The position numbers were made by a program, and so were the translations under genes. The notes under the pieces were generated by a model. It made no database searches, was not told the origin of the DNA, and saw only the letters and a program-made list of their open reading frames with translations. Shown here piece by piece: positions 1 to 53,091 of a stretch of DNA of 53,091 nt. The DNA is from Candidatus Bathyarchaeia archaeon (lineage in GTDB: Archaea; Thermoproteota; Bathyarchaeia; Bathyarchaeales; DTEX01): contig JAWAXL010000003.1 in NCBI GenBank assembly GCA_038820405.1, positions 1-53,091 of the forward strand. Reading direction: 5' to 3'. The stretch's first letter is position 1, and the number at the start of each line of letters is the position of its first letter.

Positions 1-436
1 GCGGCCTGAGAACTTTGCCCTCAAGCCCAGCCTCCCGCTCTATCAGGAGCATAGCCTTAAGTCTCTGGGAGAAAGGCCTCTCGTCGAGAACCTCGCCTGT
101 CACGAGGAAGTCTGCGCCTATCTTCTCAGCAAGCTCCTTAGCCTTCCTAAACATAAGTATTCGACAGTCTATGCACGGGTTCATCTGGCTCCCATATCCA
201 TGGCGCGGATTAGCAACTATGTCGAGAAATTCTTGGCCCAAAAGGATTGCGTGGAGTTTTATGCCAAATTCTTTAGAGATTCTATTAACTGCGTCGCAAC
301 TGCATCTACAGAATGGCGTCACAAAATGAACTGCCTCAACATCAATGTTCTGATCCAGGATTATTCTCATGGCAAGTAAGCTATCTAAGCCACCTGAAAC
401 TAACGCTAAAGCCTTAGGCCTCCGCATACTTTCCAT
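1..436 (-). CDS. ThiI-like PP-loop tRNA sulfurtransferase, truncated by window edge
   Basis: Manual minus-strand translation, not in ORF track: MESMRRPKALALVSGGLDSLLA...HGYGSQMNPCIDCR...VTGEVLDERPFSQ. Has the SGGLDS PP-loop and CxxC. Confidence 0.8.
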   Translation of the reverse strand, partial: MESMRRPKALALVSGGLDSLLAMRIILDQNIDVEAVHFVTPFCRCSCDAVNRISKEFGIKLHAILLGQEFLDIVANPRHGYGSQMNPCIDCRILMFRKAKELAEKIGADFLVTGEVLDERPFSQRLKAMLLIEREAGLEGKVLRP

Positions 437-635
437 TTTATCCCAAAATATTTTAATAAACATGAGTTTTATAAACATAACACGGTTATACTCTGAAGCG
501 AGCCCTTCTCCATCAACAAATTTTTACTCCTCTAATCTTCGTTCATTTTGCGAATAGTAGCTTTTAATGTTGCATGAGAGGATCTAAAAATGAGTAAGTG
601 AGTAAGGAACAAAACGGTTAACCTAATAACTTAAT

Positions 636-1463
636 TTAAAAGTTAATGGGCGCTATTTTTGTTACTTTCCCTAAGAGTTTATTTGCGATTAACTGTGCTA
701 CCTTTGCTCCACTTAACAGCATCCCACCAAAGATTGGGCCCATTCGTGGGGTCTGGTCTACTGCTGCAACCGCCATCCCAGCGGCAAAAAGCCCCGGGCA
801 AACTTCCCTTGTTCCTTCAATAATTAGTTTTTCAGCCTTAGAAGCCCACATTGATTTCTCACCTAGAACTGAAATGTTTAGTTCTGGTACTTTCCTAGAG
901 ACTACCGATAAGATTTCGGCGTCATGACCTGTACAGTCTACGACAGCCCTGGACTTGATTGCGAGTGGATCAACATGCAATCCGGCCATTATAACGGACG
1001 ACCACTGTACAACAACGCCAACAACTCTGGGCGGGTCATCTCTATAGATTATATCATCGACTGTTATGCCCAGAATTATTTTTGCGCCAGCGTTTATAGC
1101 TCCGGATGCAAGTTTAGCCATCATTTCGGCAGCATCTACAACAAATAGTCCATTCTCGATTTTCTCCATTCTGCAGCCAACATCTTCCAGAATTTTCTCT
1201 GCTGGGGATTCCACAGCAACCTTGTGGAACTGCATTCCCCCACCGCCTAAGCCCCCACCAAAGGAAAGTCTCCTCTCAAATAGAACTGTTTTTAGGCCAG
1301 CTTTAGCTGTATATATAGCGGCTGTAAGTCCCGCAGGCCCGGCACCAACAACCACGACATCGGTCTCAGCAATTTTTAACCAATCTTCTATGCTCTTCTG
1401 AGTTATTGTTCGAGTTATTACATCTTCCTCGATCTCCCTGATTTTAAGGGACATATTAACCAT
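636..1463 (-). CDS. thi4: Sulfide-dependent thiazole synthase Thi4
   Basis: GAGPAG dinucleotide motif, GGG-rich segment, HVDP, RMGPIFGGMLLSG. Confidence 0.93.
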   Translation of the reverse strand: MVNMSLKIREIEEDVITRTITQKSIEDWLKIAETDVVVVGAGPAGLTAAIYTAKAGLKTVLFERRLSFGGGLGGGGMQFHKVAVESPAEKILEDVGCRMEKIENGLFVVDAAEMMAKLASGAINAGAKIILGITVDDIIYRDDPPRVVGVVVQWSSVIMAGLHVDPLAIKSRAVVDCTGHDAEILSVVSRKVPELNISVLGEKSMWASKAEKLIIEGTREVCPGLFAAGMAVAAVDQTPRMGPIFGGMLLSGAKVAQLIANKLLGKVTKIAPINF

Positions 1464-1503
1464 AATGGATCCCTTAATTTAATGAGGGAAAGAATATCTT
1501 AAT

Positions 1504-1833
1504 CTATGATTTTAAGGCTTTCTTTTTCTGTATAGATAGGCATAGTTCACAGAACTTTAATGCAACTTCATTTAGATCTATTTCTCCAGAAGCTATTTTA
1601 CTAGCTATCTCTTTCGCGGTTGACTGAATTATGGGCAGTATCTCCTCAAATTGTTCTAAGTCTCCAGTCCCGCGCTTTAAGCGTAAATATTGGCTTATAG
1701 CCGCCTGCGTCGTCCCAATCTTCTTAGCGACTTCAATCTGCGTGAAACCATACTTTTCAATAAGCTCCCTAGATACATGAGCCCTGAAAATTGGAATAAG
1801 ATGCCGACCAATAGATTCACATGGCAAATACAT
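1504..1833 (-). CDS. Small HTH transcriptional regulator resembling the ThiR N-terminal domain (COG2522-like)
   Basis: LPCE...TQIEVAKKIGTTQAAISQYL HTH, C-terminal FCELC; directly upstream of thi4. Confidence 0.8.
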   Translation of the reverse strand: MYLPCESIGRHLIPIFRAHVSRELIEKYGFTQIEVAKKIGTTQAAISQYLRLKRGTGDLEQFEEILPIIQSTAKEIASKIASGEIDLNEVALKFCELCLSIQKKKALKS

Positions 1834-1854
1834 GGCAAGCTACCTTTAAAATGA

Positions 1855-1869
1855 TATAACATGCTTATA
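1855..1869. promoter_or_regulatory. Near-palindromic operator candidate upstream of HTH-thi4
   Basis: TATAAC-ATG-CTTATA; a similar perfect ATAAC-ACG-GTTAT lies at 477-489. Confidence 0.4.
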
Positions 1870-2144
1870 ATTTAAAATTTTCGCCTAAGAAATAAGGCGC
1901 TTAAGTGCACTGATTTAGGGTAAACACTGCCTTAATGTTTCCTGTTAAGAATATATAGCTCGTACGAAGTCTGTAAAACCTATTGAGAACGTTGAATAAT
2001 GAAGCTGCTTAAATAGTCTATTGCAGTTTCATCTAAAGTCATAGATGCTTTATTTAAATCTTTCAGTTTCATTATTAATGTTCAAATAAAGTAAAAAGTA
2101 TCAGGATACTGAGGTGATCCTTGAGAAACTCAAAATAGCAAAAT

Positions 2145-2921
2145 TTAGCCTTCTACACTTTTTATTCTCTCTGGAAATGTGTAAATGCTAAAGTATCTTC
2201 CCCTAGCAAACCCTATAAGGGTTAATCCAAAGTTATTGGCAATCTTTAGGCCTAGGCTTGTGGGAGCCGCCAGTGACACCAGAACTGGTATCCCAACATG
2301 AATAGCTTTAATAACTATCTCTGATGTGAGCCTACCAGTAGACGCTAAGAGCAATTTTGTGAGATCTATGCCTTTAAGAGTGGCATCGCCGACAACCTTA
2401 TCGACAGCGTTATGCCTACCTATATCCTCAGCAAATGAGATAATGCTGCACTCGCCGTTAACTAGAGCCGCACTATGGGTGCCGCCAGAAACCTTATGAA
2501 GTGAGGAGAATTTGTTTAATGCTTCAATACTCTTAAAAATGGCTTCAGCGTCAAACTTAATGCTGTTAAATCTTAATTTATTAACTTTCCTTGAGAGATG
2601 TAGTTGAATGTTGCCACCACAAAAAGTAGTTATTAATCGCTGCCCTCTAAAGGTGGGGGAATTATCCTCAAGCAGCTTAATATAAGCGCTCTTTCCAGAA
2701 ACCTTTATATTTACAATACTTCTCACATCCTCTATAATGCCCTCAGTTAGAAGGTGTCCTACTATAAGCTCCTTAATCTGTGTGGGAAGGCAATGAAAAG
2801 ATGCGTAGAAACCTCCATTAATATATGTGTCGATTACTTCCTCAAACACAACAAACCTCTTTAAAGATTCAAAAGTGCGATTAATTCGATCGAACCTCAG
2901 AACATCGTGTTCGGCTAACAC
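2145..2921 (-). CDS. fdhD: Formate dehydrogenase accessory sulfurtransferase FdhD
   Basis: GGTHSAAL, EDIGRHNAVDK, STGRLTSEIVIKA, GFARG motifs; TFCG Cys retained. Confidence 0.92.
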   Translation of the reverse strand: MLAEHDVLRFDRINRTFESLKRFVVFEEVIDTYINGGFYASFHCLPTQIKELIVGHLLTEGIIEDVRSIVNIKVSGKSAYIKLLEDNSPTFRGQRLITTFCGGNIQLHLSRKVNKLRFNSIKFDAEAIFKSIEALNKFSSLHKVSGGTHSAALVNGECSIISFAEDIGRHNAVDKVVGDATLKGIDLTKLLLASTGRLTSEIVIKAIHVGIPVLVSLAAPTSLGLKIANNFGLTLIGFARGRYFSIYTFPERIKSVEG

Positions 2922-3189
2922 TTCTTAGTCTCTCCTCTCCCTCATACGCTTTAGTCATATTATACTTGGCCTCATATATTTATAAGATGTTAATGCATAT
3001 AATAGAAAACTCTGCCATTAAATAAGATACCGATCACCTCAGAATTTAAACTGCAATTATGACTTTATATATCCATTAAGATTTCCATTAATCGTCGAAA
3101 GGACTCCTATTACAGCATTGGGATATTCTGCTTAGGCGAATTAATCCACGGGTATCTCGCTGGGGTTTTGAGGCAGAGCGACCTAAAAC

Positions 3190-3339
3190 TTAAGGCTACT
3201 GAGGTCTAAGGCTAAGCAGGCTGGCATGGGCATAAACGCATACCTCGAGCGTATCCTCCTCTCAGGGACGGTCCCAGGACAGTCTCCTATAGCAAAATGT
3301 TCCCCCGCAAACAGAGCCCATTTCAAGCTTCGTTTTTGA
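3190..3339 (+). pseudogene. Startless RHH-like fragment next to the tRNA 3' end, possible integrated-element relic
   Basis: Reads LRLLRSKAKQAGMGINAYLERILL; in-frame TAA at 3184-3186; contains palindrome GGGACGGTCCC (3265-3275). Confidence 0.35.
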
Positions 3340-3358
3340 AAAGAAGAGAGAATTTTGG

Positions 3359-3446
3359 TGGTGCGGGGAGCGGGATTTGAACCCGCGAACCCCTACGGGA
3401 CAGGCTCCTGAAGCCTGCGCCTTTGACCTGGCTTGGCTATCCCCGC
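3359..3446 (-). tRNA. tRNA-Leu(CAG), intronless, CCA encoded
   Basis: Reverse complement GCGGGGATAGCCAAGCCAGGTCAAAGGCGCAGGC-TTCAGGA-GCCTG...GGTTCAAATCCCGCTCCCCGCACCA; long variable arm. Confidence 0.97.
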
Positions 3447-3485
3447 TTTCATCCTCTAATCAATTTAATAAGATTAAGAGACCTT

Positions 3486-4337
3486 TTATTTTACGGTTCC
3501 GATCAGAAATGCTATTAAGCTTATTAGCATCCATATTAGAATTGCTTTTTTGGTTTTTTTGGCATTTTCCTTTGTCACATTTTTCACTATATTTATTGAT
3601 GAGATCATGAAGCCGATATCAGCAATGAGTAGTAGTGGTATAAACCATATATTTACAATTTTTAGGATTATTGGGAGTGGGCTTAAGGCGACTGCCATCA
3701 CGAAGAATATGAGGGCTATTTGAGATGCTCTTCTCGGCCCATAGGATATTGCCAGCGTTTTTATACATCTCAATCTATCACCCTCTATATCGGTGATACC
3801 CTTAATTATCTCACGTCCAGTATTTGCGAGAAAGGCCATAGCCGCAAATATTGCTGTGTTAGGTTCAATTAACCCTTTTACGCACACTCCGCCGTAGATA
3901 AATGGTATAGAGACACAGGTGCTCACCATAAAGTTTCCCAGCAACCCAACATGTTTGCCCGATCTTGAATAAAGTGCGGAAATTAGCAATGAGATTAGGG
4001 CTAGAATAAAACATATTTGATGTGTTAATATTGCTGAGACCAATCCTATAACTGCCAGTATTATGGATATGGCTATGCTTTCTGAGGGACTTATTAGCCT
4101 ACTGGGTATGGGTCGGCTCGGCTCATTTATAGCGTCAATTTCTCTGTCATAATAATCATTTATTGTCATAGATGCTCCAGTTAACATAAAAGCAGTTATG
4201 AAACCAAACACTAAGTTCATTAAGCTTTCTTCAATAACGTTTCCAGCGGATATGATGGCGCCAACTATAACTGCAAACCCCATCATTACACAATTTATTG
4301 GGCGTATGATCTTAATAAAACCAATAATCTTTTTCAT
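3486..4337 (-). CDS. Digeranylgeranylglyceryl phosphate synthase (UbiA family)
   Basis: IRPINC, NDYYDREIDAINEPSRPIPS, REIIKGITDIEGD; multiple TM segments. Confidence 0.9.
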   Translation of the reverse strand: MKKIIGFIKIIRPINCVMMGFAVIVGAIISAGNVIEESLMNLVFGFITAFMLTGASMTINDYYDREIDAINEPSRPIPSRLISPSESIAISIILAVIGLVSAILTHQICFILALISLLISALYSRSGKHVGLLGNFMVSTCVSIPFIYGGVCVKGLIEPNTAIFAAMAFLANTGREIIKGITDIEGDRLRCIKTLAISYGPRRASQIALIFFVMAVALSPLPIILKIVNIWFIPLLLIADIGFMISSINIVKNVTKENAKKTKKAILIWMLISLIAFLIGTVK

Positions 4338-4430
4338 CGCTGATATATTCAGGTGCGATGAACTTAATAAGCTGACGGTGTTAGGCTTTTATTTAGACAA
4401 TAATCTACGCTAATAGCAATGTGAAAGTCT

Positions 4431-6401
4431 ATGGAGAGAAAAGTATCCCAAAATCCCTTTATGGAGTTTAGAATGCAGTGTAAGGATTTACTGTTCAAGA
4501 CCCTAGAAGAAATGTCCATTGATTTAACTGCACTCAGAATCACACTTGACATACCGCCAAGACCACAGTTCGGCGAGTTAACCTCACTTCTATGCTTTGA
4601 AGCAGCAAAGCAACTCTCAAAGGCTCCAGAAGAAGTTGCTAAAGAAATTGAAGCTAAAGCTAAGAATAGAATTAAAGATTACCCGTTAATAATGGATGTG
4701 AACGCTTCCCAAGGATACATAAATTTTTATGTAAATTACGCAGAGCTGTCCTCGCTGGCAATAACCTCCGCTAGAAAACTCGACGTGGAATACGGTTTTG
4801 TCAAGGTTTGTGAGACTGAAAGAGCGAGGATAATAGTTGAGCACACTAGCGTTAACCCTGTTCATCCAATCCACATTGGCTCGGCGAGAAACACATTTCT
4901 AGGGGACTCCTTAGCCCGTATGCTTAAAGCTAGAGGACAAATAATATCAAGGCACTACTACATTGATGATGTAGGCAAGCAATCGGCGATAGCTGCTTTC
5001 GGCTATAAATTACTGGGCAGGCCCGCTCCCAAGGGGAAGCCAGACTATTTCATAGGAACCATATACGCCATTATCAACTGCCTTCTAGAAATTAGGAAAT
5101 TTAAGGGAATTATTAAGCAATTAGAGAAGGATGAAGGTAGATGGGATGAAGCCCAGAGAGTTAAGGCGGAGCTAGATAAGTGGGTTGAAGCGGCCGTGGA
5201 GCTGCAAGAAAAGTTCCCTGACATGTTCAATAAAATGCTGGATGCTTTCGAGAAAATAGAAGAGCCCGAGGCTGAGATAAATGCCCTTATGAGAGGCTAT
5301 GAGAGGGGAGATGAGGATAATAAAGCATTAATACGCGAAGTTTCATTAATATGCCTCGAAGGGTTTAAGCAGACGCTTGAGAGGGCAGATGTATACTTTG
5401 ATTCATGGGATTGGGAGAGCAGTTTTGTCTGGAGCGGTGATGTAGCAAGATGTTTAAAAGCATTAGAAAGAACACCCTACGTCTTTCGTAGAGGCGACGT
5501 ATTCGAATTTAATGCTGAGGGGGTTGCAAGGAATTTCAATCTTAAGAAAAGCATTGGTTTAAAAGAGGACTACGAGATACCCTCTTTAACTCTCGGTAGA
5601 TCAGATGGAACAACGCTTTACACCACACGGGATATAGCATACAGCATATGGAAGTTTAGGAGAGCTGATAAAGTTATTAATGTAATAGGGATGGAGCAGA
5701 AACTTGCCCAGCTGCAGCTGAAATTAGCATTATACGCCTTAGGCTATATTAAGGAGGCAGAAAACCTCATACATTTTGCATATAACCTCGTGAGCTTTCC
5801 AAGAATGAAGTTCTCTGGTAGGAGGGGGCGCTATATAACCTTGGATGAAGTTATGGATGAGGCTGTATCAAGAGCATACATGGAAGTTAAGAAGCGCTCA
5901 ACAGATTTATCTGAGGATGAAATGCGCAGAATAGCTGAGAAAGTTGGTATAGGCGCCGTAAAATATGCATTGATTGAAACCGACCCATTAAAACCAGTCA
6001 CATTCACTTGGGATAGAGTCGTTAATTTCGAGAGGAACAGCGGACCCTATATACAATACACTCATGCAAGAGCTTGCAGTATATTGATGAAGGCTTCAAG
6101 AAAAGCTAATGACGCGAACTTCTCCCTGCTCAAAGAACCTATTGAACGCGAGATAGTGCTCATGATAGCGCGTTTTCCAGAAATATTCATTGATGCAGCT
6201 GATAATCTTAGACCTAACTTAATAGCAGACTTCGCAAACTCTCTAGCAGATAAATTTAACACGTTTTATGCATTGCTCCCCGTTATAAAGGCGGAGCCAC
6301 CTGAATTGAGTGACACAAGGCTATTATTGGTTGATGCTGTAAGGATAGTTTTAAGAAATTCATTAAATCTCCTTGGAATAGAGGCTCCTCAGAGAATGTG
6401 A
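4431..6401 (+). CDS. argS: Arginine--tRNA ligase
   Basis: EHTSVNPVHPIHIG, DGTTLYTTRDIAY, GPYIQYTHARACSI, C-terminal APQRM. Confidence 0.96.
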   Translation: MERKVSQNPFMEFRMQCKDLLFKTLEEMSIDLTALRITLDIPPRPQFGELTSLLCFEAAKQLSKAPEEVAKEIEAKAKNRIKDYPLIMDVNASQGYINFYVNYAELSSLAITSARKLDVEYGFVKVCETERARIIVEHTSVNPVHPIHIGSARNTFLGDSLARMLKARGQIISRHYYIDDVGKQSAIAAFGYKLLGRPAPKGKPDYFIGTIYAIINCLLEIRKFKGIIKQLEKDEGRWDEAQRVKAELDKWVEAAVELQEKFPDMFNKMLDAFEKIEEPEAEINALMRGYERGDEDNKALIREVSLICLEGFKQTLERADVYFDSWDWESSFVWSGDVARCLKALERTPYVFRRGDVFEFNAEGVARNFNLKKSIGLKEDYEIPSLTLGRSDGTTLYTTRDIAYSIWKFRRADKVINVIGMEQKLAQLQLKLALYALGYIKEAENLIHFAYNLVSFPRMKFSGRRGRYITLDEVMDEAVSRAYMEVKKRSTDLSEDEMRRIAEKVGIGAVKYALIETDPLKPVTFTWDRVVNFERNSGPYIQYTHARACSILMKASRKANDANFSLLKEPIEREIVLMIARFPEIFIDAADNLRPNLIADFANSLADKFNTFYALLPVIKAEPPELSDTRLLLVDAVRIVLRNSLNLLGIEAPQRM

Positions 6402-6408
6402 GACGCTT

Positions 6409-6804
6409 CTACTTTAGTGGCACATACATGCTGCTTCTTGTCGCGCCTATACCTGGGGCCCCATGTTTAACCGGCTTGTTTGTTATGGCATACTCACCTA
6501 AATAACGCCCTATCATCTCTGGCTTTATCTCTACAGGAACAAATTCCTTGCCATTATGGACGTGTATTGTTAGACCAACCATCTCCGGTAGTATTATTGT
6601 ATCCCTGCAATGGGTTCTAATTGGCTTATTATATTTGCTTTCCCTTGCAAGTCGCACCTTCTCAAGGAGTCTCCTCTGCTCATAATATAGGCCGCGCCTT
6701 AGGCTTCTCCGAACACGTGAAGTAAGTAACTGCATGAACTCATCCATCGACATATTCATTAAATTTTCAAGCGTATATCCCCTATACCTAAACTCCCTTG
6801 GCAT
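6409..6804 (-). CDS. rps19: 30S ribosomal protein uS19
   Basis: [35 protein letters not shown]. Confidence 0.97.
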
Positions 6805-6862
6805 ATTATCACCAATGGATCATTACTTCATTGAATGTTTTGACGCTTTTAAACATTGCTCT

Positions 6863-9082
6863 TTACTCAATGTCACAGTAATCTTCTGACTTAGGCAGTT
6901 CTGGACTTAATCCTTTTCTCTCACGTATCTGCTTTATTATGTCCATTTGCATCGAATCTGGTAATGGCGCCCACCTACTGAATTGTGTTGCCCAGAAAGT
7001 CCTCCCTTGCGTTGAAGATCTAAGCTCATCAGCAAGCCCAAAAGACTCTGCAACAGGAATCTCCGCCTTAACTAACATTATGTCCTCCTCGCTTGTTATG
7101 TCTATGAGCCTACCACGCCTCCTCTGAATAATTGCAATAACCTGGCTTAGAAAGTCGCTTGGAACTTTACATTCAAAGCTTAGTATAGGCTCTAGGAGCC
7201 TGGGCTCGCAGAGTAAGAAGCAGCCCCATATTGGCCGCCATGTCATAGGCATTATTTGAGCTGGCCCCCTATGTACTGGATCCTCATGAATAAGTATATC
7301 TTCAAGGTTAACCTTAAGACCATAGGCGGGCTCTTTAGCTAGAGGCATAGAGTTCACCGCATCTCTGAAGGCTGCTTTAATATGCTCTATAACATCTTCA
7401 ACGAATTGTCTACCCTTAATCCTGTTTACGAGAATATTTGTCCCTTCAATAGCTATTACGTTCCTAGCGTCCTCGGCTGACCAGCCGAACTCATGCATGA
7501 GTATCTTTTGCCTCTCATCTCTCTTCTGCATCTCTGAAATCTTACCAGATTTTATAGCCTCGATAACGTCATCTGAAAGCCTCTCTACAGTGACCCAGAG
7601 TTTATTGTGCTTATTTGGGCTTTTACCCATGATTGGGGGACCTTTATACTCTCGACTTATTGTCTCACGGTATACCACTATCGGCTTACTCATTTTAACT
7701 TTTAAACCAGCTTCCTGCATTCGATAGGCAGCTATCTCTAGATGCAATTCACCCATTCCACTTAAAAGATATTCCCCTGTCTCCTTATTTATTATGAAGC
7801 GTAAGTTTGGATCCTCTAGGATTATCTTACGTATAACCTTGTCAAAGAGTGGTAGATCTCTGATATCAGCTGGTTCTACGGCCACTGTTACAACAGGTTC
7901 AGAAACATACTTCAGGCTCTCAAATGGAACTGTATCAACGCCATCATCAGTTATAGTTTCACCAACCTGTAAGGGAGGTAGCCCAGAGATGGCAGCTATA
8001 TTTCCAGCCGGTATCATATCAACAATAATTTTATCAGTGCCCATATACATGTAGACCTGCTGGATTGTTGCCTTTTGCCTACTAGTAACTAGCTGGATTA
8101 CTTTACCCCTCTCAACAACTCCACTAAAGACGCGTCCTATAGCAATAATACCACTATGTGGATCAACCTCAACAGCAGTTACGCACATCAGTAGAGGTCC
8201 ATTTGCATTCACTTCAGCCATACCTAAGCCAACTTTGCTTTTCGAATCTCCCGGCCATATCTGTGTTTGCCTATATGGCTGAGCTTCAATTGGACTTGGT
8301 AAGTGCTCACAAAACATGTTGAGTATTGGTTCATACAGTGGAACAGTCTTGCTCAGTGCGTCAACTTTTTTAGCAACCTCTTCGGGGGAGCCAGAGTAAG
8401 CGTCGATGACATCCTTGAAGGTTATTCCTTTGGCCCTCATATATTGTAGAGTGAAGCCCCACTTATGTAGGGCGGAGCCAAACGCAACTGTACCATTCTC
8501 AACCTTAACCTGCCAATCCTTCTTATGCTCAGGTGGAGCATACTTCTCAATTAAACTATTTATCCTGAGTATTATCTTCGCAAATCTCTGTTGCATTTCC
8601 TGTGGAGTTAATCTTAACTCTTTGATTAATCTGTCAACTTTATTTATGAATAGAATTGGTTTAACTCTCTCATGCAAGGCTTGCATCAGAACCGTTTCTG
8701 TCTGAGTCATTGGTCCCTCAACAGCATCGACGACAACAAGTGCACCATCCGCAGCTCTTAGGCTTCTCGTCACCGCACCACTGAAGTCTATATGTCCAGG
8801 TGTATCAATTAAGTTTATGAGGTACTCCTCATTCTTATATGTGTGTACTAGGCTTATATTTGATGGAAAGACGGTCATTTGTCTCTTCTGTTCGAGCTCC
8901 CAAGAGTCTAGGAAAAGTCTCTGACCAGCAACTTCCATGCTAATTATGCCAGCTGCAGCAAGTAAGCTATCTGAGAGAGTAGTTTTACCATGGTCTACAT
9001 GAGCAATTATACTAGTGTTTCTTATACGCCTCGGGTCATTCATCAGCTTGACTATATCTGCAATCTGTTTATAGCGTCCCAT
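6863..9082 (-). CDS. Elongation factor EF-2 family GTPase, probably the paralogous aEF-2p copy
   Basis: AHVDHGKTT, DTPGH, NKVD, GMGELHL, HEDPVHRGPAQ; switch I reads RQMTV rather than RGITI. Confidence 0.9.
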   Translation of the reverse strand: MGRYKQIADIVKLMNDPRRIRNTSIIAHVDHGKTTLSDSLLAAAGIISMEVAGQRLFLDSWELEQKRQMTVFPSNISLVHTYKNEEYLINLIDTPGHIDFSGAVTRSLRAADGALVVVDAVEGPMTQTETVLMQALHERVKPILFINKVDRLIKELRLTPQEMQQRFAKIILRINSLIEKYAPPEHKKDWQVKVENGTVAFGSALHKWGFTLQYMRAKGITFKDVIDAYSGSPEEVAKKVDALSKTVPLYEPILNMFCEHLPSPIEAQPYRQTQIWPGDSKSKVGLGMAEVNANGPLLMCVTAVEVDPHSGIIAIGRVFSGVVERGKVIQLVTSRQKATIQQVYMYMGTDKIIVDMIPAGNIAAISGLPPLQVGETITDDGVDTVPFESLKYVSEPVVTVAVEPADIRDLPLFDKVIRKIILEDPNLRFIINKETGEYLLSGMGELHLEIAAYRMQEAGLKVKMSKPIVVYRETISREYKGPPIMGKSPNKHNKLWVTVERLSDDVIEAIKSGKISEMQKRDERQKILMHEFGWSAEDARNVIAIEGTNILVNRIKGRQFVEDVIEHIKAAFRDAVNSMPLAKEPAYGLKVNLEDILIHEDPVHRGPAQIMPMTWRPIWGCFLLCEPRLLEPILSFECKVPSDFLSQVIAIIQRRRGRLIDITSEEDIMLVKAEIPVAESFGLADELRSSTQGRTFWATQFSRWAPLPDSMQMDIIKQIRERKGLSPELPKSEDYCDIE

Positions 9083-9258
9083 ATCTAAATCTTCACCACA
9101 CTAAGCACATAAGTATCAATCTTACAGACCCTTATACTTTTCCCCGATATTCATTAACATTACTTTTACATAGTCTAATCTATTTAGAAAAACCTTAAAC
9201 CTTTTCATCGATAAACTCTGTTACCTAGAGCGTTAAACAGGATCACTTAATGGTCCCT

Positions 9259-10299
9259 CTACCGTTGGTTTGAACTATCATCTTCAGAGCTATTTTTATA
9301 ATACAGATTTGGCGGCGCAACTATTACCTTCGTTCCCGGTGGTATCGATGAAGTTATCCAGGCGTTTCCGCCTATAACTGCATCATCACCTATTACTGTC
9401 TCCCCACCTAAAATCGTTGCGCCAGCATATATTACAACATTATTTCCGACAGATGGATGTCTCTTTAAGTCCTTAACCATCTTACCCTTCTCATCCCTCG
9501 GGAAGCTCAATGCCCCGAGGGTAACACCTTGATAAATCTTGACGTTATCGCCTATCTCTGTTGTCTCGCCAATAACTACTCCCGTTCCATGATCTATAAA
9601 GAAGTTTCTTCCAATTTTAGCTCCCGGGTGGATATCTATTCCAGTTATCGAGTGCGCATATTCGGTCATAATCCTTGGTATAATGGGTACACCTCTGATA
9701 TAGAGCTCGTGGGCTATTCTATATGTCGCTATAGCTAGGATGCATGGGTAGCTTAGTATAACTTCATCTGTGCTTTTAGCGGCTGGATCACCATCATAGG
9801 CTGCCCGGACATCACCGATTAACATAGCTCTTACCTCCGGGAGCTTTTCAAGAACCTCTCTGACAATAGCTCTCGCTCTTTTGCGGCATGCCTCCTCAGA
9901 ACCGACTCCAAAGTGTCTAGAGAGGTATCTGAGACTCTTCTCAACCTCCTTAACGAGCCTAGAGTATATAGAGCTCAGGGCACTGCCAACAAAATATTTT
10001 ATATTAGTCTTATCAACCTTAACGTTTCCAAAGTATCCTGGAAAAAGCGTGGAAAGTAGATTCTCTAGTATCTCTATAACTGCGTGCTTTGATGGTAGCT
10101 CCATGTCACCGGACTGGTTTATCCCACCATACTCCTCATAACTTTTAACCATCCTCTCAACAAGTCTTGGAAGACCCTCCTCAAGCCATTTTTCCTCAGC
10201 ATACTCATCAACCTTCGATAGTGAAGCAAGCATTTCTTCAGAGGCCCATACACGAGTTGTCTTATCAACCTTCTCAAGGAAACTTTCCAATTCTCTCAC
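9259..10299 (-). CDS. cysE: Serine O-acetyltransferase (long EpsC-like type)
   Basis: [34 protein letters not shown] hexapeptide region. Confidence 0.92.
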
Positions 10300-10362
10300 A
10301 CAACCTTATGGCATGAAATACCTTAATTTCTATCTGGAAGTTAAGGAAAAATTTATCGGTTC

Positions 10363-11292
10363 CTACTCAAACAGGATGGTATTTAAATAGCGCTCACCAC
10401 CGTCTGGAAGAATAGTGACTATGAGTTTTCCCTCATTCTCTGATCTCTTAGCAACCTCTAAGGTGGCAAAGACATTCGCTCCAGAGGATATCCCAACAAG
10501 TAAACCCTCCTTCCTTGCAAGTAGGCGGGCCGTTTTAATAGCATCCTCATCTCTCACCCTAACAATTTCATCTGTTAGGTCTATCCTGAGAACAGATGGT
10601 ATGAAGCCAGGTCCTATTCCCTGAATTAAATGTGGGCCTGGTTTACCACCACTTAAAACCGGGGAACTATAAGGTTCCACAGCAATAACTTTAAACCCCG
10701 GCTTAAGCGGCTTTATATACTCCGCAACACCAGTTAATGTTCCACCAGTTCCCACTCCAGCAACAAATATATCCACTTTTCCATCGGTATCTCTCCAGAT
10801 TTCTGGGCCAGTCGTCTCCCTATGTGCCTTCGGGTTTGCTGGGTTATTAAACTGGTTCAGGATGAAGGAGTGTGGGATCTTAGATGCTAATTCATTAGTC
10901 TTTCTAATCGCTCCCCCCATACCTTCCTTAGCTGGAGTTAGGACGACCTCAGCGCCATAAGCCTTAATAATTTTGCGCTTCTCAACACTAACGTCTTCGG
11001 GCATGACAACAATAAGTCTGTAGCCTTTAACTGCAGCGACCATCGCTAAAGCTATGCCAGTGTTGCCGCTGGTTGGTTCTATTATTACCGTGTTCTTATT
11101 AATTAGGCCAAGCCTCTCAGCCTCCTCGATCATGCTAAGACCAATCCTATCCTTAACGCTCCCAGCTGGGTTAAGAAAGTCTAACTTCACGAGAATAGTG
11201 CACTTTAGGCCCTCGGTCACCTTATTTAGTCTAACTAATGGTGTGTTACCTATCGTATCAAGAATGGAATTATAAATCCTAGCCACGCACAT
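10363..11292 (-). CDS. cysK: Cysteine synthase A
   Basis: NPAGSVKDR (PLP Lys), [27 protein letters not shown]. Confidence 0.95.
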
Positions 11293-11616
11293 TACCCTCG
11301 GAAACTCTACATAAAGAAAGTAAGCGCATAAGGTACCTTAAATTCTTTAAATTCAGAGACAGCTTTAGGTTCAAGGATAGCTCACAAAATTATCTTTCAG
11401 ATACGTGATTTAATAAGGACTAAGAATAGGTGTAAAGATGTTAGCAAATGATTTGATTCTAAATACATCGCTTAAGCGCCATGTCTTTGGGTTAAGTGAG
11501 ACATTATGGCCAGCATCAGTAGGCAAAGGCTAGGCAATACATTATAATCCTGTTCCATCATATCCGTGAGACATCAGTAAGTTATTTAAGCCATGCTTTA
11601 CAGACAATATTAGTGA

Positions 11617-12453
11617 GTGAGATGTATGAGAATACCTATTGGCGTTGTTTTACAGGGAAAGTGGCTTACACCAAGCTGGGAGGAGATTAAGGAGAGGGCT
11701 TTGAAAGCTGAGCAGTTAGGTTTTCACTCCGTTTGGGTCTCTGATCATCTTATCCATCCTTTTCCAGTGCCCAGAAAAGAATTTTATTGTCATGAGTCTT
11801 GCACAGTAATGTCCGCACTAGCAGTATTAACAGAGCACGTCAAGCTGGGCTTTCATGTTTTGGTCCCAACGTTTAGGGGCCCAGCAATGACAGCAAAGAT
11901 GGCTGCAACGCTCGACATTATATCTAATGGGAGACTTATAATGAGTCTTGGCGCAGGCTGGTTCAAGAAAGAATATGATGCTTTTAGTATTCCTTGGGAA
12001 GAACATGATGACCGAATTGATAGATTAGGAGAAGCCATTCTAATCATGAAGGCCCTTTGGACACAGGAGACTGTTACCTTCCATGGAAAATATTATCGCA
12101 TTAATGAAGCCGTTATGCTGCCGAAGCCCCTACAAAAGCCTCATCCCCCCATATGGGTCGGCGGCAACTCTACCAAGAGCATGGAGCTCTCAGCCAGATT
12201 AGCCGATGGTTGGTATAGCCTACCAATTGCTCCGGAGAAAGCTAAGGAGAGCATAGATTTCATAAAGAAGATTAGTGGAGGCAGAAAAATGGATTTTGCG
12301 GTAACATTAGATGAGCTTCCATTTGATAAGCCAGATCAAATAATTGACACTATTTTTAGGTATGCTAATGTTGGCGTCACATATATAACGATAACCTTTC
12401 CGAGAGTTGAAGAGATGAAGCGCTTTGCGGATAGCGTACTTTCAACCATTTAG
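11617..12453 (+). CDS. Luciferase-like (LLM) flavin/F420-dependent oxidoreductase
   Basis: AEQLGFHSVWVSDH, AKMAATLDIISNGR, PKPLQKPHPPIWVGG. Confidence 0.88.
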   Translation: MRCMRIPIGVVLQGKWLTPSWEEIKERALKAEQLGFHSVWVSDHLIHPFPVPRKEFYCHESCTVMSALAVLTEHVKLGFHVLVPTFRGPAMTAKMAATLDIISNGRLIMSLGAGWFKKEYDAFSIPWEEHDDRIDRLGEAILIMKALWTQETVTFHGKYYRINEAVMLPKPLQKPHPPIWVGGNSTKSMELSARLADGWYSLPIAPEKAKESIDFIKKISGGRKMDFAVTLDELPFDKPDQIIDTIFRYANVGVTYITITFPRVEEMKRFADSVLSTI

Positions 12454-12628
12454 GTAGGGCTCGGATGGAAAACAATTCCTTCTCTCTAATTTTAGGCAGC
12501 TAATTCTTGGGTTTGCAGACAAAGTAGAATTGGGTCTTTGATGAATCTATTCCCATGACATGATAGGGTCATTAGAGGGATGAAGATCCTTTGGCTATCA
12601 TCCTGAACTTTTTATAATAGCTTAAAAA

Positions 12629-13129
12629 TCAGAGTTCTCTAAGACGTAAACTTTTTGCTTTTTCTGAGGTTTCTTGATACCAGGTTGGAAGCCTTATTTT
12701 ATCTATTTTTCTCAATGGTGTATAAGGTTTTATGTCAAGTACGGGCGTCCCCTCAAAGAGATCCAAGTTTCTGACTTTAAGGAATTTTCCCTCTTTCTCA
12801 AGCAACTCTACAATCGTTAGTGCTAGTGGGTTTGGTCTGTGGGGCGAGTCAGTACAGAAAACGCCGACTTCCGGCAGCCTATTAACGTCTAATCCAAGAA
12901 GTCTTAGGCGTCTAGGTCTAACTTTGAGAACCTTACGCTCCTCCTCAGAGACCTTATGTAGATATGCTATAATTATAAGATGAGAGAATCCATCTATACC
13001 TTTCAGACCAGGGACATATTCATCATAAACCTCTATTACACCCTCGACCCCCTCAACCCATCTATCTTTAACTTCCTCATCACTTAGATTAACATGCACA
13101 ACGCCTATTGGCTTGACATAGAAACACAT
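12629..13129 (-). CDS. TrmO/TsaA-family tRNA methyltransferase; start re-picked to ATG 13129
   Basis: KPIGVVH, GIDGFSHL, GVFCTDSPHRPNPLAL, GTPVLDIKPY. Confidence 0.85.
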   Translation of the reverse strand: MCFYVKPIGVVHVNLSDEEVKDRWVEGVEGVIEVYDEYVPGLKGIDGFSHLIIIAYLHKVSEEERKVLKVRPRRLRLLGLDVNRLPEVGVFCTDSPHRPNPLALTIVELLEKEGKFLKVRNLDLFEGTPVLDIKPYTPLRKIDKIRLPTWYQETSEKAKSLRLREL

Positions 13130-13341
13130 TCCCAGCACCAGAAAATAAAAAGAAAATAACAATGTATTAAAGGTTTCACTAATCCTAAATTCATGGTACT
13201 CAAAAGTTCTCATTAAGCATGAATTCCTTAAGATTCTCTGGAGATACGGCAACTTCTAATAATAAATGCGAGATATTTTATAAGATCCAAAGAGAAAATT
13301 TAAAATTTTAAGAGTCTAAAATTATTGTGCGGTGATTATTT

Positions 13342-14244
13342 TTGAGGGCTATTGTTACTGGTGGGTGTGGATTCATTGGAAGTAATCTCGTTGAGCGGTT
13401 AGTTAATGATGGATGGGACGTCAAAGTGTTTGACAATTTGTCAACTGGAAGTCTGGAGAACATCAAGGGCTTAGATGTCGAATACTATGCTTATGGATAT
13501 GAGCATATGGAAGGACTCGTTCCCTACGCCGACGTCATATTCCACTTAGGCATGCCATCTTCATCGCCAATGTATAAAAGTGATCCATTTTTAGTTGGAA
13601 AGACTATCAATGATGCTATAATAATATTCGAGTATGCTAGAAAGAAAAAGTGCAAAGTTGTTTATGCAAGCACAAGCAGCATTTATAATGGTAACCCACT
13701 CCCATATAGAGAGGGTATGCCAATATATATAACAGATTATTACACAGAATGCCGCTACGCAATTGAGAGGCTAGCAAAGCTTTACAATGACCTCTATGGA
13801 GTTAAGTCCGTTGGCCTAAGATTGTTTAGCGTCTATGGACCTAAAGAGAAATATAAGGGCAAATATGCGAACATAGTCTCACAGTTTTTGTGGTCCATCA
13901 TGAGGGATGAACCACCAATAATATATGGTGATGGATCTCAGACAAGAGACTTTATATATGTGAGTGATGTCGCGAACGCATTTATATTAGCGTATGAGAA
14001 GGATTTTGAATGTGAGATCTTCAATATCGGGACGGGTGTAGCGCATACCTTTAACCGCGTTGTCGAAATTATTAATGAGCTGCTCGGCAAGGATATTAAG
14101 CCAATATATAAGCCTAACCCCATTAAAAACTATGTATATCATACGCTGGCGGACACAACAAAAACCGAGAAGATGCTGGGTTTTAAGGCTAGTGCATCGC
14201 TTAAGGATGGCATAAAAACCCTAATTTCTATGGAAACTAGGTAG
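13342..14244 (+). CDS. NAD-dependent epimerase/dehydratase
   Basis: TGGCGFIGS, YASTSS, RLFSVYGP, GDGSQTRDFIYV. Confidence 0.9.
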   Translation: MRAIVTGGCGFIGSNLVERLVNDGWDVKVFDNLSTGSLENIKGLDVEYYAYGYEHMEGLVPYADVIFHLGMPSSSPMYKSDPFLVGKTINDAIIIFEYARKKKCKVVYASTSSIYNGNPLPYREGMPIYITDYYTECRYAIERLAKLYNDLYGVKSVGLRLFSVYGPKEKYKGKYANIVSQFLWSIMRDEPPIIYGDGSQTRDFIYVSDVANAFILAYEKDFECEIFNIGTGVAHTFNRVVEIINELLGKDIKPIYKPNPIKNYVYHTLADTTKTEKMLGFKASASLKDGIKTLISMETR

Positions 14245-14442
14245 GCAAGGATTTCCACAAGATCTTCATTACCATGAAGAGTAAAACTAGGCGACTTTTA
14301 ATGTAGGACAGACAAAGAACTTTCCTTTATAAAGCCTTAGAAAAACTATAGTGCATTATCTACAGAGAGTTTAAAACTTCTAATCATGTATAAATAAAAG
14401 AGTAATAAAAATATAACTTAAAATTAATGGAAGTGTTGTAGC

Positions 14443-14991
14443 CTGATTAGAGATAAGCTCTTCACCCTCTTTGGCATTATTGGGCCGCTGATAGCATATA
14501 TTTGTATAGTGCTATCGATAAATCTCTTACAATCTTTCAGCTGGTACACCAGCGCATTAAGCGATCTTGGACACGCCCAGAATAGTAATGTTGCACCAAT
14601 ATTTAACTTAGGTCTATTAGTATCTGGTTTCTTAGTTGCCCTATATTCAGCTAAATCCCTGATAAATTATGCCAAATACATAAGCATCTCACTTTTATTT
14701 TCAGCTCTAATGCTGCAAGCAGTTACGACATTCAACGAAATTTATGGCCGAATCCATTTAATAGTATCGATACTGTTCTTTATCTCAGCTGGAGCTACGT
14801 GTATAATCTATTCCGTGGAGAGAAGGTTTATTTTGGCTGCGCTGTCCTTTTTAGCAGGATTATTAGCATGGATGCTCTGGTGGATGGATATATAAGATTG
14901 GGGTTGCGGTTCCCGAGATAATATCAGCCTAGCAATTACGATGTGCATTGTTCATTCAGCAATAAAAATAATGCTCCAATATAGTGTCTAA
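14443..14991 (+). pseudogene. DUF998-like membrane protein with two frameshifts
   Basis: FSWYTSALSDLG motif; premature TAA 14893-14895; C-terminal GVAVPEIIS lies in another frame and the sequence returns to the original frame at ~14929. Confidence 0.7.
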
Positions 14992-15004
14992 ATAGGGGAA
15001 CATA

Positions 15005-15916
15005 ATGCCATCAAACTACGGTCAATTGCTATCCAAGTTTATTGGATGTATGCTAGGCTGCGCCGTCGGCGATGTCTTAGGCCTAGGATATTATTTAGGC
15101 TCTTATAATGGGACATGGAGTGATGATACACATATGATGATAGGTGTTGCCGAATCCCTCATCGCCAATAGGGGATTTAATGGGGAACACATGGCCTGGA
15201 CATTCATAAAAAATTACGAAAAAGAACCTTGGAGAGGTTATGCAATTGGTCCGCCAATGGTTTTCGGGCTAATAAAATCTGGCGTTCCATGGAAAGAAGC
15301 TGCTAAAAAACTTTTCGGTGGTGCTGGCTCATTTGGGAACGGAGCCGCCATGAGAGTTGCTCCTGTAGGTCTCCTCTACTTTGACGATCCAAAAATGTTG
15401 AGAGAAGTTGCGCGTAATCAGAGTATAATAACTCATGCGCATGAGCTTGGAATTGAGGGCGCTATTATACAGGCATATGCAGTTTCCTTAGCGGTAAAGG
15501 CTGACAAAACTAAGGGAATTAATCCACGTGATTTCCTTGATAATCTTATAAGTCTCACGGAGAATAATGTTTATAGGCTTAAGCTCAAAATGGTTCTTCT
15601 CCTCCTAGAAGAGGAGAACAAACTTATTGTTGTTAAAGGGCTCGGTAATAGCGTTGAAGCCTTTAACTCCGTCCCAACGGCAATATACTGTTTTCTGCGC
15701 AATCTCAATAGCTTTAGGGGCGCTCTGGAATATGCTGTGAGCTTAGGCGGCGATGCTGATACTATTGGAGCGATGACGGGAGCTATAAGCGGCGCATATC
15801 ATGGTGCAGAAGCAATACCATCCAAGTGGCTCAGGGAGCTGGAGAGGAGAGAATATATTGAGAATCTAGCAAAGCAGATCTGGAAGATGAAAATTAGGCA
15901 TATGAAAAAGAATTGA
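15005..15916 (+). CDS. ADP-ribosylglycohydrolase (DraG/ARH family)
   Basis: AVGDVLG, SDDT, GNGAAMR, THAH, GGDADTIGAMTG. Confidence 0.92.
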   Translation: MPSNYGQLLSKFIGCMLGCAVGDVLGLGYYLGSYNGTWSDDTHMMIGVAESLIANRGFNGEHMAWTFIKNYEKEPWRGYAIGPPMVFGLIKSGVPWKEAAKKLFGGAGSFGNGAAMRVAPVGLLYFDDPKMLREVARNQSIITHAHELGIEGAIIQAYAVSLAVKADKTKGINPRDFLDNLISLTENNVYRLKLKMVLLLLEEENKLIVVKGLGNSVEAFNSVPTAIYCFLRNLNSFRGALEYAVSLGGDADTIGAMTGAISGAYHGAEAIPSKWLRELERREYIENLAKQIWKMKIRHMKKN

Positions 15917-16064
15917 GAGTGAAAACATTAATAATAACTATTATTTCACTCTTACTTTATTAACCTCTCTCAACGTAACAGTACTGGGATTAAGGATAAT
16001 TGATGTCTCAAGAAGAAAGGAAACAAATATTTTTAAGATTAAGGATATAATTGCTGGGCGCTCC

Positions 16065-17087
16065 ATGGATTCGTTCCTCCTCGATGGAAATACACTATTA
16101 ACTGATGAGGACTTCATCTTCAACGTATTCGGCTATGAGCACCCGAAGGACCGTGTCTTCTCCTTCCTCAAATATTTTCCCTTGAAGCTCAAAGATCTAT
16201 TTAATATAAGTGTGTTGGAAAGAAAATGGATATATTTTGGGGTTGAGTTACTTCGTGCTGAGAAACTCTATACTGCTGACAACTACAAAAGCCTTATAGA
16301 AACCTTTAAGAAGAATTTCCCTAACTATGTCTACTTTTGCCTATTTAGAGGTAAAGAGGTTATTAGCGTTCCGCTCAGACATATTAAGAAGATCTTCGTC
16401 CCAAGGTATTGTCTACAGACTCTTATTAGGAAGTCGGAGAGGGATAGACTCCAGGAGATGGCTGTGGAAATTATCATGACTATTTCAAGTGCCTCTAAGG
16501 TTCCAATAGAGGAGTTTGGTCTGCATGGATCCATAGCCCTAGACATGCATGGCGATGAGTCCGATATAGATATCGTCGTCTACGGTGGGGATAACTTTAG
16601 GAAGGTTGAAGCCGCTATAGGCAGGCTGGTCAAGGAAGAATTATTTAGCTATGTATCGAAGAATAGGTTGGATAATGTGAGAAAATATAGAGTTAGATAT
16701 AAGAATAGAATATTCATGTACACGGCTGTTCGAAGACCTGAAGAGATAAATGTCAGGTATGGTCAATACTATTATACTCCTATAAAGCCAGTCAAATTCA
16801 TGTGTAGGGTTAGGGACGATAGTGAGACAATGTTCCGCCCAGCAATATATGAGGTAGAGGGTTACTCTCCACTGGGCATGGATTCCGATCTTCCCAGCGA
16901 GATTGTTCCGAGAAGGGTTGTCTCGATGGTCGGATGCTATAGGAATGTTGCTAGAAGGGGCGATATGATCAAGGTTTCCGGAATACTTGAGCGGGTTAAA
17001 GATTCCTCAAGTGGCAGGGTTTTTCATCAGGTTGTCGTTGGGACGGCTGAAGGTGGGGACGAGTATATTTGGCCATATAAGACTTAG
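16065..17087 (+). CDS. Predicted Pol-beta-superfamily nucleotidyltransferase (COG1665-like), copy 1
   Basis: VFGYEHP, GLHGS...SDIDIVVYG, C-terminal VSGILERV region. Confidence 0.8.
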   Translation: MDSFLLDGNTLLTDEDFIFNVFGYEHPKDRVFSFLKYFPLKLKDLFNISVLERKWIYFGVELLRAEKLYTADNYKSLIETFKKNFPNYVYFCLFRGKEVISVPLRHIKKIFVPRYCLQTLIRKSERDRLQEMAVEIIMTISSASKVPIEEFGLHGSIALDMHGDESDIDIVVYGGDNFRKVEAAIGRLVKEELFSYVSKNRLDNVRKYRVRYKNRIFMYTAVRRPEEINVRYGQYYYTPIKPVKFMCRVRDDSETMFRPAIYEVEGYSPLGMDSDLPSEIVPRRVVSMVGCYRNVARRGDMIKVSGILERVKDSSSGRVFHQVVVGTAEGGDEYIWPYKT

Positions 17088-18138
17088 GGATAGAGACGCA
17101 ATTATTACACCGGAAGGTCTTATATTTAGGGTTCTAGGCTACACGCACCCACCAGATGGTTACATATGTGATATTGAGTACGCTCCATCGGAGATCTACC
17201 AATCAAGTAACACAAAAGCGTACAGAAGCGATGGAAAAAGGGTCTTCTATAAATTTTATGGTGATGAGGGATGGAAGTTCTTACTAGAGAAGTATCCTAA
17301 ATATATGCTGGACCAGAGGTTTCTGGGAAGAAAGGTTATTGGAGTAAAACATGAGGACATTAAGGAGATTAGGAGACCAGAGGATAAACTTAGACAACTT
17401 ATTGGATCAAGTCTGACTGATGAGTTAATCCGCGCCCTTCAAAGCCTTCTAATAATATTTGAGGATCAGGGGCTTCCGCTAGAAAATTTCGGCATCTTCG
17501 GCTCACTTCTCCATGGCTTCCATAACCCAAAATTCTCTGACCTCGACATTATCATTTATGGCAGAAAGCATTTAGAAGAGATCCGTGACGTATTAAACGA
17601 ATTATATAATCAAGGGAGATATCCCTTGAAAAACGAGTTTGCCGATGATAGCCCAATTAGTGGTAAAGTCTGGCATTTTAGAAATATAAACCCGATGGAG
17701 TTTCTTTTGCATCAAAGACGGAAGCTAATATATGCTGTCTTCCATGACAAATCCTCTGGGTGGAGGATAAAGGCGGAGTTTGAACCAGTTAAGGCATGGC
17801 AAGAAATATCTAACGAATATCAAGAGATCATTAGTACAAGTCGAGTAGGCTGGATAAAGGCCATCCTTAAAGTTATCAATGATGAGGATGGCCCATTTAT
17901 GCCCTCAATATATTATGTTGAGCCAGTTGAGATCCTTGAGGGACCAAGATGCGATGATATTCTCAAAGTTATTTCCTATGTTGAGGAATTTAGGATGCAA
18001 TGTTTTAGGGATGAAATTGTCTACGCTGAGGGGAACCTAGAAAGAGTGAATACAAAAAAGGGTAAATTCCACCAAATAACGCTAACCTATGGGCCGCGCT
18101 ATTATGAACAGACCCTTAAAGTTATTGCATCAATATAA
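16987..18138 (+). CDS. Predicted nucleotidyltransferase (COG1665-like), copy 2; true start probably near 17065-17077
   Basis: RLRDRDAIITPEGLIFRVLGYTHP, GIFGS...SDLDIIIYG, AEGNLERV. Confidence 0.8.
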   Translation: MSGLKIPQVAGFFIRLSLGRLKVGTSIFGHIRLRDRDAIITPEGLIFRVLGYTHPPDGYICDIEYAPSEIYQSSNTKAYRSDGKRVFYKFYGDEGWKFLLEKYPKYMLDQRFLGRKVIGVKHEDIKEIRRPEDKLRQLIGSSLTDELIRALQSLLIIFEDQGLPLENFGIFGSLLHGFHNPKFSDLDIIIYGRKHLEEIRDVLNELYNQGRYPLKNEFADDSPISGKVWHFRNINPMEFLLHQRRKLIYAVFHDKSSGWRIKAEFEPVKAWQEISNEYQEIISTSRVGWIKAILKVINDEDGPFMPSIYYVEPVEILEGPRCDDILKVISYVEEFRMQCFRDEIVYAEGNLERVNTKKGKFHQITLTYGPRYYEQTLKVIASI

Positions 18139-18558
18139 TTTTTGGTGGACATAAATCGATGGAGAGCCTTCAAAATCGATATACATGATTAAAAGTTAAT
18201 TCCATTATTTTCAGAAATTTGGGAAGTGAAAATATCATAAGCGCTTGGATAATGAGCACGCTGGTTTTTAGGGGGATTAGGTAAAGAGTGACTAACAATA
18301 TGCTGCAATTAGCAGCGATCTCTTATAATAGGTATTAAAATGCCTCTTTTACAGGGCTGATATGCGGCAGCATTTAAAATAACTTAGTTGTAGCAAGCGT
18401 CTACATGACACGAAATGTCTCAATGAATATGCAAGATGCAAGTTATCTATGACGGCTATTTTAGTCTCTTCGGGGTCATGAGAAGAGTATTTTGGAAAAT
18501 CATAAATAATAATTTTTATCAAAAATAACATTAAAACCGTTAGTAGGGAGTTAAAATA

Positions 18559-19401
18559 ATGTACACTATCATTATGAAAGAGCATAAGTTTGATGAGCTT
18601 CCGCCTCCCCCACCTCCACCGCCACCACCCGTAACCAAAGTTTCTAGGAAAAGACTGTATATTGTTATAGGGTTAGTCATAATTGTTATAGCTGCTATTA
18701 CCGTAATTATGACAACTGGCTTCCCCTTAGGTGGTGGGGAGACGATTCCTCTAATACTCAATTATGAGGAGGGAGAGAAAGCAACTTATGGGCTGACTCT
18801 GACGATAAGTGTATTAGGGCAGCAGATCAGTCAGACTACAAGAATATCCATGGAGGTGTTAGATTTCGATGGAGAGAATTATATAATTCACTATCAAATT
18901 GTTCCAGAGACTGATGGTTATCCTACGTACTTTACTATTAAAATAAATAAACATGGAAATATAGTTGGAGAACTTCCTCCAGAAATTCAGCAACTTTATA
19001 GTTTAATGGCAAATACTCCCAGTATTCCTGGGTTTGGAGGGGGATTTCCGAAAGCAGAGGCAAGAATTGGAGAGCAAATTAGTACACAATTTACCTTAGA
19101 TATATCAGGCGCACATATAACTGGGACAGTAAACATTAGGTTTAGTGAACTCACAACAAAAACATTCGCCAATATTGGCGAACTTAAAGTTTTTAAGATT
19201 GATTTCTCAATACCTGACCTCCAAGTCACATCTCAAGGTACTACAGTAACGGGAACAGTAAACGGATACGGATACTATGAGCATGGTACATGTCTGCTTG
19301 TGGAATATTCTACTCAATTCTCCTTGAGCATTTCACAATATGGGCAGACATATTCGGCAAACGTTGTTTTACAGATTAATTTAATAGAGCATAGCGAATA
19401 A
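18559..19401 (+). CDS. Hypothetical single-TM surface protein with N-terminal poly-proline
   Basis: Ten consecutive Pro, then a hydrophobic helix and a Thr/Ser/Gly-rich, probably beta-rich region. Confidence 0.75.
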   Translation: MYTIIMKEHKFDELPPPPPPPPPPVTKVSRKRLYIVIGLVIIVIAAITVIMTTGFPLGGGETIPLILNYEEGEKATYGLTLTISVLGQQISQTTRISMEVLDFDGENYIIHYQIVPETDGYPTYFTIKINKHGNIVGELPPEIQQLYSLMANTPSIPGFGGGFPKAEARIGEQISTQFTLDISGAHITGTVNIRFSELTTKTFANIGELKVFKIDFSIPDLQVTSQGTTVTGTVNGYGYYEHGTCLLVEYSTQFSLSISQYGQTYSANVVLQINLIEHSE

Positions 19402-19642
19402 TAACTTGGCTAACAAATCTCTCCATTCACTAGCTTAAAAAGGGGAAGGAATAAATTTATATGGAGAAGACGTTTACATCCTTAGCTGTGGTGTGAAGGT
19501 TGTTGGGTGGGCGTCTTCACATCAATTAATAATACCCTTATTTCTTTTACTTCTGGAAGACGCTATGCTATTTTTACTTGTATTTTGATGCATAGCCAGT
19601 TGATGAATAAATTAGTAAGAAAGCATTTATGGTGATCCAATT

Positions 19643-20635
19643 ATGGGTAAAATTAGTTTTACTATCCCTAAGGGGCATCTCGCTGAGGGAGCGTTTAAGC
19701 TATTAGAGCGAGCTGGCTACACTATTTCTGGAGCCGAGCGCTCCTATAGACCGTCAATAAATGACCCGAAGATTGAACTAAAGATCCTTAGGCCTCAGGA
19801 GATACCAGTATACGTTGCTGATGGATTACATGACATAGGTATAACTGGTATAGACTGGATAAGGGAAACGCGTGCCGATGTTGAGATTTTATTAAACCTT
19901 GAGTATGGTAGGGTTAAGCTCGTATTGGCTGTTCCAAAATCATGGACTGATGTAAATGATCTCTCAAGTCTACTTGAGAAGTTTAATAGGGAAGGTAGGG
20001 TTCTAAGAATATCAACTGAATATCTCAATGTTTCTGCAGATTATTTAATGAATAATCCGACATATAAGAGACTTTATGGTAATAAAGAGCCAATAATGGT
20101 TACGCCATGGTGGAGGAAGGGTGATAACGACAAGGTTATACTATACCTTTCCTTTGGTGCAACTGAAGCTAAACCTCCAGAGGAGGCTGATGCAACAATT
20201 GATGTGATGGAGACTGGCGAGTCGCTTGAGCGGAATAATCTGAAGCCCATTGGGGTTATAATGGAGTCCTCAGCACTACTTATAGCAAACAAGAACTCCC
20301 TCAAAGATCCAATAAAGCGCGAAAAAATATATGACGTTCTGACACTCCTTAAGGGGGTTATTGATGGTAGGAAAAAGCTGCACATATTTGTTAACGTGCG
20401 CAAGGAGAATCTTCCAGCACTCCTCGAGAAGCTCCCTGCCCTCAGAAAACCCACGATAGCACCCTTAGCGGATGAGAACTGGTATTCTGTGAATACCGTG
20501 ATAGACAAGGATCAATTTCTAGAACTCCTTCCAATATTGAGGAGACTTGCCCAGGGATTAGTTGTTTATGAGCCTAGGCAAGTTCTTCCATTAGAGGAGA
20601 TTTCCGCAAGTGGAAAGACAAATGGAGAGATCTGA
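19643..20635 (+). CDS. hisG: ATP phosphoribosyltransferase, long form
   Basis: PKGHL, RPQEIP, DIGITGID, SFGATEAKPP, C-terminal regulatory domain. Confidence 0.95.
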   Translation: MGKISFTIPKGHLAEGAFKLLERAGYTISGAERSYRPSINDPKIELKILRPQEIPVYVADGLHDIGITGIDWIRETRADVEILLNLEYGRVKLVLAVPKSWTDVNDLSSLLEKFNREGRVLRISTEYLNVSADYLMNNPTYKRLYGNKEPIMVTPWWRKGDNDKVILYLSFGATEAKPPEEADATIDVMETGESLERNNLKPIGVIMESSALLIANKNSLKDPIKREKIYDVLTLLKGVIDGRKKLHIFVNVRKENLPALLEKLPALRKPTIAPLADENWYSVNTVIDKDQFLELLPILRRLAQGLVVYEPRQVLPLEEISASGKTNGEI

Positions 20636-20638
20636 GAC

Positions 20639-21925
20639 TTGCCAGGAAGAATATTTAAGCTGAGTGAAATACGAGAAAACTTCTTAAGAGATAGGTGGCC
20701 AAGAAAGAGGGGCCTATATGATGAAATACTAGATTATGTCGAGAAGATAATTAGGGATGTTAGGGAGCAAGGGGACAGAGCCCTAATAGAGCTTACTGAA
20801 AAATTTGATGGAGTTAAGTTAAATATTAATAGGATTAAAGTTACACCGGAAGAGATTGAGGAAGCCTATAACAAAGTTAGCGAGGAGCAGATATCAGCCA
20901 TAGAGGCTGCAAAGAGGAGGATTTATGTATTTGAGAAAGACCTCCTCTCAAAAATGAGCTTTGAGTATATTGATGATCTTGGCGTTAAAATGCAGTTGAA
21001 GCCGTGGCCTATTGAGAGTATCGGCTGCTATGTGCCCGGTGGAAGGTTCCCATATCCGAGTACACTCCTAATGACCACAGTTCCAGCCAAAACCGCTGGA
21101 GTCTCAAGAGTTATTGTTTGTACACCCCCACTAAAAACTGGCGAGGTACACCCATTAATACTTGTGACAGCTGACATAGGTGGGGTAGATGAAATTTATA
21201 GGGTTGGGGGAGCCCAGGCAATAGCTGCAATGGCATATGGGACAGAGAGTATTAAGCCAGTTAAAAAGATTGTTGGTCCAGGAAATCGATATGTTGCGGC
21301 TGCCAAATTGCTTGTTTCCCGGGATACCCCAATAGACCATCCGGCTGGTCCGAGTGAGATAATGGTTTTAGCTGATGAGACTGCCAACCCGCATCACATA
21401 GCGCTAGATTTAGTCTCTCAGCTAGAGCATGAATTTGGGAGCATATCTGTTTTGGTCACCACATCGATGGATTTAGCTAAGCGTGTATATGAGGATGTAG
21501 TGTGTATGATCGATGCTCAGTTGGATGAATGTGCATGGCTACTAATAGCGGATGATCTAGACGAGGCTATAGATTTCATAAATAGTTTTGCTCCAGAACA
21601 TTTAGAAATAATTGCCAAGGATTCTTATGAAATATCTTCTAGAATATATTCAGCTGGGTTAATATTGATAGGAGATTCAACACCAGTTTCAATAAGCGAT
21701 TACTGCTTAGGAATAAGCCATGTAATCCCAACAGGAGGTTACGGTCATGTATATCAGCCCCTTTCGGTCTTAGATTTCATCAAGTTCATATGCATCGCTG
21801 AGTGTCCCACAGAAGCCTTAAGGAAGCTGTCAGATGCTGCGATAACCTTGGCTGAGAGTGAGGGACTGACTAAACACGCCCTTGCCATAAGCAGGAGGGT
21901 TAGTGATTGGCTGGAAAGAAGATAA
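20639..21925 (+). CDS. hisD: Histidinol dehydrogenase
   Basis: YVPGG, GGAQAIAAMAYGT, GPGNRYV, AGPSE, APEHL. Confidence 0.95.
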   Translation: MPGRIFKLSEIRENFLRDRWPRKRGLYDEILDYVEKIIRDVREQGDRALIELTEKFDGVKLNINRIKVTPEEIEEAYNKVSEEQISAIEAAKRRIYVFEKDLLSKMSFEYIDDLGVKMQLKPWPIESIGCYVPGGRFPYPSTLLMTTVPAKTAGVSRVIVCTPPLKTGEVHPLILVTADIGGVDEIYRVGGAQAIAAMAYGTESIKPVKKIVGPGNRYVAAAKLLVSRDTPIDHPAGPSEIMVLADETANPHHIALDLVSQLEHEFGSISVLVTTSMDLAKRVYEDVVCMIDAQLDECAWLLIADDLDEAIDFINSFAPEHLEIIAKDSYEISSRIYSAGLILIGDSTPVSISDYCLGISHVIPTGGYGHVYQPLSVLDFIKFICIAECPTEALRKLSDAAITLAESEGLTKHALAISRRVSDWLERR

Positions 21926-23025
21926 TTGAAGAAATAATCGATAAAGCACTAAGCCTAAGTACATATGATGTCGGCGAGACCATTAAGGGACTAGCCTCAA
22001 AGCTCGGGAAAGATCCCACCGAAATACTAAAACTTAACTCAAATGAGAACTTCTTTATACCTCTTCACCTTTTAAGGGAGGTTCTAAGATGTGTCATTGA
22101 GGAAACAGACCCTAGAATTTACCCTAGAGATGAATATAAAGAATTGAAGAAGGCTATAAGTGAACTTATTGATGCCCCAGAGGAGTGTATAGTTATCGGC
22201 GCTGGAAGCGACCAGCTGATAGAGCTCATATCAAGAATATTTCTTAGAGATGGTGACGAGGCTCTATCAATAGAGCCCACATTTTCCATTTACGAACGAT
22301 GCGTCAGATCTCAGGGAGCCGCTTATAAAAGTATACCGCTGAGAGATGATTTCTCCTTAAACGTTAACTCGATGTTATCTGCGGTGACATCAAGAACAAA
22401 AATAATATTTCTATGCTCACCAAACAATCCCACAGCCAACCAATTAAAGCGGGAAGACATACTGCACCTTACTGAGGAGTTTGAGGGGCTGGTGGCCATA
22501 GACGAAACATATGCTGACTTCTCCGGGACAACCCTCATCGATGCTGCCAAGGATCTTGACAACCTAATAATTTTTAGAACGTTCTCTAAAACGTTTGGCT
22601 TAGCTGGTTTAAGAGTTGGCTACTTTGTCGCCAATAGAAGACTTGCCAGAACCATTGATAAGAGGTTTCAGATGCCATATCCAGTTTCGGCTATTGCGCT
22701 TAGAGTTGCCATTAAGATGCTTGAGAAGTGGGGTGAGATAACGGATACCATTAATGCTGTTAGAAGTGAGAGGAGGAGACTTATAGCATCACTAAATAAT
22801 ATTATTGGTGTGAGGACCTTTCCTTCAGAGACAAATTTTGTGTTATTCCAAGCGAATGAAAACTCATTAGCGATTTATGAAAGCCTCCTTAGAAGGGGAA
22901 TTATTATAAGGAATATTGGTAAAGTACTAAAGTTCGATAACTGTTTGAGAGTCACTGTTGCCCCAAGGGATATGATGGAGCGCTTCATAGGGGAGCTTAG
23001 GGATGTCATGTATAAAGGAGCCTAA
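21907..23025 (+). CDS. hisC: Histidinol-phosphate aminotransferase
   Basis: KLNSNEN, CSPNNPT, DETY, RTFSKTFGLAGLRVG. Confidence 0.95.
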   Translation: MAGKKIIEEIIDKALSLSTYDVGETIKGLASKLGKDPTEILKLNSNENFFIPLHLLREVLRCVIEETDPRIYPRDEYKELKKAISELIDAPEECIVIGAGSDQLIELISRIFLRDGDEALSIEPTFSIYERCVRSQGAAYKSIPLRDDFSLNVNSMLSAVTSRTKIIFLCSPNNPTANQLKREDILHLTEEFEGLVAIDETYADFSGTTLIDAAKDLDNLIIFRTFSKTFGLAGLRVGYFVANRRLARTIDKRFQMPYPVSAIALRVAIKMLEKWGEITDTINAVRSERRRLIASLNNIIGVRTFPSETNFVLFQANENSLAIYESLLRRGIIIRNIGKVLKFDNCLRVTVAPRDMMERFIGELRDVMYKGA

Positions 23026-24214
23026 AGGGTATATTAAAATGAGCCTTAATTCTGGGGATGCATATATTAAGGAGAGCAGACTGAAGGATATCAATAAAAT
23101 AGATGCCGTGATATTTGATTGCGATGGAGTTCTAATAGATGTTAGGGAATCATATGATAAAGCGATAGCGAAGGCAACGGCATGGATATTTGAGAGACTT
23201 ACAGGTTATAAGATTCCGGAAGATCTAATCACGAGCGAAATAATATTTCTTTTTAGGAAAAGTGGGGGATTCAACAATGACTACGATATAGTCTACGGTT
23301 TACTAATGTTTCTGTTATCTGAGATGCCGCCTAAATTTCTTGAAGAGCTAACAACAATAATCAGATCTCTTAATAGCAAGAGTGGTGTTTCCGAAAGAAT
23401 ACAAGCAGTAGCTGGGAAAGTATATGTTAAGGACGTAAATATCGATAACCTATATACTAAGCTTGAAAAATTAACATCCATGCTTGATCACACTGGGGTG
23501 GCCTCCATCGATAGAATAATACTCTCCTCAAAAGGCATTTCAGAAGAAACCTACAATACGCTAAAGAATTTTCTCTATGGGTCTAGGAGAGTTGATAAGG
23601 GAATTATAACTGCGGTTTTTGAAGAAATATTTTGTGGTTCAGATCTCTTCAAAAAGATACATAATATTGAACCTGAAATCTTTCATGAACGCGGAACAAT
23701 TGAGAATAGTAGGGTCATAGTTAGGTATGAAACCCTCAATAAATTGTCTTCGCTTATTAGTGGACCTAGGTTCGGAATAGCTTCAGGGAGCAGATTCGCC
23801 GCAATAAAATATATTCTAGGAGGACTTCTAGACCTCTTTAATACAAGGGCGCTCATTTTCTTAGACAATATAGAGGAGGTTGAGAGAGAATACTTGAGCA
23901 GAGGCTTCATTAAGATCAGCCTTATTAAGCCCAATCCATATTCACTGCTTAGGTCTGCATGGAGTCTAGAGCCCTTTAGAATGGCACTTTACGTGGGTGA
24001 TTCGATCGAGGATGCGTTGACAACAGACAGGGCTAATAGAATTGATCCAAGATTTATGTTTTCCGGAGTATACGCTTATACGGGTGCTGAAGATAAGGCT
24101 TTGAGGGAATTCCTTAAATTCGGCTGTGATATTATCTCCCCATCTGTTAATGAAATTCCATTAATTATCGAGACTACTAGGAGGCGGTACTTTGAGAGAG
24201 GCGGAGCACTATAG
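23003..24214 (+). CDS. HAD-superfamily hydrolase, candidate histidinol-phosphatase
   Basis: FDCDGVLIDV, GGFNNDYD, KPNP, YVGDSIED; overlaps both hisC and hisB. Confidence 0.75.
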   Translation: MSCIKEPKGYIKMSLNSGDAYIKESRLKDINKIDAVIFDCDGVLIDVRESYDKAIAKATAWIFERLTGYKIPEDLITSEIIFLFRKSGGFNNDYDIVYGLLMFLLSEMPPKFLEELTTIIRSLNSKSGVSERIQAVAGKVYVKDVNIDNLYTKLEKLTSMLDHTGVASIDRIILSSKGISEETYNTLKNFLYGSRRVDKGIITAVFEEIFCGSDLFKKIHNIEPEIFHERGTIENSRVIVRYETLNKLSSLISGPRFGIASGSRFAAIKYILGGLLDLFNTRALIFLDNIEEVEREYLSRGFIKISLIKPNPYSLLRSAWSLEPFRMALYVGDSIEDALTTDRANRIDPRFMFSGVYAYTGAEDKALREFLKFGCDIISPSVNEIPLIIETTRRRYFERGGAL

Positions 24215-24767
24215 AAAAACCGCTGAGACAGAGGTTAAGGTTAGGGTTAAACTCGATGGCACTGGTGCCTCAAATGTTAGGACTGGAGTATCCTTCCTGG
24301 ATCACATGCTCAGATCCTTGGCAACCCACAGCTTAATTGACTTATCTGTTGAGGCTAGAGGGGACTTAAGTCATCACATAATTGAGGACGTAGCAATATG
24401 TCTAGGAGAGACGCTGAGGAGGGCTCTTGGAGACGCTACTAGCATAAGGAGGTTTGGATATGCAATTGTTCCAATGGACTGTTCATTAGCCTTTGCGACA
24501 GTAGATATCTCCAATAGACCCTACCCGAAGATTGACTTAAAGCTTGAGGGTAAAAATGTGGAGGACATGCCATGTGAGGATATATACCATTTCCTAGAAA
24601 CTTTAGCAAACTCTCTCAGAGCAAACATCCATATTTGGATTCAGTATGGATTAAATGACCACCATAAAGTTGAGGCAGCCTTCAAGGCTCTTGCCCTATC
24701 CCTCAGGCAAGCATTTTCGATAGATATTGGGAGGACTGGTGTGCCGAGCTCAAAAAGTGTCTTATAG
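24192..24767 (+). CDS. hisB: Imidazoleglycerol-phosphate dehydratase
   Basis: FLDHML, HHIIED, NDHHKVEAAFKA. Confidence 0.96.
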   Translation: MREAEHYRKTAETEVKVRVKLDGTGASNVRTGVSFLDHMLRSLATHSLIDLSVEARGDLSHHIIEDVAICLGETLRRALGDATSIRRFGYAIVPMDCSLAFATVDISNRPYPKIDLKLEGKNVEDMPCEDIYHFLETLANSLRANIHIWIQYGLNDHHKVEAAFKALALSLRQAFSIDIGRTGVPSSKSVL

Positions 24768-24779
24768 ACTTAAGATTAG

Positions 24780-25508
24780 GTGTTAAACTTGCTCGTCATA
24801 CCATCAGTAGATCTTTTCTGTGGTAAGGTTGCCAGGCTCTTGCGTGGTGATCCCAAATACGCAAGATTCTACGAGCATCTCGGAAACCCTGTAGCCGTTG
24901 CTAAGATATGGGAGTCCGAGGGTGTAAATCTAATTCATATAGTCGATCTTGATGCTGCTCTTGGCAAGGAGGATAACATTAGAATTATAAGTGAGATAAT
25001 TCGTGCCCTAAATGTTCCAGTACAGGTTGGCGGCGGCATTAGAAGTGTTCAGAAAGCACGACAGATAATCAACTTAGGAGCCAGAAGGATCGTTATCGGC
25101 TCAATGGCTTTCAAGGACCCAAGAGCTCTCGAGACCCTCTTAGAAGAAGTGGGATCAGATAGAATTGTAATTGCCTTGGATCACTTAGGAGGAGTCGTCA
25201 TGATTGATGGTTGGAGGGAGGGGACGGGAATGGATCTCAAGGAGTCTATGAAGAGGTTTATTAATATTGGGGCAAGGTTCTTTTTGGTGACATCAGTTCA
25301 GCGTGATGGGACGTTAGCTGGGCCAGATATAGAGAACCTCTCCAGAATCCTTGATCTAGGCGCTAATATAATTGCATCTGGCGGGATTAGAAGCCTAGAT
25401 GACATAATATCCTTAAGGGATCTTGGTCTCTATGGAGTTATTATCGGAAGGGCATTATATGAGGGGCGTATAAGCCTAAAGGAAGCTTTAAAAGTTACAT
25501 CTAAATGA
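24780..25508 (+). CDS. hisA: ProFAR isomerase
   Basis: IPSVDL, HIVDLDAA, QVGGGIRS, RDGTLAGPD, IASGGI. Confidence 0.94.
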   Translation: MLNLLVIPSVDLFCGKVARLLRGDPKYARFYEHLGNPVAVAKIWESEGVNLIHIVDLDAALGKEDNIRIISEIIRALNVPVQVGGGIRSVQKARQIINLGARRIVIGSMAFKDPRALETLLEEVGSDRIVIALDHLGGVVMIDGWREGTGMDLKESMKRFINIGARFFLVTSVQRDGTLAGPDIENLSRILDLGANIIASGGIRSLDDIISLRDLGLYGVIIGRALYEGRISLKEALKVTSK

Positions 25509-25533
25509 GATATTACTTTGTGGTGCCCCCAAT

Positions 25534-26335
25534 ATGACTAAATTTAAGCCTATAATACCATGCTTGGATGTTGATCACGGCAGGGTGGTTAAGGGCATAA
25601 ATTTTGTGGATCTTAGGGATGCGGGTGATCCGGTTGAGCTAGCTAGGCGGTATCAGGACGATGGAGCTAATGAGCTAGTCTTTCCAAATATAACTGCATC
25701 GATAGAAAAGAGAAACATATTAATAAATGTTGTTAGGACTCTTGCATCAGAGATAAATATACCCTTCACCGTTGGAGGCGGTATAAGAAGCTTAGAGGAT
25801 GCCGAGACAGTTATATCCAGCGGTGCGGATAAAGTCTCAATCGGCACAGCAGCCTTTAAAAAGCCGGAACTCATTATGGAACTTGCTAAGACGTTCGGCT
25901 CAGAACATGTAGTCTTAGCTATAGATGCCAAGAGGAGATGTGAGCATAAATCAGATAGGAACATTATTGAAGGATCCGAAGGGTCATACCGGTTTGAAGT
26001 ATATATCTATGGTGGACGCAAGCCCACTGGAGTGGATGCTATTGAGTGGGCCACCAAATGTGAGGAGCGCGGCGCTGGAGAGATTCTGTTAACATCAATA
26101 GATAGAAATGGAACTGAACTTGGGTACGACATTGAATTGACTAGAAGCGTATCTGAACACGTCAATATACCAGTAATCGCGAGTGGTGGAGCTGGTAAAC
26201 CAGAACATTTCCTAGAGGCTTTAACAATAGGTAAGGCTGATGGAGCCCTAGCAGCATCAGTCTTCCACTACAATAAATATCCTACCCATCATCAAAAAGT
26301 ACCTTTATGAGAGAGGTGCACCCATTAGACTATGA
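25534..26335 (+). pseudogene. hisF: Imidazole glycerol phosphate synthase cyclase subunit with a frameshifted C-terminus (ORF as read stops at 26310)
   Basis: IPCLDV, VKGINF, AIDAK, IASGGAG; native tail IIKKYLYERGAPIRL* is in a shifted frame and ends in an ATGA overlap with hisI. Confidence 0.75.
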
Positions 26336-26691
26336 AGATCCTAAAGAGCGTAAGTATAGACGAGCTGAATTTTGAGAAGGGTGGGGGCATACTTCCAGTT
26401 GTCGTTCAGGAGGAGGGCACTAAAAAAGTTCTAACGCTCGCCTATGTAAATAAGGAGGCCCTCCAAAAGACAATTGAGACCAGATATGCCCACTATTATA
26501 GGCGTTCTTATGGAAGGGTTATGATGAAGGGCGAAACATCTGGAAACGTTCAGGAGGTTATAGGCATATTCGTTGACTGTGACTTGGACGCAGTGTTATA
26601 TATTGTTAGGTCTAGGGGTCCGGCCTGTCACTTAGGCAAAGAAACATGCTTCCATAATAGGTTAAAGGAGACTGAGAGTCTCAAGAAATAG
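26332..26691 (+). CDS. hisI: Phosphoribosyl-AMP cyclohydrolase
   Basis: KGETSGN, DCDLD, GPACHLGKETCF. Confidence 0.95.
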   Translation: MKILKSVSIDELNFEKGGGILPVVVQEEGTKKVLTLAYVNKEALQKTIETRYAHYYRRSYGRVMMKGETSGNVQEVIGIFVDCDLDAVLYIVRSRGPACHLGKETCFHNRLKETESLKK

Positions 26692-26727
26692 TGGCTCTAT
26701 CCTTTTTAAGGGGCTTTCGCCTCCACT

Positions 26728-27675
26728 TTACTCACGTCTTCCCCTAATTAAATTCACTATTTTACAGAAGTGGCATGGCACATCCCTTAATGATGTGGGC
26801 ATTCCACAGATTGGGCAGTCATATATTTCCGCTTCTCCCTGACCCTGATCCTTAAGGGCCTTCTCCAGCAGTGGCAGAATTCTCTTATAGTGAGAACTTA
26901 TAAATGTATGCTTAAAGTTTGGTATCTTTTCCACTATCATGTTCAGTAGCTCCTTCCTTTTAATTGACCTAGATCCTTTCGAAAATTGACAACCAATAGT
27001 CCTTACAGGCAGATTTCTATACTCTGTATAGAAACCACATTCCATATCAGTTAAGCCTATTAATGGCTTTATCTTCGGAACTATTTTCTGGTGTGTTTTT
27101 GGTAAATATGGCTTCAGCCTAACGAGGGATTTAACGTTTCCCTCGATATAGAAGTTGAATATTGCCTCAATAGTATCATCTAGGTTATGTCCAGTAGCTA
27201 TCTTTGTTAGTCCAAGATCATATGCTATTTTGTTGAATAGATAGCGCTTAATCGCTCCACATGCTGAACATGGCTTCCTACCATAAATTGTGCCTTTAAC
27301 ATCTCCTATAGTGAAACCCAGTTCCTTCTCTAAGCTATAGACAAAGACCTCCCTTCCAAGAATCTTGGCAAGGGCTTCGACCTTCTCCAAACAGTATTTA
27401 GAGTACTCTGGCACACCAAGATCAATATATATCAGAGTCATGTTCAACTTCTCATAGAGATTATTCAAAATATATGCTAAGCTTGAGCTATCCTTCCCAC
27501 CAGAGACTGCTATGCCAATTCTATCATCCTTTGAAATCATCCTATATGTCTCAACTGTGCGTCTCACCTTCCTCTCCGTTAAAAGCATGAAGCAGTCTGG
27601 GCATAAGCTTAGATTAGAGTGGGTCAAGTAGACCTCGACTCTATTTATGCCACATCTTCTACACTTTGGCGCCAT
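26728..27675 (-). CDS. TtuA/Ncs6-family tRNA 2-thiolation protein
   Basis: N-terminal CxxC, SGGKDS, CSAC, TGHNLDD, C-terminal CPIC...CHFC. Confidence 0.9.
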   Translation of the reverse strand: MAPKCRRCGINRVEVYLTHSNLSLCPDCFMLLTERKVRRTVETYRMISKDDRIGIAVSGGKDSSSLAYILNNLYEKLNMTLIYIDLGVPEYSKYCLEKVEALAKILGREVFVYSLEKELGFTIGDVKGTIYGRKPCSACGAIKRYLFNKIAYDLGLTKIATGHNLDDTIEAIFNFYIEGNVKSLVRLKPYLPKTHQKIVPKIKPLIGLTDMECGFYTEYRNLPVRTIGCQFSKGSRSIKRKELLNMIVEKIPNFKHTFISSHYKRILPLLEKALKDQGQGEAEIYDCPICGMPTSLRDVPCHFCKIVNLIRGRRE

Positions 27676-27921
27676 TTAAAGACCCTTAAGGTACCTTCAA
27701 TCAACTAAAATTATAGTGGCTATTAACTATCTATACTTTTTGTAACGACATTTTCTTCAGAAGAATAAAATATTTTGGAAATAATCAGGTTTAAGGGTGG
27801 GTCTAAATACTTGGGTGCGCGATTTAAGTTGAGTGGAATTTTAGAGATAGGAAGTAAAGCGCTCCTAAAAGAGGAGTGTACGAAAGGCTGGCATTTCAAA
27901 GGTAGATTAAAGAGTCTCCTT

Positions 27922-28734
27922 ATGGATGAGATATACAAAAAGGAGATTGGTGAAATCGAAAAATATCTAGTAAAGTTCGGCCTTTCAAAGAATGAAGCCA
28001 GAGTGTATATTTTCCTCGTCAAATGTGGGGCCAGAAAAGCTAGTGAGATCTCATCCCTTCTATCACTTAATAGAACTGAAACATATAAGATCCTCATAAA
28101 CTTACAAAAAGTGGATCTTGTGTCGGTTATTCTTGGGAGACCATTAAGGTTTGCAGCTCTCCCCCTCGAAGATTCGCTTAACCTGCCCATAAAATCAAGG
28201 AAATTAACTATAAGAATGCTAGAGGAAGAGAGTGAAAAGATAATTGGGATTTGGCGTAGTTTACCCACTATTAATGTCTTCCCAATTAAGAAAGATTTCT
28301 TCCAGATTCTCGAGGGGTATGAAAATGTAATCTTAAAGGCTAAGGATATCATTGAGGGTTCTAGTAAGAATTTATGTGCTGCTTTCACAATTGAGAGCCA
28401 TTTATATAAGTTCTATTATGCCGGGTTATTCGATTCGATGGAGAAGGTTGCGGGGAGGGGTGTTAAGGTGATGTTTATAGCCGCGGCTCCTCCAGGAGCT
28501 TTCTTTTTAAGAGATCTAAGAAAATGTAGTACTAAGTGTGTCAGATACGGAAACGATGAACTACTATCTTTCATAACATCTGATGATGAAATGCTACTCC
28601 TCTTCCTCGAACCTAAATTTAGTGGTGATGGAGAATCAGGTAAACCAGTCACCCTTTATACAAACTATGCAGTCCTAGTAAAAGCCTTCAATAAAGTGTT
28701 TTGGAGCGCCTGGGAAGAAATAATAGAGAAATAG
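27922..28734 (+). CDS. TrmB-family transcriptional regulator; start re-picked to MDEIY
   Basis: FGLSKNEARVYIFL...ASEIS...RTETYKILINLQK...RPLRFAA. Confidence 0.85.
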   Translation: MDEIYKKEIGEIEKYLVKFGLSKNEARVYIFLVKCGARKASEISSLLSLNRTETYKILINLQKVDLVSVILGRPLRFAALPLEDSLNLPIKSRKLTIRMLEEESEKIIGIWRSLPTINVFPIKKDFFQILEGYENVILKAKDIIEGSSKNLCAAFTIESHLYKFYYAGLFDSMEKVAGRGVKVMFIAAAPPGAFFLRDLRKCSTKCVRYGNDELLSFITSDDEMLLLFLEPKFSGDGESGKPVTLYTNYAVLVKAFNKVFWSAWEEIIEK

Positions 28735-28821
28735 CAAGATAAGAATAAACACACAGAGTAATAAAGTTATTTTTCTAGTAATAGAAGTTTGACGCAGCAG
28801 AAAAGTTATAGTCAAATATAG

Positions 28822-28856
28822 TGTGTAACCGCTGACATATTTTTCTCGGTTACACA
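28822..28856. promoter_or_regulatory. Perfect 10-bp inverted repeat, operator candidate
   Basis: TGTGTAACCG-N15-CGGTTACACA upstream of the wHTH pseudogene. Confidence 0.55.
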
Positions 28857-28899
28857 AGTTTCATAATCCATAAGATTAAGATATAAATTGGTGTACGCA

Positions 28900-29155
28900 A
28901 TGACCAGAAGAAGATCAAAGCTTGAATTGTATTTAGAGGTTTTGAAAGCAATAAGTAAGGGGATCACTAAGCCAACGAATATAATGTATAGATGTAACTT
29001 ATCATAGGCAAATTCAAGAGAGATTTTAAAGTCACTTCTTAAGCATAATCTTATTAGCGTTATTGAAGAGAATGGACGAAAATAATAAGTTAACGGAGAG
29101 GGGTTATGAGGTTCTAGAACATTTCAATAGGGCTTCAGATGCTCCTTGTAATTGA
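28900..29155 (+). pseudogene. Small archaeal winged-HTH regulator with nonsense codon and frameshift
   Basis: MTRRRSKLELYLEVLKAI...KPTNIMYRCNLS*(TAG 29005-29007)ANSREIL..., then shifted KLTERGYEVL. Confidence 0.8.
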
Positions 29156-29183
29156 GGAAAGGAGGAGAGGCGTCACATAAAGG

Positions 29184-30194
29184 TTATATAATTCTAATCC
29201 TCCTTCCAACACCTTTCTCTAGCGCCTTTTTATAGGCAAGATTAGCAGTTACTGCATCTTGTATTGCGAGGCCAGTTGAGGTAAAAACTGTTATTTCCTC
29301 CTCGCTCACTCTACCCTCCTTCTTTCCAGCAACTATCTCTCCCAGCTCCGCCCAAATGTCTCTTTTAGAAATGATCCCCATGCTTAAAGGCACATTTATC
29401 TCTCCACTATGTGCTGCCTGCTCCAAATCATCGACAACGATCTTAGCTCTCTTAAGAATATGTGGATCCAGCTCCTCCTTGCCAGGAGCATCAGCACCTA
29501 TACAATTGAAGTGCATTCCAGAGGAAACCCACTCGTCCATGACTATAGGCGCCCTAGATGGCGTTGCAGTAACAATTATGTCAGATCCCCTAACAGCATC
29601 CTCAGCTCTCTCAATAACCTTTATCCTGCAGATATGACCATACCTCGCATCCATCTCTTCTTTGAATGCTTTCTTGTTCTTCTCATTTATATCATGTACT
29701 TTAACTTCATCAAGTGACTTGAAGACTTCTATAAGGGCTGCTAGCTGTAGTTTAGCTTGAGCCCCAGCTCCAATGATCCCCACGCTTTTTGATCCTTTTC
29801 TGGCGAGATACTTAGCGGCTATCCCACCAGCAGCGCCAGTTCGCATACCTGTAATTGTTGTCCCTCCCATAATTGCCTCCGGGAAGCCACTTCTAGGATC
29901 TATCAGGACTATAATTCCCATAACTGTTGGTAGACCATATTTCTCCCTATTCTCTGAGTGAGAATTCACTATTTTGACGGCTGCCACATCTATTGTCTCT
30001 ATGTATGATGGCATGGCTCTTAGATCCCCGTTATACTTGTCAAAGAATAAATATATTTTCGGAGGCATCTGAACCCGTTTAAACCCCTTTTCCCTGAAAG
30101 CGAATTCAACAGCCTCTATAACATCGCTCATAGAAAGCAAACTTTTAACCTCATCATCACTAAGAGCCAGCGTCTCGAACATCACCAACACCAA
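29184..30194 (-). CDS. ala: Archaeal alanine dehydrogenase (ornithine cyclodeaminase/mu-crystallin family)
   Basis: MPPKIYL, GDLRAMP, RTGAAGG, GAGAQA, GADAPGKEE, STGLAIQD. Confidence 0.85.
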   Translation of the reverse strand: MVLVMFETLALSDDEVKSLLSMSDVIEAVEFAFREKGFKRVQMPPKIYLFFDKYNGDLRAMPSYIETIDVAAVKIVNSHSENREKYGLPTVMGIIVLIDPRSGFPEAIMGGTTITGMRTGAAGGIAAKYLARKGSKSVGIIGAGAQAKLQLAALIEVFKSLDEVKVHDINEKNKKAFKEEMDARYGHICRIKVIERAEDAVRGSDIIVTATPSRAPIVMDEWVSSGMHFNCIGADAPGKEELDPHILKRAKIVVDDLEQAAHSGEINVPLSMGIISKRDIWAELGEIVAGKKEGRVSEEEITVFTSTGLAIQDAVTANLAYKKALEKGVGRRIRII

Positions 30195-30353
30195 GTAACC
30201 GTTTGGATTCTGAGCCTTAAAATCACATTATTTATGCTAAATTGCTTTTTAATGTTTGTCCCATTTACGGTTACTCTACTAAGCATCCAATGAACTTTAT
30301 GGCACCATAGTAAATTTTATTAAGTGAACTATAATGGAAGTTAAAGGGGGTTA

Positions 30354-31061
30354 ATGATTAATTTGAGGGTAAGAATCTGCACTCCTATCCCTGCTAGAGA
30401 TTTTTATGGTGTCATTAACATGATTCATGAGGCTGAGGCATGTGGAGCTGACCTAGTTGAAGCTCGGTTAGATTATATAGGTGAGTATTTCTTAGAAAAC
30501 ATTAACCGCCTTAAGGATATTGTTAAAGCCTCTCAGGTTCCAATAATAGCAACTAACAGACATAGAGGGCAGGGTGGCATATGCATGTTAAGTGAGGAGC
30601 ACAGAGTTGAGTTGCTTCTTAAGGCAGCTGAGGCTGGCTTCACATACGTGGACATAGAATTAGACACGCAAAACCTTCCTGAAGTCGTCAATAGAGCCAA
30701 AGATTACGGTGCCAAAGTAATAGTTTCCCATCATATCTTCTCCCACACACCCTCAACAGAGGAGCTAGAGGCAACTGTTAGGAAAGAGGTTGAATCTGGC
30801 GCCGATATATGTAAGGTTATTACTATGGCGAATAGCTTTGCAGATAGCATTAAATGCCTAATGTTTACATATAAGATGAGTAGAGGTGTTGATTTAGTTT
30901 GCTTCGCTATGGGCGGTAAGGGCATATTATCGAGGGTTTTATCCCCAGTTTTCGGGGCATCCTTCACATACGCATCACTTAAAGTGGGCTTTGAGACCGC
31001 CCCAGGCCAGATAACTATTCATGAGATGAGAGAAATTTATAGGGGACTGAGATTGGAGTGA
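30354..31061 (+). CDS. aroD: Type I 3-dehydroquinate dehydratase
   Basis: EARLDY, ATNR, VDIEL, VSHH, FAMG...SR, TAPGQ. Confidence 0.93.
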   Translation: MINLRVRICTPIPARDFYGVINMIHEAEACGADLVEARLDYIGEYFLENINRLKDIVKASQVPIIATNRHRGQGGICMLSEEHRVELLLKAAEAGFTYVDIELDTQNLPEVVNRAKDYGAKVIVSHHIFSHTPSTEELEATVRKEVESGADICKVITMANSFADSIKCLMFTYKMSRGVDLVCFAMGGKGILSRVLSPVFGASFTYASLKVGFETAPGQITIHEMREIYRGLRLE

Positions 31062-31927
31062 TTAGAATAACTGGTGAAACGAAGGTCTGTGTTCTAATAG
31101 GTTATCCTGTTGAGCACTCGTTAAGTCCAACGATGCATAATGCGGCCTTTGAGTACCTCAGCCTAAACTATGTTTATGTTGCATTTAATGTTGCTCCAGA
31201 GAGACTTAAAGAGGCTATTTCGGGTATAAGAGGGCTCGGCATCCGCGGAGCAAATGTTACAATGCCACATAAGATAAGCGTGATAAAGTATCTCGATGAG
31301 CTCAATAAGAATGCTAGATTAGCTGGCTCAGTAAATACTATACTGAATAGGGATGGTAGGCTGATAGGATACACGACGGATGGCTTAGGTGCACTTAATG
31401 CCTTAAAGCAGGCCAGCTCAGACCCCTCCGATAAGAAAGTGGTTATTTTGGGGGCTGGTGGAGCTTCAAGATCAATATCCTTCGCACTTGCTAACTATGT
31501 TCAAGAGCTAGTGATATTGAATAGAACTTTTGAGAGAGCTAGGGAGCTGGCGAGTGATCTGAGGAGGGTCTTCAGCTCCGCTGGTATCAGGGCTGGTTCC
31601 CTCTCAGATAATGTCCTAGAGGAGGAGCTTAGAGATGCTGATATAGTAATAAATGCGACTTCAATTGGCATGAAACCGAATGTAAATGAAACCCCAATTA
31701 AAAGGGAGCTACTTCACGGAAATTTAACTGTGTTTGACATAGTTTATGAGCCGCTTGAGACTAGACTTCTCAGGGAGGCTAAGTCTGTTGGCGCGAAGAC
31801 CATTGATGGACTCTCACTGCTCGTCCACCAAGGAGCATTATCCTTCGAGATATGGACTGGTGTTAAGGCTCCAATAGAGGTTATGAGGGAGGCTGCATTA
31901 AGGAAGATAAAGGAGAAAGAATATTAG
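31058..31927 (+). CDS. aroE: Shikimate dehydrogenase
   Basis: HSLSPTMHN, NVTMPHK, SVNT, GAGGAS, NATSIGM. Confidence 0.95.
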   Translation: MIRITGETKVCVLIGYPVEHSLSPTMHNAAFEYLSLNYVYVAFNVAPERLKEAISGIRGLGIRGANVTMPHKISVIKYLDELNKNARLAGSVNTILNRDGRLIGYTTDGLGALNALKQASSDPSDKKVVILGAGGASRSISFALANYVQELVILNRTFERARELASDLRRVFSSAGIRAGSLSDNVLEEELRDADIVINATSIGMKPNVNETPIKRELLHGNLTVFDIVYEPLETRLLREAKSVGAKTIDGLSLLVHQGALSFEIWTGVKAPIEVMREAALRKIKEKEY

Positions 31928-31936
31928 GGTGGTTTC

Positions 31937-32806
31937 TTGGCTCTGATTGGATGCGCGGTCGCTTATGGCGCCGTAACCATTATTAATGCTATATCATGTG
32001 GTCTAGGGGCAGCCCTAGGAATAAACCTCAGAACTGAGGCTAGGGTTAGGCTGACAAATGAGCCTGGTAGGATTAAGGGTAGAATCCTATCAGATCCCTC
32101 AGAGAGCACAATTCTAATTGAGAAGGTTGTTAGCCGCGTTCTAAAGTATTTTGGCGTTGATGATCAATATGGGGCTCATGTTGAAACCGAGTCAAATATC
32201 CCGATTGCACGTGGATTGAAAAGCAGCAGTGTTGCCGCTAATGCTATAACCCTTGCTACAATATCGGCGCTAGGTGAGGAAGTAGACGATTTAACCGCAA
32301 TTAATATTGGCGTTAACGCGTCGATTGAGGCGGGTGTAACGGTGACGGGTGCATTTGATGATGCATGCGCTTCCTACTTTGGAAACATCGTTATAACAGA
32401 TAACCTTGAGAGGAGAATACTTCGGATCTTTCAGCCAGAGGAGGACCACACGATCCTAATTTATGTTCCTCATAGAAGGGCTTATACGGCTAAGTCGGAT
32501 GTCAAGAGAATGAGAATTATAGCAGAGGAGATAAAAGCCCTCCATAGAATGGCTCTCTCAGGGGACTACTGGCGTGCAATGACCCTGAACGGTTTAGCAT
32601 ACACAGTCATTTTAGGATACAACCCAAATATAGCCATAGATGCGTTAGCCAATGGGGCTATAGCTGCAGGTCTCTCCGGTAAAGGTCCAGCGGTAGCCGC
32701 AGTTGTCCCAAGAGATAGGATTAAGGATATCCGTAGCGCCTGGAGTAAATACGATGGTGAGATTATAGAGGCCTCAATCAATCGCGAGAAGGCCCATCCA
32801 TTTTGA
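31937..32806 (+). CDS. aroK: Archaeal GHMP-family shikimate kinase
   Basis: IPIARGLKSSS, TGAFDDA, GLSGKGP. Confidence 0.93.
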   Translation: MALIGCAVAYGAVTIINAISCGLGAALGINLRTEARVRLTNEPGRIKGRILSDPSESTILIEKVVSRVLKYFGVDDQYGAHVETESNIPIARGLKSSSVAANAITLATISALGEEVDDLTAINIGVNASIEAGVTVTGAFDDACASYFGNIVITDNLERRILRIFQPEEDHTILIYVPHRRAYTAKSDVKRMRIIAEEIKALHRMALSGDYWRAMTLNGLAYTVILGYNPNIAIDALANGAIAAGLSGKGPAVAAVVPRDRIKDIRSAWSKYDGEIIEASINREKAHPF

Positions 32807-32824
32807 TGTTACGGTTGGGTTAGC

Positions 32825-34111
32825 ATGGTCAGTTTAGTTATTAGGGGCGGAGCAGCACTAAGTGGCTCGGTGAGTGCACCACCATCGAAGGCACATACAC
32901 ACCGAGCATTGATAGCCTCATCCCTCTCCAATGGGGAATCAAGAACATATAATGCTCTATTCTGCGATGACACGGTAGCAACCATCAACGCGTGTCGTCT
33001 GCTTGGGGCTAAGATAACTATCTCAGATAATGAAGTAAGAGTTTGTGGCATACCAAAGCCCAAGACCCCTGAAGATGTAATAGATTGCAGTGAGTCCGGC
33101 TCCACTATGCGGTTCATTACGCCAGTATGTGCCTTGGCTGATGGCATCTCAGTTCTCACTGGCGGCGAAAGCCTGAGGAGGAGACCAATGGGCCCGCTAC
33201 TTGACGCTTTAGGTCAGCTTGGCGTTAAATGTTATTCGAGTAGGAGTGATGGTCGGCCGCCAATAATAGTGTTTGGTGGCGGGATCAGGGGTGGTAGAGC
33301 TGGGATCAGAGGGGATGTGAGCTCACAGTTTATTTCGGGCCTGCTCTTCGCGGTTCCAATGGCTCAGAACGATACATATATTTATCTTTCAACGCCCCTC
33401 GAATCTAAGCCGTACGTGGATATAACCATGGATATACTTTTGAAGCATGGTGTGAGAGTCTCTTTCTCCGGAGACATATTCTATGTACCACGTGGGCAGG
33501 AGTATAAGCCATATAATCATTTTATTGAGGGTGATTATTCATCAGCAGCCTTTCCGCTGGCAGCCGCAGCCATAACGAAATCCAATATTAGGGTCGAGAA
33601 TCTCTTAAAGGATAGCCTTCAGGGAGACAGAATAATAGTTGATATTCTTAGGAGCATGGGGGTTATAGTTAGCGTCGGCCCCGACTATGTTGAAGTTAAG
33701 GGCATTGATGGACACTTAAGGCCAATTAACGTTGACCTAAGAGATAGCCCAGACCTAGTCCCAGTCTGCGCCGCCCTAGCCTGCTTCGCTGAGGGAAAAT
33801 CTGTAATAAGTGGTGCTAGGAGACTTAGGTTTAAGGAGTCTGATAGAATTGAGACCTTACTAAGTGAGCTCACTAAGATGGGCGCCTCGATCAGAGTTCA
33901 AGAAGATTCACTAGCCATTTATGGGAGTGGGCGCCTACATAGTGCTGAGATAGACCCGCATATGGATCATAGGATAGCCATGGCCTGCACTGTCGCCGCG
34001 CTTGGGGCTGATGGCGAAACAATCATACGCGACATTGAATGTATAAATAAGTCTTATCCAGGATTTATCATGGATATGCGCCTGCTTGGAGCTGATATGA
34101 TTGAATGGTAA
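32825..34111 (+). CDS. aroA: EPSP synthase
   Basis: PPSKAHTHR, ESGSTMRF, SSQFISG, KESDR, DHRIAM, KSYP. Confidence 0.96.
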   Translation: MVSLVIRGGAALSGSVSAPPSKAHTHRALIASSLSNGESRTYNALFCDDTVATINACRLLGAKITISDNEVRVCGIPKPKTPEDVIDCSESGSTMRFITPVCALADGISVLTGGESLRRRPMGPLLDALGQLGVKCYSSRSDGRPPIIVFGGGIRGGRAGIRGDVSSQFISGLLFAVPMAQNDTYIYLSTPLESKPYVDITMDILLKHGVRVSFSGDIFYVPRGQEYKPYNHFIEGDYSSAAFPLAAAAITKSNIRVENLLKDSLQGDRIIVDILRSMGVIVSVGPDYVEVKGIDGHLRPINVDLRDSPDLVPVCAALACFAEGKSVISGARRLRFKESDRIETLLSELTKMGASIRVQEDSLAIYGSGRLHSAEIDPHMDHRIAMACTVAALGADGETIIRDIECINKSYPGFIMDMRLLGADMIEW

Positions 34112-35201
34112 CTCGATAGGTAAGGCTCTCGTCCTCACATGTTTCGGTGAAAGCCACGGAGCACTCATAGGCGCGGTGCTGGATGGGTGCCCAGCTGGAT
34201 TACCGCTGAATGAATCGGACATTCAGGCTGAGTTGGATAAGAGACGCCCAGGCCTTAGCGAGATAAGCACCTCTAGGAGAGAAGAGGATAGAGTTGAGAT
34301 AGTTTCCGGCGTCTATGGGGGATTCACGACCGGTGCACCGATATGTATGATTGTGAGAAATAGGGATATTGACTCAAAACCCTATGAGACCATCATGTTT
34401 AAGCCTAGGCCCGGTCATGCCGATTATACTGCTAGAATTAAGTATGGTGGATACAGTGATCCGCGTGGTGGAGGAAGATTCTCTGGGCGGATAACCGTAG
34501 CTTACGTTATGGCTGGAGCTATCGCAAAGAAGCTCCTAAGCCTAATTGGCGTTGAGGTATTGGCTCATACGGTACAGATTGGCTCTATAATGGTTAAGGA
34601 TGAAGTCTCCTATGATGATATAAGAAGGAATGTTTATGCTAACCCGGCTAGATGCGCAATCCCGGAATTAGCCAATAGAATGGTTGAGGAGATTTTAAGC
34701 GCTGCTAGGGATGGTGATAGCGTGGGTGGCGTTATTGAGGGTATTGTGCTTAACGTTCCAGCGGGACTTGGTGAGCCAATATTTGATTCGCTTGATGCAG
34801 ATATAGCGAAGATGCTATTCAATATACCAGCCGTTAAGGGTGTTGAGTTTGGGGCTGGCTTTAGAGTGGCATCCATGAGAGGTTCTGAGGCGAATGACCA
34901 ATACACCATCAAGAATGGGAAGGTTATTACGTTAACGAATAATGCTGGTGGAATAATAGGCGGAATATCGAATGGAATGCCAATAAAGGTTAGGGTCGCC
35001 TTTAAGCCGACACCATCCATATCAAAAAGGCAGAGAACCATTAACCTAGAAACAATGAGCGAGGAAGAAATCCAGATAGCTGGAAGACATGATCCATGTA
35101 TAGTTCCAAGAGCAGTTCCAGTGGTTGAGGCATGTCTAACATTTGTGATAGCAGACCACGCACTAAGAGCTGGGAAAATACCAAGGGTAATTATAACCTA
35201 A
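34101..35201 (+). CDS. aroC: Chorismate synthase
   Basis: GESHG, RPGHAD, GGGRFSGR, FKPTPSI, GRHDPC. Confidence 0.97.
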   Translation: MNGNSIGKALVLTCFGESHGALIGAVLDGCPAGLPLNESDIQAELDKRRPGLSEISTSRREEDRVEIVSGVYGGFTTGAPICMIVRNRDIDSKPYETIMFKPRPGHADYTARIKYGGYSDPRGGGRFSGRITVAYVMAGAIAKKLLSLIGVEVLAHTVQIGSIMVKDEVSYDDIRRNVYANPARCAIPELANRMVEEILSAARDGDSVGGVIEGIVLNVPAGLGEPIFDSLDADIAKMLFNIPAVKGVEFGAGFRVASMRGSEANDQYTIKNGKVITLTNNAGGIIGGISNGMPIKVRVAFKPTPSISKRQRTINLETMSEEEIQIAGRHDPCIVPRAVPVVEACLTFVIADHALRAGKIPRVIIT

Positions 35202-35246
35202 GAGGAAAAATAACCAAGCTAACTTTGAGATTTAGAAGAACCCTAT

Positions 35247-35470
35247 TAACATCTCCCCATCTTACAAAAAGTCTCTCCATTTTTACCTACTTCCATGCTG
35301 ACATCTAGCTGCTTATCAATTCCTTTTTTCTTCAACGTATTTATCCCTAGTTGCGTTAGTTTAATTTTTCTTTTCTGTTATATGAATTAATCTTTTTCTT
35401 CGAGATGTCGAAGGTAGAAATATATGTTCGTGAAGAAGGCATTTTTAGAATTTTTGCTAATTCTGAGCCT
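35247..35470 (-). pseudogene. Heavily frameshifted winged-HTH regulator remnant
   Basis: Successive frames give SELAKILKMPSS / TNIYFYLRHLEEK / LIHITEK / KIKLTQLGINTL. Confidence 0.5.
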
Positions 35471-35637
35471 AGGTGCCTTTCTCAACCAGAACAGCAATTC
35501 TCTCTTTTATTAATCTACTAGTCTCACATTCGTCACCTTTTCCCTAACTAATTAGGAAGCCAGATCATCAAAAGGTTAAATATTCTTTGCTAATACCCAG
35601 CCTTATTTCTTTTAATTAGCTCCCTCTTCACTGCCTA

Positions 35638-36996
35638 TTATATTCCTTTTAGGCTCTTTTGCAAATATTCTATGGCTTCTTTTACGCTTTGGAATCCGTA
35701 TTTGATTTCATTATGTTCTCTTCTCAGAGCTATAACGTCCTTCCTCACTTCTTCTGACCTGCGCCTGCCTTTTATCACATCCAGCATTAGATCGCATAAA
35801 TATTTGATATCACTCTCAGTGAATCCCCTACGCGTGACCTCCTGGAACCCTATTCTTATTCCTGAAGGGTTCTCTCGATTATTCTGGTCGTCATATGGTA
35901 GTATATTCCTATTCAAGATTATGTTGGCTCTCTCAAGATTCTCTGCAACCTTTCCTCCGCCGCCGTAACCTTTTACATCAACTGCTAGCTGATGGGATTT
36001 TGTGAAGCCATAGGGCTCACCTAGAACCCTTAAGCCATTCTCATATAAGTATTGCCCAGCCACCTGAGCATTTCTTATAGTTTGTTTTGCTAATTCTTCT
36101 CCAAAAAGCTTTAGCTCTAATGCGGCTATACCAGTTGCCGGAAGTCTTCCTAAATGCGTATTTGATGTACTAAGTGGAAAGATCGCATATTGAACGTTCT
36201 TTATAGCCTTTTCCATACGTTCATCCCTGTTCTCCGCCAAGATTACGCCTCCCTGAGGACCTGGGAAGGTTTTGTGCGTTGAGGCGGTTATGAAGTCTGC
36301 GCCCTCCCTTAGGGGATCCTGAAATTCTCCTCCAGCTATTAATCCGAGAACGTGCGCCCCATCATAGACTAAATATGCTCCAACCTCATGTGCAGTCTCG
36401 CTCAGCTCATCGACTGGGTGTGGGAATAGAAATAGGCTCCCACCTAGAGTCACTATTCCAGGCTTAGCAGCCTTAATTATATCGACAGACTTATGCGGAT
36501 CTATGTTCATCTTATTAATATCATATGCCAATTCTATATTCTCTAGACCTAGAACCATTCCGGCCAGACCAGTATAGTCATGTGATATGTGCGCTCCAGC
36601 ACTTAATGGTGCCACGACCATCTTTTTGTTTTTTGTTACTAGAGATATGCCTTTAAAGGCGGCCAGGTTCGCATGAGTTCCAGAAACTAAACGTACATCA
36701 GCCCAATTACATTTAAAGAGCATCTTTATTATATCCGTTACGCAATTTTCTATGATGGTGATATATTTTTGTCCCTGATAATATCTCTTCTTAACGTGTC
36801 CGTTAAGGTCATTTTCACCTTCTGCATATCTGCATTCAAGATCCATTGCGAGACGCAGCATCTCCCTAACAGCTGGCGACTTTAAGCCCTCACTGGCTAT
36901 GAGGTTTATACACTCCTCACCACGATATCTTTCATGCTCTTCGGTTGCCTCAATAAGCTCAAGGACTACTTTAAAGAGCTCTTCCATGAGCTTCAC
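35638..36996 (-). CDS. glyA: Serine hydroxymethyltransferase
   Basis: NLIASE, YAEG, SGTHAN, STHKTFPGPQGG, SGIRIG. Confidence 0.95.
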   Translation of the reverse strand: MKLMEELFKVVLELIEATEEHERYRGEECINLIASEGLKSPAVREMLRLAMDLECRYAEGENDLNGHVKKRYYQGQKYITIIENCVTDIIKMLFKCNWADVRLVSGTHANLAAFKGISLVTKNKKMVVAPLSAGAHISHDYTGLAGMVLGLENIELAYDINKMNIDPHKSVDIIKAAKPGIVTLGGSLFLFPHPVDELSETAHEVGAYLVYDGAHVLGLIAGGEFQDPLREGADFITASTHKTFPGPQGGVILAENRDERMEKAIKNVQYAIFPLSTSNTHLGRLPATGIAALELKLFGEELAKQTIRNAQVAGQYLYENGLRVLGEPYGFTKSHQLAVDVKGYGGGGKVAENLERANIILNRNILPYDDQNNRENPSGIRIGFQEVTRRGFTESDIKYLCDLMLDVIKGRRRSEEVRKDVIALRREHNEIKYGFQSVKEAIEYLQKSLKGI

Positions 36997-37063
36997 CTTT
37001 CAACGAATACAATTCTAAAGAAAATTCTTCTCAAGTACTTATGCTTAACCTTTTGTAGTCATA

Positions 37064-38617
37064 TTAGCGCTCTAGAATGAAAGTCTTTTTTACCACTAGT
37101 CTTTCCTTAATCTCTCGGATCAGCATCTCCACCCTATCCCCAACACCTATGACTAGGTTTTCCTCAAAGATCTTTATTGGCCTCTCAAGCTTACTAGACC
37201 TCTCAGCAAATATTGTTGCCAGAGGCTCACCAGCTGAAACCTTATCTCCTATCTTTTTATGCAGAAGCACACCGGCACCCTTATTTCTAGGAGCCCCGGC
37301 TAGCCTAGCAGCCTCAACTATCAGAGAATTATCTATCCATAGGACCATGCCATTCTTCTTTGAATAAATAGTGTATCTTTCAGAGCCTAAAGGTAAATCG
37401 TCTGGAGTTATCTTTGGGTTTCCACCCTGAGTCTCTATGATTTCTCTTAGCTTCTTCTCAGCCTTTCCACTCTCGATCATCTTTATAGCTAACTCTTTAC
37501 CATAACCGCTCTTTACTTTCCCGCTCATCTCTAGTAGCATGCCAGCTATATGAGCTGCCTTATCAATCAGATCAGATGGTCTACTTTTACCCATCAGAGT
37601 GTTAAGGGCCTCCCAAGCCTCAAGGGCTGGCCCAATAGCATAGCCAACCGGCTGTTCCCCATAAGTCACAGCGCATCTAACCCTAATCCCAAGCCTTTTA
37701 CCTAGCTCAAGGAAGTCCTTAGCTAATAGATCTGCCTCACCAATAGTCTTCACCTTTGCTCCTCTACCAGTCGGTATATCCACCACTAGAAGGTTTACTC
37801 CAACAGCCTTCTTTTTACTCATTATTGAGGGGAGTAGGAGGGGGTCTATTGAGAGAGGGTGCTCAATACTGATGAAGATGTCATCTGCAGGGGCCAAATC
37901 AAGTGCTCCGCCCCAAACAATGCATCCATTAGTCTTTTCAACAACCTCCCGTACCTCATCTAATCGAAGGTCGACTGGCATTAGGACCCCGGCCCTATCT
38001 GCTGTGCCAGCCGCTGATGTTATTGCCCTTGATGAGGATTTAGGTATTATTAAACCCGAGGCTGCAGCGATAGGAACTGTTAGGAGAGTTGTCTTATCCC
38101 CTGGAACACCACCTATGGAGTGCTTGTCTACTATAAGCGGTTTCTTTAGGTCGAGCTTACTTCCAGTCTCAACCATAGCGATGGATAGACTTACAGCTTC
38201 ATCTAAGTCTAGTCCAAACGTGTAAAGGGCTACTATAAAGGCCGTTATCTCCACCTCACTAAGCCTTCCAGAGACAACGTCCCTGACTATCTCATATATC
38301 TCCTCATAAGTTAATCTTTTGCCAACAAGCTTACTCCTTATATAATAGACCGATGCTGGCACGTCCATTGCCTCAACATGGACTTCCTCCTCATCCTCTA
38401 TACCAAGATAGCTCTTAACCTCATTAAATACACCAATCCAACCTCTTGGGATGCTTTCAACAGCCAAATTAGCTATCGCCGTGACATCTTTAGACCCCTT
38501 TAATATCCTAACCCTACCAAGACCGGAGACACCAATATCCTCAGCATCATCACGGTTTAAAACGACAATAAATTTTCCACCAGACTCTAAATCCAATAAT
38601 TTAACCTTTAATTTCAT
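37064..38617 (-). CDS. AMP phosphorylase
   Basis: N-terminal extension, DKHSIGGVPGDKT, SSRAITSAAGTAD, IMSKK, GPALEA. Confidence 0.93.
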   Translation of the reverse strand: MKLKVKLLDLESGGKFIVVLNRDDAEDIGVSGLGRVRILKGSKDVTAIANLAVESIPRGWIGVFNEVKSYLGIEDEEEVHVEAMDVPASVYYIRSKLVGKRLTYEEIYEIVRDVVSGRLSEVEITAFIVALYTFGLDLDEAVSLSIAMVETGSKLDLKKPLIVDKHSIGGVPGDKTTLLTVPIAAASGLIIPKSSSRAITSAAGTADRAGVLMPVDLRLDEVREVVEKTNGCIVWGGALDLAPADDIFISIEHPLSIDPLLLPSIMSKKKAVGVNLLVVDIPTGRGAKVKTIGEADLLAKDFLELGKRLGIRVRCAVTYGEQPVGYAIGPALEAWEALNTLMGKSRPSDLIDKAAHIAGMLLEMSGKVKSGYGKELAIKMIESGKAEKKLREIIETQGGNPKITPDDLPLGSERYTIYSKKNGMVLWIDNSLIVEAARLAGAPRNKGAGVLLHKKIGDKVSAGEPLATIFAERSSKLERPIKIFEENLVIGVGDRVEMLIREIKERLVVKKTFILER

Positions 38618-38736
38618 TGTAGATAACTCCAGTACTCAGGCATTCAGATAAAAAACTTTCTTCATGAAAAAATAAAAGACTTTAGTGTGGTTGGACTATA
38701 GGTAAATTTTATGTTCAACTAAATCCTTGATTTCTA

Positions 38737-40050
38737 ATGAGCGTGCGTTTCCTATTGTCCAGTCTAAAACTCATATATATTGTTATTGATGGGATGGGAG
38801 ACCGACCTATAGGGGAGCTTAGGGATAGAACGCCGCTCGAAGTTGCTGAGACTCCGAACATGGACTTCTTAGCCAGCAAGGGTAAGCTCGGCTTAATGTA
38901 CACCGTTGAGCCAGGCATCGCGCCGGAAAGTCATATAGCCGCAATATCAATTTTAGGGTACAACCCCTATACACATTATATTAGAAGGGGGCCTATAGAG
39001 GCTTATGGAGCTAGTTTAAAGGTGATGGATGGTGACTTAGCCCTAAGATGCAACTTTGCAACTCTGGCACCGAATGGCGTTATAATTGATAGGAGAGCTG
39101 GAAGAAACCTAACAACCGAAGAAGCCTCCAATCTTGCCCAGGCAATTAATGAGAATGTTAAATTGGAGTCGCATCCAGCAGAATTTATATTTAAAAATAC
39201 CATTGGTTATAGGGGCGTTTTAGTAATAAGGAGCAAGAATATCCCACTCTCAGATAAAATCTCAGTTATGGATCCAGTATATGGAGGGGTTGCTGGGCTA
39301 GAAGTTGCGAAAACTGACGCTAACTTGATTCTTAGGGAGTGCGTTCCACTTGAAGATAACGAGTCTGCCAAGGTTTCAGCAGACCTATTAAACGAGTTTA
39401 TTTCCAAAAGTCATAGAATTCTGGAGGAGCATGAAGTTAACAGGAGGCGTGAAATTGAGGGAAAACTTAAAGCCAATGCGATAATCGCCCGCGGTGCTGG
39501 CAACGCCTTACCAAAGTTCCATAATATATCTGAGAAATATGGCACTAGATTTGCCTGTCTAGTCGATATGCCAGTCGAGAAGGGAGTTGCCAATCTTGTT
39601 GGCATGCACTTAATTGAAATTCCTCCCCCATCCGGAGATCTTAAAGCCGATTGCCTATTGAGGGCTGATAAGCTACTAAGTATTTTAGGAAAATTCGACT
39701 GTTTTTACATACACATTAAGGGGCCGGATGAATCCGGGCATGATGGGGACTACTCCCTTAAGGTTAAAATGATAGAGACTATAGATAAATACTTCCTTGG
39801 AAGCATTTTACCTAAAATAGAATTAAGGGACACGATAATATGCGTGACGGCCGATCACTCAACACCCTGCAAATTAAGGATACATACAGATGATCCAGTC
39901 CCGGTGTTAATATCTGGAGGAAACATCAAGAGTGATGGAATAGAGGAATTCTCGGAAAGGGAATGTAGGCGTGGAAGTCTAGGAATTTTAGAAAAGGGAA
40001 CAATGTTAATGCCATTATTAATAGAGGCGTTTAGGGGGAAGAGCATATAA
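38737..40050 (+). CDS. apgM: BPG-independent phosphoglycerate mutase, archaeal type
   Basis: IDGMGD, TPLEVAETPNMD, RCNFAT, HIKGPDESGHDG, TADHSTP. Confidence 0.92.
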   Translation: MSVRFLLSSLKLIYIVIDGMGDRPIGELRDRTPLEVAETPNMDFLASKGKLGLMYTVEPGIAPESHIAAISILGYNPYTHYIRRGPIEAYGASLKVMDGDLALRCNFATLAPNGVIIDRRAGRNLTTEEASNLAQAINENVKLESHPAEFIFKNTIGYRGVLVIRSKNIPLSDKISVMDPVYGGVAGLEVAKTDANLILRECVPLEDNESAKVSADLLNEFISKSHRILEEHEVNRRREIEGKLKANAIIARGAGNALPKFHNISEKYGTRFACLVDMPVEKGVANLVGMHLIEIPPPSGDLKADCLLRADKLLSILGKFDCFYIHIKGPDESGHDGDYSLKVKMIETIDKYFLGSILPKIELRDTIICVTADHSTPCKLRIHTDDPVPVLISGGNIKSDGIEEFSERECRRGSLGILEKGTMLMPLLIEAFRGKSI

Positions 40051-40081
40051 TTTATTAGAAACTAACAACAAAATTAATTTT

Positions 40082-40414
40082 GGACGGTGGGTCTCAGGCG
40101 GGGGGCTAGGGGTCCCCTGAGAGGCCACAAGCCTTGACCGCAAACCCCCTATATGGCGGGCCGAAAGCTGGGGTAAGGCGTGTAAGGCCACAGACTCGGC
40201 CATCCCAAAACGATGAATATCTGTCCTCTGGGGCTAGCGGTCGCGGAGCATCCCTTGTAGGAGGGGTGTAACCGCGTTTGCCGGGCGAACCTGGCCAGGC
40301 CCGGGAGGGAGCAACCTAAGACCGGGCGCCTAGTGCTCAGGGGGTACGGATATGAGTGGAGGGCTGGTTTGGGTCTGTGGATTCTGCACGTCGAGCCCCG
40401 GTGACCCACTGTCC
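40082..40414 (+). ncRNA. ffs: Archaeal SRP (7S) RNA
   Basis: Ends GGACGGTGGGTC/GACCCACTGTCC pair; helix 6 CATCCCTT-GTAG-GAGGGGTG; helix 8 GCCAGGCCC-GGGA-GGGAGCAACC. Confidence 0.95.
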
Positions 40415-40921
40415 AAAAATGGTTTGTCGATTTCGACCCTAAAAATTGAATTTATGAATTGATTTTCCACAGTTCCTTTTTCGTAAAATTTCATAAAAAT
40501 CTTAAGAATTCTAAGGGGAAGTGAAATAATTAGTGGAGATAGAACACCACCTTGCCACGTAAAGTTGTGCCAATTATCACTTCTCTCCTGCAATTTTTGA
40601 GATATTGCTAGTATTATATTTATCCCACTCATCCTCTACATGATAGTATATGTTGTTATGCGAAGTACTTTATCCCCAGTTAATGGATTGCTAAAATTGT
40701 TACCTACTCAAGTATATTTAAATATAATTTCTCCAATGATTCTTAATCTCTTTAAGGCACTGCTTACTTAATCATGGACAACTTCAATTGCAAGTATAGG
40801 CTTAGTCTAGTTTCAGGAATAGTTCCTGAAATAATATATTGGGCTTTCAGATATGGCGCATATAAATGCTCAGTATGCGGAATGGGTATCTAAAGATATC
40901 TTCCCCAATAATTTTTAAAAT

Positions 40922-41848
40922 TTAGAGATCTTGGAGGAGCTTACATGCTCGGCATATTTCATTCACGGTTACTTCTCCACATATCTTGCATCGTCTCAAT
41001 TTTACCCCTAGTCCAGATTCTTTCATCTTCTCCCTTATCCTCTCTGCTGACCTGAAGATTGTATACTTTGTTCCTGGGTGTTTCTCTTCAAGCCTATTAA
41101 GCATATTTCTTATGTCGTTTCTTAAGGCTTCACCAGCGTATGGGCACGGGTTCTCCTGAAACTTTATCCCCTTCAGGTAGGCATAGAGGGCTACTTCTTT
41201 CTCTAAAACCTCGCATAAGGGCTTAACTCTCAGCACAAGACCCTCTATCTCTTCATCAAAGATTGGCTTGCTTCTAGATATTCTCCACGGGTCCCCATGC
41301 ATTATATTGAGCATGAATGTCTGTATCTCATCATCTAAGTTATTAGCCATTGCAATCTTTGTTGCATTAACTTTTCTGGCTAATATATTAAGCGCCTTCC
41401 TTCTTAAAACTCCACAATAGGAACATGGCGTTAATCTGCTCTCAGCAGCTCTGGCCCTCTTAACTATTTCATCCAATGTGTAACCATAAAGATCTTTAAA
41501 TGAGATCACATGATGTTCAACGCCTAGAATTTCACAGTTTTCTGAGGCTATTCTAACAGCCTCATCCCTATAGCCTTCTATCCCCTCATCCACAGTTATT
41601 GCGCATAGCGATGCCTTCGGGAAGTCCCTCTCGATCTTCACTAACATGTGTAACAGGCTTACGCTGTCCTTTCCACCTGATAATGCAACGGCTATCCTAT
41701 CATCAAATCTCAGCATCTTATATTTAGTAATAGTCGCCCTAACCTTATTTTCAATGGACTCAATGAAGCAAACCGTACATACCTTCTCTCCAGAATACGC
41801 TCTGAAATAAAATGCCTCTTTAGTACCGCAGGATGTGCACCTTACCAT
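40922..41848 (-). CDS. Ncs6/TtuA-family (TIGR00269-like) tRNA 2-thiolation protein
   Basis: CTSC...CTVC, SGGKDS, DEGIEGYR, CSYCGVLRR, NLDDE, CPY, CKIC...CRAC. Confidence 0.92.
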   Translation of the reverse strand: MVRCTSCGTKEAFYFRAYSGEKVCTVCFIESIENKVRATITKYKMLRFDDRIAVALSGGKDSVSLLHMLVKIERDFPKASLCAITVDEGIEGYRDEAVRIASENCEILGVEHHVISFKDLYGYTLDEIVKRARAAESRLTPCSYCGVLRRKALNILARKVNATKIAMANNLDDEIQTFMLNIMHGDPWRISRSKPIFDEEIEGLVLRVKPLCEVLEKEVALYAYLKGIKFQENPCPYAGEALRNDIRNMLNRLEEKHPGTKYTIFRSAERIREKMKESGLGVKLRRCKICGEVTVNEICRACKLLQDL

Positions 41849-41877
41849 TCCTTCTCCTTCCAGCCTAATATTATATT

Positions 41878-42999
41878 TTAAACACTTGAGATAACTATGT
41901 TTGCGAGAAGTAGAAAAAGCGATAGTAGGTTAAAGAATCTCTTTAATATGCTTCCCTCTTTGAGAAACTTTTCGGCCAGACATTGAAATATCTTGTCACC
42001 ATCAAGGTACGGTATGGGAAGCATATTAAATGCAGCAACGCTCATAAGAACTATGAAGAGCCAGTTTAATGCGAGATATAAGTGCGTGTCGATCGGATGA
42101 CCGAGCCCAAGCTTACTTGGGTAATATGGAATTGAGGAAACCAGCCCAACAATAGCATGCTCCTCTCCCTCAGGGCTAGGTGCGGCAGCTATAACAAAAT
42201 TCCCCTTACTAGTACTTATAATAATTTCCTCACCAGGCTTAACATTAGACATGAAATCCCTTAAATCTTGTAACGTATGAATTTCATGCCCATTTATGGC
42301 ATATATTACATCCCAGAATCCTATGCCCGTCCTGTAAAGCGGTCCTCCATCAAGCGTCTCTAAGACTATTAGTCCCGAGGGGATTTGTATAAATAAACTG
42401 GATAAAAGAAGGAAGACTATCAGGCCAGCAACTATATTTGATGATGATCCAGCCGAGAAAACCTTCATTTTAGCCTTAGATGAGGCTACGCTCAGCTCCT
42501 TCTCATCGGGCTCGATGAAGCCTCCTAAGAAAAACGCTAGTAATAATATTCCGGCCGACTTAACACTTATGCCCTCATTTATTGCCACTATTCCATGCGC
42601 TGCTTCATGAATGAAGATCGTAAGAATCACTGCTATCAGAAAATATGGTAGCCAGTATAATCTGAGGGTTACTCCTGGTATAACCAGCGTAACTGAGGAG
42701 AACATTTGGTTGAGAAGTGCTGCCCTTACAAGGTTCCATAGTAGAAAGGCTAGTGCTAAAACCATCAAAATAATGCCAATGAATATACTTGCCCAAGAAA
42801 AAATCCTCCATACTTTTCTCCATCTACATGAACACCTATAAAGGAGATTTCTAAACCTCTTTGATTCCCATTTAATTAGGAGTGGCCGAATATCTAACCC
42901 ATATTTGCTTAGAGATAATCTTCTACTAAGAAGATAAACCACTAACCAAAACGCTAGAAAGAAGAGCACAAATTCTAGAGTCTTATTCAAACCATTCAC
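41878..42999 (-). CDS. Site-2 (M50) membrane metalloprotease with PDZ-like domain; start approximate
   Basis: HEAAH, AGSSSN, FNMLPIPYLDG. Confidence 0.9.
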   Translation of the reverse strand: MNGLNKTLEFVLFFLAFWLVVYLLSRRLSLSKYGLDIRPLLIKWESKRFRNLLYRCSCRWRKVWRIFSWASIFIGIILMVLALAFLLWNLVRAALLNQMFSSVTLVIPGVTLRLYWLPYFLIAVILTIFIHEAAHGIVAINEGISVKSAGILLLAFFLGGFIEPDEKELSVASSKAKMKVFSAGSSSNIVAGLIVFLLLSSLFIQIPSGLIVLETLDGGPLYRTGIGFWDVIYAINGHEIHTLQDLRDFMSNVKPGEEIIISTSKGNFVIAAAPSPEGEEHAIVGLVSSIPYYPSKLGLGHPIDTHLYLALNWLFIVLMSVAAFNMLPIPYLDGDKIFQCLAEKFLKEGSILKRFFNLLSLFLLLANIVISSV

Positions 43000-43304
43000 C
43001 GATATGCATTTCCTCAACAAATAACTAAGGAGGTAAATAAATGTGTTAGGGTTAGAGATAAGCATTAAGGTTGTGGAAAGATGGAATATAAGCATGGCGG
43101 AACTGAATTTTAAGTGAATGGAAAGCAGGATATGACAAGAAAAATACTTAGGCGACTTAAAGTTAACAATATTATATCAACTCTGCTGTAATGGATTTTT
43201 ATGCCAAATTAAAGTCAATGAAATGTCAAAAAGAAAAAACAGCATAAAAACATATATTTACTCCCTTTAAAAATAACCTAAAAATATTTAGGTGTGGGAT
43301 TTAA

Positions 43305-44606
43305 ATGAACAATAGAGTTGTTATTGTGAGTGGTGTTAGAACAGCCATAGGGAACTTTGGCGGTTCTCTAAGGGATGTTCCAGTAGTTAAGCTTGGAAGC
43401 ATAGTTATTAAGGAGGCTCTTAAGAAGGTTGGCTTAAGACCAATAGTTGATGAAAAAATAAGGAAAAATGCACCAGCCCCATTTAAGGACGTTGGGATGA
43501 TAGATCTCGAGAAACAATATTACGACTACGATAACTCGCTCACTGGCGTATATATAGATGAGGTCATAATGGGGAACGTTCTTCAGGCCGGGCTTGGACA
43601 GAATACAGCGCGTCAAGCATCAATATACGCTGGAATACTAAAAGAGACACCCGCATTCACAGTTAATAAGGTTTGTGCCTCTGGATTGAAGGCAATAGCT
43701 CTTGGGGCTCAGGAAATAGCTCTTGGTGATGCTGAGATAGTCATTGCTGGCGGGATGGAAAACATGAGCCAAGTACCCTATGCATTGCCGAGGGCCCGCT
43801 GGGGATATAGGATGGACATCAATGTTAAAGCGGATTTAGTTGATCTAATGGTCCTAGATGGGCTTTGGGAGATATTTTATGGCTATCATATGGGCTTCAC
43901 TGCGGAGAATATAGCAGAAAAATATGGCATCTCCAGGAGAGAGCAAGATGAGATAGGCGTCTTAAGCCATCAGAGGGCTATAAAGGCGATAAAAGAGGGG
44001 ATATTTAAGGAGGAAATAGTCCCAGTCGTTCTTCCACCCGCGAAAAAGGGTGAACCACCCCGCATATTTGACACGGATGAGCGGCCGAGGGAGACAAGTC
44101 TTGAATTAATGGCTCAGCTACCACCAGTCTTCAAGAAGGATGGAACCGTAACTGCTGGAAACGCATGCGGCATTAACGATGCTGCAGCGGCAGTAGTCCT
44201 TATGAGTGAAGAAAAAGCTGAGGAGCTGGGCCTAAAACCGCTGGCGTATATTAAGTGCTATGCTTCAGGCGGGGTGGATCCAGCATATATGGGACTTGGC
44301 CCCGTTCCAGCCGTAAGAAAGGTCTTAGATAAGACTAGGTTAACCATAGATGACATAGATGTTGTGGAGCTTAATGAGGCGTTTGCAGCTCAGTTCATAG
44401 CGTGCCAGAGGGAACTTGGCCTAGACCTAAATAAAACTAACCTTCATGGAAGTAGTATATCCTTAGGGCATCCAATAGGCTGCACTGGCGCAAGACTTGT
44501 AGTCACGTTGATACATGAAATGAGAAGGAGAGGCCTTAAAAGAGGCTTAGCAACTCTCTGCATAGGCGGAGGGCAAGGAATGGCTATGCTGCTAGAGAGG
44601 TCTTAA
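43305..44606 (+). CDS. Acetyl-CoA C-acetyltransferase (bacterial-type thiolase)
   Basis: [34 protein letters not shown]. Confidence 0.95.
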
Positions 44607-44645
44607 GAGGCAGAATAAATAATATTGAGGAGAGGCGGAGAATAA

Positions 44646-45272
44646 ATGATATTAGAGAATGAAGTTATAAGAGCTATTAAGCAGCGGAGGACGATAAGGA
44701 GCTATCTACCTAATCCACATCCAAATGAACACATTTATGCAATACTTGATGCGGCCCGTTGGGCTCCATCCGCAGCTAATTTACAACCTTGGCAATTTAT
44801 AGTTGTAAGAGACGAAGACACGAGAAGGAAAATCCGAGATTTTGTTGAGGAGAATAGGAGACTTACTATTGAGGTTAGGGAGGAGCCATTTAAAACAGGG
44901 TTCTCAAAATATAAGAGTGAGTGGATAAGCGAGGCGCCTATTCATATTGTTGTCTGCGCCGATCCAAAAGGAACTGGACCTCACGTGGGTGGTGAAGAAA
45001 CCTATAAGTATGGAGCCAGTGCGGCGATCCAAAACCTGATGCTGGCAGCTTACTCTCTGGGTTTAGGAACATGTTGGTTAACAATGTTTGATAAAGACAA
45101 GCTTAGGGAAATTCTGGGAATCCCTTCAGACATAGATATAATAGGCGTAATAACGGTAGGCTATCCGAAAGAGATTCCGGTAGTTCCTGAAACCTCTAAA
45201 AGATATGGTACAAAGCCTAGACGAGATTTATCTGAAATGGTATTTTATGAGAAATATGGAAAAACTTGCTGA
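44646..45272 (+). CDS. Nitroreductase-family flavoprotein
   Basis: RRTIRSY, APSAANLQPWQF, QNLMLAAYSLGLGTCW. Confidence 0.9.
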   Translation: MILENEVIRAIKQRRTIRSYLPNPHPNEHIYAILDAARWAPSAANLQPWQFIVVRDEDTRRKIRDFVEENRRLTIEVREEPFKTGFSKYKSEWISEAPIHIVVCADPKGTGPHVGGEETYKYGASAAIQNLMLAAYSLGLGTCWLTMFDKDKLREILGIPSDIDIIGVITVGYPKEIPVVPETSKRYGTKPRRDLSEMVFYEKYGKTC

Positions 45273-45302
45273 ATTGATAAATGAGAAGTAGAGAATATAT
45301 TT

Positions 45303-46022
45303 TTGAGGTTATTGATTTTGGCTAAGAAGCCTTTAGTTAGAGCTGAGAGAATTGAGGTTAATTATAGTGCTGAGCATTGGAGGTTGCTAAGAAATCTAAG
45401 GACTAAGGCAATGAATATTATGGAGACGCTTGAAAAATTTAATATACCCTGCATTGTCCATGGCAGCATTGTCCGTGGGGATGTATCACCTAAAAGCGAT
45501 ATAGATATATTTGTCCCGGAAATTTACTCATCATTTACAATCGAGAGTGCATTAAGGCTATCCGGCTTCCCAATTATTAGGCGGGTAATTGTTCAGGCAA
45601 CCCCCTTTTATGCAGTTAAAGGTTATATTGAAATTGATGAGCAAACATGTGTGTCATTCCCACTCTCAAAGATGAGGATGATTGAGGAGGAATTTTATGA
45701 ATTTAATGGTAAAGCAACCTTGGAGATTTTGAGAAAGGGCGTTAGGATACCTGGGGTTGATAAGAGATTAATGCTTGTAGAGCCAACTGAGAATGGTCAT
45801 ATTGAGAGCAGCATTATTGGACAGGAGGAAAAGGTAGCTAAGCTGCTTGGAATATCTGTGGAAACTGTCCTCAACAGGGTTCATGTGCTCATGCGTCGTG
45901 ACTCTGTTGGAAGAACAGGGCTGTTTATTGAGAGGGAGCTAGCGCCTGATGAGACATTTGAAATGGTATTGAATAGGTTAGCAGACAAAAACCCAGCCCT
46001 ACGAAGAAGATTAAAAGAATAG
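45303..46022 (+). CDS. Archaeal predicted nucleotidyltransferase (COG2413-like)
   Basis: VHGSIVRGDVSPKSDIDI, VQATP, GVDKRL, GRTGLF. Confidence 0.85.
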   Translation: MRLLILAKKPLVRAERIEVNYSAEHWRLLRNLRTKAMNIMETLEKFNIPCIVHGSIVRGDVSPKSDIDIFVPEIYSSFTIESALRLSGFPIIRRVIVQATPFYAVKGYIEIDEQTCVSFPLSKMRMIEEEFYEFNGKATLEILRKGVRIPGVDKRLMLVEPTENGHIESSIIGQEEKVAKLLGISVETVLNRVHVLMRRDSVGRTGLFIERELAPDETFEMVLNRLADKNPALRRRLKE

Positions 46023-46038
46023 TTAAGAAAACTTATTC

Positions 46039-46971
46039 TTACAATAGCCCTTTCAGATAAATTTTGAATGGGCCTAGCTTACCTCCATAGTTTCCTGCGG
46101 ATATCTTAATCACTCCGGGGGTTTCGGCGGCAGCCTTAATGCCCTCAGCCATGGCAGCCTTAACGTTATCTAGGCTTAACCCATTTATCACTATCTCATA
46201 TATTGCATTAACTCCTTCTGGAACTCTCGTATCCTCAACAACACCCCTCAGTTTTGGACAATAATAGTGGTTTGTTGATGCAGGAATTTTATATTTTAGT
46301 GAGCCAACCTTTGAGCCGGAGCGGCATATACCCCCAGGAAATGGCATAATCACATCATTAACTTTTTTCTTTATGGCTTCAACGGCTGCCTCAGCTGCTG
46401 CTAGACAAGACTTTAAGTCCCTTGCCATTATAAAAAAGTTCCCTCCAGCTACGCCCCTCTTTGTGCCGAAGCTATTTTCAACTAAGAATTCGCCTTCCAT
46501 CACCGGTATACGCCACATCTTCCGGCCATATAACTCATCTAGTTTCTGGAAACCATCGCCGAAGTACCGTAGGCTCCTTCCAACCTTAAGTTTCCTAGGG
46601 GTTCCTTCTAGAGCGTTAAAGGCTGCTGTTGTCGGACATGTCATCACGCACTGCCCTATCCTGGCTATCATCTGCTTCTTTAAGTCGCCTTTTGTGCGGT
46701 GGTAAAAATGCACTAGTACGCCTGTCCTCCCATCCGGGGTCTCCTTCGGTGGTACGAGACGCTCTATTCCTGCTTCAGCTGGAGAGCCTATTATTGACGA
46801 TGCGAAGCCAGCGACACTTTCAGCTGCCCTCAAAGCCCACTTCTCATTCTCAGCCGTTATCAAAATCCTGCTAACCCACATCTCAAATGCTTCTGCAAAA
46901 GTATCCTCAACCTCAATATTACGATAGGTAAGAGTGGACAACCGCACACGCTCCGTGACTCGTATATTCAA
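46039..46971 (-). CDS. ftr: Formylmethanofuran--H4MPT formyltransferase; start probably TTG 46941
   Basis: EDTFAEAF, TPDGR, RIGQCVMTCPTT, FPGGICRSGSK, AGNYGGKLG. Confidence 0.96.
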   Translation of the reverse strand: MNIRVTERVRLSTLTYRNIEVEDTFAEAFEMWVSRILITAENEKWALRAAESVAGFASSIIGSPAEAGIERLVPPKETPDGRTGVLVHFYHRTKGDLKKQMIARIGQCVMTCPTTAAFNALEGTPRKLKVGRSLRYFGDGFQKLDELYGRKMWRIPVMEGEFLVENSFGTKRGVAGGNFFIMARDLKSCLAAAEAAVEAIKKKVNDVIMPFPGGICRSGSKVGSLKYKIPASTNHYYCPKLRGVVEDTRVPEGVNAIYEIVINGLSLDNVKAAMAEGIKAAAETPGVIKISAGNYGGKLGPFKIYLKGLL

Positions 46972-47324
46972 TATTAAACTTTAACATTTCATGCGTTCTT
47001 ATAAGGTTTTCTGGGAGTTTCTACTTGTAATGAAGCGTCTAATCGTGAGGAGAGAAGGGCTAGGAAGATGCTACTAAAATGAAAGATAATTAGCGCTGAG
47101 GAGGTCCTTAAAGTGGATTGCAAATCCTCTTTTTTCTATCTAGTTTCCATGAGTAATGGGCTAAGGTATGATTGGGATCGGATTTGGACGTCCACGTTTA
47201 TCACCATCCTCATTTCTGTAATACTGAAGCAGAATGCTCTCTAAAGTGTCTAGGGAATCTTTATTTAGAAAAAGATTTAATCCGCTAGGCATAACTACTA
47301 GTAAATACAACGGATGGGTCAAAT

Positions 47325-47714
47325 ATGGAGTTCACTCTAATCACCGGCAGATCAATCGATCAGGGGAAATATAAAGAGCATGCTAAACTCACCGAGAAAT
47401 ATAAGGCAAGCGTAGCTCTCTGTGAGATGCACGTTGAGGATATGAGAAAGCTAGGTATAAGAGATGGGGATAACGTTAAGATTATAACGGATTTTGGATT
47501 CGTTGTTGTTACAGCAAAGAGGTCTAAGAGAATAAGGACTCCTGGAATAGTTTTCATACCATTTGGCCCGTGGGTTAACTCAATATTACCATCTGAAACT
47601 GAGGGAACTGGAATGCCACATCTTAAGGGGTTTAAGGTTAAAATTGAGCCAACAAATGAGCCAGTTCCAGATATAAAGAAATTACTATTAAAAACGTATG
47701 GAATTAAGAAATAG
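47325..47714 (+). CDS. fwdD: Formylmethanofuran dehydrogenase subunit D
   Basis: LITGRSIDQG, FIPFGPWVN, GTGMPHLKG. Confidence 0.92.
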   Translation: MEFTLITGRSIDQGKYKEHAKLTEKYKASVALCEMHVEDMRKLGIRDGDNVKIITDFGFVVVTAKRSKRIRTPGIVFIPFGPWVNSILPSETEGTGMPHLKGFKVKIEPTNEPVPDIKKLLLKTYGIKK

Positions 47715-47724
47715 GGGTGAGTTA

Positions 47725-49161
47725 ATGCCTGTAGTTTCGGGGGTTTTATGTCCGTTTTGTGGGTGCTGCTGTGATGACCTTGAGATAATAGTTGAGGATA
47801 ATAAGGTTATCGACGTCAGGAATGCATGCGCCTTAGGCGCCTCAAAATTTATGGAGTATTCCTCACATAGGAACACTAAACCCCTCATAAGGAAGAATAG
47901 CGAGCTAGTAGAGACAATACTTAATGAGGCTATAAAGCGGTGCGCAGAGGTCCTAGCAGAAGCATCCTATCCACTCCTATATGGATGGAGTAACACCAGC
48001 TGTGAAGCAATAAAGGTTGGCTTAGAGCTCGCAGAGGAAGTTGGCGGCGTCATAGATAATACAACAACTACCTGCCATGGACCATCTATTCTAGCGATCC
48101 AGGAGGTTGGCATACCCGGATGCACACTTGGGCAGATAAGGCATAGGGCTGACCTAATCATATATTGGGGCAGCAACCCATGGAGCGCCCACCCACGCCA
48201 CATAGAACGCTACACGGCGCTATCTGAGGGGAGATTCCAGCGGGCTGCATGGAAGCGCTATCTATCGCGTTTAATCCTTGAATCCGCTAGGAAGAGGCGC
48301 TATAGGGTAGCTGGGAGAGTCCTGAAAGGAGGTGCTATAACATTACCCTCCGAGGAAGAAAAAGAATGGATGTTGCCCCCACCGGGGGAAAGAAAGCTGG
48401 TCGTCGTAGACGTTCAGAAGACTAGGACGGCAGACCTAGCCGACATATTCATTAAGGTTGAGCCTGGGGGGGACTACGACGTCCTACAAGCTCTTAGGGC
48501 TCTTATACGCGATGAGGAGCTCGATGTGGATAGCGTCGCAGGAGTTCCAATTGAGAGGCTTGAGGAGCTTGCTGACATCATGGTTAACTGTAGGTTTGGC
48601 ATACTTTTCTTCGGACTCGGTTTAACAATGAGTACTGGAAAATCTAGGAATATTGAGGCTGCCATAAAGTTGACTAGGGATTTAAACAGATACACAAAAT
48701 TCCTCATCATGCCCATGAGGGGCCACTTCAACGTGACTGGGGCAAACATTGTCTCCACCTGGCAGACTGGATATCCATATGCCGTAGACTTCTCGCATGG
48801 GTATCCAAGGTATAATCCGGGTGAGACTTCGGCCATAGATATCTTGTCAAGGGGAGATGCTGATGCAATGCTCGTCGTCGCCTCCGACCCGGCTTCAAGC
48901 TTTCCAAAAAAGGCTGTTGAACACCTTGCTAAGATACCGCTTGTGGTTATTGATCCATGCATGACGCCTACAGCGCTTATGGCTGATGTAGTTATTCCAT
49001 CGGCATTTGTTGGGATAGAAGCTGAGGGGACAACATACCGTATGGATCATGTTCCGCTCCCATTAAAAAGGATTGTTGAGCCGCCTGAAGGTATCCTCCC
49101 AGACGAGATAATACTCTGTAGGATTCTTCATGAGGTAAGAGAGATCAAGGGAAAAGCGTAG
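47725..49161 (+). CDS. fwdB: Formylmethanofuran dehydrogenase subunit B (Cys type)
   Basis: CPFCGCCCDD, CHGP, MRGHFNVTG, PRYNPGE, YRMD. Confidence 0.95.
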   Translation: MPVVSGVLCPFCGCCCDDLEIIVEDNKVIDVRNACALGASKFMEYSSHRNTKPLIRKNSELVETILNEAIKRCAEVLAEASYPLLYGWSNTSCEAIKVGLELAEEVGGVIDNTTTTCHGPSILAIQEVGIPGCTLGQIRHRADLIIYWGSNPWSAHPRHIERYTALSEGRFQRAAWKRYLSRLILESARKRRYRVAGRVLKGGAITLPSEEEKEWMLPPPGERKLVVVDVQKTRTADLADIFIKVEPGGDYDVLQALRALIRDEELDVDSVAGVPIERLEELADIMVNCRFGILFFGLGLTMSTGKSRNIEAAIKLTRDLNRYTKFLIMPMRGHFNVTGANIVSTWQTGYPYAVDFSHGYPRYNPGETSAIDILSRGDADAMLVVASDPASSFPKKAVEHLAKIPLVVIDPCMTPTALMADVVIPSAFVGIEAEGTTYRMDHVPLPLKRIVEPPEGILPDEIILCRILHEVREIKGKA

Positions 49162-49196
49162 GCCAAAAAGATTCTCCTTCTAAAAAGGAGAAACCT

Positions 49197-49204
49197 TTTT
49201 AAAT
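49197..49204 (+). promoter_or_regulatory. TATA box candidate for the queT leader
   Basis: TTTTAAAT preceded by purine-rich GGAGAAA; would put the TSS near 49226, the first base of the structured RNA. Confidence 0.5.
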
Positions 49205-49225
49205 TTCTTTATATAGCCTATATAC

Positions 49226-49330
49226 TGGCTAGGCGGGTTGAGCTCCGCCTCCACCCAAGATGTGGCAAGCCTTCAGATGATAAGGCAGCCAAAATGGGAA
49301 ATCAACCAGCCTCCGCAGAATGTGGAGGTG
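49226..49330 (+). ncRNA. Structured 5' leader, candidate riboswitch
   Basis: Four-way junction P1-P4, SD-sequestering hairpin and alternative 10/11-bp helix (see findings). Confidence 0.65.
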
Positions 49331-49335
49331 TAATA

Positions 49336-49839
49336 ATGAAGTTCACATCAAAGGATATATCGTTGATTATAGCTTTTGCAACACTCTATATTATAGCGGT
49401 TATCGTGTTAGCACCAGTAAGTTTCTATGTGTGGCAGATTAGGGTTGCTGATGCAATGCTCCCCCTCTCGATGATCTTTGGTATGCCATGTACCTTGGGT
49501 TTAAGCTTAGGCTGCATTGTGGGAAACATATATGGCGGCTTGGGTCTAATAGACATTATCGGAGGCTCAATAGCAAACTTCCTAGCCTGCCTCGCGGCAT
49601 ACCAACTAGGAAAGAAAAATGGTATAATTATGAGGTTTATTGGCTCCCTCGCCGAGACGGTAATTGTCACAGCTATTGTAGGCATGTACCTCTCATATTT
49701 ACTCAATATACCACTAGAACTAAGTTTACTAGGGATTTTTGTAGGCTCACTCATTTCCATAAACTTAATAGGGTTCACCCTTGAAGAAATAATAAGGAAA
49801 ATCCACATTCCAAGTAATAAGAAATGCTCCACAATATGA
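49336..49839 (+). CDS. queT: QueT-family (ECF S-component-like) transporter; start at ATG 49336 after SD GGAGGTG
   Basis: FATLY...LAPVSFYVWQIRVADAMLPL, GLSLGCIVGN, GLIDIIGGS. Confidence 0.85.
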   Translation: MKFTSKDISLIIAFATLYIIAVIVLAPVSFYVWQIRVADAMLPLSMIFGMPCTLGLSLGCIVGNIYGGLGLIDIIGGSIANFLACLAAYQLGKKNGIIMRFIGSLAETVIVTAIVGMYLSYLLNIPLELSLLGIFVGSLISINLIGFTLEEIIRKIHIPSNKKCSTI

Positions 49840-49856
49840 AAAAGAGGGTGGAAAAT

Positions 49857-50228
49857 TTAGGTTTTGGTTATAGTATGCATTTTTCCTAAGATACTCGCCA
49901 CTTTTGCCGCCACGATTTTTGGCATGAAGTAGCTCAATGTCAATATTATTCCCCATACAGCGACCGTTACCGCGGTCATCGCTGTCCCAATAGTTGCTAT
50001 TTCATAGAACATTACTGGCATATCTATTGGATTAGTCATTGCCGTTAGGAATGGCGGCCATGGAACGAGCTCACCATGCCATGCATGTTCCAGCGCTAGT
50101 AGCACTGCACCTCCCCAGAGTAGAGTATTGAGGATCCAGAGCTTCAGCCTCTCAGCTGCGCTCCTTGAAACTTTCTGTATAACGGAGAATATTATCGCCA
50201 GGACCATTGGTGCTAGAAAGCAAGCCAT
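49857..50228 (-). CDS. Small hypothetical membrane protein (~3 TM)
   Basis: MACFLAP...LWGGAVLLALEHAWHGE...PPFLTAM; SD GGTGAG upstream. Confidence 0.8.
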   Translation of the reverse strand: MACFLAPMVLAIIFSVIQKVSRSAAERLKLWILNTLLWGGAVLLALEHAWHGELVPWPPFLTAMTNPIDMPVMFYEIATIGTAMTAVTVAVWGIILTLSYFMPKIVAAKVASILGKMHTITKT

Positions 50229-50238
50229 TTATCTCACC

Positions 50239-50271
50239 CGTAACACAAATCTTATATTACGTAACACCAAT
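50239..50271. repeat. Direct repeat with 21-bp period between divergent genes
   Basis: CGTAACACAAAT (50239) and CGTAACACCAAT (50260). Confidence 0.7.
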
Positions 50272-50294
50272 ATAAAATTATCGGTGAATGGCAT

Positions 50295-50582
50295 ATGTGG
50301 CTTATCATTCTAGCTTTTGCAGCCGCGCTATCTACTATAATATGGTATTCAAAGGCGGAAGATGACAAATATATGCTTAAGCTTCTTTGTCTTATACTCT
50401 GGGGGGCAACAATAATGGTTCTAATAGATCATACAATGGGCTATTTTACAGAGGGTGGAGAATTCCTTGAAATGACTCCTGAGGCTGTTGCCTTAGGCTT
50501 CATAATGCTAACAGCGGCTCTCATTCTATGGGAAATAATACTGCTATTTAAAGATCCGAAAAGAGTAATCTATAAAAAGTAG
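50295..50582 (+). CDS. Small hypothetical membrane protein (~3 TM), similar to its divergent neighbour
   Basis: LKLLCLILWGATIMVLIDH; SD GGTGA upstream. Confidence 0.8.
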   Translation: MWLIILAFAAALSTIIWYSKAEDDKYMLKLLCLILWGATIMVLIDHTMGYFTEGGEFLEMTPEAVALGFIMLTAALILWEIILLFKDPKRVIYKK

Positions 50583-50645
50583 CATCCTTTGAGTAGGATA
50601 TTCTTTTATATATTTCACCTGAACTTTATAAAGAGGTGAAAACGG

Positions 50646-51427
50646 ATGAAGAAGATAAAAATAATTGATTTAAGTGTACCATTGGAGCATAATTCATTAT
50701 AGATCCAGAACCTTATAGGCCGAGAATTAGGTATGCGGATCATAGGGAGGGTGCTGTTGATATGCAGATGTTTTTTGGAATTAAACCGCAGGATCTAGTT
50801 TACTCCGGAGGGCTGGGATGGTCTATTGAGGAGATAACTGCTATCACACATACGGGCACGCATTTAGATGCTCCATGGCACTACCATCCAATCTCTGAGG
50901 GCAAGCTCGCTAAAACCATCGATAAAGTACCACTAGAATGGTGCTTCTCCGATGGAGTCATCCTAGATTTCAGGCATAAGAGACCGGGAGAATATATTAC
51001 AGTTGATGATTTAAAGGAAGTCTTAAATAAGATTGGGTATACTATAAAGCCCTACGATATCGTTTTAATAATGACTGGACGTGACAAATATGCTGGAACG
51101 CTGGAGTACTTTGAACAGCCCGGTCTATCCTTCGAATCTATTCTATGGTTAGTTGATCAGGGCGTCAAGATCATTGGTATCGATGCATACATGGTTGATA
51201 GACCATTCAAATATATGGCTGAAGAATATAAGAAGACTGGTGATGGTAGGGTCATATGGCCTGCACATTTTGCAGGTATAACAAAGGAGTATTGCCATAT
51301 TGAAAAATTAGCGAACCTAGATAAAGTTCCAGTGCCATATGGATTCAAAGTAGCATGCTTTCCGGTGAAGATAGCTAACGCTTCCGCTGGATGGTGCAGG
51401 GCTGTTGCAATAATTGAGGAAAAATAA
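50646..51427 (+). pseudogene. Cyclase/kynurenine-formamidase-family metallohydrolase, frameshifted near the 5' end
   Basis: MKKIKIIDLSVPLEHNS after SD GAGGTGA stops at TAG 50700-50702; HTGTHLDAPWH and HIEKLANL lie in another frame. Confidence 0.8.
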
Positions 51428-51706
51428 TTAATAGTTTCCATCTTAATGCGACAGAACGCTCCTTAAGGAAGTTTAGTTCAAGCCTTATCTGAAATGCTAT
51501 CCTTATGCAATAAATCTATTTTTGCGGCTCATCATTCTCTTTTGGAACGAGATTGATCGTTAATATATCTGATGAAGATATTGGTGCGGTTGAAGGGTGG
51601 TACCCGCATAATTGATGTTATAGGTGGAATCTTATAGTTGCTGGCGTTTTCCTCGACTCGCCCATGTAAGGGGGTAATGATCTCCTAAAGAAAATTCTTA
51701 TAAAGA

Positions 51707-52102
51707 TTGGTGATATTTATAGCATGGGTGGATCTTGTGGGCTTAAGTAAGAAAGCCATTACTAAGATTCAAGCGATTATTATTGCCGTAATTGTTGTGG
51801 TTGCCGCTGTGGGAGGTGTTGTCGCCTATATAATGACCTTATCACGAGCACCAGCAGAGGCAATTATGATAGGCTTCATAACTGGTATTACAGGCCCCGT
51901 TCCCATAATAGGATCCTTCCTCTTCATCTTCATTAAAGAGTGGTTTTCAGGGATTACTGTTCACTGGATGCTTTTTTTAGAAGCATTACTATTAGTAATT
52001 GTTCTACTATTCCCTCATGGTGTTATCGGTTACTGTAGAATGCTCATAACGAGGGCGTTAGCTACACGTACAAAGACTAATAATGCAGATGTTAAAAAGT
52101 AA
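51707..52102 (+). pseudogene. Chimera of a branched-chain ABC substrate-binding N-terminus and a LivM-like permease C-terminus
   Basis: KAITKIQAIIIAVIVVVAAVGG...IMIGFITGITGP joined to PIIGSFLF..IKEWF...WMLFL..LLLVIVLLFPHGVIG. Confidence 0.6.
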
Positions 52103-52521
52103 CTAAGAAAGCTTAGTATATTAGGGTAAAATAGATTTTCCTTTTTTATCCACGCTTCTCCAAGACTTTTTATCTATCATTTTACAGCAATATCTTGTAA
52201 GGTTGCATACTTTTAATGAAAATATCTGATGTCTCCATTGGAGGTCAGAGTAATTGGAGAACGATCTTAGGCGAAACATTATCAATGTGCTCATTTATAT
52301 AGGAGCTTAATATCTTATCACTTACATCCAATGTGAAGTTAAAAGTCTTTTAAGATCACTATTTACTGATCTCTCAGTCAGCTTGCATAAACTATGTTTC
52401 TCCGCCATTCCCCAGCTAACAACGTTATAATCGTTTTCCACTATGGTTAATTTATACTCAATTTTAAACGCTCATAATTATGGTGGTAGATGAAATTAGT
52501 GGATAAAGGGTGATGTTAGGG

Positions 52522-53091
52522 ATGGATGAAAAGGGCCTTCCAAGAGGAGTCGTTTTAGAGGAGATTAAGAGAAGACTTCAAATAGACTTAACTTATGCAT
52601 CTGACAAGATACTAAACTCCATGTGCACAGAACCGCATAGCTTTGCTAAAAAGGTTTATGCTAAATATATTGAGAAGAATATTGGTGATCCGGGGCTTTT
52701 CCCGGCTACCTATGAGATGGAACTGGATCTTATTAGAATGATAGGTTCGCTGCTATCTAACCCTAATGCCTTCGGACACATTGTCTCTGGAGGGACTGAA
52801 GCAAATATTCTCGCCCTATGGGCTGCCAGGAATCTATCTAATGGGAGGTGTAATGAGGTCATCGTGCCAGCTTCAGCACATATTTCATTCGATAAGGCGG
52901 CCGATATATTAGGACTTAAACTGATTAGAGTTAGGCTTAACAAGCAATTTCAGATTGATGTTGAGTCCGTTAAAAGGGCTATAACCCCAAAGACTCTCGC
53001 GATTGTAGGAATAGCTGGTACAACGGATCTTGGAATCGTTGATCCAATACCTGAGCTTTCGGAGATCGCTGAGTCCCACGGCATCTACCTT
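52522..53091 (+). CDS. mfnA: PLP-dependent tyrosine/aspartate decarboxylase MfnA, truncated by window edge
   Basis: Manual translation: ILNSMCTEPH, NIGDPGLFP, SGGTEANILAL, SAHISFDKAA, GIAGTTDLG.VDPI. Confidence 0.92.
   Translation, partial: MDEKGLPRGVVLEEIKRRLQIDLTYASDKILNSMCTEPHSFAKKVYAKYIEKNIGDPGLFPATYEMELDLIRMIGSLLSNPNAFGHIVSGGTEANILALWAARNLSNGRCNEVIVPASAHISFDKAADILGLKLIRVRLNKQFQIDVESVKRAITPKTLAIVGIAGTTDLGIVDPIPELSEIAESHGIYL

What the first reader, a model, noticed from the sequence alone, without database searches (positions are those of the whole stretch)
49226..49338. Candidate new archaeal riboswitch upstream of queT: four-way junction with a switchable SD hairpin
Seen in sequence: a GC-rich island in AT-rich DNA that starts about 22 nt after a TATA box. 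P1 is TGGCT(49226-30)/AGCCA(49287-91). It encloses P2 AGGCGGG/TCCGCCT (loop TTGAGC), P3 CCAC/GTGG (loop CCAAGAT) and P4 GCCTT/AAGGC. A further hairpin, CCTCCGCA-GAA-TGTGGAGG (49310-28), buries most of the SD GGAGGTG 5 nt before the ATG. AGGCGGGTTGA (49231-41) can instead pair 10/11 with TCAACCAGCCT (49302-12), which excludes P2 and invades the SD hairpin. CGCCTCCAC (49246-54) is a second anti-SD, and CCCA (49254-57) could pair with TGGG (49295-98). Established: bacterial queT genes are often controlled by preQ1 riboswitches, archaea use preQ0 for archaeosine, and few archaeal riboswitches are known. Inference: a translational switch sensing a 7-deazaguanine or another QueT substrate. By eye it does not match preQ1-I/II/III, TPP, FMN or SAM consensus.
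Basis: partly seen in the sequence, partly recalled or inferred. Interest (0 to 1): 0.9.

Follow-up and report, generated by a model that had tools for sequence, protein, structure and literature searches.

The report
New archaeal queT leader riboswitch candidate
A conserved folded RNA in front of an archaeal transporter gene for a tRNA-modification precursor looks like a previously undescribed riboswitch, one of two related forms found in many archaea.

Summary
Window 49231-49329 is a conserved 5' leader ("class A") directly before queT. In 13 related leaders, 98.9% of cells pair and 14 of 28 pairs show compensatory change. The supported helices are P1, a long-range CCCA/UGGG helix, a P3-P4 hairpin and a hairpin that holds the Shine-Dalgarno (SD) sequence. 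The proposed switch helix shows no covariation. Class A also precedes a non-homologous preQ0 transporter (Vut_1/YhhQ), once with queC behind it. A shorter relative, "class B", occurs in 96 of 151 sampled genomes of the same class. It precedes queT, queC or queE-like genes and pairs its SD with the aptamer in a covarying pseudoknot. No Rfam family matches either class. Ten literature searches found no description. The window's genome has tRNA-guanine transglycosylase, but I found no queC, queD or queE. My best reading is a new 7-deazaguanine (probably preQ0) riboswitch acting on translation. Ligand binding, the transcription start and the switching step are untested.

The parts
49172..49192 (+). 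Terminator-like hairpin followed by a T-run, after the upstream gene's stop at 49161. It separates that gene from the queT unit. Context, not part of the leader.
   Evidence: 8-pair stem, then ACCTTTTTAA; ORF end
49198..49203 (+). TATA-like hexamer TTTAAA, 33 nt before the first P1 base. It is the inferred promoter and would place the transcript start at about 49225-49229.
   Evidence: In 119 class B upstream regions, TATA-like hexamers pile up at -35 to -31 from P1, and the window's hexamer sits at -33. The TATA-to-start distance is recalled general knowledge. The start itself is not mapped.
49231..49250 (+). P1 hairpin: AGGCGGG (49231-37), loop TTGAGC (49238-43), TCCGCCT (49244-50).
   Evidence: 7 pairs, 100% paired in 13 of 13 sequences. 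The closing pair is AU in 5, CG in 4, GC in 3 and UA in 1. The loop letters GAG are invariant.
49254..49257 (+). P2 5' strand, CCCA. It pairs with TGGG 49295-98 and encloses P3-P4.
   Evidence: pair 35-74 is CG in 8, AU in 2 and UA in 1; pair 33-76 is CG in 12 and UA in 1; the helix is 96.2% paired
49258..49262 (+). Junction AGATG. The ATG is invariant in all 13 sequences and the junction is unpaired in the model.
49263..49291 (+). P3-P4 hairpin: TGGC (49263-66) with GCCA (49288-91), GCCTT (49269-73) with AAGGC (49282-86), and loop CAGATGAT (49274-81) with a conserved ATGA core.
   Evidence: 9 pairs, 6 with compensatory change, 98.3% paired. In genus g85 the whole stem is replaced by a different complementary sequence while the loop core is kept.
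49295..49298 (+). P2 3' strand, TGGG.
49299..49308 (+). Tail AAATCAACC plus one variable base. The nine letters are identical in 13 of 13 sequences and no pairing partner could be established.
49309..49329 (+). P5, the SD-sequestering hairpin: GCCTCCGC (49309-16), loop AGAAT (49317-21), GTGGAGGT (49322-29). The SD GGAGGTG is at 49324-30.
   Evidence: 8 pairs, 5 with compensatory change, 100% paired. Folded alone it gives -9.4 to -17.3 kcal/mol at 37 C.
49336..49839 (+). queT coding sequence (167 aa), with its start codon 5 nt after the SD.
   Evidence: The homologous start is shared by relatives. The in-frame ATG at 49294 falls in a stretch where most relatives read AAGGGG.

Best explanation
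Window 49231-49329 is the 5' leader of the queT mRNA. It belongs to a conserved archaeal family of structured leaders, here called class A. It consists of a P1 hairpin with a conserved loop, a long hairpin domain (P2-P3-P4), an invariant AAAUCAACC tail, and a hairpin (P5) that buries the Shine-Dalgarno sequence.

I read it as a riboswitch that binds a 7-deazaguanine, most likely preQ0, the precursor of archaeosine. When the cell has enough precursor, it lowers translation of the salvage transporter by keeping the SD paired.

A shorter, far more common relative (class B) shares the P1 hairpin motifs. Its SD pairs directly with an internal segment of the aptamer to form a pseudoknot. That pairing excludes a local hairpin (P2), because the two share two C residues. 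This is the anatomy of a two-state switch.

Shown: conservation, covariation of the helices, SD sequestration, and gene association.
Inferred: the ligand, the OFF logic, the transcript start, and which helix exchanges in class A.
For: 1. Conservation beyond the protein. The nine leaders aligned (the window, five same-genus relatives and three metagenome sequences) have 82% mean column identity. The QueT proteins of the five same-genus relatives are 62-73% identical to the window's.
2. Covariation. In class A, 13 sequences are 98.9% paired and 14 of 28 pairs have compensatory changes. The score is 0.478 against 0.175 +/- 0.020 for shuffles (0 of 500 reach it), and slid controls give at most 0.106.
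3. Specificity. Model R1 hits once per genome, always before the transporter gene, in 6 of 23 genomes of the genus.
4. Gene context. Class A precedes QueT in genus g1, in three further metagenome sequences (L044, L054, L047) and in genus g164 of another class. In genus g85 it precedes Vut_1/YhhQ (PF02592, 157 bits), with QueC (PF06508, 112 bits) downstream in L261. Of 111 class B loci, 104 precede QueT, 1 precedes QueC (TIGR00364, 195 bits, above its cut-off), 2 precede QueE-like radical SAM genes, 1 precedes an unknown membrane protein, and 3 end at a contig edge.
5. Class B structure. The SD/anti-SD helix has compensatory change at 7 of 7 pairs, including complete sequence swaps. The competing P2 also covaries.
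6. Physiology. The window's genome (94.5% complete) has TGT at 268 bits. It gives only 22-bit partial QueC hits, no PTPS/QueD hit, and only an 18-bit generic radical SAM match to a QueE-like query. It therefore probably depends on salvage.
7. Position. TATA-like boxes lie at a fixed -35 to -31 from P1, which puts the structure at the 5' end of the mRNA.
Against: - There is no ligand-binding, expression or transcript-start data. The one metatranscriptome run gave 0 reads on the stretch, which is no test.
- For class A the exchange helix is not identified. P5 is stable alone (-9.4 to -17.3 kcal/mol at 37 C). It also stays intact in 11 of 12 modelled alternatives and is shortened in the twelfth (L047).
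- The candidate loop-tail pseudoknot has no covariation, and 6 cells in 5 of the 13 sequences are mismatched.
- The 13 class A sequences come from a few lineages (g1, g85, g164 and metagenomes) and are related. The alignments were fitted to the model, which favours it.
- Homology between classes A and B rests on short shared motifs only. The class B model does not hit the window's genome (best E 0.275).
- The two QueE-like proteins score below NCBIfam's equivalog cut-offs.
Confidence: 0.7

Rival explanations
1. It is a riboswitch, but the ligand is not a 7-deazaguanine. It could be guanine or another purine, or some other substrate of these transporters.
For: QueT and Vut_1 substrates have not been tested in archaea. 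One class B locus precedes an uncharacterised membrane protein (L088).
Against: The regulated set includes QueC and QueE-like biosynthesis genes as well as two unrelated transporter families linked to queuosine precursors (PMC5372724 passages). Taken together they point to one pathway.
Confidence: 0.1
2. It is a leader recognised by a protein or by a tRNA, for example one that senses tRNA lacking archaeosine, rather than by a small molecule.
For: Nothing in the sequence data excludes a macromolecular partner. Class A has several invariant unpaired blocks (the AUG junction, the AUGA loop core, AAAUCAACC) with no assigned role.
Against: The same leader occurs on four unrelated gene families and under many archaeal taxon labels, which is the usual signature of direct metabolite sensing. 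No conserved neighbouring regulator gene was noticed, but I did not search for one systematically.
Confidence: 0.1
3. It is a constitutive structured leader or RNA thermometer. The SD hairpin would simply set a low or temperature-dependent level of translation in a hot-spring organism.
For: P5 is stable by itself. DNA runs that hold the stretch are labelled hot springs metagenome.
Against: A thermometer needs only the SD hairpin. Here about 80 nt upstream are conserved, with covarying helices and invariant loops. Class B keeps two mutually exclusive covarying helices.
Confidence: 0.05
4. One reading: a four-way junction closed by TGGCT/AGCCA, which switches through the long helix AGGCGGGTTGA/TCAACCAGCCT.
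For: Both pairings exist in the window. The long helix is 83.9% paired across 13 sequences.
Against: Pair 4-68 of the outer helix forms in 1 of 9 relatives, and its 5' strand lies at or before the inferred transcript start. The long helix has no covariation above shuffles: 39 of 500 shuffles reach its score and 362 of 500 reach its count of pairs changed on both sides. Pair 13-87 is unpaired in 9 of 13 sequences. Forcing its inner six pairs costs 0.3 to 10 kcal/mol and leaves the SD hairpin intact in 11 of 12 sequences.
Confidence: 0.05

Closest known systems
preQ1-II riboswitch (Rfam RF01054; queT/COG4708 leaders of Bacillota)
   Same: It lies in the 5' UTR of queT and controls translation. 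Its SD is paired inside a pseudoknot helix of the aptamer, and it has an inserted hairpin (HLout-type pseudoknot) (PMC11625349 section 6). Class B shares the SD-in-pseudoknot design. Class A shares the gene and an inserted hairpin domain.
   Different: The covariance model gives no match in the window region, in 13 relatives' loci or in the whole genome (Lactococcus lactis rings as positive control). The conserved sequences differ. The organisms are archaea, not Bacillota. Class A holds its SD in a separate local hairpin.
preQ1-I riboswitch (Rfam RF00522, types 1-3)
   Same: It has a short G-C-rich P1 followed by an A-rich stretch and then a 3' segment that pairs back into the P1 loop (H-type pseudoknot). 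It also binds preQ0, and it regulates queuosine-precursor synthesis and transport genes (PMC11625349 section 4). Class B has this general topology: P1, an A-rich linker, then SD pairing into the P1 loop.
   Different: No match in 0 of 151 genomes of the class, with Bacillus subtilis ringing as control, or locally. The archaeal elements span about 60 nt (class B) and 100 nt (class A); the Rfam PreQ1 model has 45 positions. In class B the C just before the P1 3' strand pairs within P1: it changes from G-C to C-G in L218. In preQ1-I that C is a free specificity base.
preQ1-III riboswitch (Rfam RF02680)
   Same: It is a queT leader of about 100 nt. Its SD/anti-SD helix lies away from the binding pocket (PMC11625349 section 7), as P5 does in class A.
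   Different: No model match. The whole-genome check had no positive control. The helices and conserved nucleotides are different, and the class is known only from Ruminococcaceae and metagenomes.

Membership tests
preQ1-I (RF00522) | Reaches the Rfam gathering score (39 bits) with the family's covariance model | tested here: not met
   Nothing at gathering in the window. No PreQ1 row at E<=10 in 49100-49450 or in a class B leader. 0 of 151 genomes of the class, with B. subtilis ringing as control.
preQ1-I (RF00522) | H-type pseudoknot in which the P1 loop pairs with the 3' tail after an A-rich L3 (PMC11625349, section 4) | tested here: inconclusive
   Class A: the loop-tail pairing (columns 14-19 with 81-86) never covaries and has A.A or C.A mismatches in 5 of 13 sequences. 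Class B: P1, an A-rich linker and pairing of the loop with the SD are supported.
preQ1-I (RF00522) | An unpaired specificity C, preceded by U or A, directly before the P1 3' strand | tested here: inconclusive
   A UC precedes CGCC in both classes. In one class B sequence (L218) that C and its partner G change together to G and C, which suggests a base pair. This rests on a single sequence.
preQ1-II (RF01054) | Reaches the Rfam gathering score (47 bits) | tested here: not met
   whole genome, with L. lactis ringing as control
preQ1-II (RF01054) | The SD is fully paired in a pseudoknot helix of the aptamer, upstream of queT | tested here: inconclusive
   Met for class B. For the window's class A, the SD lies in a local hairpin that follows the aptamer.
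preQ1-III (RF02680) | Reaches the Rfam gathering score (63 bits) | tested here: not met
   The whole-genome search found nothing but had no positive control.
Riboswitch (general) | A conserved secondary structure supported by compensatory changes | tested here: met
   class A; class B
Riboswitch (general) | Association with several unrelated genes of one metabolic pathway | tested here: met
   QueT, Vut_1/YhhQ, QueC and QueE-like genes
Riboswitch (general) | Direct, selective ligand binding with a structural change | not testable with these tools
   Needs in-line probing, ITC or SHAPE.
Riboswitch (general) | Lies in the transcribed 5' UTR | tested here: inconclusive
   Only inferred from TATA-like boxes at -35 to -31 from P1. 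The RNA run gave 0 reads.
QueT transporter (PF06177), the downstream gene | Pfam gathering score | tested here: met
   85.4 bits against 33.7

The most novel reading that the evidence does not exclude
Classes A and B are two related, previously undescribed riboswitch classes for preQ0, the archaeosine precursor. They would be the first 7-deazapurine riboswitches in Archaea. Record titles of the hits read mostly Bathyarchaeia, and also Methanomethylicota, Promethearchaeota/Hodarchaeota, Nitrososphaerota and Methanocella. Class B carries a built-in two-state switch, P2 against the SD pseudoknot. The leaders can also be used to find new preQ0 transporters.
Probability: 0.6. Interest if true: 0.9.

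Novelty: new variant of a known kind. Interest (0 to 1): 0.85.

Why it matters
Few riboswitch classes are known in archaea (recalled). The three known preQ1 classes are reported from bacterial phyla only (PMC11625349, sections 4, 6 and 7). A widespread archaeal leader that controls both salvage and synthesis of the archaeosine precursor would add a new aptamer fold for 7-deazaguanines. It would show that mostly uncultured archaea regulate translation through RNA that senses metabolites. It would make control of archaeosine precursor supply testable. It would also mark candidate preQ0 transporters in archaea: QueT paralogs, Vut_1, and the unassigned membrane protein in L088. The two architectures offer a natural comparison of how one hairpin motif is wired to two different expression platforms.

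Tried and rejected
- **Rfam.** The gathering scan of the window found only SRP RNA and a tRNA. Permissive scans of 49100-49450, of 13 relatives' loci and of one class B leader gave only weak, unrelated rows.
- **RNA evidence.** No listed holder of the stretch is on record as RNA. The one metatranscriptome run from the same study gave 0 reads from about 3% of the run. This is no test of expression or of the transcript start.
Neither shows covariation. The constrained fold does not free the SD. I also looked by eye for an anti-sequestor: P1 5' strand against P5 5' arm, and the UGUGG junction against P5 5' arm. None was conserved across the P5 sequence types, so I claim none.
- **Class B tail AACCCCGG.** I considered pairing with GCGGGU, with the GUGG strand, or CGG with the CCG bulge. 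These blocks are almost invariant, and they were fixed by my own search pattern, so nothing could be tested. The CCG/CGG pairing is a guess only.
- **False hits.** 18 of 24 metagenome pattern hits and 9 of 120 genome pattern hits lack the rest of the motif. L259 and L260 lie in or beside unrelated ORFs.
- **Tools and papers not available.** McCown et al. 2014 (PMC4145258) is not held. The supplements of the Weinberg 2010 and 2017 motif surveys could not be opened and might list such a motif. Their main texts have no hit for queT or queuosine, and their preQ1 mentions do not concern archaea.
- **Literature.** All 10 searches are used. None describes an archaeal queT or preQ0 riboswitch.

Full report
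**What is in the window.** An ORF runs from the SD-preceded ATG at 49336 to 49839 and encodes a QueT-family protein (PF06177, 85.4 bits against a cut-off of 33.7). The upstream gene is a molybdopterin-oxidoreductase-like ORF that ends at 49161. It is followed by a terminator-like hairpin at 49172-49192 and a T-run. Folding alone is only mildly unusual: MFE -43.3 kcal/mol, z = -2.47, with 5 of 200 shuffles as good. The GC contrast is modest, 0.47 against 0.37-0.41.

**Known families.** Rfam 15 gives nothing at the site. This holds at gathering thresholds and at E<=10 on 351 nt. It also holds at E<=1 on 13 relatives' loci and at E<=10 on a class B leader. The PreQ1 model matches 0 of 151 genomes of the window's class, while Bacillus subtilis rings as control. 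preQ1-II and preQ1-III find nothing in the window's genome. The preQ1-III search had no positive control.

**Relatives, class A.** QueT homologs occur in 51 of 61 related genomes. Of the 30 loci fetched, 6 carry the window's leader (the window and five same-genus genomes). A further 19 carry a shorter conserved leader, class B, directly upstream of the gene.
- A metagenome pattern scan returned 24 stretches. Six are true class A, and three of those duplicate genome loci.
- Covariance models R1 and R3 found class A in 6 of 23 genomes of the genus, once per genome.
- They found nothing outside that genus in a 151-genome sample of the order.
- They found it in genus g85 of another family, with 2 copies in each of 2 genomes.
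- They found it in genus g164 of another class of the phylum.

On the final 13-sequence alignment, 98.9% of 361 cells pair and 14 of 28 pairs carry compensatory changes. The covariation score is 0.478 against 0.175 +/- 0.020 in shuffles (0 of 500 reach it) and at most 0.106 when the partners are slid. The supported helices, in window coordinates, are:
- P1, 49231-37 with 49244-50.
- P2, 49254-57 with 49295-98. The window's CCCA/UGGG is itself a compensated variant of the commoner CCCC/GGGG.
- P3, 49263-66 with 49288-91.
- P4, 49269-73 with 49282-86.
- P5, 49309-16 with 49322-29, which contains the SD.

The invariant unpaired blocks are GAG in the P1 loop, AUG in the P2-P3 junction, AUGA in the P4 loop, and the tail AAAUCAACC.

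The outer P1 (TGGCT/AGCCA) is 66.7% paired, and one of its pairs forms in only 1 of 9 sequences. AGCCR pairs with UGGC instead, so there is no four-way junction. The long alternative helix is 83.9% paired but covaries no better than shuffles. Loop positions 16 and 17 read UU, AU, UA or CC while UCAA never changes. Forcing its inner six pairs costs 0.3 to 10 kcal/mol, leaves P5 intact in 11 of 12 sequences and shortens it in L047.

**Class B.** I judged 111 of them real. Their record titles read mostly Bathyarchaeia or Bathyarchaeota. A few read Methanomethylicota, Promethearchaeota, Hodarchaeota, Nitrososphaerota or Methanocella, and one is a bacterial-labelled MAG. Model R2 finds class B in 96 of 151 sampled genomes of the class and in 55 of 79 genera. 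It finds none in the window's own genome (best E 0.275). In that genome class A takes its place before queT.

The class B structure is a 5-bp P1 whose closing pair is GC, AU, GU, CG or UA, followed by a short P2 (GUGG/CCAC). Together these are 97.8% paired, and 0 of 500 shuffles reach the score. The CCUCC-type segment, which overlaps the P2 3' strand, pairs with the SD outside P1. That helix has compensatory change at 7 of 7 pairs. Some members carry entirely different complementary sequences there, such as ACAUCUC/GAGAUGU, GUCUC/GAGAC and CCGAC/GUCGG. P2 and the SD helix share two C residues, so they cannot form together. Classes A and B share the P1 sequence GGCGGG...UCCGCC and the loop letters GU(U)GAG. 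I infer common descent from that alone.

**Genes controlled and the likely ligand.** Of the 111 class B loci:
- 104 have a QueT homolog within 750 nt downstream.
- 3 end at a contig edge.
- 1 precedes QueC (TIGR00364, 195 bits, above its cut-off).
- 2 precede radical SAM proteins whose five best NCBIfam hits are all QueE, though below the equivalog cut-offs.
- 1 precedes an unassigned membrane protein.

Class A in g85 precedes Vut_1/YhhQ-family transporters (157 bits), in one locus with QueC downstream (112 bits). The E. coli YhhQ is reported to take part in preQ0 transport, and qrtT/queT genes are reported as predicted precursor transporters (PMC5372724, passages).

The window's genome is 94.5% complete. 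It has a tRNA-guanine transglycosylase (268 bits). It gives only 22-bit partial QueC hits, no PTPS/QueD hit, and only an 18-bit generic radical SAM match to a QueE-like query. It probably lives on salvaged precursor. Because archaea insert preQ0 into tRNA (same paper), preQ0 is the most likely ligand. This is an inference.

**Transcript and start codon.** TATA-like hexamers pile up at -35 to -31 from the first P1 base in 119 class B upstream regions. The window has TTTAAA at -33, that is 49198-49203. Taking the usual archaeal spacing (recalled), the mRNA would start a few nucleotides before P1, at about 49225-49229. The in-frame ATG at 49294 is a by-product of the window's UGGG variant of P2, and most relatives read AAGGGG there. 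The homologous start, with the SD 5-6 nt upstream, is 49336. RNA-seq gave no reads.

**Mechanism.**
- Shown: the SD is base-paired in every member of both classes, and in class B by a helix that competes with P2.
- Inferred: ligand binding stabilises the SD-paired state and lowers translation of genes that import or make the ligand. This is the usual logic for such genes and matches preQ1-II (PMC11625349, section 6).
- Open for class A: what opens P5. P5 folds at -9.4 to -17.3 kcal/mol at 37 C. The DNA runs that hold the stretch are labelled hot springs metagenome, so 37 C energies overstate its stability there.

**Comparison and novelty.** In function and gene context the closest known systems are the bacterial preQ1 riboswitches. 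The element is not a member of class I, II or III by their covariance models, and its helices and conserved blocks differ from theirs. The 2024 review of the family lists only bacterial phyla in the three sections I read. It also contains no occurrence of the word 'archaea' according to the search listing. Ten full-text searches found no description. Supplements and subscription-only papers could not be checked. I therefore rate it a new variant (a new aptamer class) of a known kind. Confidence is about 0.9 that it is a functional cis-regulatory RNA and 0.7 that it is a 7-deazaguanine riboswitch acting on translation.

Noticed in passing
L062-L181 (genome contigs) and L007-L029: Class B leader of about 60 nt: P1, P2, an A-rich linker, the AACCCCGG block and an SD pseudoknot. 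It is present in 96 of 151 sampled genomes of the class, and some genomes carry 2-3 copies before different QueT paralogs.
   Followed up: yes
L088:5727-6557 (- strand): A 277-aa membrane protein with no Pfam or NCBIfam match sits behind a class B leader. Its ESM Atlas neighbours (0.92-0.93) include clusters in which 23% of members carry the ECF riboflavin-type S-component family. It is a candidate new precursor transporter, as a lead only.
   Followed up: partly
L026 and L028 (same genus as the window), upstream of QueT paralogs: These leaders keep a CCUCC-type segment, CCGC and an SD, but lack the AACCCCGG tail. The class B model does not match them at E<=1. They may be degenerate, or a third form.
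   Followed up: partly
L264:46-169: A divergent class A relative (28.8 bits). It keeps the AAAUCAACC tail, P5 and QueT, but its 5' half is different and has a larger P1 loop.
   Followed up: partly
L129: A class B leader with QueT lies in a MAG labelled as a bacterium (Krumholzibacteriaceae). This could be mis-binning or gene transfer.
   Followed up: no
many class B loci, e.g. L076, L154, L171: Many QueT genes behind the leader appear to start at TTG or GTG. A few are open only from CTG, ACG or ATA codons at the expected distance from the SD.
   Followed up: no
window 49260-49280: The invariant AUG of the P2-P3 junction is in frame with a UGA in the conserved P4 loop, giving a 6-codon mini-ORF in the window. 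It has no SD and is cut to one codon in L003. It is probably a by-product of two conserved AGAUG motifs.
   Followed up: partly
window 49172-49192: A terminator-like hairpin plus T-run sits between the upstream oxidoreductase-like gene and the queT promoter.
   Followed up: partly
window 40085-40411 (+) and 3362-3446 (-): An archaeal SRP RNA (168 bits) and a tRNA (58.6 bits).
   Followed up: no
window 47325-49161 (+): Two overlapping ORFs carry a molybdopterin dinucleotide-binding domain and a molybdopterin oxidoreductase domain. By recall they resemble formylmethanofuran dehydrogenase subunits D and B.
   Followed up: no
window 49296-49330 in runs X1 and X2: Short contigs match only the tail and P5 part of the leader and then continue with different sequence. 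They probably come from a related organism's leader in the same samples (tables 7 and 8).
   Followed up: no
L257, L258, L261 (genus g85): An extra small hairpin (GGGG...CCCC type) sits just 5' of P1, and the TATA-like box is about 20 nt further upstream than in the other class A loci.
   Followed up: no
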